Below are positions 1 to 64,000 of a stretch of 64,000 bases of DNA, in pieces. Source of the DNA: Trichoplax adhaerens (taxonomy: Eukaryota > Animalia > Placozoa). The DNA is taken from the NCBI RefSeq assembly GCF_000150275.1, contig NW_002060978.1, positions 248,001-312,000 of the forward strand, read 5' to 3'. The position numbers and the translations under genes are program-made. Position 1 is the first letter of the stretch. Each line of letters starts with the position of its first letter. A model generated the notes under the pieces. That model saw only the letters and a program-made list of their open reading frames with translations. It did not search any database and was not told the DNA's origin.

Positions 1-1039
1 TCCTTCTCTTTAATAAAGATAATATACATCAAAAAGCAACAATAATTTAATAATTCATTATAAGGAGATCAAAGGTTATCCCCAGACAACAACTTTTATT
101 CAGCATTTCCATCTGCTGTCATTAAAGTCTGAAGCTATTGCAGATTTATTTCCGTAACTTGGATATACTGAAGAATTATTATTATGTATTGTAATCAAAA
201 ATTCAAGATCCAGTAATCTTCTACGTCAATTTTCTTATAAGATTAAAATGGATATTAATAGTTAATGATATCGTGAAAACACTGTATTGCAACATCTTTC
301 TGACCAAGATATCATTGATAAATGTTAACATTATTTATTTACTTTAATCAACCAAAGCAAAACTAGTTTGGGGTATAAGATAATAATATTGGTATTCAAG
401 GCAACATTTGTTTTCCAAAGCTTCTGTCTTAGTTCTGTTTGTTTACGACGTTGAAAATATTTATTCTCAATTATCAGTCACTATAACTAATTGTGTTAGA
501 TATCTGTAAGAGTAATTTACTGATTATTATATCTATATGTTCTAATTTTGCTCCTAAACTTTCATTAAAATCAAAACTGATAGATAAGACTTCGATAATA
601 TTTGCATTTGGTTTCAATCTGGCAATTCGCCATTAAATAATCATATTATTTTATTGTATTCTATTAATTTGTTTTTCTTCCGGTAATTTTTGGTAGTTGT
701 AAAATACTGCCACATAGTATTACTTTTATAACTTTAAACATTGGATAACATATTTTATTTTGTATTTTTAACTGATGCAACATAGCTTACTTTTATTTAC
801 TTATAGTGATAAAAAAGTATTCGATTAACTCTTCTATTTTGTTGTATAAATTAGATGCAGCTGCAAAATTAAACTAAATCATAATTGATTGATAAATCTG
901 AATGTATTTGGGGGAATTTACAGCGTATCTATCGCTCAATTCATGTAATTGTAATAAAGAACTGAATTAAATCTTGAATAAATGAACTTAGATGTGTATA
1001 TAGGCTAAATAATTCATCTTTCCTATCGCTAGCTGCATA

Positions 1040-2402
1040 TTAAATTAATTTCATTGTAAAATTGAAGGAATTTCTATTTACCCCAAAAGCTTTCAAGTTG
1101 CTTCGGGCGACAAATTCTTTAGGTAATTTATCGTCACGAAATGAACTGACTTCTGCTTCTTGGCGTTCTAAATAATGATTTAATAATTCTCCAAGATATT
1201 CCTTAGCCCAGCTTTTGGGTAATTTTAAAAGGACGTATTCATCGTCGACTTGATCATCTATTTCAGATATGGCATTATCCTTGCGCTTTTCAATCATTGC
1301 ATGCCTCGACGGATAGGCATCAATCATTATTGTCGCCATGCATAATGTAAAGACCAATAATGTGATCTGGATATATTAAAAAGAAAAAAGCATTAATAAA
1401 TACAGTATATTCATTTGAATATCTGCGATATCATTTTCCCAAGCGAGCAATTATTAATCAGTGAACATGTCAACATATTCAACAGTATATATTATTAATT
1501 ACAGTAGTGAAATTGATACACGTATAAACAGTTTCAGTCATTGCTTAAAAATGTAGAATTGATATATAAACATCATTAAACATGTAGAATCATCAGCAAT
1601 AAGGTATAGTTACTGTACAAACGCAAAGACAATGAGTTTTCCTAAAGAGCGGAAATAGAATTAATTTTTTTCAGCTATAGCTCTAATATGATATAACGCT
1701 GATTTTTGTAATCAAAGAGTAATGTAGCTAACTAAAATGCTTATTATGTCATATTGAAATCAATTATTTCTCCTTAAAAATAACATTATTAACAGATTTG
1801 AAGGCTATGTGTGATATGCGTAAGAAAAGCTAGACAATTGCAAGTATAGAATATGAAAAGAAATTTAGCAATTCTCTACTACCAAGCTAAATAAATTCTT
1901 ATAAAGACATAGGAAGATTCATGGCGGTTTTATTCATTGAATTGTTAAAAACAATCTTAATACGTTATATATATGCATAGAAATTTAAGATTTTATATTC
2001 TAAAAGAGATAAAATCAGCTTAGGTCAAACGTTTGTGACGACTGCTGTTAGAGTAACAACGAGAACGGTATTCTAAATCATAATAAACTTGGATGAGAAG
2101 TAAAACTGGCATAGGATTAAACTTTTTAAATCTGCTATAGTTGAATTAGGTAAATTAGAAGGTATATAGGAAATTTATAATCTCTTTTAACTGATGGGCA
2201 AGTAATTGATATGGCTAGACAAAGAGATTAAGGAAATTAAGAAAGGAAAATTTATGAAGTTTAACTATGTATTACAGCAGTCACACGGTTTTTATACGAG
2301 CACCTTTAACTTAATCATTTAGTATAATAAATTTTTAGGCCAATAAATAAATGATTCAATCGCTATCGAATTAAAATAACTCGATTTGAAACTTACCTTC
2401 AT
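1040..2402 (-). CDS. Secreted pro-peptide / neuropeptide-precursor-like protein (spliced; 3' end uncertain)
   Basis: Exon 1 coding part is ATGAAG (2402-2397) followed by a GTAAGT donor. Exon 2 starts at 1366 after a polypyrimidine tract and CAG, in phase 0. The product is MKITLLVFTLCMATIMIDA|YPSRHAMIEKRKDNAISEIDDQVDDEY...RSNLKAFG: signal-peptide-like N-terminus, KR dibasic site, acidic spacer. The ORF either reads to the stop at 1040 or splices at GGG|GTAAAT (1082/1081). Confidence 0.7.
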
Positions 2403-2480
2403 GGTGAAGTGTTATATATTTCAACAGTTTAGGCAAAATCCGTAAAGGAATTAGAACTTCTAATCGTAACGATTGCGTAT

Positions 2481-2514
2481 AATGAGAGATTGAGAAAACT
2501 ACTCGTCTTATATA
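2481..2514 (-). promoter_or_regulatory. TATA box + initiator of the pro-peptide gene
   Basis: Minus-strand TATATAA (2514-2508) lies 31 nt upstream of a TCA(+1)TT initiator (A at 2483), giving an 81-nt 5'UTR before the ATG at 2402. Confidence 0.6.
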
Positions 2515-5500
2515 CTATCGTCGACGGTGGGAGTTGTAGACAAGTGGAACGCAGTCAACACCCACTGCTGCTGAATAAAAGCGTTGTAGTAATTAAATTT
2601 AATTAATAAAGAACAAATAATATCTTGAATAATACGCCACCTATTAAAATAATGAATTGAATTTAAGGTAAAATGTGCACATGTATGATTGCTGATAGCG
2701 ATGACTGGCATATAATTGTACGCCATAAACTAAAGATATGACGGAAATATGCTGTAATTTTTAGGTCATTAATCTGTTAAGGAAAAGATAAAATTGAATT
2801 CAAATTAGACAATGATGTTAAAAATAGGCAACAGCTGACAATAAGAATGGAAGTTTTTGCATTATTATTATGATTGGAGATTCATAGGTCATGTTAGCAG
2901 AATGTATTTTCAAAGGGTAATCACGATTTTCAAATAAATAAAGAATAGAAGAAAATAGATCAATTACTGGCTCAGTGATCCATTCTATTCAAGAAATTAA
3001 TTTAATATAGCAACTGACGTTAAGGAGGAAATTGCTTTCTTGTTTCTTGTACTTTAACGTTGTGAAAATTAAACTAAATAGTTCCATCGATTATGATCGA
3101 TAATTACTTCAAGGGAAATAATATATTAATTTAGTCTAACGAACAATCTAAGCTGAAAATTAAATCTAATGTTGTCAATTCAATAAAATCAAAATCGATT
3201 GTATGCGGTCTATCATTTTCTCTTATCTAAAAATAAAATAATATAACACTTTCCCTTCATTCAATGAATTTTGCTGCATTTTTGTTATCTATTTATTGCT
3301 ACAGCTATTTATAAAATAATCATTTCAACTGATGAATAGCAATATCCAGGCAATAGATTAGAAAGATAATAGACAATAGATCGACCCTTACGTGATAGAT
3401 ATGTATGTTGAACTATTGCAGGTATTATTTTCAGTGTGAAAGTTATTAGGCTTCAGGTGTCATTTACGTTGAAAAGCAACGCTAACTTTCAATAATTTCG
3501 ATTGGAGGGGCTAAAGAATTTTAAATTATTCTTTACGGGATGATCAAAAAGAAACAAAGCGATAAAGTCCCTCTAGTCATTTAATTTCAATTGGCAAATG
3601 ATTTCCTGCGCTAATGTAAATCAATCTTATCAGCGGATAATTTTGGAAAACTTTCTTTTTAGTTCTCCGTAGATAAATTTTATCATCATCGGATGATAAC
3701 ATGGCTCTTGGCGTGCTAGGGTTGATTAATAATTTATAAATAACCCTATTTTTATATTATTTGTAAGGCGAGTGTGGATTTAATCAACAATTTGAATGCA
3801 TTCATCAGTATTCGTTAAAACTAAGTTAACTTCCAACAAGAGTTGAAGTAAATTGTAGACAATAGATTAATTATTATGTTTAATAGCGTAGTCAAATCAA
3901 AGTTAAAAAATCAAAGTATTGATAAGAATATTCTCTCGGATACTGACAATGACTCAATAGTATAGCAATATCGGCTGGACATATGTCTAATCAATCAGTT
4001 TTTTGCATATTACTTTAGCGAAGGCGATGATGGACAGATATTACTAAAAAGATTTTGAGTCGCCTACATTCGTTCGCTATTATGTTTATCGCAATCAATT
4101 AGTCAAGTAGAACAATTGCAATATTAATGTAATCTAATCCAAGTTAAAAAATTTCGCCCTGATATTGGTATTTATAGACGATGAGTATTGCATAAAAAGC
4201 GTACGAAAGTTTCATTTTTTATCGATTCCATTTGATTAATTTAATATACTCTCATCCGCCTCAATATTAATGAATACACGAGGAAGTTGTTTATTCTATA
4301 GTTGTTGATATAATTAGTTCCAATAAAACTTTTTCATTAATATCTACTCCAATTGAAAATCGCATTCCCTAATCATATTATAGGAATAGCGTCCTAGATT
4401 TCCTTATCTCTATCAGCCACTTTATCTTAATTGATTCTCATAACATATCAGTTTCCATATCCTAGTAATACTTGTTCTGTGATTGATAGGAGCATTAAGA
4501 TTATGCCAAGCTATGATTAACTATTGGAATTCTTATAATTTTCACAGGAGATACTTCAATATGTGCTACAATAAATGACAAATGAAGAGTCGCAACATTG
4601 TATTGATTGTAATTTTAACAAGATAACCATTAATTTACTGTTGAAAAGTTAAATGTCAAGATTTAATTTCTTAGAAATATGCATGCTATTCTGTAAATTG
4701 ATGTAACCATGATATATATGATTCATTTCGAAATTAATTTTGCAAGGCCTATAGTATCACTTTTTCTAGTTGTTTATTTTATAAAATCAATATTATTCAT
4801 AAGAAATAGTGGTGACTTTAACTCTTTACGGTAATGCATTTTATAAGTGTAGTAGTAAAATAAAGTAAAATATTGTGTAACGCAATTGATAAAAAAAACT
4901 TCGTTATAGAAAAATACGCCAATTTAGGGCGAGAAACAGTAATCTATCACTGTATCTTGTGCAAATTGAGTGTCTTATAGCACTGGTTATCTATTTTACC
5001 TAAATTATAAATCATAACCAAGTAATAACTTCCTGATGGGAATAGAATAGAAGTAAGATAGCTTCCTGTTATTAAAATATTTTCTCTATCAGGTATATTA
5101 GTTACCGTTAGCCATTTTACACGATCATTCAATGAAGTAGGATGTTTCTATCAATTAGCTCATCTTATTCTCCGTTAAAGTTATCTTTCATATCATTAGG
5201 TTACCTCCTGTTCATTGTATCTATCTTATGGAGCATTTTCTTGCTATTAATTTGAAAGAATTTATCGTCAGATACAAAATCCAAGCATTTATATCAACAA
5301 AATATAAATAAATTTTTTCAATAGGATATAATAACCATATAGACGTTGTTGACGAAAAATAGTGCTTATGTTGATTGAATTACGTGTCCGCTTTAGAGTC
5401 TTTTTTTACTTTAACCATGTATTAATGACGTAGTATCTAATATTAATCAAGGATAGTGTTAAAAAATTAATATATTAATATTATTTTTGTTGTTCTATTT

Positions 5501-8500
5501 AAGCTAATGATGTTTTTGATAAGAAGCTAGCTAATATCTTGATCAATTCAGTGTGGAGTATTGCTGATGAAGTCGAGATCGATATAACAGTATAAATAAT
5601 ATTATTGCCCTAGGATATCTTCCCTAATGAATAGAAGTCGTTATTTAAGTAAACTAGTATAATCTAGTTTGTATTTTTAGAGGAGATAAATTAATTTACT
5701 TTAGCAAAACAACGGATCAAAGTAAATAGCTATCGAATTTCTACAACAAAAATGATGCCGATGATCTCTATCTGATTCACCATTTATTTAATTACTTCAA
5801 TCTGTTGTCTTGTGTTATGAATTTAATGTCATCATCAGTGCTGTCTTCCTTGATCGAACATAATTAAATGTTACGCTAGAATTATTTATATTTACGGCAG
5901 ATTATAACAAATACGCTGTAGTATTTTATTGAAATCAATGTAAACATTTATGAATTTCAAATTACCATTTGGGTAGAGATTACAAAAATGATTTTAATTA
6001 AGTTGCTTTTAAGCCATCACGGAAATTTCGATAGCGTAAGTGGAATTGTTGCTTAACAAAAATTTTGTAACTCATATGAAAATTTATTATACCTTATGGT
6101 TAAACATTAAAATACAACAAACAGGATGACGGAGATGTTTAATCATTTTTCATCTTTCAATCTAACTATTAAATTTGATAGCGAACAGTTACTTTGATAC
6201 TCCAGATCAGTGGTAGAAATGCTTGTAAACAATTTAAATAAATCGTTATAGATTTCCTAACATTACGTAACTACAGAAATAACCCGAATTGATAGAGTTT
6301 AAGCCACACTATTTCTGCGACATAAATTATATTAGATAGGAAATAGATTGCGTGAGTGAGAGAAATTCGATGCTATTTATAGAAGCATTACAGAAATATT
6401 TTAAATTTTCTTTGAATAAGAATGTATTGAGCAATTTTAGTATTTTAAATTCTAATTTAGAAGGAGAAAGATATAATCATCTCGATTATTCTTCAGAAGA
6501 TGCAACAGTAATAGATTCGTTTGTAGTAATAACTGCAAAATCTGTTCTTAATCTATCGGCGAAGTTATAAAAATGGAAGTGTCCCGTAAGACTTCTTCGA
6601 TAGACACATACCATTACCATCATTACTAGTCAAGAAAAACCTCTGATAGTGTTAGATTATGACTATCAAAGCTTGAAATTTCTTCCAAAATGAACATATT
6701 CTTGTCGTCCACACATAAACAATTATTTTATCTAATTATATATACAGTGCTCTCATACTAGACTCACGAAAAGGTATGAAAGCGTTTATTTGCACGACAT
6801 TAATTAGTTCTCATATTATAGATAAAGCTTAAATTTTGTTCATTAAAATCGGTAACTATTAAAATCAATATTTATCAAGAAATTAATGTAAAGACCTTAA
6901 GGATATAGAAGCAGGATACTCAGTGTAAATCTGGCTTTACACCCTATACCATCTTAAGGCATAACAGCCTTACTTAATTTTCAACTTGAGTCTAATACAA
7001 AGACAGTCAAAGATTCACTGTAATCGTTTAATATATGCCGTACAGTAATATAGAAGAAGAGAAGGCGTAATTATAACGTACCCTTTCAATATTTAGATAG
7101 ATTCCCATTTGTTACAATTTAATGTTGTAATTGTTTACTACTAATAAAATTATTTATTTAAAGTTCATGAAACCGCTAGTATCGATTTATATTTCCGCTA
7201 TAGAATAGCTCAAGTCAAACTGCTTAAAATAGCTTCGTTCGAAATTAAAACCAATAAGTCTAATTCACCTTTTCATAGGATGTATTAAATCTATTCTTAG
7301 TATCATCCTTCCTAATATCATCTTACGGACACAGAAAGCGTTATTTTTTTACGTAATGGAATTAGAATTGAATAGTAAGTTGCTTTTTTCAGAGATTCAT
7401 CGATGATATAAATTATTCGATTCCGAGAAAATGTGCTGTGAGATAATTTACCTTTGTTCGTAAGAACACTATTTAAAATTGCGCTCAGTTGCGGAACGCC
7501 TACTAATTTTAAATACATATTGAATTATATTACTTGTAAGAATATCATTATTGTGATTTATTGCCTAAATTACAATAAAGTAGAAAAATGGAATTATAGC
7601 AATTGATAAGAAGAGCTAAATTTAAACGGCATAAAAATCAAAATAATTGAGCTCTGATTGCTTTGAAAAGAGTAGCGAAATGATACTGAAGATATACGAT
7701 TACTTTTCTCTAATTTTATATCCATTCTTCCTTCTTTCCAATCTCAGTAGTGTCTATTAAACAGTAGGCCAGAAAGACGTTGATAAGTAGTGTATATCTT
7801 TATGTAACGAAGCTGTCTTCTGAAGTGTTTACTAAATTCTGTTTAACAAGATCTTACGTTTTTCGTTAGCATTAAGTGAACATGACAAGGACGGAGAGAA
7901 ATTTCTCTCTTAACTCCTTAGATTCTAATTTTATAGGCTATTCTATTATTTGCCTATTCACCATTTTCTCAGCAATTCCATTATTATCTCGTCACTAATA
8001 ATTAAAAAATATAGCTATTTCATAAACTATTTGCTTATAAAACTATTATTTCTCTTTATTACTAGAACGTTACAGTAGTTGGTATAATTTATAGCTCTAC
8101 AATTCTTAAAAAATAGAAAGATCTTCTATTTGATTGTAGTGTATTACCAACTTATGCCAATATCGAAAGTCAAATGAATTAATAGGAAGTAACATTTCTT
8201 GTATGCGATAGCAACGGCTTCATATTAAAAGAAAATTTTTATTTGATATGCTAATTAACATTATTGGAGATAATCTATTTTCCAATAGAGTACCTCTATA
8301 ATCAACTGATTATATTCACAATTTATTGCTAAATGAATTTTTCTCACTTTTGATTTCAATTTAATTCGAATGAATGAGTTATATTTCGTATGTGATTTTT
8401 ACTTAAACAATCAATCATATTGAATGATATAACCCAAATGATAAATTGCAGAAATATTTTTATGGTTCGTATAGTTAAAAATTTGGTAAAGACAGGAGAA

Positions 8501-10739
8501 CACTAATCCAAGAAGAAATCTACTTCCGATAGACTTATTGAAACTACGATAAAAACCAAAGTTTTAATGGATTGTCGTTTTTATACAATCAACTAATATT
8601 GAGTCGATTAATTGCATTCTTCTTATGAGATTGGATGCGTCGATTTAGATTTCATTTTAATTGATCATTGACGCGGAAAGGTAATTTTAAATTACCTTTA
8701 TTTCTTTTGACATCTATCCTGACCAGCAGGACGTATGCATTTGTGACCGACTGCGACTTTATTCAAATATCAGAAAGTAGCTGGCATTAATGACTTCGAT
8801 AACAGCCGTGATGCCATCAGAAACTAAATCTTTCTACACTACCTTCAATAGCTTATGTTGATCCTTATTCATTGTTCAATAAATTAAAGCGCAGTTGTAA
8901 TGTGAAGTCAAATATTAATGTTAGATTACCAGTTGCAATAATACGTATAAAATAATTTTGTCGTAGTAATTGTTACATTATTTGTAGTAACCTGACATTA
9001 TACTGCTAATATATTACACTAATTAATCGATAATAAGGGTAAAGATTGCAAATACCTTACGCAAAAGGAATATCGCTGATATTTGCAATGATTAAATATT
9101 AAATTTAATCATGTTGATATTAATATTGATTTGTAATCATTGACATGTAGAATTAAACTTGACTAACTACTTTATGTCAATAGTACTATTGGGAAGTCTT
9201 AACTTTCTGGCTACAGTTGTAGATTCACAAAAAATATTTTAACTGAGTGACTATCATTTCCATCATCACGTCGTTCAACTTTCCGCAAACAGTGTATTTG
9301 TTTCTTACTATCAGTTGTTTAGCTACGCAAAAGTCAATAGAGTTTTATCGATAAGATAGCGAAAAGGTCATGAATAGACTATTATAGCATGAAATCATTA
9401 TAATTTCTAATATCAAGTCATATTAAATTCTTCCTGTAATCGTTTAGCTACTCTGCATTTTACAATAGCTTTTCTGTGTAATAGGAAATTTTTAATAACT
9501 ATTTCAAGCATAGCGATGTCATGATTTCCTTCTTGGTAAATTTTAACTTTAGATAAAATCGATTGCTGCTGATAGCAATTTATCTAGTTTGAAAATTTAA
9601 AAGAATACGTTTATTTGCAGATGCATATCATATTGAAAAAAGAACTTATATATGTATGCCTTATTTTACAGCGATAGTCCAAATTTTCTATTCTAGATAT
9701 CTTAACTTTAATTAACGTTAAACTCTTAGGGTACTATACACTTTACTAAGTCAAATTTATTTCAAAATTTTTATTTGATACGGAAAGCAATTAATATATA
9801 ATAGCTTTATTGCCAGGAAAGCCTTGATTTACTTAGCAGAGTATCCAATTCTTTGTGCTAACGTATTCATTTATTTAATGGCCAGATCATTGTTTCTATT
9901 ATTGAATTGTCATTAAAAGCGTATTTAGTAATAATTTTCTTAGAAAAAGAATCCTAATCTATCTACCATCTGCTCAGAATTACTTAAAAAGGGGCGCGTC
10001 TTGACAAGCTTAAGAACATTACATCAGCCATGACAGTGCCAAAATATTACTATGTTAGGCCGGACTACTTTAGTTTTTAATCTTAAATATCAAGAGAATT
10101 TTAATTGCTTGTGATGTCAGGATGTTATTAATCGATTCCTAGGATTGACCATAACAAAGACACTAACGATTTTATCCTAAAATTTATCTTACAATTCTAC
10201 TATTTACTTAGCACCAATTCTAATACCAGCTTGTCTATTTACTACTTCAAAGTGATTAAAGAATGCTAGTTCATATTCGGCATTCTAATGATAGTTAATT
10301 TAGTTACCTTAAAATCTTTATTACAGCAGGTTGTAGGTTACGTTATTTAAAGCGCGAGAGTCGAATAGCTACTTTTTGAGGAACTTCCTTCCGGATTTGC
10401 TTCCAGACTGATTGTTACCTAAAGCTCAAGAAGCAAGCAAATATCCTAACTTCAACGATAGATAAATTCAAAATTCGTATAAGAATTAAAACACGTTTAA
10501 ATACTGCAACACTAATGGGCGACCGATTGATCAAATGAATTAATACATTATAAAATTCGGTGTTCTTCAATGGTGATATATCCAGGTAATAAAACCAGCT
10601 GGATCTACTAGAAAATAATAAATAGTAACGTTTTTTTTGAAATATGATATCCTATTTTGAGCAGCACACTGTTGGCATCGAAATAAACTCTGTCGTATGA
10701 AATCTAATTATCAATGTTAACATGAAACAAAATTCTGTG

Positions 10740-12470
10740 TGGTTGATATCGATTTAAGAGATCTCAAAAAATGAGCAGATACTATCTGCCGAAAATACAC
10801 CCCTTTATCTGCTCAAAATTACAACACTTTATTAGATTTAGTTAGTATCTAGCGAATGCTCATAATCATGGTAAGAATACAGTAAATGATTGATTATCAC
10901 TATTATTTTAATATCTAATGGACATATGTCACAAACAAGCTTTGCAACAAGACAACGTAATATACGATTAATAAGTCAATTCCTTGAACCACGTATCAAG
11001 GAACGATATCTGCACTATCACAAACACTTTTGCTCTACTAGCAGACTACACAAAGACTTAAACGCCTCGTATTTTACGTTAAACACTAAGTTTGAGAATC
11101 TTCTTTATTTCACGATATACTGCATTTATATACTATTGCTCAATAGTTCATGAGTCATAGTTAATACAATTAACATTGGAATCATTTACTGAATTATATA
11201 ATAATTTTAGCTACTGCTCCCTTAATGCAGACAACAGTATTTACGAACATAGTCATGTAATGACTAATACAGAATAGTTAGATTACGATATGTCCTATCA
11301 CGGAGCATTTCCATGATAAGTTACAATCTACCATAAGTAAATTACAATCACAATGATTGGAACTGTAAGTAGATGATTTGCATTCCCTATTATAACTATT
11401 AATTTCAGTACGTGTATATGTGTCTCTGTCATAAAAAGTCAATGCTATATTGAAACACTGTATATCCGAATTAGAAGTTAACTAAATAAGGATAGGCTAA
11501 CAATATTATCCTAACATTGATATTTCTACTCTAATACAGTACATAACACTGTCACAACATATTAAATTTTTTGGTGACAGAAGGCATCGCTAGACATCGA
11601 TTTTAGTGCCAGATTGTTGTCAAAGGAAGTACAAAAGGCCGATCTTCCGTCTAATAGATTCGTTATATTTCGCATCTTTAAGACAAATTTTTGGTCATCC
11701 ACCGCGTGCAGTAACTATGTGCCTCTCGCGAATTCTAATTAGATATTACTTCATAATGGAACGAAAAGATTAGTCGTTCAGTAGATACCTCAAATGAAGC
11801 CCAGAGAATGCCTATTAATCGCCACTGTGAGACTACTTGATAGATAATTTTCAACCATAATAAGGTAATGACTAGTACTGCCTTGAAGATCCTAAATACA
11901 TTAGTTAGGCGATCTTTTTCGGGGCTTATATTGATTTAAGAGTTTTCAAAAAATGAACGGTTGCCATCAGCGTAAAAATGCTTTCCTTTATCAGCTCAAA
12001 TTTGAAATGTTTCATAAGCTTAAAGGTAGTATCGAACGAATATTTTTGATCAATGGTCAGAATACTCTAAACGAATGATTTCACTATCGCTTTAATGTCA
12101 AATGGATACGTTAAATTTTTCCTTGATAGAAGGCACTACTAAACATTATCGTTTTAGTGGTAGGTCATTTTTTCTGGTAAGTGAGAAAAGCTCATCTTCC
12201 GTATACAACATTACTTATGTTTTACACAATTTAGACACATCTTTGATCATCTTCCGGGTGAAGAGTAACTACAGTATATATCTCTCTTGACCTTGTAATT
12301 ATATATCACTTCATAATATAACGAAAAGATTAGTAGATCATTAGATATCTCAGACCAAGTGGAGAGGATACCTAGTTAATTGATCACCACTGTTAGACTG
12401 AAAGAGTGCCGACAGTAAAGCTATAACTAACACGGAATTGGAGATTCTAACTAGGTTACTTAAGCAACCT
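10740..12470. repeat. Old, diverged ~550-bp tandem duplication (unit 1 interrupted by solo LTR A1)
   Basis: Collinear matches, for example gatttaagagatctcaaaaaatgagc (~10751) vs gatttaagagttttcaaaaaatgaac (~11933), and acttcataatggaacgaaaagattagt (~11748) vs acttcataatataacgaaaagattagt (~12308). Boundaries are approximate. Confidence 0.7.
10927..11556 (-). mobile_element. Solo LTR, family A copy 1 (630 bp)
   Basis: Begins TGTCAC and ends GTCACA. Perfect 5-bp TSD ACATA (10922-10926 / 11557-11561). About 93% identical by eye to 47376-48004. Orientation is weakly inferred from minus-strand TATATAAA (11132-11125) and AATAAA (11109-11104). Confidence 0.85.
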
Positions 12471-15400
12471 ATTTGAAACTGCTAGGGCTCAGTAATATCC
12501 ATTCCTGCTAAAGGTAATGATTAGCTAGGACTTATTACGACGACGACAAACCCAGTTACTGCAGATATAACCTTCGTTATTAAATTAAAATCCTTTATAT
12601 TAGGATGATACTGTATAATAGACTGACCTATCGTAATAATTGGGGTTATCAATTTAAAATTTTTTTCATTATCATATTCATTATTTATCCTCAGTCTAAA
12701 TTAGATGGTCTTACATAATGAAATTGCACTGAAATTTCAAATAGATTAAAAGATTAGGGTATCATTTAAAATAATCATAAATCCGCATTTAATTACTTTT
12801 AAAATTGCTGATTTCCAAGAAATTCCCTGGAATCTTCCAGATTAAATATAAGGTTCAAAAGCGTAATAAAATCAACTTTAATAATTCCCTAAGGGAAGCT
12901 AACAACATAGATACTTGTATTGTTCAATAATTAGCTGATGCTTATTGTCATTTACTGTGTTAACTAAATGTCATATGTTTGATAGAGAATATCTATTAAG
13001 CAAGGGATGGCTATGGTAGTAAGAGCTATACAAGTTACTGTAATTTAGGCTTCCTCTCGATTCCATGAAGAAAAGTCTATTCTATCCTTCAAACAATTAA
13101 AAAATAGGCAATATAGGATAGGCTTACTTACATTCTTGGAATCAGCGATAGAATACAATTTCTCCAACGGGGTTAGAATATCGTTCCAAGTCGTGAAATA
13201 TGTAATAATCGCAAGTAAAAATGTCGATTGAGTCTATAATTAATAATTATAGAAAATGCTGTCGTAATTGTTTAGTCAAATAACCTTCCAAATAGTCACA
13301 TTGTTCAATAAGAAAGAAAAATTGCATAATTAAACCTTTATTAGGTTACGTATAGTATGCGGTAAGTAAGTACGGTGCGTAAAGGAATGCCCAATTTTCA
13401 TTTTGATTAATCACATTTGGATGCCTACAAAGTTGAACACCGTGAATTCAGTCAGACTAGGCCTAGGTTTCTAGTTAAAATTTATTTTCCTTACATAATT
13501 ACTTTTGTTTATTACTGATGGTGGAGTGAAGTCAAATTTAAAGTATTTTATGCTCAATATATACTCTTTAAACGCTAGCATTAAGAATCTTAACAAGAGT
13601 CTTTACTTGGCAAAAACAGTTGTTATAAAAATACCGATCTTCTAATAGAGCACTTTTTTCTTCAGAGCTCTTTGTTATTAATCAGCAATATTCATGATGA
13701 AAACTATACTCCTGCTCTTTCGCAATCGATAAAGAAAATATTAGATGACATGCTTTAAAATAAATAATTATCTATTCAAATTAATATTTATAAGTATTGC
13801 TGATTTATGATGCAAGCCTAAATTTAGCTTAAGATTAATGACTCAGTATACGAATTAATTTTTAATATAAAGCAAAGTTTTGGAAGAAATGTAATTTTAC
13901 TACAATATTTTAAATCGCATCAAATATTTGAAGCCATAATGATCAATTCTGATTGCCTTTTACCCATTTAATAAAAATTCATGATGCTGATAATCATAAT
14001 CCACGAAAAGAATTTATTTTAAATATTTAATCTATCTGTAACTAGTAATCAGACATTTTTAAACTAAACCAATGTATAATTAATTTCTAATGGCTAAGTG
14101 GCGAGTCTATGTGTATGATATACAAATATGAATATCTTGTTTTATTCCGCCGAAAAACAGCAAGGTCATTAACTAAAATGTGCGCAATGAAATGTGGTTC
14201 TCTACTGCCAAGAAATTTTACGCAGTGGGTATTTTAGAGTTATCATTAAATAATCATGATTGGAGTTTATCTAAGCTATTACGTATTGTTGCATAAATAA
14301 CAGTGTCTTTCAATGATGTTGAAAGTATACTATTTAAATTACGATAATTGTTAATCATATTCCGGCCATTCCCATTGAGTATCCGAAATGCTTTACGTGT
14401 GCCTGCTATACTTATAAAATTAATGGATTTCTAATAAAATTTGAGTTTTACGCTACAGTGTAGGCTAGAAGAACATAGCTTATGTATTCTCTATCTGATA
14501 GAAGATGATCAGTATTTTATGTAAGTGGATAAATATCGATGACGAGGACAAGCCTATTAGCTAGCTCGTAATCATAATTTCTCGTCACAAACCTAGGTTG
14601 TTAACTTTCTTTCATAATGAAAATCCCTATAGTGTTTGCAGTCACTATATGAAATACAAAACTCGTATATCATAAGCGATCTGCTCTTTAAAAATATCTT
14701 TAAGCAACGATTAGCAAGGAATATTTACGTAATAAAGCAAGTGTTATCTCGGCCAACTTCTCTACTAGTCTAAAGAATCGAATTAAAGCTGAAATTAGTC
14801 GGTTTATAGATACGAAATGTATGAAAGCGAATTTATACTGTAAATAAGTGCTTCGGGTATTGCATATAAAGCGATGATTATGCAAAGTGTAATATCAATT
14901 ATGCTTATTAAAGGATTTAAAAGTCCATTAAAGAACCAGATTTTCTCTATAATTAGTCTTTATAGGGATACAAAATATAAGGCAGAGTAACTACAGTTTT
15001 AATAAATACTTCTGTGCATTAAACTTGTAAGAGTTGGTAGATAAGCAATATAGTATTGATTCATATTGAATACTAGGTATTTATATAAGTCGATAATAGT
15101 CGATAAGAAGCCGATTAAATTAGCTATTAAATAATTATTTCGCTTATCCTCGATGTGAAGTACAACAGTCACTTTAATAAACATCGAATTGCCCAGTTTG
15201 GTTAAATTAACCAGACTACTGAATTCTATCAAAACGGTAATAATCATAATTTTCTTCGCTTGTAAGAGTAACATAGTGTGATGACTTTCAATATAGCTGA
15301 TGCCAAATGCAAATAATTTAGACATTAAGTGATTTACAGTAAAAATTTTTGACATTTGTTCATTCGTAAAAGTCAATGTGTTCAAACTTTGTGCCTATAA

Positions 15401-18016
15401 ATATTTTAAGAATACTGACGTATACCAATAAGCAAGATAAAAACAATATTGCAAAATCTAAGTTATCATTTTTATTTACCATTAATTTATTGTCGGAATA
15501 ATTTTTACTCACTTCTATTACTTAACGACTAACTTTATTGATGCTCATGCTTACATATGCTACCAACTATGACATATTTACTTTGATTAGGCTTGTTCTC
15601 TATAGAAATATACTCTAATTATTAAGCTCTGCTTGTTGCCATTGTAAAATTGTGACGACCAACAATAACCAGTTAATCAAAAATTCCTGGAACGATTGCA
15701 TTATCTGTTTATCTTTGTTCTTTTAGTAGTCGTATAATAGAAACAATGCTATTGTTACAATTGAAATTGCTTATTTCTTAATGATCGTCATTATCATTTT
15801 GATTATATTACATGTTTCTATTATAATAGCTAATTCACCTAGGCAAAGGTCTTTCTATAGTTAGCAATAAAAAAAATTATAATGGATTTTGATATTGTAA
15901 TTATGATTGGATCCGGTTAAGTTAAAGGAAACTACATGAATATCTATATAATAAAATGATAACATTAGTTGCCTCATAGACTGCCTTCTATGCAGTCTTT
16001 TCAGTCCAATTTTGATTCTATTAGTCTGATTCTATTTGTTATGATCACTTTATCGATAGCAGCGCATAATAGGCTTGATTAAGATTTCTACAGTCTAAAC
16101 TATAAGCAGAAATGATAGAATATGAAACATCTGCCGGATACTTATTATCTTTATATGTAATTAATTTTTATAAATGTACAGTTTATAACCGTAATAGCGT
16201 ATCCTTAGTAACACTTTACTCTTAGAAATGTCTAAGGGTGTTGTGATGCTAGAGTATATCAAATCAGTATGATTGTATTCTATGTCACATGATATCTTAA
16301 TTAAATATCAGTTGGATGATCAAATTTCTTGATATACAGATTACTCTTTCTATGCTGATGTTGAATTAAAGCTAGGAGAAGCTATTTTACTGTTGCTAAG
16401 ATAAATTGTTATTGTTTTAGATTTTAGCTAGATCTTAGCCAGTATTAATTCCATTTATTTATTATATATTAAAGTGTCAAGTTGCATTTCTTAGAATTCA
16501 CCATAATTTTACGGTTAGCGAATTGAACTAAGATTTTATTGATCAAGAATTTAATTCTTTAGGAATCTAGTATATTTCGATAAGAATCTAGAATCTGTTA
16601 CAAAACTTATCAGTTAGGTAAGTGGTATTATTAATTAAATATTATCACGATCGGAAATTGATTAATTATTTAATTTGATAGTTATAATTTTGATTTTATT
16701 TCTGAATGCTATTAATGAAAATTTTATAGCATAATTTTTATGGATTTGTGTTATAGTAATGAAAATCTTCCTACTGACTAACTTTAATTGATAAATGATG
16801 ACGTTTATATGGATAATCGCATGTTGTAACTTTATGAAATTCTACAGTAGCCTTTTAAACCGAGTAAAAATAAAAAATCAACTTGAGTTTGTCAACTCTA
16901 GCTTATCCAATTCTAGTGAACGTGGGGGTACAATGAGTAAATCGAAATCTGATTTTGACGTAAAGATACAGCAGACAATTTTAATCTAAGTGTGATAGTT
17001 TTCATGATGACAGTTTTTACTGAAAGTATTCGATTTAGTGTTGATATTCTCAAATTGATTAGGTCGCAAATGCAGCCACTATAGATTTTAAATTGTACTT
17101 TATCGAATCCACGGCCAATATGATAAAGCTCTGTAAGGGCAATACAGTTTCATCCTTAAATTTATGTACTTATTTCTAAATTATTGCTAAGTATAGTGTA
17201 GTATACCGAAACTATTATAAACTCAAATGGAAACTCGTACACTTTATAGCCATTTAAAGCCTTAAAATATATTACCTTTATAAAGTGTCAAGCAATGTAG
17301 TATACCCTTGAATTCAATTTTAATTTTAACTACCCATCCTTCTAAAAGCTCACAGTCTCTATCCATAAATAAACCTAATTTTTTATATTGGTAAAATCGA
17401 TTACTGGTGTGAAATAAGTATCCTATGCGTGTTATGAATAATATATACTTCGCTCGCATTGCAATATTAGATTTACTAGATGAAAAGTAGTCAACATCAA
17501 ACGTCTAATTAATTTGACAATAGTAATTTCGAATCTAAATCCTCTATATAGGACTAGCTATTTTTCTAAAATTGCAATTGCTGGACATTGCTCAGTCTTA
17601 TTGTACCGTTGCAGATTTCAAGTTTAACTTAAATTTCTACTCAATTTATAAGCTAAGTAAAATATCGTCTTAATTGCCGAGCTACGAAGTCTGTGAAAGC
17701 ATCATAAGCTTTACTCAATTCTTAGATTGTTCTTATCTCGGCTATTATTTTAAAGAAATAATACGAATGCAAATTTAACGTAAATAAACACGTACATTAG
17801 AATAGAATCTCTATCAAAATGAATAGATCATATTTTGATTAATTAAAATAATCAGCGTCATAGTGTTTCAAAGGAATGAAAAGCGACTTCGTTAAGGAAA
17901 ATAAATTAGAAATTGATAAGATACTCAATAAAGGAAATAAAATATAACTATTTAACGATACCATCTTTAGATTTGTCTAGAAGTACAGACCGCCTTTAAT
18001 AACAGACATTTCCTGT

Positions 18017-18137
18017 TATGGCTATGACATTATCGAAAATTTAAAGTGAAATTACTAACTATTCGTTTTATTTTTTACTATGGCTATCTAGCATTATCGA
18101 AAATTAAAATCGATAACGCTGAATATTCGTTTTATTT
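18017..18137. repeat. Short degenerate tandem duplication (~62-bp period, 2 copies)
   Basis: tatggctat..cattatcgaaaatt....tattcgttttattt occurs at 18017 and again at 18079. Confidence 0.65.
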
Positions 18138-19254
18138 CGGGAATTAAAATTTAAGACCGATATATCATGCATTTTCGGAAATAACTCGTAGGATAATAAA
18201 TATTTATCATATTAATTAACATCTTATTTCGTAGCTAACGAAGTTTATAAGAAATTAAAACTGGATTTAATCAATTTTAGCGAATTGAATTAACAAAATC
18301 AGTCAACGCTATGTTCTCAATAATCGAACGATATACATTTTTCTCTGACGATTTCGACAGCTGCTATACCAATCACTGTATGCAAAGTATACTGACAGAT
18401 ATAATATAAATATATCGGTTCTGTCATTTCAAAATAAAATCGAGTTATGCTTTCGGGTATGTAATGTTTGGACTGTATTTCTCGTCTATTAGAGGGTGGA
18501 TAAACTAATTAGAAAGTTTAAAGCCACGGAAACTTCAACCAATTTTTAAAAGCTAGATTAATACTCTTATAGAAATATTGCTGAATAAAAGCTCCCTTTA
18601 CGGCTAGAATTTTACTAATATTTGCTATGTCAAAGATTACGACTTGTAGATAGGCCGATGAAGTACTGTTAGCTGCAAGGTGCTTCGTTTTCAATTATAT
18701 TTACATCAAGTAATTAAATGGACATGAATGCAAACATTGTCACAAAACTAATACATACATAACAATCTGTTTAGCATAGAAAAGACTATTATTGATTATT
18801 TACAATTATTAAAAACAAAATTAACTTAATGTTACTCTCCTCAACTTTAACTATTATGAGTTAACTATTTTTCTATTATTTCGATTGATCTTCAACAATA
18901 TCACTATTCGAAAATTGAGATAATATCATTATCAAAAATATTAATCATTTACAATGAAAAGAATAAGTGTGATTCAATTACCTAAATAGTTTCTAATGAT
19001 CATTATTTTAGACAGTAGTATATGTTATTAGTTACAATGATATACAGTAATTATTTGAAAAAAGAGAAAAATAATTTAATGATCTTCATCTATTTGCCTT
19101 TATATAAATTCTAAAGCATTAAAGACTTGGCTAATGAAGCAATACTAATACAAAGATACTTAACTCGATTTCTATTGCTTCCTTCAGTTGCTATAATCGA
19201 CATAACCGAGAAATAGGCTGAAAACGATTGCCGTGGATCAGCAAAAGTATCATT

Positions 19255-20652
19255 ATGAGAAATCTTCATGGCCATGATGATGACGATAGCTATGCAGAGG
19301 GTGATTATTTTAACTGGACAACCAACCATACTTTACCTGAAACTTACGGACTACAAGAATATTTACAGACCATTAGCATAGGAATACTCTTTTTTATGTC
19401 ATTGATAGGCAATTCATTGGTTTTACGATACATTGTCAAGAAAAGGAAACTTCATACAGCAACATTTATTCTAATAGCAAACAACTGTGCAGTGGACTTG
19501 GCAATAACAATTTTCATTATGCCTATGTGCTTTATGGTTTCCATTTTACGTGATTGGCCTTTCAATTATGCAGCATGCCAATTTTTTGGATTTATAGATA
19601 TGACACTTTACACCGGTTCCTTAATGGCATTATCTGCAATTAGTGTTATACGCTATTTTGCAATAGTATGTATTCGAGATAAAAATTACCATCTGAAAAC
19701 CTCTAAGAAAACGGCCATAACTATGATATTTATATGCTGGTTCTATTCACTTGCATGGGGTAGTTTTCCATTAATGGGTTGGAATCATTACATCTTCTTT
19801 ATTGAGAAATTAATGTGTAATATGAATCATCGAGATCTAAATCATTATACGACCGCTAGTACGATATGCACAACATTAGTACCTTGCTTAGTGGTTATCT
19901 ATTGCTCATTCAGAATTATTCTAGCCATACGCCAACATAGCCATCATAATCATTTTCATCAAACGCAGCAGCCTCTACAACGTTCTCGTGTTGATCGCAA
20001 GGTAACTACGACTTTAATTATTGTCTTTATAGCTTACTGCTCTTGCACGATACCGCAGGTAGTTGTTGCTTCAATTTATAAATGGGATGAAGATGATACC
20101 ATGAATCAACGTATATCTTATAGAAACATCAAAATCATGGCTACTATTCTATATTTAAGTAATTGCACCGTTAATCCAATCATCTATGGCGTATGCAATA
20201 AAAATTTAAGGTCAGCCTTTCATTTTCGTGGTTATTTTGATCGTTTCTTTGACGTTGATGGCGTTTCACAAGGCCCAACAGCCATGGGTCCGACTTCTAT
20301 TCAAGTCAATGTTAATGAAAGTCCTACTACAAGATCTAGAAAATCACCCATTTCCCTCTCGAAAGTAAAATGCTTTGAAACTAACTCATCTAAGAATTGG
20401 CAAGCTAAAACATTGCAAAATCAATCTGGACTTAGACCAATGTCAGCTAAGTTGGTCAATAAAACATCGCCAATGGTGGCAAGAGCAAGATTATCCGATG
20501 TAAGTTTAGTTTCTATTGAATCGACCCAAACAGCCATAGAGCCAATATCGCCGTTAAAATCGAATCCCAACGTTAGGAATTGGAAGAATAATACGGGCAT
20601 TGCAGTAACACATCCAAGGATTAATCATTTAAAAAATCACGATATACACTAA
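19255..20652 (+). CDS. Class A (rhodopsin-like) GPCR, melatonin-receptor/opsin-related, long C-terminal tail (465 aa)
   Basis: Seven hydrophobic segments; GN in TM1; DL in TM2; IRY at the DRY position; PLMGWNHY..KLMC in ECL2; NPIIY in TM7; N-glycosylation sequons in the N-terminus. First in-frame ATG is at 19255 (the ORF track starts at an upstream TTG). Confidence 0.93.
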   Translation: MRNLHGHDDDDSYAEGDYFNWTTNHTLPETYGLQEYLQTISIGILFFMSLIGNSLVLRYIVKKRKLHTATFILIANNCAVDLAITIFIMPMCFMVSILRDWPFNYAACQFFGFIDMTLYTGSLMALSAISVIRYFAIVCIRDKNYHLKTSKKTAITMIFICWFYSLAWGSFPLMGWNHYIFFIEKLMCNMNHRDLNHYTTASTICTTLVPCLVVIYCSFRIILAIRQHSHHNHFHQTQQPLQRSRVDRKVTTTLIIVFIAYCSCTIPQVVVASIYKWDEDDTMNQRISYRNIKIMATILYLSNCTVNPIIYGVCNKNLRSAFHFRGYFDRFFDVDGVSQGPTAMGPTSIQVNVNESPTTRSRKSPISLSKVKCFETNSSKNWQAKTLQNQSGLRPMSAKLVNKTSPMVARARLSDVSLVSIESTQTAIEPISPLKSNPNVRNWKNNTGIAVTHPRINHLKNHDIH

Positions 20653-22762
20653 TATTAAATGGAAGGAGATTATGTGAAATGAATTCAATACGCTATCTTA
20701 TTATGAAATGTCTTGTGGCTGTTTTTGCTTCAATAAACTAACTACCGTACTTGCACAAACAATAGATAGTATAAGTATATTTTTATCAGAGCTACTATAG
20801 CAGCGGTAGTACATCTGCAATCTTTTAGACACTTGTGCAGTATTATCGCATTTAGCGAAAAGTGTTATTCAGTTCTGTAACAGCAAATCAACTTGACTAG
20901 GCAAATACCAATGTTTGATTTGTATTCCTTGCTACATCTAATCGTTATAATAATATTATTTATAATCATTCACGGTTAGCAATGTATTTTGCTAGAGAGA
21001 AAATTAGCTTATTAACTTATATAGTTGGTAACTTAACTATTTCAGAATATCAATGATAACACATTTATTTTAACTGTACTCACTTAATAAATTTTACTGG
21101 TATGTAACGATGTTGACCTCATCCTTAAAATTAAGATTAGCTTGATCCAATTTAAGATTAATAAAATTTCTTCTTATTGCACTCATTCAGCTAAGAAGAT
21201 TTAAATATTCGTTATACTGCAATTAATTATAATTATTAATAACTATTATAATGTGTATAAATAGAAGTAGTGGCATCAGGCACGCGCATCATTAGCAGTC
21301 CGGAAAATCCTTAACACACAATTCAGCTAATGGTTCATGTAGTATTGGTAATTAATTGGCAATACATATAATGTGATGAGATAGAATCATTCTTTGTAGA
21401 GGAATTACAATCGTACTTCCAGTTTTATTTTAGATATATTTACTAAGTCTACAATTACTTAATACGTTTAAATGAGCGGATTTCATGTTTAATCAAGCCT
21501 AAAAGCATTTGTGCAAATAGCTTATAATGTTAGGATGAAGACATACAGTAACAAAAAAATTTTACAATCATACCCAAATACGAATATCGTTCAAATTGTA
21601 GACTAAACCATAGACTAAATTACTTTTCGTATTGCCTGTATTTTATATAGCCATTATGAATACATGGAGCTTTCTTTAGTTTACCGGAAGATTGGCTGCT
21701 GTAATATCACAATTAGTGAGTAACAATAAAAAATTGATTCCATAGCTATACCAGAAACTTATAATGGCTATTTAAATTCCCGTTTTTAAGGCAGTTCAAT
21801 GATCGCTTAATCACTGATTTGTGACTTAATACTCAGAGAGGGAGTAAGGTTAGTTGTACGTAACTTTTCAATATTTCATCAGCTATTTTTTAAATATGGC
21901 ACATAACTACAGGTATATATTTTAAAATTATTAATGAATTAACGAATAACAATGGAAATTTAACCAATAAATCAATAGCATCATATCTTTAGAGCGAGAT
22001 TAGTTAATGCGGCTTAAAGCACCTGAAATCCATCAGATAGCAAAGGTTAATTAGTAAATTAAGGTATGCTTGTCGTTATGATTTTTTGTAATACGAGTAA
22101 TATATAAATGGTATTGATAAAGAAGCAAAAATATTTCCGTTTTAGAGACTGTTTGAGTTATATACATCAGATACATCATAGTATGCCTTGTAAATCTAGA
22201 AACACCTCTATTATACTCTAAACCCATAATACTTGCGTAAGGTTATATTTTTACTAATCAATGACTTAATTTTAATTATATTGAAATAAGTAATAATTTA
22301 TAAAAATGTAATAAACTTCGATTGCTATAGTAGGTATAACATTTTGAAGACCAGGAAAGTTTGTTTGGCTTGCTTTTAAAAATCTGGATGAATTTTTGTC
22401 AGGGATAATACGTTTCTTGTATTTATTACGGTCAGGGCAGATGTCAACTGTTCAGTCTACTATATAATATTCTGTTGAGGTATCAGTAGCGATAATTCTC
22501 TATTTAGCTCAATTCTGTTATAGTTATAATGTAGGCAATAAAGTTTTATTGTACCTATTAATAATTAGAGAAGAGACCCAAACATTATTTCTGTTTCTAT
22601 GTTTACATCATTACACAGCAGGTTTTTTTATCACCAGGCAGAAGGTCATTGTACGCTCTTTGTTAGGCCATGATATTTTTGACGTGTGATAATAACTTTT
22701 ATTCTCTTGGTTCATTTTGATAGAATATCATGCTTTTACTTGATTCTTGGATTGCACGGCAT

Positions 22763-23128
22763 TGTAGAATGTAATGCCTTGAGTTTAGTAATTGAGTAAA
22801 ATTCTTTAAGTATAGAATTACTAATATGCACTACCGTAGGCTATAATACTTTCGTAGTTCAATGCGATTAGTTGCTCGTGCTCAGGCAAAATATGGCAAT
22901 TCAATGCCCGTACGTAACGTGTGGAAACGTGATAATATTACTACTATTACGAAATAGGTCATGCCCTAGGACTTTTAGGCGTATGCAACGAGTAGATCGA
23001 GAGTTCTTCTTGTTCATAGTTTGTTGTAAATACCGTTACGGTTGGTTTTTATTGTAATAAAGCTTAATTCGGGTTTTAAATCCAGTTCGACTGATTTATT
23101 GTGGACCCTTGAAAATCAACTTACTACA
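22763..23128 (+). mobile_element. LTR-like element, family C (366 bp), followed by a tRNA-Ser primer-binding site; internal region absent
   Basis: TGTAG...CTACA inverted termini and AATAAA at 23056-23061. It is followed after 3 nt by TGG plus tRNA-complementary sequence, the canonical LTR-PBS junction. The left boundary is inferred from the terminal inverted repeat only; no clean TSD was found. Confidence 0.65.
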
Positions 23129-23131
23129 ATT

Positions 23132-23179
23132 TGGCGCTGCAAGTAGGGTTCGAGCCTAAGCGGGAGAATCCCATTGGAT
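23132..23179 (-). pseudogene. 3'-half copy of mature tRNA-Ser including CCA (extended PBS)
   Basis: Minus strand reads ATCCAATGGGATTCTCCCGCTTAGGCTCGAACCCTACTTGCAGCG-CCA. This corresponds to A38, the anticodon-stem 3' strand TCCAA, a long variable arm GGGA-TTC-TCCC, the T-arm (two mismatches), the acceptor 3' strand, G73 and CCA. It closely matches the architecture of animal tRNA-Ser(CGA/UGA). Confidence 0.8.
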
Positions 23180-24122
23180 ATGCTCTGCTAAAGATTGCAT
23201 CTATTTTAGTTAAAATTGTACGAAAGATGAATAAATTTAAAATCTAGTGGTTTAAATGAATGACAGATTTGTTTCTAGTCGATGATTTTCCCGCTATTTC
23301 CTTTAATAAAAGTTAGCTTCCCCAAATTGATTAACAAAGGAGAATTCGATAATTGATATTTGGCTAAATCAATATTTCTTGGCTATTAAATGATTACCTA
23401 GAATTTAATAGTCACATTATGGAAATCTAAATTGACGGTAAATATTGTGGCTGATATTAGTAATTGTTGTTATAGAGTATTTCTTCATTTGTTGTAAGCT
23501 TGCCGACGAAGAAAGTATTTCACAAAATTATAATAACGATGAATATGAAGATAATTTTTCTTTCTTAATCTTCAGTTCGTATTCAACGATAGTGAAATAG
23601 TTTAAACAATAATTATCATAATAGCCAAAAATATTTATCTAACAGAGACAAATGTCTATAAAGTTTATTATTCCATATGACAAATTAGGTGTTTCAATTG
23701 ATTGCCTTTGCTATTTCTAGCTAAAATCGTATGAATACTTATATTGACGTAGATAGAACGTCGAAGGTATTGTAGCTCAATTAATTGATCCGCTTGCTAC
23801 ATCATTAAGTAAATAGACTAAAATTTGATTGTTGAGATACAAAGGAGTTTAATTAAAGTAAAATTATTCTTGCTTCTACATCAATTAAAGATTCGTCAAT
23901 ATTAGTCATTTAAATATTACATTACCTTAAATAAAAATTTTTTTGTTAACTAAACATTCGCATAGAGATATTACTATAGCACAGTTAACTGGTACTGATA
24001 ATTTTACAAGAATGATTTACCTAAAAATTTATTGCGAAGTATAGATTTGGATACAATAATTTGATGAGTTACAAAATATAACGCTTTTAACTATATCTTA
24101 ACAAAACGTATCATAGTGGTTT

Positions 24123-25145
24123 TCATAGCATTAAATGTGAATTAGCACGTTTACTACGAAATCGAACCGACAAAGGAATGACTGTACTTGAATGACGGTC
24201 ACTTCGACATCTACAACAGATATTTGTCAATAATTTTTGTTGAACGATACGTCGTAAGTAGGAATTCATTGCTCCATATATAATGGAATTCCAAGCGCTA
24301 TTACTGAAATAGAGTATGGTTGCGATTGCCTGTATTCTGTAGTATAAATGTAAACTTCCAGAATATTCATTAAATCGGACTACAGTTGCCATTAATAAGT
24401 TCGGACCTATACATAAGAAATAGACGATAGCGATTATGCCCATCATAATAGTCACTCGTCGCTCTAATCGATTGCTTCGGGTTAAATTAATGCTTCGGTT
24501 GGTAAAATTTTGCCACATATACACAATTATTCTTATCGTGCAATAAAACAAAATGGTTGACGGTAGAAGAGTGCAAAATATTGTCGCTAGTAGCGGATAT
24601 TGGCCTTCACGGTGATTCATATTGCACATAAGTTTACCTAATACAAATGAATATCGATTCCATCCATATAACGGTGGACTTGCCCAAACTAGTGAATAAA
24701 TCCAAACTATTGCAATCATATATTTAGCTCTTTTGACAGACATTTTCTTGGCAAAATCTTGATCCAAGGCTCTAACGATGGCATAATACCGGTTAATACT
24801 AATCATCGCCAATGATGATAGTGATGCTGTATAGGATACCATTTCTAAAAAGCCCAAAATCTGACAAGTGATGCTACTAAAGGGCCACATACCAACTTGA
24901 ACAACAATAAAACATATTGGTATAATAAAAATTGTGATTAGTAAATCACAAAATGCTAGATTTGCTATTAAGATATTAGTTGATGTATGCAACTTCTTTT
25001 CCCAATAAGTCATGAAAACGACAGGAAAATTTCCGATTAATGCGATAGTAAAGATAACTATTAATATCACAGAGATGATAATTGCCTCGGTGCCTTGTGG
25101 CCATTTATCATTGGATGTAGAGTTGGTCGATGCGTTAAGATCCAT
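24123..25145 (-). CDS. Class A GPCR, melatonin-receptor/opsin-related paralog (340 aa)
   Basis: 7TM; LHTSTNILIANLAFCD, SINRYYAI, WASPPLYGWNRY..KLMC, NSIIYG. The ATG is directly preceded by a splice-acceptor-like ttttttttAAG. Confidence 0.94.
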   Translation of the reverse strand: MDLNASTNSTSNDKWPQGTEAIIISVILIVIFTIALIGNFPVVFMTYWEKKLHTSTNILIANLAFCDLLITIFIIPICFIVVQVGMWPFSSITCQILGFLEMVSYTASLSSLAMISINRYYAIVRALDQDFAKKMSVKRAKYMIAIVWIYSLVWASPPLYGWNRYSFVLGKLMCNMNHREGQYPLLATIFCTLLPSTILFYCTIRIIVYMWQNFTNRSINLTRSNRLERRVTIMMGIIAIVYFLCIGPNLLMATVVRFNEYSGSLHLYYRIQAIATILYFSNSAWNSIIYGAMNSYLRRIVQQKLLTNICCRCRSDRHSSTVIPLSVRFRSKRANSHLML

Positions 25146-27563
25146 CTTAAAAAAAATTAATATTTCTTCTGATAATATAATAAAGCGTTTAAACAGCCTG
25201 CACTTACAATTCTTATAAAACTATGATAATAGTAAGAATATGATCAAATAGAGCTTTGGGAGAACTTGTAGAACTTCGATTTCTACACAATATGATTATC
25301 GATGGAGGTGAAATTGTTAGGATATATTCTAATTACAGCGTAGAAAATGATAGTGAATGAAGAGACTTCGTAACAATGATAATAACCATAAAGTGCTGTT
25401 TATAGCCACTCTTCAAGATTAGTTAAAGCTAGATTAGCATACCCTTAATTAGCATTTCAAGAGTAAATAATACCCTAGCTAGTATAAAAGAGATAATAGC
25501 TAATGATCAGAAATATGCTCTCTGTCAATTGAATTCAAATTTTATTTGGAATGAAGCATTGATTCCTTTTTAATGTGTTATGCTTTATTATTTTAATAAT
25601 ACTTTATTGATGGCGTAGCATCATATAGGTATCCACTAGCTGAATTCATAAACATAGTAGAGGTCTGTAATAATCGATAAAAACTTTAATTATAAGCTAC
25701 CCATTATCTATCATAATTTCGCCGGTGTTTTGATGACATCACATCAGTTAGATTGTTATGAATGAGGTCATTTGCTTTCAGCGTTTTTGAGATACTAGAG
25801 TACGAATATCAATACACCTAATTATTGTTCGACAATTCACTTCTGAGTATTACTGTGACAGCTCAAATAATGCAGCATTAGATCATGAATTAATTATCAG
25901 CACCATCTGATTATTCATTAACTATTAATTTAAGCCGTAGTTAAGGAATTAATGTAGTTCAAACTAAAAATATATGTGAATGGTATTTGGTGTTATAAAT
26001 TTTATCAGCTGTTATTACTAGATTAATAAAAGAGTGCAAAAATTTCGTGGAGAAAATAGAATATACTCAGCTGTACATTGCCAAATTGGTAAATTGATTT
26101 TGTACGTTTTCGGATCAAGTGATGACTATCCAGTTAGCTAGTATATTAAGCCATCATATTCTTTAGTTCGATAATTATAATAGCTCTGTAAGTGCAATAC
26201 GAAATCTGAGTCTTCATAAGTCACTTGATTGAATTTTGATTCTTGGAAAGATTAATCAATAGTTCTTTGTTATCGCTTTTACTATATCTTTATTTAAAAT
26301 CTAAAATTACATGATCATAAGAAAAGTTCAGTTTATCGAGGATAGTAATCGAATCTTGAAGAAAATACAATCTTTTCGCTAGAGAAGCAGATGATAAAAT
26401 CTTGGATTTACTAGTAAATGATTGCAATGCATCTGGTTATAATTGCATATTTCTAGAATTTGACTGTTTGTCCACAATATATTGTTCGTACTTTAAGCCG
26501 GTGCTATAATATAAGCTAAGAATTGTTACTAGAAGTACCGTTATTTCGCTTAATAATTTATAATTATACCCAAAGTAAAAGCAGGTTTGCCATTGGCTCT
26601 ATGAACAGCATAGAAAATGATGGGAACGATTACAAGGTAAATCTTCCAGCATCAAATTATAAAAGTTATAATGCATTAAAAATTAATATAACCGAACTTT
26701 CTTTAAAGTATATTTAAAAGGAATTAGTGAATACAAAAAAGTAAATCAACAATGAATCATTTTTAATTTACGTCTTCTTATATTGTAATTTTATTTGATT
26801 ATTCAGTTAATTTTCTAGCGTAGATGAACTTAGGGCATTCGATGAATAGGCGGTCTATATGATGTATCCTATTCCAGAAAATTGTACAAAGTAATTGCAG
26901 TACGTCTAACTGTTATAAATTATTAGTACAGACTATAGCTACGTTAGGCAGTTGTTTCCTGTAATCTATGACTGTATTTATTCATGCTATTTACATACAT
27001 CATTATTACACAGGATACGTACAAAAATTAAATCATCGACAATTTAAGGTCAAAATGCTCTATTCTCTTTGAATTGAAGACAAGATTTTATTGTATTTAG
27101 TAAGTGAACTCTATTTAAGGGAATAATATAGTGATGAAAACAAGTTGTCATATTAGTAGAAGATAGCTTTAAGGATAATTTCAATATTTCATTATATCTA
27201 AAATATTGTTGTATGCAAATAATTATTTATAGAACATTAAATTGAAGGAAACAGACAGAAGTTTAACTTATGAATATTTCGATCCACAGTATCGTGCTTC
27301 AATTTTCATACAGAGCAATAGCTATAAAATGTATGAAATTAACAAGGCAGCACTGGATTGAAGCAATATAATTTTTGCTTGCATATTGAAAGAGATCAAC
27401 ATATACATCAATCCAATCTATAATCATAATAATATTGTGCGTTGTCGATCAGTTTATATCAGCATCTGCTATCGAGTGGAAGAGTTGAAAAGTTTGTCAA
27501 TAAAAGGTCTGAATGTGTTGTTTACTGATGAAGAATAGTAAGGCAACGGCCACAAATTGGTGT

Positions 27564-28604
27564 TTATTCGCTTGTATTAAAGACATATTGGCTAAAACTT
27601 TTTCTCACCTTCTTCGTAGCAGTAATAGGATTGACTGAGTGATGCCTCCATGCTGCTAGACAACGTGGCCAGTGATATTGTTGTTTAACAGCTCGACGTA
27701 AATATGGATTCATTGCGCCGTTGATAATAGGATTGACGGCGCTGTTCATAAAATAGACGATAGTAGCGATGGTTTGAAAATCGTTGTATTTAGACAAATC
27801 TTCACTATTACTTGAATCGAAAGCATAGAGTGAACCAGCTACAAAATTGGGAGCAATGCATAATACATAAGCTAATAAAATTAGGCCAATCATGGATGTT
27901 ACTCGGCGTTCAATTCGTTGTCGATTGGATGTTGCAATACTTGAATTTTTAGCATTCTTCCATAGCGTAATAACTACTCTACCTGAGCAATATAAGATAG
28001 TAAAGGTTGGAAGAACAGTACAAAATAGAGTTACTACGGTCACATAGAGACTTGGATCACGTTGCTGCATATTACACATTAACTTGGAAAAGTAAAAGAC
28101 ATAACGATTCCATCCAAATAATGGTGGCGCAGCCCATATTGCTGAATACATCCAAACACCGATAGCCATGATTTTAGCTCTTTTGATAGACATCTTGGCA
28201 ACAAAATTAGGATCCATGGCACAGACAATGGCATAATAACGATTAATACTTAAAATTGCTAGAGAGCATAGGGCGTTATTGTAAAGTATCATGTCTAAAA
28301 ATCCACCTATAATACAAAATGTACAACTAAATGGCCATACCAAAGTTAAAGAAATGGTGAAACATATTGGCATGACAATAATTGTAATAAAGAGATCATT
28401 TAAAGCAACATTGGCGATTAAAATATTAGTTGAGGTATGTAATTTTTTAATGGAAATTGTAAAAAAGATGATGGCTAAATTGCCAGTTAATGCTATAGTA
28501 AAAATGATGCCGATAGCAATGCTAGGCCATATTCTATACGACGGAGATAGAGGAATTGTAAAATTGTTGAAGCAATGATTAGCATGGATAGCACCAGCGC
28601 TCAT
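27564..28604 (-). CDS. Class A GPCR, melatonin-receptor/opsin-related paralog (346 aa)
   Basis: 7TM and clearly paralogous to 24123-25145 (KKLHTSTNILIAN, SINRYYAI, KMS.KRAK, PPL.GWNRY, KLMCNM, ERRVT). TM7 reads NPIIN. A probable 5'UTR intron acceptor ttttttccattaaAG is at 28637-28636. Confidence 0.94.
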   Translation of the reverse strand: MSAGAIHANHCFNNFTIPLSPSYRIWPSIAIGIIFTIALTGNLAIIFFTISIKKLHTSTNILIANVALNDLFITIIVMPICFTISLTLVWPFSCTFCIIGGFLDMILYNNALCSLAILSINRYYAIVCAMDPNFVAKMSIKRAKIMAIGVWMYSAIWAAPPLFGWNRYVFYFSKLMCNMQQRDPSLYVTVVTLFCTVLPTFTILYCSGRVVITLWKNAKNSSIATSNRQRIERRVTSMIGLILLAYVLCIAPNFVAGSLYAFDSSNSEDLSKYNDFQTIATIVYFMNSAVNPIINGAMNPYLRRAVKQQYHWPRCLAAWRHHSVNPITATKKVRKSFSQYVFNTSE

Positions 28605-30022
28605 TGTTGCTCGTTCATTAATTATAAGCGATATCCTTTAATGGAAAAAAATTGAATTATCCAAATTCGATGATAATGTCTTCAGAAGCATCTCACGATT
28701 GTTTACCACTTTTTTTTTATCGACGTCGTGAGTATTTCTGATGAAATTGCGTATTTGCCTTAGTCACGCTGATCATTAATCTAGGTATTCTTTTCAATTG
28801 TTAGTGCAGTTAATATCACGACAGTTGCATTGGGAAGCAATTTAGTCTACTCTTGTCTGTTGGTATTTATTTTATTGAAGCAGATGGTATTATTCACTCG
28901 TCTGTCTATTTCCTGCCTTGAATTGGACATCCTTATTGACCTCTTAATTATGGCATAGCAAGACCATGTGACTCTCTTAACGTTCTGCGAGAGAGACTAG
29001 AACAGTGGTGCCAAGTGGTAGCCATTGCTGTTGACCTTTGCTTCAAACTAATGCAGTTCTTATTCAATAGGAAATGATACTACTTGAAGCATATGGCTCA
29101 TTTGATTTGTAGACAACGTAAAAAGAGACAGTGTATTTTTGATTTATTTGATATAGGACAGTAGATAAAGGTGATATAATTTGATTTTTATTAAAATTGA
29201 ATGGAGGGAAGGGACAATCTATTGTACACTCAATGTACAGGTAGAAACAGCAGATCCTATTTACTTTGACATCCTGCTGATATTATACAATTGATTGAGC
29301 TCCATTACTGCGGTGCTTTTTATGAAGTATGGGTATAAATAATCCCGTGAATTATTGCATTGATCTCGAGTTACTTGGAAGTATTTGCATACTGTCGATT
29401 GTCTATCTCATGTAATAAGGGAATGTGGCCTTGTTGATCACTTTTAGCTTGAATGTATTTGCCTGCAACACACGCCATCTTGGCTAAAACTGATTGTCTA
29501 TATTATCATGACACGATAAACTCATTTTGTATGGCAATAGATCCGCTGCTGAGCGATAACGGATGGACAAAAGTTGTCATTGGGTCAATCATGCCTTTCC
29601 TTTGTCGAAGCACTAGACTAAAAACAAGCTTGTATTGAAGATTGTCGTTGTTGTCATATGCGTGAAGGCGACATGGCCAACTACAACTACCTCATTGATT
29701 GGATGAATCAAGTCTTCCTTGAGAATTGATCAACCAAGAACTCTAAAAACTCCCTACGTATTGGGAATGAGGACTCATTGATAGCTATTTCAATTGATGG
29801 AATGACTTCATCCTTCAACTGGGTCTTCATGGACCATCCATTCCCATGGAGTATTGAAAGAGATCATTTGCCATTGAATGAATCCATGTTGAAGATCTGG
29901 CAGGTATTGATGGACGCATCGTCCATGATTGCGTGGAGATTGTCATACTGAATGCTTAGACAACAGTCGATTTCGACAGGCGTTCTTTCCACCGTTGCTG
30001 AGCGATGCTTCAAGTGGTGCAG

Positions 30023-30039
30023 TGACGTGCGCCTGCGCA
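30023..30039. promoter_or_regulatory. CRE half-site + NRF1-type site (candidate leftward promoter)
   Basis: TGACGT (30023-30028) overlaps TGCGCCTGCGCA (30028-30039), at the left edge of the TACAG array. Confidence 0.45.
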
Positions 30040-30061
30040 TGTTTCGATGCATACGAATGGA

Positions 30062-31317
30062 TACTGTACAGTGTACAGTGTACAATGTACAGTCAATGAT
30101 ACGGTGACAGTGAGCATACTGTAGCGTACTGTACAGTGTACAGTACAGTACAGTACAGTACTGTAGACCACGAGCGATACAAATACCGTACTCTACTGTA
30201 CTGTTGTACTGTACTGTACTGTACTGTACACTGTACCATTGTGAAATACAGTACTGTACCCTTCTGAAATACAGTACAGTACAGTACTGTACTGTAATGC
30301 GTACAGTGTACAGTACTGTATGCAATGACAGTACAGTACTAGACAGTATGGAGTCATTGTAGTGTACAGTACTGTACAGTGTACTGTCTGTATGTCATGA
30401 AAAGAAAACCGGTTTTCTATGAGTGCTACAGTACAGTATACTGTACACATTGCACTGTAGCTGCAGCATCGACAGTTACAGTATACTGTACTGTACTGTA
30501 CAGTACTGTCTACTAGTGCTGCCTTAGTATACGAAAGTGTTTACAGTATAATACTGTATATGAGTGGCACTTTCATACCAAAACGACGTTTTTTTAATAG
30601 TAAACGAAAGTGTTGACAGTATATAGAGTGGCCCGTTCATACCAAAATGACGTTTTTGACTAGTAAACGAGCTGCTGTACACTGAAGTCGCCTTTTTATA
30701 CGAAAGCGCTTTATACAGTATAACGTAAACGTAAGTATACACTACAAAGGCAGCAGACGTGTACACTGCGCAGTGACAACACACGGTATAGCGTCCTAAT
30801 GCAAGGAACAGTACAGTACTGTACAGTATTGTAACTGTATCAACTACAATGTACAGTACAGTACATTACAATACATAGTACAGTACCGTAGTACAGTACT
30901 GTACTGTACACTGAGTGTACAGTATTAGTGTACAGTGTACAGTACTTCAGTGTACTGGACTACTGTAAACTGTACACTGTACTGTACTGTACACGGCAGC
31001 CTGCAGTGCTCCAAACAATCATGTTGTGTATACAGTAGATTGCATTCAGCATGGGATCAGGGCTAAAGGCACGTGCCCCTAAAGGTGCAGTACATAGTTC
31101 ATACTCCGTTGACCATATGACCCATTGACCATACAGTGTCAGTGAATAGACAAGCGGTTTCGGAGCGTCAAACCAGTCCTGTACGATCCTAAGGCGTACT
31201 GCAATTTGATTGGTTGTGAGTCAACAACCGGTCCAACGCTCACAAACTTTCCTAGTAACCGTTGTCTCTTGGACTACAGTCGAGTGTATCGTCGTACTGT
31301 ACTGTACAGTACTGTCT
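30062..31317. repeat. TACAG/CTGTA pentamer-based array in mixed orientation, with an embedded 63-73-bp tandem repeat
   Basis: Dense runs such as cagtacagtacagtacagtactgta and gtactgtactgtactgtacactgtac. Includes a perfect 31-bp inverted repeat (30131-30161 / 30206-30236) and tandem units starting acgaaagtgtt at 30531 and 30604, with a partial copy at 30700. Confidence 0.9.
31110..31259. promoter_or_regulatory. Candidate TATA-less promoter of the mitochondrial-protein gene
   Basis: Triple TGACC(A/C) at 8-bp period (31110-31131), inverted CCAAT (31209-31213), TGAGTCA (31217-31223), X-box-like CTTTCCTAGTAAC (31247-31259). A YY1-like ATATGGCGGC overlaps the start codon further downstream. Confidence 0.4.
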
Positions 31318-31476
31318 ATGAAGATGGGTGATGTGTATGAGTGGAGTGAGCAATTGGGTCGCATGCCCTTCCAGACATTAACAAGTTAGACTGCACTTGG
31401 CCTTTTTTCTCGGTACACTACTTCAATTAAGTTCCCTTGACCGGCACGGCGGTACCATCAACGTGCGCTTTTACAT

Positions 31477-33184
31477 ATGGCGGCAATGGCGTCGCTAGTA
31501 GCTCGCAACGCCGTCAGGCGTGTTCTTGGACAAAAGTTAAGGATTATTCCATCCACTACTGTGAAAACTGGTCATATTATAGGTATGCTATGGTACACTT
31601 GCATCCATGTTGACGATTAAAACGCTTTTCTCTGTTGATTTCCATGAAGAAATTGCAATACGTATAGTGTGGGCATCGACGCCTTGAACTTGGAAAAGTG
31701 TTTTCAGTTATAATTTTCCTTCAAAGTTGATCCACTCGATAGCACTACGGTAGCCACCAGGTTAAAACGAACTAGTCTATCCGAGATGATCTGGGATCAT
31801 CATGTTGATTGTAACAGTTGTACTGTCTGAACTTGCTTTGCTTGCTTCAAAAATAATTGTCGAGGATATCTGAAAACACTGGGTGCCCTCAACTGTACTG
31901 TAGACGATTCAATTTGAAATTGCTATACAGTACTTCAATGCATGCATTGAACAATTTTATACTTTGACTGCTCCTCACTGCGATATCTGAGGATCATGTT
32001 GAAATGAAGTAAGTAACCATAATATCCAGTCATGCACGATGATCGATCGGCAATGCACAGCACAGTATGTTATTGGAACGGATTTTGCACGTAGCAGTCA
32101 ATGTAGTATACTGCATTTCGCTTCCTACTTTGTATTTGGGTAGGATAGCAGAGAACCAAATCAAATATCAGGTACTGATAGTATCATGACTACTGTTGTG
32201 CTGACTGTAGATTGACGCTTGATCCATGCTACTTGCTTCAACCAAAGTAGAATTAAAAATCTTATAGCGCAACTTTGATTGAAATATCAATGAAATATCT
32301 TTATTTTTAGGTTACGCTTGCATATGTCGAATAAGAAACCAACATACTGATGTCGAAAGCGAAGCTAAGAAAAGTGATTGGGATTTATCCGGTATTAAAA
32401 GATGGTTTGGCTTCGAGGACCCGCCGGTGAGGATCAGATCAAATTTACTGAATACAACTTACTACTCCATTGTTGATTCATTACTTGAGATCGCTGTAAA
32501 TTAGATCAATGGCGCCGTCAGTCACTGATGCTACTTTACGTCTACTGTACCTATGAATGCTAAGGCTTGTGTAATCCATATTTCCACTTTTTTCTCACAT
32601 ATATTGCAGATCCCTACCGAAGAAGAGATGCAAACCAGAATGGAGTTATTAGAAAGAGTAAGTGCAACGGTGTTACTATAGTACTCTACAAATGTAGAGT
32701 ACTGCTCAATAGCATGATGGTTTCGTTGGCTTTGACATTCATTTGTCAAAGCTTAAGAATTACCCAGTATAACATTGGAAATATTGAACAAAGTGTGTTA
32801 TGACCATTCAATATTGATGTTACATACGAGTGATCGACTAATTTGTTCATTTGAATTAATTTCGTTATTCACGCAATGATAGGTTAGAGAAATGTATTAT
32901 GCTCAGCCACCCATATCGCCTGATTATGAATTTTATGCAGAAGCAGTTAGAGCAATGATAAGATTTAGAGACAAACGAGCGGTAGAAACCATTTGTGATA
33001 TGATGAATGAAGTCGATATGGAAATTCAAGATGATTTAAGGCTTGAGGTAATGAATGCCCAAATAGAAGAGTTTTAAAGTCTTGATTGATCAAGTCTTTC
33101 ACAGTTGGTAATACGTCATTAATTTGTTATCCATTGCAGGTTGAACAATTTTTAGAACAGAAATATTTGGAAGACTACTACTAA
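31477..33184 (+). CDS. Small putative mitochondrial protein (~163 aa) with a PPR/COX5A-like helical motif
   Basis: Exons 31477-31582, 32311-32426, 32505-32516 (12-nt microexon, optional), 32610-32657, 32883-33047, 33140-33184; all GT-AG and in frame. The N-terminus MAAMASLVARNAVRRVLGQKLR is Arg-rich and acid-free, like a presequence. The C-terminal part is ISPDYEFYAEAVRAMIRFRDKRAVETICDMMNEVDMEIQDDLRLEVEQFLEQKYLEDYY. Confidence 0.75.
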
Positions 33185-35027
33185 TTTGTCAGGGGATAAT
33201 GATGGTACTTGTTGATGGTATTATTCTTACATCTGCTATCATTCTATTACTGTAACATAATCATTTGCGTTGTATCATTAATGTGCATTTTATACGGTTA
33301 AGTTATAATCGATGCAAAGTGATAGATTTTACATGCTATATAATTTCAGTATACGTAATCAACTTACCGTTCAAGTACAGTGATTATTACTTCTAGCTCA
33401 GGCATATATTCTAGTTATGCAAACGGTGGTGTTTACACGTTGAACAGTGCTTGATTCAGATATTATACGCCACCCAACTTTTATTTTAAAATAGCAATTG
33501 ATCAAAATGTAAAACTAATAAAATTGTCCAGCGTAGCTGTGCTCGTAAGGCTAATAAACCAATCACTTTTCGGATATTGCAGAGTATGTATTATTGTGTG
33601 ACTACGTTTCCTTTCTGGAATCCAACTCGATTGATTCTCAATCATGTGTTACACTGTTAATCACAGGCGGTATTTGTACCTTGGGTCGACAGTAAGATCT
33701 CCATTTCTATACTTAATTTATTAGCGATATAATGAATCGATTCATTGCTATTTGGCACTTGTACGCTATAGTAACTTCCTTGTATACCGTAAGTATAATT
33801 TAAACTGGGAATTTGGTAAACGTATGTAACGTGCAATTTTACATTTTCTTGAGAGATTTTCAAAGATGTAGTAGCAAGACATGAAGTGTACCTAAGGTCG
33901 ATGGAATTTGTTCCATGTCTTTGTTCATAGCGATTGCTTATCCTTAAAGTTTAGTGTATCACTTACAAGAAGCATTACAACTACTTCAAGCAGATAAGAA
34001 AAGCTATGGTTACTTTACTTGCTTACCCGCAAAGACCTGCTCATGCTATGCACTTGAACAACGAACGAATCCATTGATCATATCACCCCAAAATCATCGT
34101 GGAATTGGAACTCCTAATCAATATTACGATTTACTTTGGTCATCATTGCGTATTAGGAGAGATTGAAAAGATTACTAGTCGAGAAAATATTGTTTGACCG
34201 AATCGACTGTACAATTTGGTGCACTATCATTGACGTTGGATTATAAATAAATATAATCGCAATAAATCAGCCAAAGACGACACAAGGTTTCATGAAATGG
34301 TAGAATAAAATAAGTTTGTTTCCGATTCCCATTAACCTTGACTTTTAGTCGTATTTTAGTCGAGTTGTTGCCATCCACAACAACGTCAGGGTACCCTTGT
34401 CTACTAATGAGACAGTATTTTACATCAACATTATACAGTATATGCTTACAAGGTTAAATGACTTTAATCACTCGTTTCTCCCTTTCTAGTCTATTTCATC
34501 TACGTAATATAAACAGTCGACCATGCAGTACGTCAAACACATACTGCATACTGTACATTTAGAAGCAATGTACAATTACAGTAAGTAGAGATGGCCAGAT
34601 CATTTCCTTTTTAGTACAGTTATTTCCTTTGCGTTGTTGAGTAATGCTCTGAAATTGGAATAGACTTGGATCAAATTTGCCTTAATCGCCGTCGGAGTGA
34701 TGATGATTTTTCACTTATCTTATGAACCTGCAGAAACGTACAGCCAATTCTCATACGGTACTCTATACGTTGAAGGTAATTTTATTCTAGGGGCATATCG
34801 TTAATTTTCCCTTTATTTTTTTACCTCCATGGGCTAACCCACGCCCATGATTTGAAGCTGGACGCAGTGCATTCCGTTCCAGACTGAACTAGTCCATGAC
34901 AGTACAGTCATGCGTGCACTGTATCCGTCTAAGTTTTCTACAGAAACGGCAATAACGCAATGACCTGTCATGCGTACTTTGATTTAAGGATAGACTTTAT
35001 ACCGGATGAGAAATTAAAACATGTTTA

Positions 35028-35225
35028 GTACTGTACAGTACAGTAAAATGTCTAGAACTAGAGTACTGTGTACAGTAGCTAAAGGTCTACTGTACAGTAC
35101 TGTACACTGTAGTGTCGTACTGTACATACTGTAGAACCCGTAATTTATACTGTAGTTGGGATCTTGGCTTGTGCTTCATGCAATCTTATTGTTGATTGTT
35201 TAATAGCGTACTGTACAGTGTACAC
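35028..35225. repeat. TACAG/CTGTA array upstream of SREBP
   Basis: gtactgtacagtacagt, tactgtacagtactgtacactgtag, gtactgtacagtgtacac. Confidence 0.8.
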
Positions 35226-35273
35226 TTTACGCCTTGGCACTTTAAATTGGAGAGACTAGAAACTAGGGTCTAC

Positions 35274-35314
35274 TGTATGCATGAAACTTGAAGACTTCAA
35301 GTTTCATGCATACA
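35274..35314. repeat. Perfect 41-bp palindrome (20-bp arms, 1-nt spacer)
   Basis: TGTATGCATGAAACTTGAAG-A-CTTCAAGTTTCATGCATACA. Confidence 0.95.
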
Positions 35315-35411
35315 AGTTGAAGTAACATTACTTTAGTCAGTATGGCGCTACAGTGTCTCTATCAGACAGTGAGTGACTTGGAGTCAAACTTGACGAATGT
35401 GTTTCAGCTGA

Positions 35412-35458
35412 ACCACGTGACCGAGTGGTCTGACTTTTCCTAACTTCTCTGATTGGCT
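35412..35458. promoter_or_regulatory. E-box + NF-Y module in the SREBP promoter
   Basis: ACCACGTGAC (CACGTG at 35414-35419) and CTGATTGGCT (inverted CCAAT at 35452-35456), about 310-350 bp upstream of the ATG. Further ATTGG motifs lie near 35588 and 35726. Confidence 0.5.
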
Positions 35459-35763
35459 GGATGTTTCTACTGACAGTCGAGTCTCTTACAAGCACTTACA
35501 ATGGAAAGTTACCGTCACAGTACAAGTTACATCATCGCACGATCTGTGTTTATTATGCGCTCTTGACAGGCGATGGATTGCGACTTGATTGGATACAGTA
35601 CATTATACTGTACAAAAAGTTCAACATCTGATCATTTGCATTCAGTTTAACAGTAATTGCAATCATTGACAGGATTTACGAATAGTAGTGATATTATTTC
35701 AGAATCTCCACCATTGAATAAAGCGATTGGTTTGGTAAGAGAACGCTACCGAACGTTTCCAAT

Positions 35764-38700
35764 ATGGAGAATAGTTTAATAGAAGATTGGAATATGAGAA
35801 GAGAGCTTCCAGATGCGGGATTCCAAATGGAAACCGACAACTCTTATATGATTACTCCTGAACAGGATAAGGGTGTATTAGACGACATTGATGGTATGTT
35901 GGTATTCTTGATCGTATGATTTTTCTCCTATTTATCATTTTACGGAACCTTCCTAGCAAAGTGAAATGAAATGTTATTTCTCTTCATCTTTATGGATGAA
36001 ATACTTTGGAGAAAAGATAGCTTAGTATTGCAAGTCTTTCGCCTTGATCAGTTTATGGACGCTTTGAATTATTCTAGAATAAAAACTGCATACTTTCCTT
36101 GTATTTCTTCAATCCACTCTTACTCACTGCATACTTTACTTGTACTTCTTCTATCTACTCTGACTTATTTTGGTAGTCTAAAAAAAGTTCTTCCCTACAG
36201 TGTACAGTACTGTACTGCCCGTTTGTCCTATTCATACTACTGTACAGTACAGTACCATATTTTCTACTGAGAGCGTATCCATGTTTCAGTCAGTACACTA
36301 ACTACAGTACAATATAGCGTAGGCTTGGACCTCTGCTCTGTACAGTGTACTGTAGTATATGGTCCAGTCACGGACTACAGTATCAATTAAATGTCTTCAG
36401 CTGAACCTTCTCAGGCGTCCACTTTCAATACCGTAGATTGTTGTCAACTGGCGATTGTTGATGTGATTGTTTACTTCGTCAGTGATAACCGATGTTGCCG
36501 AAATTCAGCAGCTAAAACTTGGACCATGACTAATCGCATCAGTTCATCAGTTCTTGCTGTTTTGGCTACACTCTGCAAAGTAAATGAGTAGGAGAGTTAT
36601 GTAGAGGATCGTTATTGAGTACAGTGTGTCAATACTTGTGGATTACAACGATGCCGACAGTTGTAGTTAGTATAGCAAGCGATAGCGTAATAAGTATTTT
36701 GCGCCATTCTACCACTGTATAGAATAGATCATGAGGAGTAATACTGTACAGTCTAGTCATTTCTTGATGGGTTATGTGTGCTAGCATACTACAGATGGAG
36801 TAAAACTGTACAACTGTTCAGTATCATCGGCCACCAGAACCAAGACTAGTTGAGGTAGTTAAGAGGAGATCAAAATTGACTACAGCTTTTCAGCAGTAAG
36901 TCTCTCGTTACAAGTAACAACCATGCATGCAATTCCAATGAGTTCAGATAGGATCGATGGAGCCAATGACGAATAGTAGATTGGGCCTCCTCTCGCTCTT
37001 ACAACTTGACTTAAAATACCATGACAGAAGAAGGAGAAATTTTTCTGTGATGCAAATACATTCGATTAAATGATGCTGGATAGCAAGCAATATCTTGTCC
37101 ATTGATACATACATATACGTGTGTATTTCCAGATCTATTCAATATGGACTATTCAGGAGAAGTCGGAGAATTCGATATTTCAGACTACCTGCAATCGGAT
37201 ATGCCCGTCAGACAATTTGATGACACTTTAGCAAAACTTGAATGCGATCCGTATTCATCGTTGATTAGCAATAATTCTGCTAGCATGGATGAAATCAAGC
37301 CAGTCAACGATAATAAGAAAGCGGCTATCATAAGTCAGTTAAGAGAACAGGAACAATTGAAGCAGAAACAACTTGAACAGCAAAGGCAGCTAGACGAATT
37401 GAGGCAACAACAGAAATTATTACAAGATCAACTTCAAAAAAGTCAAACAGGTGTTGGTACCCTGCCGAGTGTTGTAACACTAAGCATGCAAGCACCAATA
37501 CTTCCTAATGCGACATCCGCTTATACACATAGTACGCCGATAGTGGGAACGACTCAACAACCACAGGTTAGAATTAAAAGTAATGGTTATACCTTGATTA
37601 ATTTCGACCCTTGTTTTTATGTCGTAACTGATTCTTAAATTAGATATCTACATCTTAATCTTCTTAGCTTGAGAATAAATTTGTTTCGGTTTGCAAAATA
37701 ATCGTTATCGCTTACTGTTACAGTTCTATTCATATTGTGCATTCGATATCTACGTGTATACTCAAGATAGAAATATTAGGAAGGACTACTATTTTAAATA
37801 ACGTTACTCCATTCAGTTTTTCTACTGCACTAGTTGGAAGGCATTTATTTGCTTTCTGTACTCCAACTGAAATTATCAACTACTATTTTTCTAATATCGT
37901 GCGTGACACATCAAAGGTTTTACATACTTTTGACTAAATATCATGGCCGTCTTCGGTGTAGGTTGTACTATACCACCATAACCAACAGTAGATGTATTTA
38001 TGAATTTGCTTACCAAAACGTACTGCTTGATGGTGTATTGATTAAAATTATTATCGATTGATAGATTGTGTTGGCTCCGCAAGTCAAGCCTGAGGTAGCT
38101 TCTACCAAGCCTTCGGCTGTCAGCGTTGCATTCACCTCCGGTTCTGTAAGTTATACCAATCTTGTAAACACAAGTGGCGTACCGACAGTTATCGGAAGAT
38201 CAAATGGAAATTTGGATAGTGAAAAAGTTCCCATCAACAGGATTTTAAATAGCAGTTCTACACCAGTTCAGAACGTCAGCAAAAGTGAGCGAAGATCGGC
38301 TCACAACGCTATTGAACGACGCTACCGTACTAGTATCAATGATCGTATCATAGAACTGAAAGATTTGCTTGTTGGTCCAGACACTAAGGTTTGCTGCAAA
38401 GATCATCAGAAATTGGCAGTAATACTGATAGTAAAATCATGTATTTCTTCTATCTAATTATAGAATTTTTAATTTGTATTAATAAATGGCGTAATTGTCT
38501 TGTATGTTTTTACTTTTGAAACCGTTAATAGATGAACAAGGCTGGTATTTTACGAAAAGCTATAGAATACATTCGATATATACAAGACGTTAACAAAAGA
38601 CTTGAAAAAGAAAATATAGCACTTAAAGAAGGTATAGTCAGTCACACTAATGTATTTTTAGTAGGAATTTTATAATGTCTCCTCTAGGCTGCTCATGAAC

Positions 38701-41700
38701 GAATATCGGATTATCAATATTTTATGCTTACTCTTAACAAATTGACGTTTTTTAGGTAAATCAGAATCGCTTGCAAAATTACCTCAAATGCAAAGTGGAA
38801 ATAGCAATTCTTACCAACAGCCTACACCACCAATTTCGTCTGACGATGAAAGCAATCTTACTCCCAGCCCTACAAGTAGCAGCGCTGATAGCGAAGATTT
38901 AAAGATGAAGATTGATATTCCGAGAGGAATCCATGACAGCACCCGAGTTGGTTTATGTGTGTTTTTGTTTACTTTTTTATTATTTAACCCTTTCAATATG
39001 GCTTCACTTCAACAAAATGGCACTCCGGATGATGCTATGTCTCCTCGCGTTGGTGGTCGTATCTTACAAAGTGTAAGATATCCTAAATTTGATTGATAAT
39101 AAAAAGGCTATATGACACGTTATCGTAAGTAAACGGGACCGCTTATTCTTTTTAGGAGGAAAGTATCGAACCTGTTACTGATATGATGAATGCAGCTTTT
39201 GGTTGGAGTTTCCGCATCGTCATGGCAATCGCATGTATACTCTATATATTTGCTTTCGGCGAACCGGTTTCTAGACCAAATTCTAAATCGGCAGTGCATT
39301 ATTCTCGTAATTTTCATCAAGCAGATATCGATCTTAAGAAGGTGAATAAATCTGTATTCAATTATGTGTTCAAATTGTATGCAATACTAAGCTAGGTGTA
39401 TTTTCTTTATTAGGGAGATTATACATCAGCTGTTCGTCATCTACGTATGAGTTTGCGATCTTTAGGACGTTCACAACCCATGTCAACTTTCGACTTGATC
39501 TCAAGTTTAATATGGCAAATTTTTTTTCAAGTTCTAAATTTATTCTGGATTGGTCGGTGGTTGTCGCTTTTACCAGGTTTCGGTTTGAATTTTAGGAAAG
39601 AAAGTAGGAAAAATGACGATGCGCGCTCTTCAGCAAAGAATGCTGCTTTAGCTTATCATCGACTAAACCAACTAACACTTACCGGTAAGTGCTGCTATTT
39701 AATTAATCGTATTTAATGTTACAGATAACTACACATGTAGTTCAACATATGGTACATGAAATTTATTCGTATATTATTTAAACCATTTTCCATTAGGTCA
39801 CAATCCTGTATCAAATTTATCAGCTATCAATTGTGCACTAACGGCAGTAAATCTGAGTGAATTAGCATGTGATAAATTATCCAAGGAAGACAAGGTCGAC
39901 ATTTTGGTATCAACAGCGTTTGCTTTGAAAAGACACCTATTTAGACCGTTAGATGTCTCTTCTGTTAGTGATGCTTTATTTAATATCGTTTTATTGATTA
40001 TATTGGCACTTGTATTTTTAGAAATAAGTACCTATTGATATTTTATTATAGCGATTATACCTCAGCATTTCTCGCAAAATATGTCAGCTACATCCTGATA
40101 GAGCTTTGTCAGGCTATCAGTGGTTGTTTGATCCACGTGGACATAAATTTTTCACGTCTGGCAATTGGTCGAGCAAAGAGGAAGACAGCATCTGGTCACT
40201 CGTAGAAAATAGCTGTACGTGGTTTTATCAATAGAATTTTTGTTGATGTTTTGACATTAGTATTATTGTGGTATCTAGAATTTAATCAAATCAGTCTAAG
40301 GGGCTTATTGACGTTCTGTCTTCGAATTTGTGATATTAGATAACCCAAACACTCACTTCAAGAGGTGTTTCAGAGAACACTTACTGCAGCATTCGTTAGA
40401 AGCCCTTTTAGTTCCTGGCGCAATGGATGATAAAGACCGCAGGGTTACAATTGCTGATACAATTAATTGCTTACGTTTACTGCGTGAGCAGGCGGAATTA
40501 TCGGGAAATATTCCCGAAAATGTTACGATAGGTGACGCTGCAGCTAAAGCTCTTAGTAGCGATGTAGTTGCAAAATGGTGGTCTTCTGTTGGCTTGGTCT
40601 GGGCGCATTGGTTGAAAGGTGATAATAATTCTGCTAACAATTACTTTAAGGAAGTGGAAGAAATGCCTGAACTAATGAAGCAGCTAAAGTAAGCAGTATC
40701 TTTGCTGAATTTGATAGAACTGTTAGCATCATTGTACTTTGTCCATTGTATATTAATTTGCTCTTGTTTACAGGGATCCTTTGTATGCTACTATTACCAT
40801 AGCCTATCGTGCACGTCAAATGGTAAATTCTCCGGAAAATGTACCAGCAGATTGTTTTAATTTATGCAATGACGCTGGGCAACTAATACAAGAGAGTATA
40901 ACATCAACTAGTCATCATTCGAACAATAAGCTACTTAGAGTGAGTTTATTAAAGTATAAATTTTATTATAGCAACTATCGTTAGTCTAAATATAACATAC
41001 TTTTGTGTTATTCTCCATAATTAGTACGCCCAACTTCTGTGTGTCGAATGTTTGGCAACTACACGTGTTGCATTGTGGGAAAGTGATTGCAGTAAGCCGA
41101 AGCAGTCTTTATCTTGTAGTGAACATCTCAAAGGATTTCGCCAAGATATTCACACGTTGCAATCCTTTGCTCAGCAATTTACACTTGCTCAACCTCGCGT
41201 AAGTGAATAGCCTTCAGCTACATTTTAATTATTAATAATATTATTTGTTTATATTGGGATGCTTATGACCCTGTAAATTTCTTTTTTATCACAGTTATTC
41301 TTGTATAAGGCCGTCGTAAGAATTATGGCCCGCGCCAATCCTGCTATAACACAACAGTTGATTGACCGTTGTATGCATTCAAACTTACGCTACCGTGGAT
41401 CTGGCTTAACTAGTGAACAAGGTAGGTTTATACAAATTATACGACCTTAATATTTTTTATTATTGACAATGTATCTCACTGTTTTTATGCTTTAATTTCA
41501 GTTGTAAGGGTAAATGACAGAAATTCTGCTGACGCGCTCATTTTGGCACATCGATATTTACCGAAAGCGATGTTATCGACACCTGCTATGAACGCTGATG
41601 CTATCGGCAATGTAGCTAGAGCATTAGAAAGTATTGGAGATATTAGCAAGTTAAAGGAATGTCAACGTTTACTGATGAGTCTAGGCCCTGGAAAGATACA

Positions 41701-41713
41701 AACTACATTGTAG
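35764..41713 (+). CDS. SREBP: Sterol regulatory element-binding protein (14 exons, 1039 aa)
   Basis: Exons 35764-35893, 37133-37566, 38065-38388, 38532-38631, 38756-39072, 39156-39341, 39414-39684, 39797-39963, 40052-40214, 40340-40688, 40774-40939, 41025-41198, 41295-41421, 41502-41713 (3120 nt, phases consistent). Acidic LDDIDD N-terminus; bHLH-Zip with the diagnostic Tyr ([30 protein letters not shown]); DSTR + TM1 with NP (S2P motif); luminal RILQ (S1P-like); TM2; conserved C-terminal regulatory domain. Confidence 0.96.
36196..36381. repeat. TACAG/CTGTA array in SREBP intron 1
   Basis: tacagtgtacagtactgtactg, tactgtacagtacagtac, ctgtacagtgtactgtag. Confidence 0.8.
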
Positions 41714-44700
41714 AAAGTGCGCTGCAGCTGTTTTGATTTCATGATGCACCCGTTCCTATTGGTAAGGAATTGAATTATGTAGCTATCTGATTATCCATGT
41801 ACCGCAAAGTCAAAATAATTAGAGCTAAATTTATTCCTTGTAAATTCTGACCCTTTAGCGTTAAAATACTTACGCTGTATTGCGGTAGATAAAGGTTTCC
41901 TTGAGATCATACAATAAAATTTGTAAATTACTTGTGCACAGAATTTATCATTCCGTAATTAGTACATGTATGTGATCTTATTTATATTAATGCATTCCGT
42001 GATATTTTTGGAAAAGCTATAGATGATAATGGTACTATATATGTCATTAAAGTGGATTTATTGTAATTGTGGAATTCGAATGATCTATCCAACACAGCAC
42101 TATTCGTAATTATATGACTAATGTAAATTACTAAAGTGGATAAATGTACTTACACGCGCCTCTATTAAAGAGTATGAGCCTTGTGTATAAACAGATACTG
42201 GTTTGATACTGGCTGGATAAAGCTAGTGCAATTGTCCTACTGATATCTTATTAGAATGGTTAATTGTAGAAACTTTTAAAAGTATAGCATCAATTATTCC
42301 TTGATATTGCTCATTAACAATTGGATGGAATGATTAATTGATTTTATTCTTATTGTATATTAAGATATGGCAGATATGTTCTACTAATAAGATTTTGTCC
42401 AAATTTTAAATGTGGAGTGTAATAAACTCAGAATGCTCATAGGTTATACAGTTTAGTCTTCAATTAATGAGTGCATATGAAGCAAGAATACATTCGATGG
42501 TGTTTGAAGTATGTGCAAGTGATGCAGTGAATTGCATAGTATACATCTGCCAACTAGAATATTTCTTTTGTTTGCATCTCTAAATGCCAGATCTACTGTA
42601 AGCCAAAATTAGTGTATGGCCATGGATTACTAAATACTTCTGGTCTCGCCACTTTTAAAATTAAAGTGAAATACATTAACAATCAATTTTAAAACCGTAA
42701 TTTTAGACAGTCTAGTATCAATGAATGAGAGAATACGCCACTGTACTTTTACATACTGATATGATATGATATACTGTAATTGTTCTTTTACGCGAAAAGA
42801 TATGCCAGCAATCAGTGTACCTGTCAGTGCAATAATAAAAATAAAATATAACTGTTGAACTTCTACTAGATTGCAGGCTGCAGGATAGTTCTCAAACTAG
42901 CTGTAAGTCATAAATAATTAAAAAGGCGTTAGTATGCGACTACATACTGATTCTAATGCTACAACGTTGATTAGCTCAATTTAATTAATTAGCATCGCAA
43001 TGCCGGGTCGCTAGTTATGCGTTTCTATAAACTGAGTACAGTGCTACTGCCGTAATATTCATATTTTAACATAGGTTATATCTGACTACTCAAGTCAAAC
43101 CTAATTAATCTATAGTCTTGCCAAAAACTATCCAAAGATAACAATACTCTTAATATAGATGCTTTATTTTTGTGTTGCAATAATGCAATTAATTTAAAAC
43201 CGTCTTTAAATCTGAAATTTATTCAAAAAAAGTCATTTAAAATTACAAATGGCAAGTTATCTGTTACCTGAAGCAGTTATGTTGAACAATTTAACCAGAC
43301 ATTTTTAATGATATTTACAAATTAAAAAGACACTGCAATGCATACTTGATTTAGAATACAAATTATCAGGCAATCTGAATAAAATGACTTGTTTTCGGGC
43401 AGTATCAATACGCTACCACATTGTTACTCTTTAACGAGCTATAGGTATACCTTAGCTAATGAAAAGCAATGTTAATATAATCCATTGTACGATTAGTTGT
43501 GCAAAATAATGAGTAGTTATTCACTAATGTTTACAGATAGTAATCTATTAACTGACAATATTATCAGAGCCCATTTGACCTTTAATCTTGGTTCAATGCT
43601 ACATCGATTTATCAATTTCGTATTTTTATAATATATACGAATTCTAAGATTCATCGAAGCTTTTTTGTGTTCTGATCTATCCCTTATTGCAACATCAACA
43701 GTATCCTGAATATCCCAAACTTTAGAGCCATGTTGTATATAGTCTTCAGTTAGCTGATATTCATTATAATATTCTTACGGTCATAGATGTTAGAAATGTC
43801 TAACTATCTCAACTGTGATAATATCGCTTGAAACAATTTTATTTCAATGCTGTCTCTCAACAATCAATCGCTGGAATGGATACGTAAAGAAGATGACTCG
43901 ATATTAAATATTTATTTTACTAAGATTTTAGCTAATAGGGATGATAAATCAATCTGTACATCGTAATAAAAGCCTTTAGTTTTTGATGACTGGTATTGTC
44001 AAATAAAAGAAAGACAGGATCTTTTGTAATAAACAGATACATACTATTTTCTCTCTTAAAATCCTAATGATGCAAAAATAATGATCGAACGTGTTAATCA
44101 AGTTTACTCAGTTTTGGAAAGTGGCATAAAATTGCTCTAAATTTAGCGTAGACAGTTGGTATGTTTAACAACTTCTAAATTTGGATTTGTTGCTACAAAA
44201 TTTGATGCTTTAAATTATATAGTAAAAGTTACATTTAAGTATATTTGTTTCAAATTCGATCAGGACGACTTCTTGAATAATTACGGTATCCATTTAACTG
44301 CTATAATAAAAGACTAATAATTAATTTTAGAACGTGAATATATTCTAGGTTAGAATATATTCAGGAAGTAATATTAACTTTCAAAGTTGTTAAAAATCAA
44401 TTTGGACAGTTGTAGTTTGAAACAGCTGACAAATTTTGAAATCGTAAATTTTTGCTCTATTTCTATCTGTTAATTTGCAATGAAATTATTCATAGATTAT
44501 CGTGCTGGACCACCTGGTCGTAACCTCATTGATTATTGTTTGAATAAGTCGTGAAATCGTCATAAAATAATCATTTAAACTGAGGGTATTCTAGAAGCAT
44601 TTGTTTTTAATTAATGCTTGTTGTGCCATTAAAGGTCATCATGGCACTTCATAGAAATTACATTTCATCGCAGACGTAGAAATTGCGCCTTTAGGATTTA

Positions 44701-47375
44701 AAATTACTTATTATAGTGCTTAGATCAAGAACCAAATACATTTGTATACCGAAGCACTCACCTAAGCCAAATGTGTCGCCCAAATTAAAATTTAAATTGT
44801 TCAAATAAAATCAAGGTTTCTGATTTTGCATGTTATTTTTTATGGACATCATATTACTAATTGTTTGTAAATCCTAGTTTGTTGATTTAGGAATAAAATT
44901 AAACTTTCAAGTGTGCTCGTTGTTATGATTTAAATTATATGACATGCTTGTATCGATAGAAAATAAAAAGATTTACATCACTAAAGGACTTAAATAGCGA
45001 TATCAATTGTATAACAGTAGCGATTGCCATATTCTCTAGTATTATTATCTTCAATGGCATATCTTTACAAAGCGATAGACGATTGGCATTGACTTTCAGC
45101 AGTTGTAGCAACCTTATAAAAAAATAAAAGAGAAAAAGATTGAGTGACGAATTATTTTCGATCTTATGTTAACAGAGAGTAGATATTAATTTATAAAAAT
45201 TAAAATTAATATACTTGTTTAGCTAAATTATACGACCATCTGGCGAGTTGTGTATGTAGACAAATGGATTATAATAAGTTGTAATTGAAATAGTAACAAT
45301 CAAAAATGATGGCGACAATTAGTGATCACTTTATCTATCAATTGATTATCAATTGGTTTTTGAAAGGTTTTTAATGATTGATTATAAGCATAATATTATA
45401 TAAAATGGACTTATCAATAAAAATAATCATGTTGATTACTTTCATGCAAAAATAACTCAACAGAATCGCTTCAACAATGATTCTTCGAAATAGAATTGAA
45501 TCTATTTTGACTGCATAATATCAATTAATGTTAATCTAACTATAATCAGATCATTTTAGATTTGACTTTTGTTTTCGCTATAATGAACTTATTGATACCG
45601 ATGATTTATAGATATAAGCGTGCATGTATTGAATGTAAAGAGTTTATTTTATTTGTTTATTATCGACTAATTGTTGAGACAGGAGTTTAAATATCAAGGT
45701 ATACGGTATCCTATTAAATTGAATTGTTCCAATAAATGATTGCCGTCTATTTACTCTCTTTCATTGTTTGATTAGTCGTTATTTGACTGTTAAGTTTTAA
45801 TTTAAACCTTATGTGATTAATTAAGTGCAACAACACCTTTGATTGTAATCGAAATTGGTCTATACTGTATTGACACTAGATAAATAAGAAATGCTTTATT
45901 GCGACGGAATTTATTTCTCTACCGATATTTATAAAATTTAATGATAATTGATTTGCTTACTGTAATTTATGATTGATATTGTGTATCATTTTAATCATTG
46001 TTAAATCCAATGGACGATCCTTATTGAACCAATAAATTACATTAACCTTCGAATACAGAATTGATTAAAATGATTTATATAGTAATATAATGTTACTTTC
46101 GTTACCCCACCTTGATCGATCAAATCATAACATTATCTAATTATAGCATATGGTATTCACTATCCAGACTTCAAACGGATGTCAATTCTCATATTTGACT
46201 TTTATTCTATAATGATTATTTATAGATTCTGAACTATAGAATTTCATATTTAGAGGTTATTAATTGACGCTTAATTGCTAGGAGAAATGATCACTTCTAG
46301 CCATATGTAAAATCGTTGTTTAAGTAGTAGTTAGAAGCGACATTGTTTGTAGACATGGCTAGGTTTCTATATTGTGGTGATAATATAATTTAAAGGCTAT
46401 TATTTTTCTATCTGCTTGAAAATTATGAAAACTAATTTATTCTAAGTAAAATCTCTACCTTCATGTTGAGCTTAGTAGATAGGTAACAATGCATTTTTTT
46501 TGTACGATAGGGATATACACTACATTATCTATAGTCTTTAAATGCTGATGATATGAAGTTATGAAATAAAAACTGATCGACTGATTTACATACTTTTTAT
46601 TTCATATTCGCTTGTAATTCTATGCTAACACCATAAGCGAAATAAAAAAATAGTAAGATTGAATTAAGGACTCATATAAGCTATATCATTGCTCATGATG
46701 ATTTTATATGCTGTACCTACCGTTAAAAGTAGATCAATTCAACTTTTACTATCATAATATCATAAACTGATTTAATAAGAAAATCTTGCATAAAAATAAT
46801 AATATTTTCAAGATCGATATTCATGAGCTTCCAAAATGAACATTTGAAGTCTTCCATGAAAAAACAAGAGAAGCATAGAGTCCATTACAGACCAGAATTA
46901 TCCACAATCAGTTTATCAGTTTATGGTAAAATTGAAGTTTGTGAATAAAGAAAATCGTCTTATGCCAAGATCCCTTGAGTAAAAATGATACAAGGCATTA
47001 AAGGTCTAAAATGCATCGTTTACTATCTAGATTTAATTCTGAAAATAGCCTCAATTAAAGAATTACAAATAGTTGCCATGACTCATTGTCTAAGAATTCG
47101 ACAGAAAATTGATTTAAAACTAATCTTCGTTAGTATTGCTTTTTCATTCTGCTATTAGGTTACGAGATTTGCTGATGTTTTGAATAGTTAGGAAAGCCTA
47201 TCAAGAGTAATCAATCGTTACTAAAATGTTCATTTAGTTAGCTGCAATTTTTTTAAAACTTGGAGCAGTATGTCTCCTCATGTACTACGGCGTAATTAAC
47301 GATGTTAAAACGAATGAGCTTAAATTCTGTCAACCTTTTTAATATTTATAATGATTAATCAAGTATTTATGCCTC

Positions 47376-48004
47376 TGTCATAAAACAGCTTTACAACAAG
47401 ATAACGTAATATATGGTCAATAAGTCAATTCCTTGAACAACGTATCAAGGAACGATATCTGCACTATCACAAACACTTTTGCTCTACTAGCAGACTACAC
47501 AAAGACTTAAACGCCTCGTATTTTACGTTAAGCACTAAGTTGGAAATCCGCTTTATTACACGATATACTGCATTTATATACTCTTCTTTAATAGTTCATG
47601 AGTCATAGTTAATACAATTAACATTGGAATTATTTACTGAATTAGGTATTAATTTTAGCTACTGCTCCCTTTATGCAGACAACAGTATTTACGAACATAG
47701 ACATGTAATGACTAATACAGAATAGTTAGATTACGATATGTCCTATCACGGAGCATTTCCATGATAATTTACGATCTACCATAAGTAAATTACAATCATA
47801 ATGATTGGAACTGTAAGTAGATGATTTGGATTCCCTATTATATCTATTAATTTCAGTATGTGTATAAGTGTCACTGTCATAAAAAGTCAGTGCTATATTA
47901 AAACACAGCATATCCAAATTAGAAGTTAACTAAATAAGGATGGGCTAAAAGAATTATCCTAACATAGATATTTCTACTGTAATACAGTACATAACACTGT
48001 CACA
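47376..48004 (-). mobile_element. Solo LTR, family A copy 2 (629 bp)
   Basis: TGTCAT...GTCACA with a perfect 5-bp TSD GCCTC (47371-47375 / 48005-48009). Same orientation as copy A1. Confidence 0.87.
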
Positions 48005-48118
48005 GCCTCAAATGTCCATTCTAAGGCTAATTAAAGAAGCTCTGTTGACATTTAGAGAAAGGCATATTAGTTATTAGACATAACAATTGTTTCAATACGA
48101 AATATTCACGAGAATAAG

Positions 48119-48670
48119 TGTAATGTAACTAGTATTGTGACTGTAGACTATTAGCCATGTTTAGTATAATGTACGGTAGATATTTATCTTAAGAGATATT
48201 TGGTAGCTATAACTATAGACTGTAGTGGTATAGACTCTACGATAGAGTACAGATGACTATATACAGTAAGGTGTTGAGCTACTAATAAGGCTATAGGTAA
48301 AAAATAGAACTGTAAATTATATATTAGGATATGGTTAATTCATTGTACTTTGGCTGGTGCGAATAATGTCTACGTAAGTACTGTAGTCGTATCCATATCA
48401 GATTAATGATGGTCCGCTATAAAATAGTGTTACTAAGAATAATTTAACTATTTGTAAAATAAGGTAAAAGATTGTCATTCGGATTGTAGCTGGGAATGCT
48501 ACGATAAATATAAAAGCATGCAACTCTAGCTTATTCCGTTAGTTCGTTGTAGAAGTCTTTAGTAGTAGTATTTGGCTAGAGTAGAGCTGTATGTAGTTAA
48601 TCTTAGTATAAGATTCAATAAAGCTCTTATTTTTCTAAAATTTGGAATTTCGTGATTGGTATATATCACA
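48119..48670 (+). mobile_element. Solo LTR, family B copy 1 (552 bp)
   Basis: TGTAATG...TATCACA. TSD ATAAG/ACAAG (4/5 match). TATAAAAG at 48509-48516 and AATAAA at 48617-48622. About 96-97% identical by eye to 55185-55742. Confidence 0.85.
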
Positions 48671-49552
48671 ACAAGTTATCATATATAGGTGTCCCAGGGG
48701 TGGCGATGATTGAGCTATGTTCTCTTTTCCATCTATGCTTATATAGTAATATAGATATCGGGTTATCTTATTTGAATGATCAACTGTAAAATAATCCAAT
48801 AGAAGTTAAAGTTGGTTCACCGATAACCTTAGTTTATTATCTTTTTTGGAATGATAGATTGCAGTAATATACATACAAACATTTTAAGGAGGAAGCTAGT
48901 TAAGAATGATCGGTAAATTTATTATTGAATGACGTCAATCCGGGACAAAATTAAATGCGACTTTAATTAAAATTTTATTCGTGGTATTTTTCAAGGACTT
49001 TACATAATCGTGCATGATAGTCTTGTTTAATTTACTTTGTTATTGATATAAAATTGCCGAGAATTTATACATCAAGTTATAATTACTACTGTTCCTTTTG
49101 AATCGATAATAATTATTCGTAATTTTTAAATAATTTACCTTAAAAATTTATAGATTTAAACCATTGAAATCGTTTGCTATTTAGATTATCAATCAATGAT
49201 GTCTAGTTTATTTTTATTTCACAAATGCATGAGCATTGAAGGTATTGTCAGATGCGAAAATTTTTTCGGCTGACATCATCCTTAAGGATTTAAATACTGC
49301 ATTACTGAGAAACATTTGTATATACTAATTGTACTTATTTCGGTACTTACTCTTATTCTAATTTAATTTATCATCGCTTTAACTTACAATGAAAATTTAT
49401 TGTAATGTAATTCATTGCGGCTGTAAGAAATCGTTTCTGCGAAAAATTTGTTAAATTTGAATATTGGATGATATTATAATTGTATTAGAATAAGTAGATA
49501 ATCAGCAACTATTATTATGATCGTGTCAATCACAAATTTAGGCCTGACTCTA

Positions 49553-50691
49553 TTATCGATTAGATAATTCTTCTTCACTATCAGATAGTGGATATTGGCC
49601 AGGAGATCCTTTACTTTCGTTTTCATCATGATCTTGTCCATCTAACTTATTGTCCTTTTTCCACTTTACGCGACGATTCTGGAACCATATTTTAACTTGC
49701 TTCTCCGATAAATTTAACATATTAGCAATCTCAATCCTCCTCAGTCGCGATAGATATCGGCTACTGTTGAACTCCTTTTCTAATTCTAATAACTGCATAC
49801 TGGTATAAGCTGTTCGTATACGCTTAGTTCTGGAAGAATGACTGGTCGATTTCATGCTAGTTTTATCTATGGAAAAGGTTAAATTATCAAGCTTAATATT
49901 AGGTTCAAATCAATTCAGAATGATCAAGTTGACAATTTTAATTCTACTTTAAATGAACGCGAAGAAAAGGCTTTCAATACCTTGCAAGAATTTACTTGCT
50001 TTACAATATGTTAAATGGTCTAACAACAGTATGGCGAAAGATAATTACAATTATCGAAAGACTCTAATTTGAGGAAGTATCATATACACACTTCTAATTA
50101 AATTAATCTATAGAATAAAATATCAACTGATTGGTTTATTAGCATCTAAGTGAAAATAGTCATGATTTTGAATATCGATTGATAACTGAAAATAGAATAA
50201 AAACAATTTTTATCTAGTCCTAACTTCGAACCACTCTGTGACTTTTCGATATTACAGTAGTGTTTATACTATTAATTTAGTAAATTTCTATTGCATTACG
50301 AGATGCATATAGAGGTTATTCTCCTATATTTTTCTGTTCGCTTATAAAATCTTTTACCTGATGCTAAATCTGGATGTTGTTGAGTGTCGGTATTTTGGAT
50401 TCCTTGGAAGGCTGGTAATGATTGGTGATGATGGTTGTCCAATCGATATTGTTGCTGATGGTATATGGCAGGATCGACTATAGGCGATGGCTTTACTAGA
50501 ACTGGCCAAGTGACAGTTGATTTGGGTATACAGACTTGACATGATGAATAATTGGGGTTGCTATCATGAGGCCAAGAGTGATAATTCGACGGCAGATAAA
50601 ATGGTGCCATCATGGAAGAACCGTTAATGATGGCATTGGTTGGATTACCTGGACCGATTAAACTTTCAATTTTAAAAGATGTATTGGCCAT
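49553..50691 (-). CDS. Trox-2: Gsx-class ParaHox homeodomain transcription factor (placozoan Trox-2), 215 aa
   Basis: Exon 1 50691-50358 (G|GTAAAA donor) and exon 2 49866-49553 (ttttccatAG acceptor) total 648 nt. N-terminal TSFKIESLI resembles the Gsx SFxxxSLI motif. The homeodomain [57 protein letters not shown] is diagnostic of Gsx/ind/Cnox-2. Confidence 0.96.
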
Positions 50692-50885
50692 GTTTTACCT
50701 GTTAAATATTGTTATAAAATTCTAGCATAAACTAATTTATCAATGAATCAATTGTGGCAATAATTGAAAATGATGATTAGTGTTTAAACAGATATGGATA
50801 GTAGTTAAAACTTTAAAGTCTAAATTGATGTTAGCAGTAATTAAGTTTAACTATCAATGTTGTTAACTCAGGCGATGAATGATGG

Positions 50886-50923
50886 AATGTGATAATTTTT
50901 TACTAGCTCAGGGCTTTTATATA
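50886..50923 (-). promoter_or_regulatory. Trox-2 TATA box + initiator
   Basis: Minus-strand TATAAAAG (50921-50914) lies 31 nt upstream of TCA(+1) at 50890, predicting a ~200-nt 5'UTR. Confidence 0.55.
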
Positions 50924-53900
50924 CTAGCATGATGTTATAGATATATATAATACATTTAATTGATATGGGAAAAAGAGGAGTGGAAAATAACAATTTGCTT
51001 CTCTGTATTTATAAATACTTTTTATTTTCGTCGCTAATTCTAACAATTAATGAATATTTTAATAATTTAATACCAATTGTCACCCAGGCACGTTGTCAAT
51101 AGTAAATAGACATTTGTTAGTTAAAATTTTTGCAATTATACGTGTATATCTACTTGATTTACATATATTCAATAGACGATAGAACATGCTTTAATGCCAT
51201 AGTATTTACTTAATTCTCTTTTCCAATATTTATCTATATCAAGACTGTCTATTCCTAAAATAGTGAGAACATGATTTAGACTTGTTTCTGTCGTGCAAAG
51301 TCATTTTTATCGTCATCATTAACTTAATTGGCAATGAATGAATCTTTCTAACATTATACGCGTTATTATTCCACCAATTATTAAATAAAAATAATTTTTA
51401 TAAAAATTAAAAATTGACATGCTGTTGTGACAGGCTAAAAAAATCCAGTGATATCATCAATACTATTGGAAACTAGTCATCACGACTAATGAATGTATAA
51501 ATAGGGTGGAGAATAAGAGTATATAGCAACAATTAAGAGGGCATGCAATTCAAGGAAATCCCAAATGGACGGAATATCGATCAAAAAATAGATTGCTATG
51601 ATAATAATAATAACGATAATACAATAAAATGATGGAAGATAATAGTCAATAAGATAAGAATCTACTTTTAAGTTTAATTTCTGATAATAGTTTAAATTCT
51701 TTTCATGAGAATACGTTTATAATAGGTATCACCTGTGCTTTTTATTAACATAAATCAATAGTTGATTCCTTTGCCAACAGTTCTATTATCATTTTTATTT
51801 AATTCATCGATTTATTTATGTATAACGGCAGGTTAATGATAACAAAGCTAGCGGGTCAGTATCAACAAAAATACTGTTCTATTTGACGATTAATTATCAA
51901 TACAAATCCATGAAGGTAAAATAGAGTAAGGATTGAAGAAAGGCTGTAGGTGTTCAATTTTATATCATATACGATGTTCAACGTAACAATCATCGATTCA
52001 AACTAATTAAATTAACAATTGATCTATTTAAATCTAGTAGTATGGTTGTTAGCAGTTGTTACAATTTTAAAGATAAATTATAATTATTTTTATCAATAAT
52101 AACCACTGGCCATTTCGCAGCATTATGGATTGTAATGTGAGCATGAAATAGCCAAGTAATGATTCGCTGTACAATAGATAGTAGTATATTAAGGTTTAAC
52201 TTATAGAGCTACTATCTGATTCGAAATGGGCTAGTTACGTAGACAGAAACTCTATAGACCTAATTCATTGAGAGATAGTTAAATCGAATTTTATAAGGAG
52301 CTTTACCTTAGTAGTTAATTAATCTTTTAACTTTGATAGTAATAGTGACTGAGACGAAGTAGCTCATTGAGAAAATTACTCATTATCTGAAAATATCGCT
52401 GTTACTAATTATGAAATGATAGCTGTGCATAAACGTGACATTTTTGTATTCTCTAGGCCAAAGATATTCGACGATATTTAATATTATCAACGGGTGGTGT
52501 TTCTCACCATCATGATAAAATTAATCGATATTTGTATATATCCTTTCTTTAGTGACAGTAACTCAACTTAGTTTAAAAAGGTATAATTAAAGTTTGATGT
52601 AAGGTAATGATCGCGCATATTAACTATATAGCTGTTTTAGCATAATAAAAATTGAACTATTATGGATCGTCAATACTGAAAGACATCGAATTACTTATAA
52701 CATAAAGCTTACTACATTAACAACATGTAGGATTAATATTTTCGCTGTCTTATGAAAGTCAGACAGGCCGTAACACTTTGCATTACTTATAAAGCAAGGG
52801 TTAATTAAGCAAATAAAGAAGAATATATGGATAACTCAAGGGTAAATATAGCACAGTTATAATAGCAAATGATGCAGGCGTTCAATTGTCTTTATAGAAA
52901 ACGAATCACTTTACATATTTAAATGTCACAGTATGGTTGTGTTTCAAAATTATTAAATTCCACTTTAGTAGTAACATTGTAACCCATCATCACTAGATTA
53001 GTTGGAGCTGGAAGGAACATTTGTTGGCTTTTAATAATGGAATAAAAAATGAATATAGTTAATTTTTGTGGATTTAATATTTGATTTGTTGAGCTTAGAA
53101 ATTAGAACATTCGTCGAGTAGCATATAGATAACTGATCATTTGATTAGTATTATTTCTATGTATTCTATTTCCGAAGCATATTAACAATCTTATTTAACT
53201 GTACGGATAGGATTCAAAGTTGCCTATTTACTATAGTGAAATATCATCAAATTGTAAGAATATTTAGTAACATTTAAAAAAGAGCTATGGTAATTTGTAA
53301 CTGGATACTGTTGGCAGTTTTGATTGTCTAAGATGATGTGGATTAAAGTTCTATAATTAGATCTACTTAAAAAATAATACGTTGGTAAAATAATAAGTGT
53401 TGCGCGAAGTGGAAGTGGTGCTAAGTTATCGTTGAGCAGTTTATCACCTACTGAGATGGATTTAATAATAGTGATTACTAATTCCTGATAAATGCTACAA
53501 ATAAATAGCAGTATTAAATTAATTGTTCTTTATTCCAACTAGGAGAGCGTTTAGCATCATTTTCGTAAAATATATCTTATGCTACCAGACCCAAGTTAAG
53601 AGAAAGCAAGACTCTTGAATTGTTCAGGCTAAGTCCGATTTAGGCAATACGAGTAGGATCTGTTGCTCGTTTACATTTTCGTCTAGCCACTAAAATAAAT
53701 ATTATGATGATCAATTGATTAGACTTTGTTGCGTTGGTAATAAAGGCAAAAATCAGTACTGTAAATTTAATAAACTGTACTATCAATCAGCATTTTAAAT
53801 TGAGATTGATTTCATTAATTTGATGGAGTGATGATTTCAGGGTGAAATTGATCTAAACACGAACATTCTACGTCGTGCAAGAAGAACTTGATAGAATTCA

Positions 53901-55184
53901 AGCTAATAGATAAAGGATAGATTGTATTGAAAAGGAATGACAGCTTGCTAATGCACGCTATAATTACAATATAATATTATCTATAGCTCTAATTGCCTCC
54001 ATAATCAAGATAAGATTGATAGTAGTTGAGATAAGACGTTACGCTTTCTATTGTAATTATCTTTGTCCTAGATAATAAATAACTTTTATAACCAGAAAAT
54101 AACCTCAATAGCTGATGTTGGCATAGAATGAGACTTATTTATCAACAATTTAATTGTTATGTTAATATCATTGAGTTCGATATTAAACAATCGGCGCTTT
54201 TTTAGAATGATCGCATTCGGTTACTCCGTTGTTTCGTTATTTTAAGTTTATTTTATTGTTCTCAATTTTGTCTTTCTTATAGGTTTGTTGTATTACATAA
54301 GCGAGAAGAAACTTTACGTGCCAACATGATCCATTTTTCTCTCATGACTTTAATCTGTACTAAATTCTCGCATTGTATTTAAGTGTAGCTGAATGCAAAC
54401 AAGTTTGCATAAGAAATTCCAATCATACTTTAAGTAAATCGATTAAATTTAGTCACATTAGACAGAAGTCAGCTTGAATAGTCTAATTTGTTCTTTTCCA
54501 ATCTTCAAAGGATTTTATAAAATTGGTTGTGTTACACTAATAAGATGAGTATTGATTACTGTAAGGAGTAAAAGTACATCTATTAATAATCCATAAACAG
54601 TCACTATTATTTTTATCTGTCGAATGGACATACGTAGAATGAAAGGAATGAGATCATATTGTTCACAAGCATCGGATGATTGCTGGATTTGCTTTATTAT
54701 GACAGACCTAGAATAAGTTTGACGAACTAATTGGACATTGTTTTACATGCTGACGACAATTCTCAATGTATGAACAGAATAACGATAATGCAAGACAGAG
54801 GTTTGATTACGGATCTTATCTGTCATTAATAGACTGTGTAACTGTTATATATATCCTGCGGCAATCATTAAAAACATAATCCGGTGCTTTTATAATATCA
54901 AGATAATAGTGCCTAGAGTACTAATGTAAAACCAACATAGATCTGACTTTATCTTCAAATAGCTTTAATAAAATAACCTTAATACTTTTAACCGTAAAAA
55001 CTTTCTCTGATTCATACTTAATGCAATATAATGTAGTAGATATGATATACTTTTAAGGGCGGAATTTCTTTATCTATAGGCTGATCATTTACGAGACCTC
55101 TGCTTTTATATTTAATACTCTTGTAATTCACTTTTCTTCTTTCGTAGTCTGAAGTGTAAATTTAGTTTTAAGAAAGTAGCACTC

Positions 55185-55742
55185 TGTAATGTAACTTAGT
55201 ATTGTGATTGTAGACTATTAGCCATGTTTAGTATAATGTACTGTAAATACTTATCCTAAGAGATATTTGGTAGCTATAACTATAGACTGTAGTGGTATAG
55301 ACTCTATGCTAGAGTACAGATGACTATATACAGTAAGGTGTTGAGCTACTAATAAGGCTATAGGTAAAAAATAGAACTGTAAATTATATATTAGGATATG
55401 GTTAATTCATTGTACTTTGGCTGGTGCGAATAATGTCTACGTAAGTACTGTAGTCGTATCCATATCAGATTAATGATGGTCCGCTGTAAAATAGTGTTAC
55501 TAAGAATAATTTAACTATTTGTAAAATAAGGTAAAAGATTGTCATGCGGATTGTAGCTGCGAATGCTACGAAAAATATAAAAGCATGCAACTCTAGATTA
55601 TTCCGTTAGTTCGCTGTAAAAGTCTTTAGTAGTAGTATTCGGCTAGAGTAGAGCTGTATGTAGTTAATCTTAGTATAAGATTCAATAAAGCTCTTATTTT
55701 TCTAAAATTTGGAATTTCGTTATCTGTATACAGTATATCACA
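55185..55742 (+). mobile_element. Solo LTR, family B copy 2 (558 bp)
   Basis: TGTAATG...TATCACA with a perfect 5-bp TSD CACTC (55180-55184 / 55743-55747). TATAAAAG at 55576-55583 and AATAAA at 55684-55689. Confidence 0.88.
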
Positions 55743-58700
55743 CACTCCAATGACAGCCATCTTTTGCTAATTATTTATCGAAGCTTACAGTAGGATTGAG
55801 ATTCTGTATTATTGATGTTTACACTTATCTTTTACAAGTAGTTCAAGGCTTTATTAATAGCTTGGACAATCATTTCACGATTAATATTTAAATGATGCAG
55901 ATAGTTTTCTGTTCTGGTAAATGGTACATAATAGACCACGGTTGTAGACTCAAACATAAAATGTCTACATTTTATGTGTCCCACAGCTTAAAAATTAATC
56001 AGTACCATTTTATACAACTTTTGTTATCTTTCGATATTATTTCTTGTTTTACAGTTAGATCCTATTATTTCATATTAGTTAAATTTGTATATGGCTACTA
56101 GTTATAATCATTTTTAAATATAACAAAAAATTCAGTCATTAAAGGCTATAAGTAGCATTAATATTTAACTCAATTAAATTATAATGGTTGTTTATTCATC
56201 TTTTAAGGTGAATTTTCCCCATTGTTGTTAATGTTTCTAATATTAGTAATGTCATAGCTCAATTTTAAATGTTTACTATTAGCTCTCTGACTTTTCTTTC
56301 TGTCAAGTTTTAGATAGAGCATATCAAGTTCTATCATTTAGCTTGCTATCCACTGTACTTCTGTTAAAAATTAAGGATGAGAAATTGATACAGAGTATGA
56401 AGTATCGATAACCAAAATTTGTATGAAACTTACCATGATAGTATAAAGCACAATTTTTTTATAAATATGAATGTTAAGCGGGTAATTCTACTCAATATTC
56501 CTTTACAACTACATTAGCTGGTCGGGCTTTATTATAATAAGTGATAGTGAGAATATAAGACTCTTATCTTGGTCGAAGTAAAACTAAAAGCACAGATATG
56601 AAGTTTATATCAATATTTATTGATCATTTTATTATTATGAATTAGCGTGCTGATCCAGCAAATTTATTTTAGCTTCCAGGCTGTTTGTAAATTAGCTTTA
56701 ACGATATATAACATGCTAATGCGCAAGATAGTAGGCCTTAATAGCTTAGGTGAAATATATGCCAAAGTCTTGTTTTCTGTTTAATTAATGTTGCCAAAAT
56801 ATGTAATATTAACTAAAGCATCTAATGATGACCAGTAGCTGACCATTGCATATACGATTTAGGAATGGCTTAAGAATTAACTGTGAATTACCGATTACAA
56901 AATTAATTTGTATTGTATAAGATTGTAAAAATTATATAAAGTGAATTTTAAATTTGTTATTGCCGTACTAATACCAGTAAATTGCCTACGTTGTTCTCTT
57001 TAAACATTAGTCATTTTATTTAAGCGTTAAAAACTATATTTTTGGTACAATTCAAAGTAAATGTCATGGCTTAATAAATATTTAAAAATCTAGAAAATTT
57101 ATACTAGAATTTAAATGAAGTTGTGATGGAATTTGAACCACTATTATTCTAAAATAGCTTAAATGTTAATTTTAAAAATAAATACCACAAAATGATTATA
57201 TGATTTGACAAAATTTTAATTATCATATTGCCAATTAATTTTTAACTTAAGGTCTTCGCAATAATTGTGGATTGAAAATCTGTTCAAGAGGGCGCTGTGT
57301 CTACATGTTAGGGAAATCTTGCCTTCCATAGATCAAAGGGCTTTTCTATATGAATAGATGTTTAGATGTGAACGTATTTGTAAAGCTTTCAATTATTGGC
57401 ATAAACAAGCATGTATATTATACAACTATTAATTGTTAAGGTGTATTAAATTTATAATTATCCAGTAATATGAATAGTTTGGAAGTAATTTTATATAGGT
57501 AAATAACTCAATTTATTTTTATTTTATGAAATAATAATTATCATTCCAGGAAATGTTATCTTTTACTTCAGGAAAATCATACTTTCACTATGGTTTCTAA
57601 TTCAATTCATTCCCTTGTATTTTATTTTCACATAGTATTAATATAAGTTTACAACTAAATATTTTATGTGCTTGTCACAACCCTCACTTGTGGCAAAGGA
57701 AAGTAAAGAACTCTAGTGTAGTTACTTAAAACTTGGGCTATTTCTCCCAGTACTTTCAGTTTCTATGAGAGAAGTATTTGAGAACTCGATTTCTCGGCTG
57801 ATCTCCACAGACAACTGACTAATTATTACACTATTCTTCAAGATATGAGTCTTGCCGTTTCTTGAGCAATTACTTTCTTTATTCTACAAATACACGCGCT
57901 TAAATAGGTTTCTACAGTGAATTCCAATATTAACGAGTGAGAATTCATGCTTTACAAGTTACATTAATTAGTATAATACCATTACTAAATATACATGTCG
58001 ATATTCTCAGACTTAGATAGCTACAAGCTATCAGGTGTTAAGACGCTTAACCTTCATCCATATACAGCTCAATTTTTAGAGATTAACATACCTTATTAAC
58101 CTACAGTAAATTAACTGCTAACAACTTCTATTTTTATCTCATTTCTACCATCCTATTATCAGCTACAAGCGCATTAAAACATAGCACATAACCTTATCTT
58201 ATCTATTCATAAGCATTCATTAATTTACAGTTACTTAATTAGTAACGGCGTACCGTGACAGTGCTTAATAAAGTTATTTGGTAGTTTATTCTTCCTGGTA
58301 AATGTAATTACTACGATAGCTGAATTGAAAGTGCTTATTGAATTTGAAAGATTGCATAACGCTGTTTTAAATGTCTTCCTAGAATGAAAAAAATATTGTC
58401 TAATCATAAGGCAATTAATATTTAAAGATACTGCAGGATTATAATCATCATGATGTTCCATACGTTGCAGTTTCTTTTTGTTTATAAATTGCTTCAATAT
58501 TAGAAAACAGGTTTATTTATTACTTGCCTTATTTGGTAGTGTTATCTTCTCCACTGCTAGATGGAATTTTAATTATTGATGGCTATTTGCGAATATGTTA
58601 ATGAATAATAGATCAACTGGCGTCTGCAGTGAAAGCCAGGGTGAAATTTATTTCCGTCCTGCCTCATAATAGTTTGATATAAATTTAGTTTCTAATTTTT

Positions 58701-59911
58701 GTTCCAATGACCGCATGAGTCACTTTTATATACTAATGTAAGCTATGTAAGGTAACGCAGTAAGAGAGATAATTGAATAGCTACAGATTAACTTGATATT
58801 ATGAGTTCTAGTTGGAAATCAGTCGCAATCGCTTCAGAGGAATAAGACGGTTTTAACTTTTAGACTGGTTGGTAATAACTTTTGAATGCATCTACCACGT
58901 ATTTAAAATCTCATTGGTAAAGATCTGATAGTCATGAAAAGAAAATAAGTTATCTTCATCATCAAATAATTATAATTATTGATGACAGTAACTTGAAATA
59001 TTCTAATGATAATCGGGGCGATTCCAGCAATTTGTAGAAAAACTTAAACATTAGAAAAATACAAGTCAATCGTACTCGATAGATCCTTCTTGATATAGTA
59101 GTACGGTACCAATAAATGACTCTAATGAATTTGTTTGAGTAATTGAATTAGGTAAAACGTTCATAAATGCCTAAAGGTTATCTTAACTATATATAATTGT
59201 CTTACTTAAGTGATTGACATTCTATTGATACCTTTAGGATAATGGTATTTTAAATTCCAACATAAATGGTTAAAAGACATTTCACTAATAAGTGCTAATT
59301 CGGTAAACTTTTACGCACATTACTACTAGAGGATTAAAGTGAAGGTAGATTTTACTAAACTAGCAGACTATCATTAAATATCTGCTATAAATAATTAATG
59401 AACAGTTGACTGAATATGTAATTTTGTTAAATGCAGGCGATACAATAATTCCGCTATTATAAAATTTGCCATCAGGATGCCGTTGTACTTCCAACAATAA
59501 TAACGAATGATGGAAAATTATCAATTTTGTCTTTTCTATGTGGCAGATTTTAATCAGCTGCAACTTTAGGGCCTTAAAAGTATGAATAAGTTCTATTTAA
59601 TAATGTGAATGCTATATGTGTCCTTTGGCTTATATCAACCATAAAAAGCAATAAACATTATTGCATATAGAAATATTAGGCGGCTATGTTCTAAAGCCTC
59701 TTACATAAATTGATATTGCGTAGCATCTTTCGTCTTGAGAATTACAGAATTACTAAGATCAATTAATCTTATGGCTTAAGAGATCGGTAAATAAGCACTC
59801 TTTAAAGTGAATTATGTCTTTAAAAATATTTCTATTTCAATTTTTGATGGGGTTCAGAAGGTATAAACACGTGGATTCATTTAATTTTATTCACCATTGC
59901 CGATAAGAATA

Positions 59912-59961
59912 NNNNNNNNNNNNNNNNNNNNNNNNNNNNNNNNNNNNNNNNNNNNNNNNNN
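59912..59961. other. Assembly gap (50 N)
   Basis: Run of N characters. Confidence 0.99.
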
Positions 59962-62900
59962 ATTTTCCCTACCCATTATTGACAGCTATACTGCTAATCT
60001 ACTATTGCTTTCAAAGTAATGCCAACATCAATGTTATAGATTCTGCTGTATGGTATCTGTACTAAGTTAAAATAGGATTCTGATTATGGATGGACTCTAG
60101 ACAATGAAGTATTTGTCAATTTAGTAAAATTGTAAAGCTGAATTTACTAGTTTGAGATCTTTCAAGATCAAAGATATAATCATATTCTTAAGGCATGGAG
60201 ACAAATTGAACTGTATGCATCTTGCGTCGATGAATAACTTTATTAATAAATTAATATTTGGTAAATTTTAATTCAGCACAACTAATAGTGTTAAACAGTA
60301 TATGATAGCAGATAGAGTTATCAAGAAAAGTTTATAATCTAAAAATTAGGCTTTTCTTATTACATTCATATCGATAGCCAGTCATGATTATTATTGCATG
60401 AATAAATATCGAATGCGGTAGTGGTTATTTATAGAAGGTTGTAGTTCGATACTCGATGAGAAGACCTATCTCCGTATTATTTGAGGTCGATAAAGAATGA
60501 ATTTCCTTTAGTACCACTATAGTTGCCAAGATACTGAACCCTTGCAGAGTTTTCTAACATTTTAAGTTTTCAAGTGTAGTATAATAAGAAAGAAACCAGA
60601 TGCTTTCGAACACAATGTATCAGCCTGTTTTTTACATGATAAAGGTGAGAGTAAAAAAGTTTTTGACAGTGGCTCAAGAATTGATAAAGTGTGTAACGAA
60701 GGTTAATGTATTTTTTATTAATATCTGTTCTTTATTTCATCATACATTTATCACTACTATTAAATCTTCAGTAAAGGAATAAAAATTTATTTCCTGCCTC
60801 ATTTTCAGTTTTAAACATGCTAGAAAGTTACATACGTTTAATTTACCATGCATTCGTAATTCATGGTTGGGAATGAAACGCTCAAAGGTGAGCAGACTTG
60901 CTTTGAAGTGATGTTATCAGAAGTTATGCCTATGTTTATAGCCTGTACAGTATTTTTCTCTGATGATATATTTGAAAACAGAAAGAATGTCTTAAATGTG
61001 TTGCATACCAATTCGTAATAGCTTCGTAAAATTTAGTCGATTTCGTTAACGAAGCTCTTTGTAAATTAGACTGTCTATTTAATTTACGCCTTATTATGAC
61101 TATACAATTGCCTTTCTATAGTGTTTTATGTTTTAAACGAAATTGGCTTAAATATATCGGCCTTATAGTTGTAGTGCGTTCTTATATTGCCGCTCCCAAA
61201 ATAGCTTCACACAGTAGATTTTAGGAAGTCGCTAACGATATGCTTTACATAATTGTAAGATTGAGACTGTATGAAAGATGTCGATTAAACGAAATCTTAA
61301 GAATGTATTGAGAGTGCAGTTGATTAGATAGTCACATTAAATAATGTAGCATTGTTTGGGAATGTCTTATTAAGATAATTGGACACCAGAGCTTATGCCA
61401 GTAATTTGATTCTACAGTTTCTTAATCTTGATTTTGTTAGAAGTAGCAGTTAATGTAATCAAGTGAACACAATAACTTGCCTAAATTTGATCATTTCTGA
61501 TTTTGAGGTGCTTTATCGCACTTCTCTACAACTGTAGAGTTTGTACAAAGATTGATTTTCACGGCGTTTGCATATAATAGTTTAAAAAGTACCAGAATGG
61601 TATCGTACTGAATAAGTTATAAATTAATACCCTACCGTAATTCCATCAAACTTATGCTTCGTTGAAAAATGAAAGTTATAAACCCTACTTGTAAAGTGAT
61701 ATAGCTGCTAGCCAGTAAGGTTTGTGATAATATCCGTATCTTAGATTAGATTAATCTTTATCAATTAGTTTATCTTTTTATTTATTGACGCCATTAAGGT
61801 GTGTCTAGAGTTTATTAGTCTACCTAATATGCAGGTCATATCATTGCTATTCTTATTGTTACTGATCAAAATTTGTAACAGGAAAAGTTAAAACTCCTAC
61901 AGAAACTAAGTTTATGATCCTATGGTGAGATTTGTCCTACTCGATATCGACTTACGGTACGACTCAAAATGTCAACTATCTACTATCGTCAAGAGGAATA
62001 GTAACCACTAACAGCCCTTTAGACAAAGGTGAACCCAAAATTGATTGAGAATTCAGTCAATTTGTAGTAAGTTTACATCACAGTTAATAGAATTATGTAT
62101 TTCTGGATGTTACACCAGGTTGAAGCATATTAGCTATTAGTGGGTTTCCGCTTAATGATATCAGCAAATTAAATTCAGATAAATAGGCAATTTGAAAATG
62201 TTCTATAATAAGTTACTTTTGATAAATCAAAGCTAAATATATTTCATATGCCCAGTCTGTAATACGCGAATAAATCTAAATAATGATTTCAAATGATCAC
62301 TTTAAATATCTTTTCTTTAAATAGACTATGGTAAACTATGGTGTGATTAACGGACACTTGAATTTGAATTTATCTGCGTTTCTTATGTGTTTTATTATAT
62401 CGCATTAAATTTATTAAATAATCGATTTATAATTGGGTGAAGAAGGAATTTGAAATACTGGAAGGGCGACTATAAATCTTAGAAAATGAATTATAGCCAG
62501 ATAGATATGAGTAAAGTAAACTTTAACTAAAAATATGTATGTGTTTGATTTAATTTAGCCGTTTCAAATGAAGAAACCTCCAAAGCATTGTAAGCGTATT
62601 TTATCACCGCGTTAAATGGCATACAGTCGTGTAGTTTCTAGGACTCCTATCGAAGGAGCTGGTCATGTAGTAATTATTATACTGTAGCTACCTGACTTAG
62701 ACTATTCTGTAGTAATTTGAGTCGTTAAGTAAAATATTGAGATATTTAAGAAAAGATGCTACAAAATTAATGGCAATTCATTATTTAAGGACTCATTTTC
62801 AAGAGTAAATCAGTTTTTTGGCTAGATTTTATGTTCTTTTAATTTTTGAATCGTTATTAAGAGCTGCCTAGCTTTTGAGGTAAAATAAGGCGATCTAGAC

Positions 62901-64000
62901 AAATTTCTACTTTTCTTTCAATATAATAAAGTGTTTTATAGGACTTTACACTTTGAAATTGCAGTGTATTACTAATTGTGTCTTATGTATTAAGTGTTAA
63001 CTGCTTAATTTTGGTATGATTAATCTTTTTCGACTTCCATGGAAGACAAAAAATATCATGTAAGTATGATTTTGTCTTATAACAGATATCTACGGTACTT
63101 GGTCCTTTCTCTAAAGTTGAAAAGTAAAATAATGGTCAAGGTACTGTTTAACTTGTAGTTTATGCAATCTTAGGAATAAGTGATACAACGTAAAAAATTG
63201 TTTTTTTTGGATAACTATAGTAAAACATTTTAGGAAAGATTGCTAAAGTAAGGATTGGTAGTGACAGGCTAAAGATTTTTAAGTCCGCGGTAAATTGAGC
63301 TTTTTAAATGCACTTTTAGTGTTTATCTATTTCATTATTTAGTAGCCAATAAGCCGGATGGATCAAATGGAGTGAGCTGGTAGAAAATGAAGATGAACCT
63401 TTAGGATGAATTTTTGGAAACTAATTCTCAATCGAAATTGATCACGGCAGTTGCTATTTCACACCGATTATATCACTTATTTATATTAAGTGCTGGAATT
63501 TTCTTCAGGGATGATAAGATTGAAATGCTTATGTTGTCTCTTCACCATCAACCTACTACCTACCCTATTGGTAAACTATGTACATCATCCGTAATGTGAA
63601 CAGATTCTGAAGTTTTTTACCATAATTATGCACGTATTCTCGAACTGAAGAGGGCAATAGTAGCTCTTTATTTGTACAATAACTAACTACAATCGTAAAG
63701 ACAGAATAATGTCAACAACTTCAGAATAGTTCATCTTAAGAAAAGAACCTTTATGGCCTCTTTCTCATTAGTAACGTTTGCACTACTAAATCGATGTTGA
63801 TGTCATATTCTGTAATATTACGATTGAATATTATACAGCGTGCTTTTAAGTCAAATTAGCGCTTTCCAAGTTGATGATATTTAGCCATTTTTCTTAGCTA
63901 TAGCGTACCAAAATTATTGTATAATAGGCTAACACGTTTCCCACAAACCTAATTGAAAGAACGTCATAAATCAATTTTATTTGAATTTACTAGCTGCATT

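Follow-up and report, generated by a model that had tools for sequence, protein, structure and literature searches.

The locus at positions 22763 to 23179 of the analyzed window (64,000 nt of the Trichoplax adhaerens genome; C1379:248001-312000) is probably a fossil of an aberrant reverse-transcription end, which was left by an extinct Ty3/gypsy-like element that was primed by tRNA-Ser(UGA) and became joined to the chromosome without integrase. The locus consists of a long terminal repeat (LTR), an unprocessed three-nucleotide spacer, and a 48-nt antisense copy of the 3' part of a mature tRNA that stops at A38. At an intact junction between a 5' LTR and its primer site, tRNA complementarity extends for no more than about 18 nt and is followed by a leader and gag, whereas here 48 nt of complementarity are followed by single-copy, non-coding DNA.

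The segment from 22770 to 23128 (forward strand) is a genuine multicopy LTR of an LTR retrotransposon. When the genome was searched with this sequence (G000; 105.6 Mb in 1,414 contigs), at least 47 matches with 76 to 91% identity were found, which excludes the case, raised in the initial annotation of this DNA, that the segment is single-copy and has no LTR relatives. Nearly all of the matches listed end at query position 366, which corresponds to window position 23128, where the LTR-like segment ends in ...CTTACTACA; among the matches listed, none runs on into the tRNA-like part. The 30 copies that we oriented start with TGTAGTGCC, aligned to window position 22770, and end with CTACA, and the termini TGTAG...CTACA (TG...CA, with a short terminal inverted repeat) are common to the copies of the family. 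An automated check of 23 near-complete copies revealed perfect 5-bp target site duplications (TSDs) at zero offset in seven (GTATT, GTACT, ATCTG, ATATA, ATTAT, GGATA, and CGTCA) and a match at 4 of 5 positions in four more. Such duplications are the hallmark of insertion by integrase and subsequent reduction to solo LTRs. The window copy covers U3, R, and U5 at full length and contains a TATA-like motif (near 22842-22848) and an AATAAA (23056-23061), both on the forward strand and in the expected order.

The LTR had been annotated as starting at 22763. It is indeed a full-length LTR, but in the register of the family it starts at 22770, where TGTAATGCC in the window corresponds to TGTAGTGCC in the family, and the seven nucleotides before it (TGTAGAA, 22763-22769, forward strand) are extra, since other copies start at the equivalent of 22770. 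These nucleotides may derive from an imperfectly duplicated LTR start or from what remained of the end of a polypurine tract; they have only GAA in common with the polypurine tracts of the two elements described below.

Genome searches found no full-length element of the window LTR family. Internal sequence was seen in just one copy, a 5'-truncated element on the minus strand (L006/L090; C1408:3817661-3818300), which has kept its 3' LTR and about 250 nt of the 3' internal part. A polypurine tract, CTGGGGTGAA, abuts its 3' LTR and ends in ..GGGGTGAA, and the tail of an RNase H (18 amino acids; ..NGNADAWSRL) lies about 190 nt upstream of the LTR. A second element (L073/L080), whose LTR family is related but not identical to that of the window, is 1.5 kb long and internally deleted, with LTRs that are 99% identical, the TSD GAAAT, and the polypurine tract AGAAGGGGCGAA. 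The RNase H fragment of this element matches PF17917 at 1e-20, and the RNase H tail of the truncated copy is 72% identical to it (E of 1e-4, a value obtained in a tiny database). Through these two elements, the window LTR family may be tied to a pol of the Ty3/gypsy type. The LTR of this element and the window LTR both start with TGTAG, contain a ATTGTAATAAAG block, and end with TTAyTACA followed by (A)TT and a primer site.

Beyond the LTR, the sequence is that of a tRNA in antisense. As the initial annotation had read it, the LTR ends in CTACA at 23128, a spacer of 3 nt follows (ATT, 23129-23131, forward strand; the equivalent junction in related families reads ACA-TT-TGGCGC), and TGG begins at 23132. 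The 48 nt from 23132 to 23179 are the antisense of positions 38 to 76 of a type II tRNA, tRNA-Ser(UGA). To obtain the tRNA gene set, we searched the whole genome with Rfam model RF00005, which yielded 50 tRNA genes, and the genes with a long arm were typed by ARAGORN; the reverse complement of 23129-23215 was then aligned to the four tRNA-Ser genes of the genome. The best match is tRNA-Ser(UGA), which is encoded by a single gene (L047:1501-1582), with identity at 40 of 45 positions over 38 to 73. The matching segment spans A38, the 3' strand of the anticodon stem, a 14-nt variable arm, the T arm, the 3' strand of the acceptor stem, and G73. The primer had been annotated as tRNA-Ser, which stands, and the isoacceptor is specifically UGA. 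In the alignment to the four genes, the window past A38 has no similarity to tRNA positions 1 to 37, so the match stops at A38 as claimed and does not continue past position 37.

The first 18 nt of the copy (23132-23149, forward strand) are the equivalent of a canonical primer-binding site, being the antisense of positions 59 to 76, CCA included, with one mismatch. The other 30 nt (23150-23179, forward strand) are a read-through extension, the antisense of positions 38 to 58 with four mismatches to the present gene, and cover the T loop from A58, the T stem, the variable arm, the 3' strand of the anticodon stem, and A38; A58 itself is faithfully copied, as the T at 23150. The five differences from the gene, four of them transitions, lie in the variable loop (two) and at positions 49, 54, and 67, and could be decay, errors of the reverse transcriptase, or the trace of an extinct isodecoder. 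The tRNA copy has diverged by 11%, close to the 9 to 24% by which the LTR differs from its relatives, which indicates a similar age for both.

The window reads CCA where the tRNA-Ser(UGA) gene has AGG, and the template was therefore a mature tRNA, as had been proposed from the CCA. Gene conversion from the tRNA gene was also considered and dismissed, since CCA is missing from the gene and the homology extends for just 17 nt. The piece is neither a tRNA gene nor a tRNA-derived SINE by its composition, as it lacks a 5' half, an A box, and a cloverleaf. ARAGORN detected no tRNA gene in the window, and within 22600-23400 Rfam reported no tRNA even at E of ≤10.

The DNA on both sides of the locus (21300-22769 and 23180-24600) is single-copy. 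Downstream of the tRNA copy, 23180-24600 contains no retroelement-derived sequence and no remnant of a 3' LTR, and no open reading frame of more than 51 amino acids occurs before the next gene, which bears out the earlier observation that no gag or pol follows. No combination of ends at the locus gives a 5-bp TSD. The single-copy flanks and the lack of a 5-bp duplication indicate that element-derived DNA ends exactly where the tRNA copy ends. With no TSD and with the ATT spacer retained, the locus does not have the form of an integrase-mediated insertion. Positions 22748 and 23174 carry imperfect copies of a 16-nt sequence, TTGGAT(A)TGCxCxGC, which resembled a long TSD; this reading was rejected after local alignment was compared with shuffles and random window pairs (p of ~0.6). 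A search with the protein of a neighboring G protein-coupled receptor (GPCR) gene found no orthologous or allelic locus.

Those neighbors are members of a cluster of intronless rhodopsin-family GPCR genes (7tm_1, E of 1e-38 to 1e-43) at window positions 19228-20652 (forward strand), 24123-25145 (reverse strand), and 27564-28604 (reverse strand). The latter two are diverged tandem paralogues, 71 to 74% alike in DNA and spaced by 3,450 nt. Elsewhere, an open reading frame for a GPCR (7tm_1) fragment (L081, 2722-3084; C1402:1470721-1471083) lies less than 6 kb from a decayed tRNA-Ser-primed element, and the same locus carries a separate pair of 630-nt direct repeats spaced by 3.5 kb (745-1376 and 4245-4879).

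It could be argued that the tRNA piece is independent of the LTR, either as a truncated retropseudogene of mature tRNA-Ser or as a LINE-type template-switch chimera that came to lie beside a solo LTR. CCA-bearing tRNA retropseudogenes occur in animals, and the window LTR lacks a TSD, which indicates that its right flank was disturbed. However, the piece begins 3 nt past the CA end of the LTR, it is in the orientation and register of a primer site, and it derives from the same tRNA that primes related families, which would be an extremely unlikely coincidence. The locus also lacks the marks of LINE-mediated insertion, namely poly(A) and a TSD of 7 to 20 bp, as there is no A tract at either end and no significant duplication. 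Furthermore, non-LTR retrotransposons are almost absent from the Trichoplax genome (PMC2871265). Independent origin of the two parts is thus very improbable.

The related elements reveal what a canonical site for this primer looks like. A 17-nt pattern of the tRNA-Ser(UGA) primer site, with up to two mismatches, occurs at six places in the genome: the window, one non-LTR location (L077), two near-identical copies (L072 and L073), L075, and L076. At the last four, an LTR ending in ..TTACA or ..TCACA is followed by TT and then by exactly 18 nt, TGGCGCTGCGAGTAGGGT (1 to 2 substitutions allowed), past which the sequence no longer follows the tRNA and continues into a gag-like open reading frame. 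Thus, at four junctions in three related LTR families, the tRNA-Ser(UGA) site is 18 nt long and ends just before A58. The window and these three families have the junction ACA-(A)TT-TGGCGC in common, which identifies the tRNA at the window locus as the priming tRNA and not a chance neighbor. The extension past position 58 has no second copy: a 26-nt pattern (tRNA positions 47 to 69, up to three mismatches) matches just the tRNA gene and the window, and a BLAST search of the genome with 23126-23200 returned no match besides itself. A primer site of any kind is absent after the other copies of the window LTR family.

These observations bear on the alternative that the locus is the remnant 5' LTR of a complete element, or of a sub-lineage, with a real 48-nt primer site, everything downstream of which was later deleted. 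The order of LTR, spacer, and TGG is exactly that of a junction between a 5' LTR and a primer site, and the members of the family are mostly so decayed that the absence of other examples is weak evidence. On the other hand, neither the 48 nt nor any stretch past position 58 has another copy in the genome, all four junctions of the three related families have 18 nt, the deletion must have begun exactly at the last tRNA-derived base, and the downstream DNA holds no remnant of a 3' LTR and no TSD. We therefore consider a true 48-nt site unlikely. The initial annotation had left the choice between a one-off read-through product and a family with a natively half-tRNA-length site, and had suggested that either would be an unusual priming system for Placozoa. 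The real LTR, the CCA, the uniqueness of the copy, the lack of retroelement sequence after it, and the lack of a TSD all favor the one-off product; the native half-length site and the unusual priming system find no counterpart in the other copies or in the related families. Judged by their junction sequences, the related placozoan elements use tRNA-Ser(UGA) canonically, stopping before A58, and the window locus alone is aberrant.

A one-off product of reverse transcription could have arisen through the following steps, an order of events and a joining pathway that we reconstruct from this one locus. The minus-strand DNA of the LTR element would bear the primer tRNA at its 5' end, and plus-strand synthesis from the polypurine tract would copy U3, R, and U5 and then the first 18 nt of the still-attached mature tRNA. 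Without a halt before A58, reverse transcriptase would run 30 nt further, to A38. The resulting 3' tail of 30 non-complementary nucleotides would not support normal plus-strand transfer, as described for HIV-1 (PMC8599865), and a DNA end composed of the LTR, the ATT spacer, and the 48-nt tRNA copy would be no substrate for integrase, so that host end joining would attach the aberrant end to chromosomal DNA. Joining of such an end by host repair would explain why ATT was retained, why there is no TSD, and why internal sequence is lacking. Two routes are conceivable. The captured molecule may have been a strong-stop duplex of LTR length, or the insertion may have involved full-length DNA whose right end was unprocessed and which LTR-LTR recombination later reduced to a solo LTR, the form of most copies of the family. 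Counting against this explanation, a later deletion may have ended by chance at the tRNA copy. An assembly or cloning chimera has nothing specific in its favor and is scarcely credible: the tRNA copy and the LTR are each about 10% diverged from their sources, as in old genomic DNA, and the junction is in the biological register of a primer site.

The position of the stop invites a reading in terms of tRNA modification. Whether TRMT6/TRMT61A is present had been raised as a check in the initial annotation, and a complete GCD14/TRM61 open reading frame in the genome (306 bits) codes for the catalytic subunit of the m1A58 methyltransferase. Exons of the IPPT family are present as well, and tRNA-Ser(UGA) has the A36-A37-A38 context for isopentenylation. 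Together, these genes and this context make m1A58 and i6A37 plausible in this tRNA, and it is plausible, judging from sequence, that the stop records i6A37. The end lies one base 3' of position 37, as a block at 37 predicts. Still, we lean slightly toward an endpoint whose cause was different from a block at a modified A37, such as run-off at the end of a 3' tRNA half that had been cut in the anticodon loop, trimming by an exonuclease, or microhomology at joining. Nothing in the sequence separates a modification block from a tRNA half or from trimming, and endpoints at 38, 33, 27, 55, or 1 could all have been explained afterwards, so that by a rough count the coincidence is about 1 in 8. Moreover, our literature search met no text on i6A as a strong block to reverse transcriptase and no direct statement that i6A37 acts as one. 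From one locus, the chance that the modification reading of the A38 stop is right is no more than about one in three. More broadly, we regard it as a tentative idea that the fossil records the state of one ancient primer tRNA, which would have lacked m1A58 (A58 being copied) and would have halted synthesis before A37 through i6A37 or a derivative, or would have ended there as the 5' end of a 3' half. If this is true, and if fossils with the same endpoints recur, tRNA copies beside LTR ends would form a readable "palaeo-epitranscriptomic" record across animal genomes.

The window also contains repeats of other kinds. Two solo LTRs of a second family (10927-11556 and 47376-48004; ~630 nt, TGTCA...GTCACA) are 93 to 94% alike and have the perfect 5-bp TSDs ACATA and GCCTC; this family has ~529 first-look candidates genome-wide, at 92 to 94% identity. 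Two solo LTRs of a third family (48119-48670 and 55185-55742; ~555 nt, TGTAATG...TATCACA) are 97% alike, have the TSDs ATAAG/ACAAG and CACTC/CACTC, and are not two ends of one element; this family has ~489 candidates genome-wide, at 95 to 98% identity, and a junction on contig C271 (L076) with an 18-nt tRNA-Ser(UGA) primer site. The published census of Trichoplax describes very few, inactive gypsy-like elements, no solo-LTR families, and an LTR content of 0.04% (PMC2871265). Judged by the counts for the second and third families, the LTR content looks far above that figure. Pieces of the window LTR family also occur in rearranged form. A composite repeat occurs twice, with common flanks (L025, C1397:1167704-1167949; L029, C1399:1547159-1547403) and joins an LTR end of the third family (..tatatcaca), CCCC, and the window-family LTR from position 123 to its end, and a half LTR adjoins a tandem array of partial pieces (L030, C1397:200422-200990) in which positions 289-367 occur three times and 129-215 once. 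Dense ACAGT/GTACT pentanucleotide repeats occupy 30100-31300 and 35000-36250 of the window, a microsatellite motif that is unusually abundant in Trichoplax (PMC2871265).

Taken alone, this one locus is a curiosity without evident function, and its value would come through a systematic survey. It suggests that read-through products, which are rare and familiar from laboratory retrovirology, can reach fixation in the germ line, and that such fossils preserve the identity of the primer, the use of mature, CCA-bearing tRNA, and possibly tRNA modification. Placozoan Ty3/gypsy-like elements, for their part, combine tRNA-Ser(UGA) with a textbook 18-nt primer site. A literature search found no paper describing a fossil of this type, which is weak evidence, as older retrovirology is thinly covered. 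The phenomenon is known in kind, from aberrant retroviral and retrotransposon ends with primer-derived sequence, and a germline-fixed, 48-nt placozoan example is less usual. Similar ends are known from avian and HIV vectors that carry RNase H or U5 mutations and integrate aberrantly.

Compared with canonical strong-stop DNA and the 18-nt primer site of retroviruses and LTR retrotransposons, the window locus shares the CA end of the LTR, the spacer of 2 to 3 nt, and a TGG... sequence complementary to the 3' end of a mature tRNA, but its copy is 48 nt long, reaches A38, and leads into no internal sequence of an element. tRNA-derived SINEs and retropseudogenes likewise consist of tRNA-derived sequence, and retropseudogenes can carry CCA; unlike them, the window piece has no 5' half, A box, or cloverleaf, and it lies antisense to the direction of LTR transcription, in the register of a primer site. 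In yeast, work by Teng et al. in 1996, Moore and Haber in 1996, and Yu and Gabriel in 1999 reportedly demonstrated the capture of Ty1 cDNA at chromosomal double-strand breaks. Such capture resembles what we propose for the window locus in that joining to the chromosome is independent of integrase and leaves no TSD, whereas it belongs to an experimental system and not to a fossil. In cells deficient in TRMT6, the stops on tRNA-Lys3 at A58 and U54 (m1A58/m5Um54) are lost, and plus-strand synthesis of HIV-1 proceeds further into the tRNA and yields DNA that is unfit for transfer (PMC8599865). As we propose for the window locus, synthesis past 58 or 54 precludes normal strand transfer; however, the HIV-1 case was seen in vitro and in cell culture, and the window case, which involves another tRNA and another element, is read from a fossil. 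Finally, HIV-1 2-LTR circle junctions contain DNA ends that keep sequence from the primer site or tRNA and from the polypurine tract (PMC5618025, PMC9198661). As at the window locus, their U5 end was left unprocessed and primer-derived sequence follows it, possibly with extra nucleotides at the U3 end, and such ends are unfit for integrase and are joined by host enzymes. HIV-1 2-LTR circles are laboratory products that are somatic and mostly unintegrated and that usually carry a primer copy of 18 nt or less, whereas the window locus is a germline-fixed, chromosomal copy with 48 nt of tRNA sequence in an early-branching animal.
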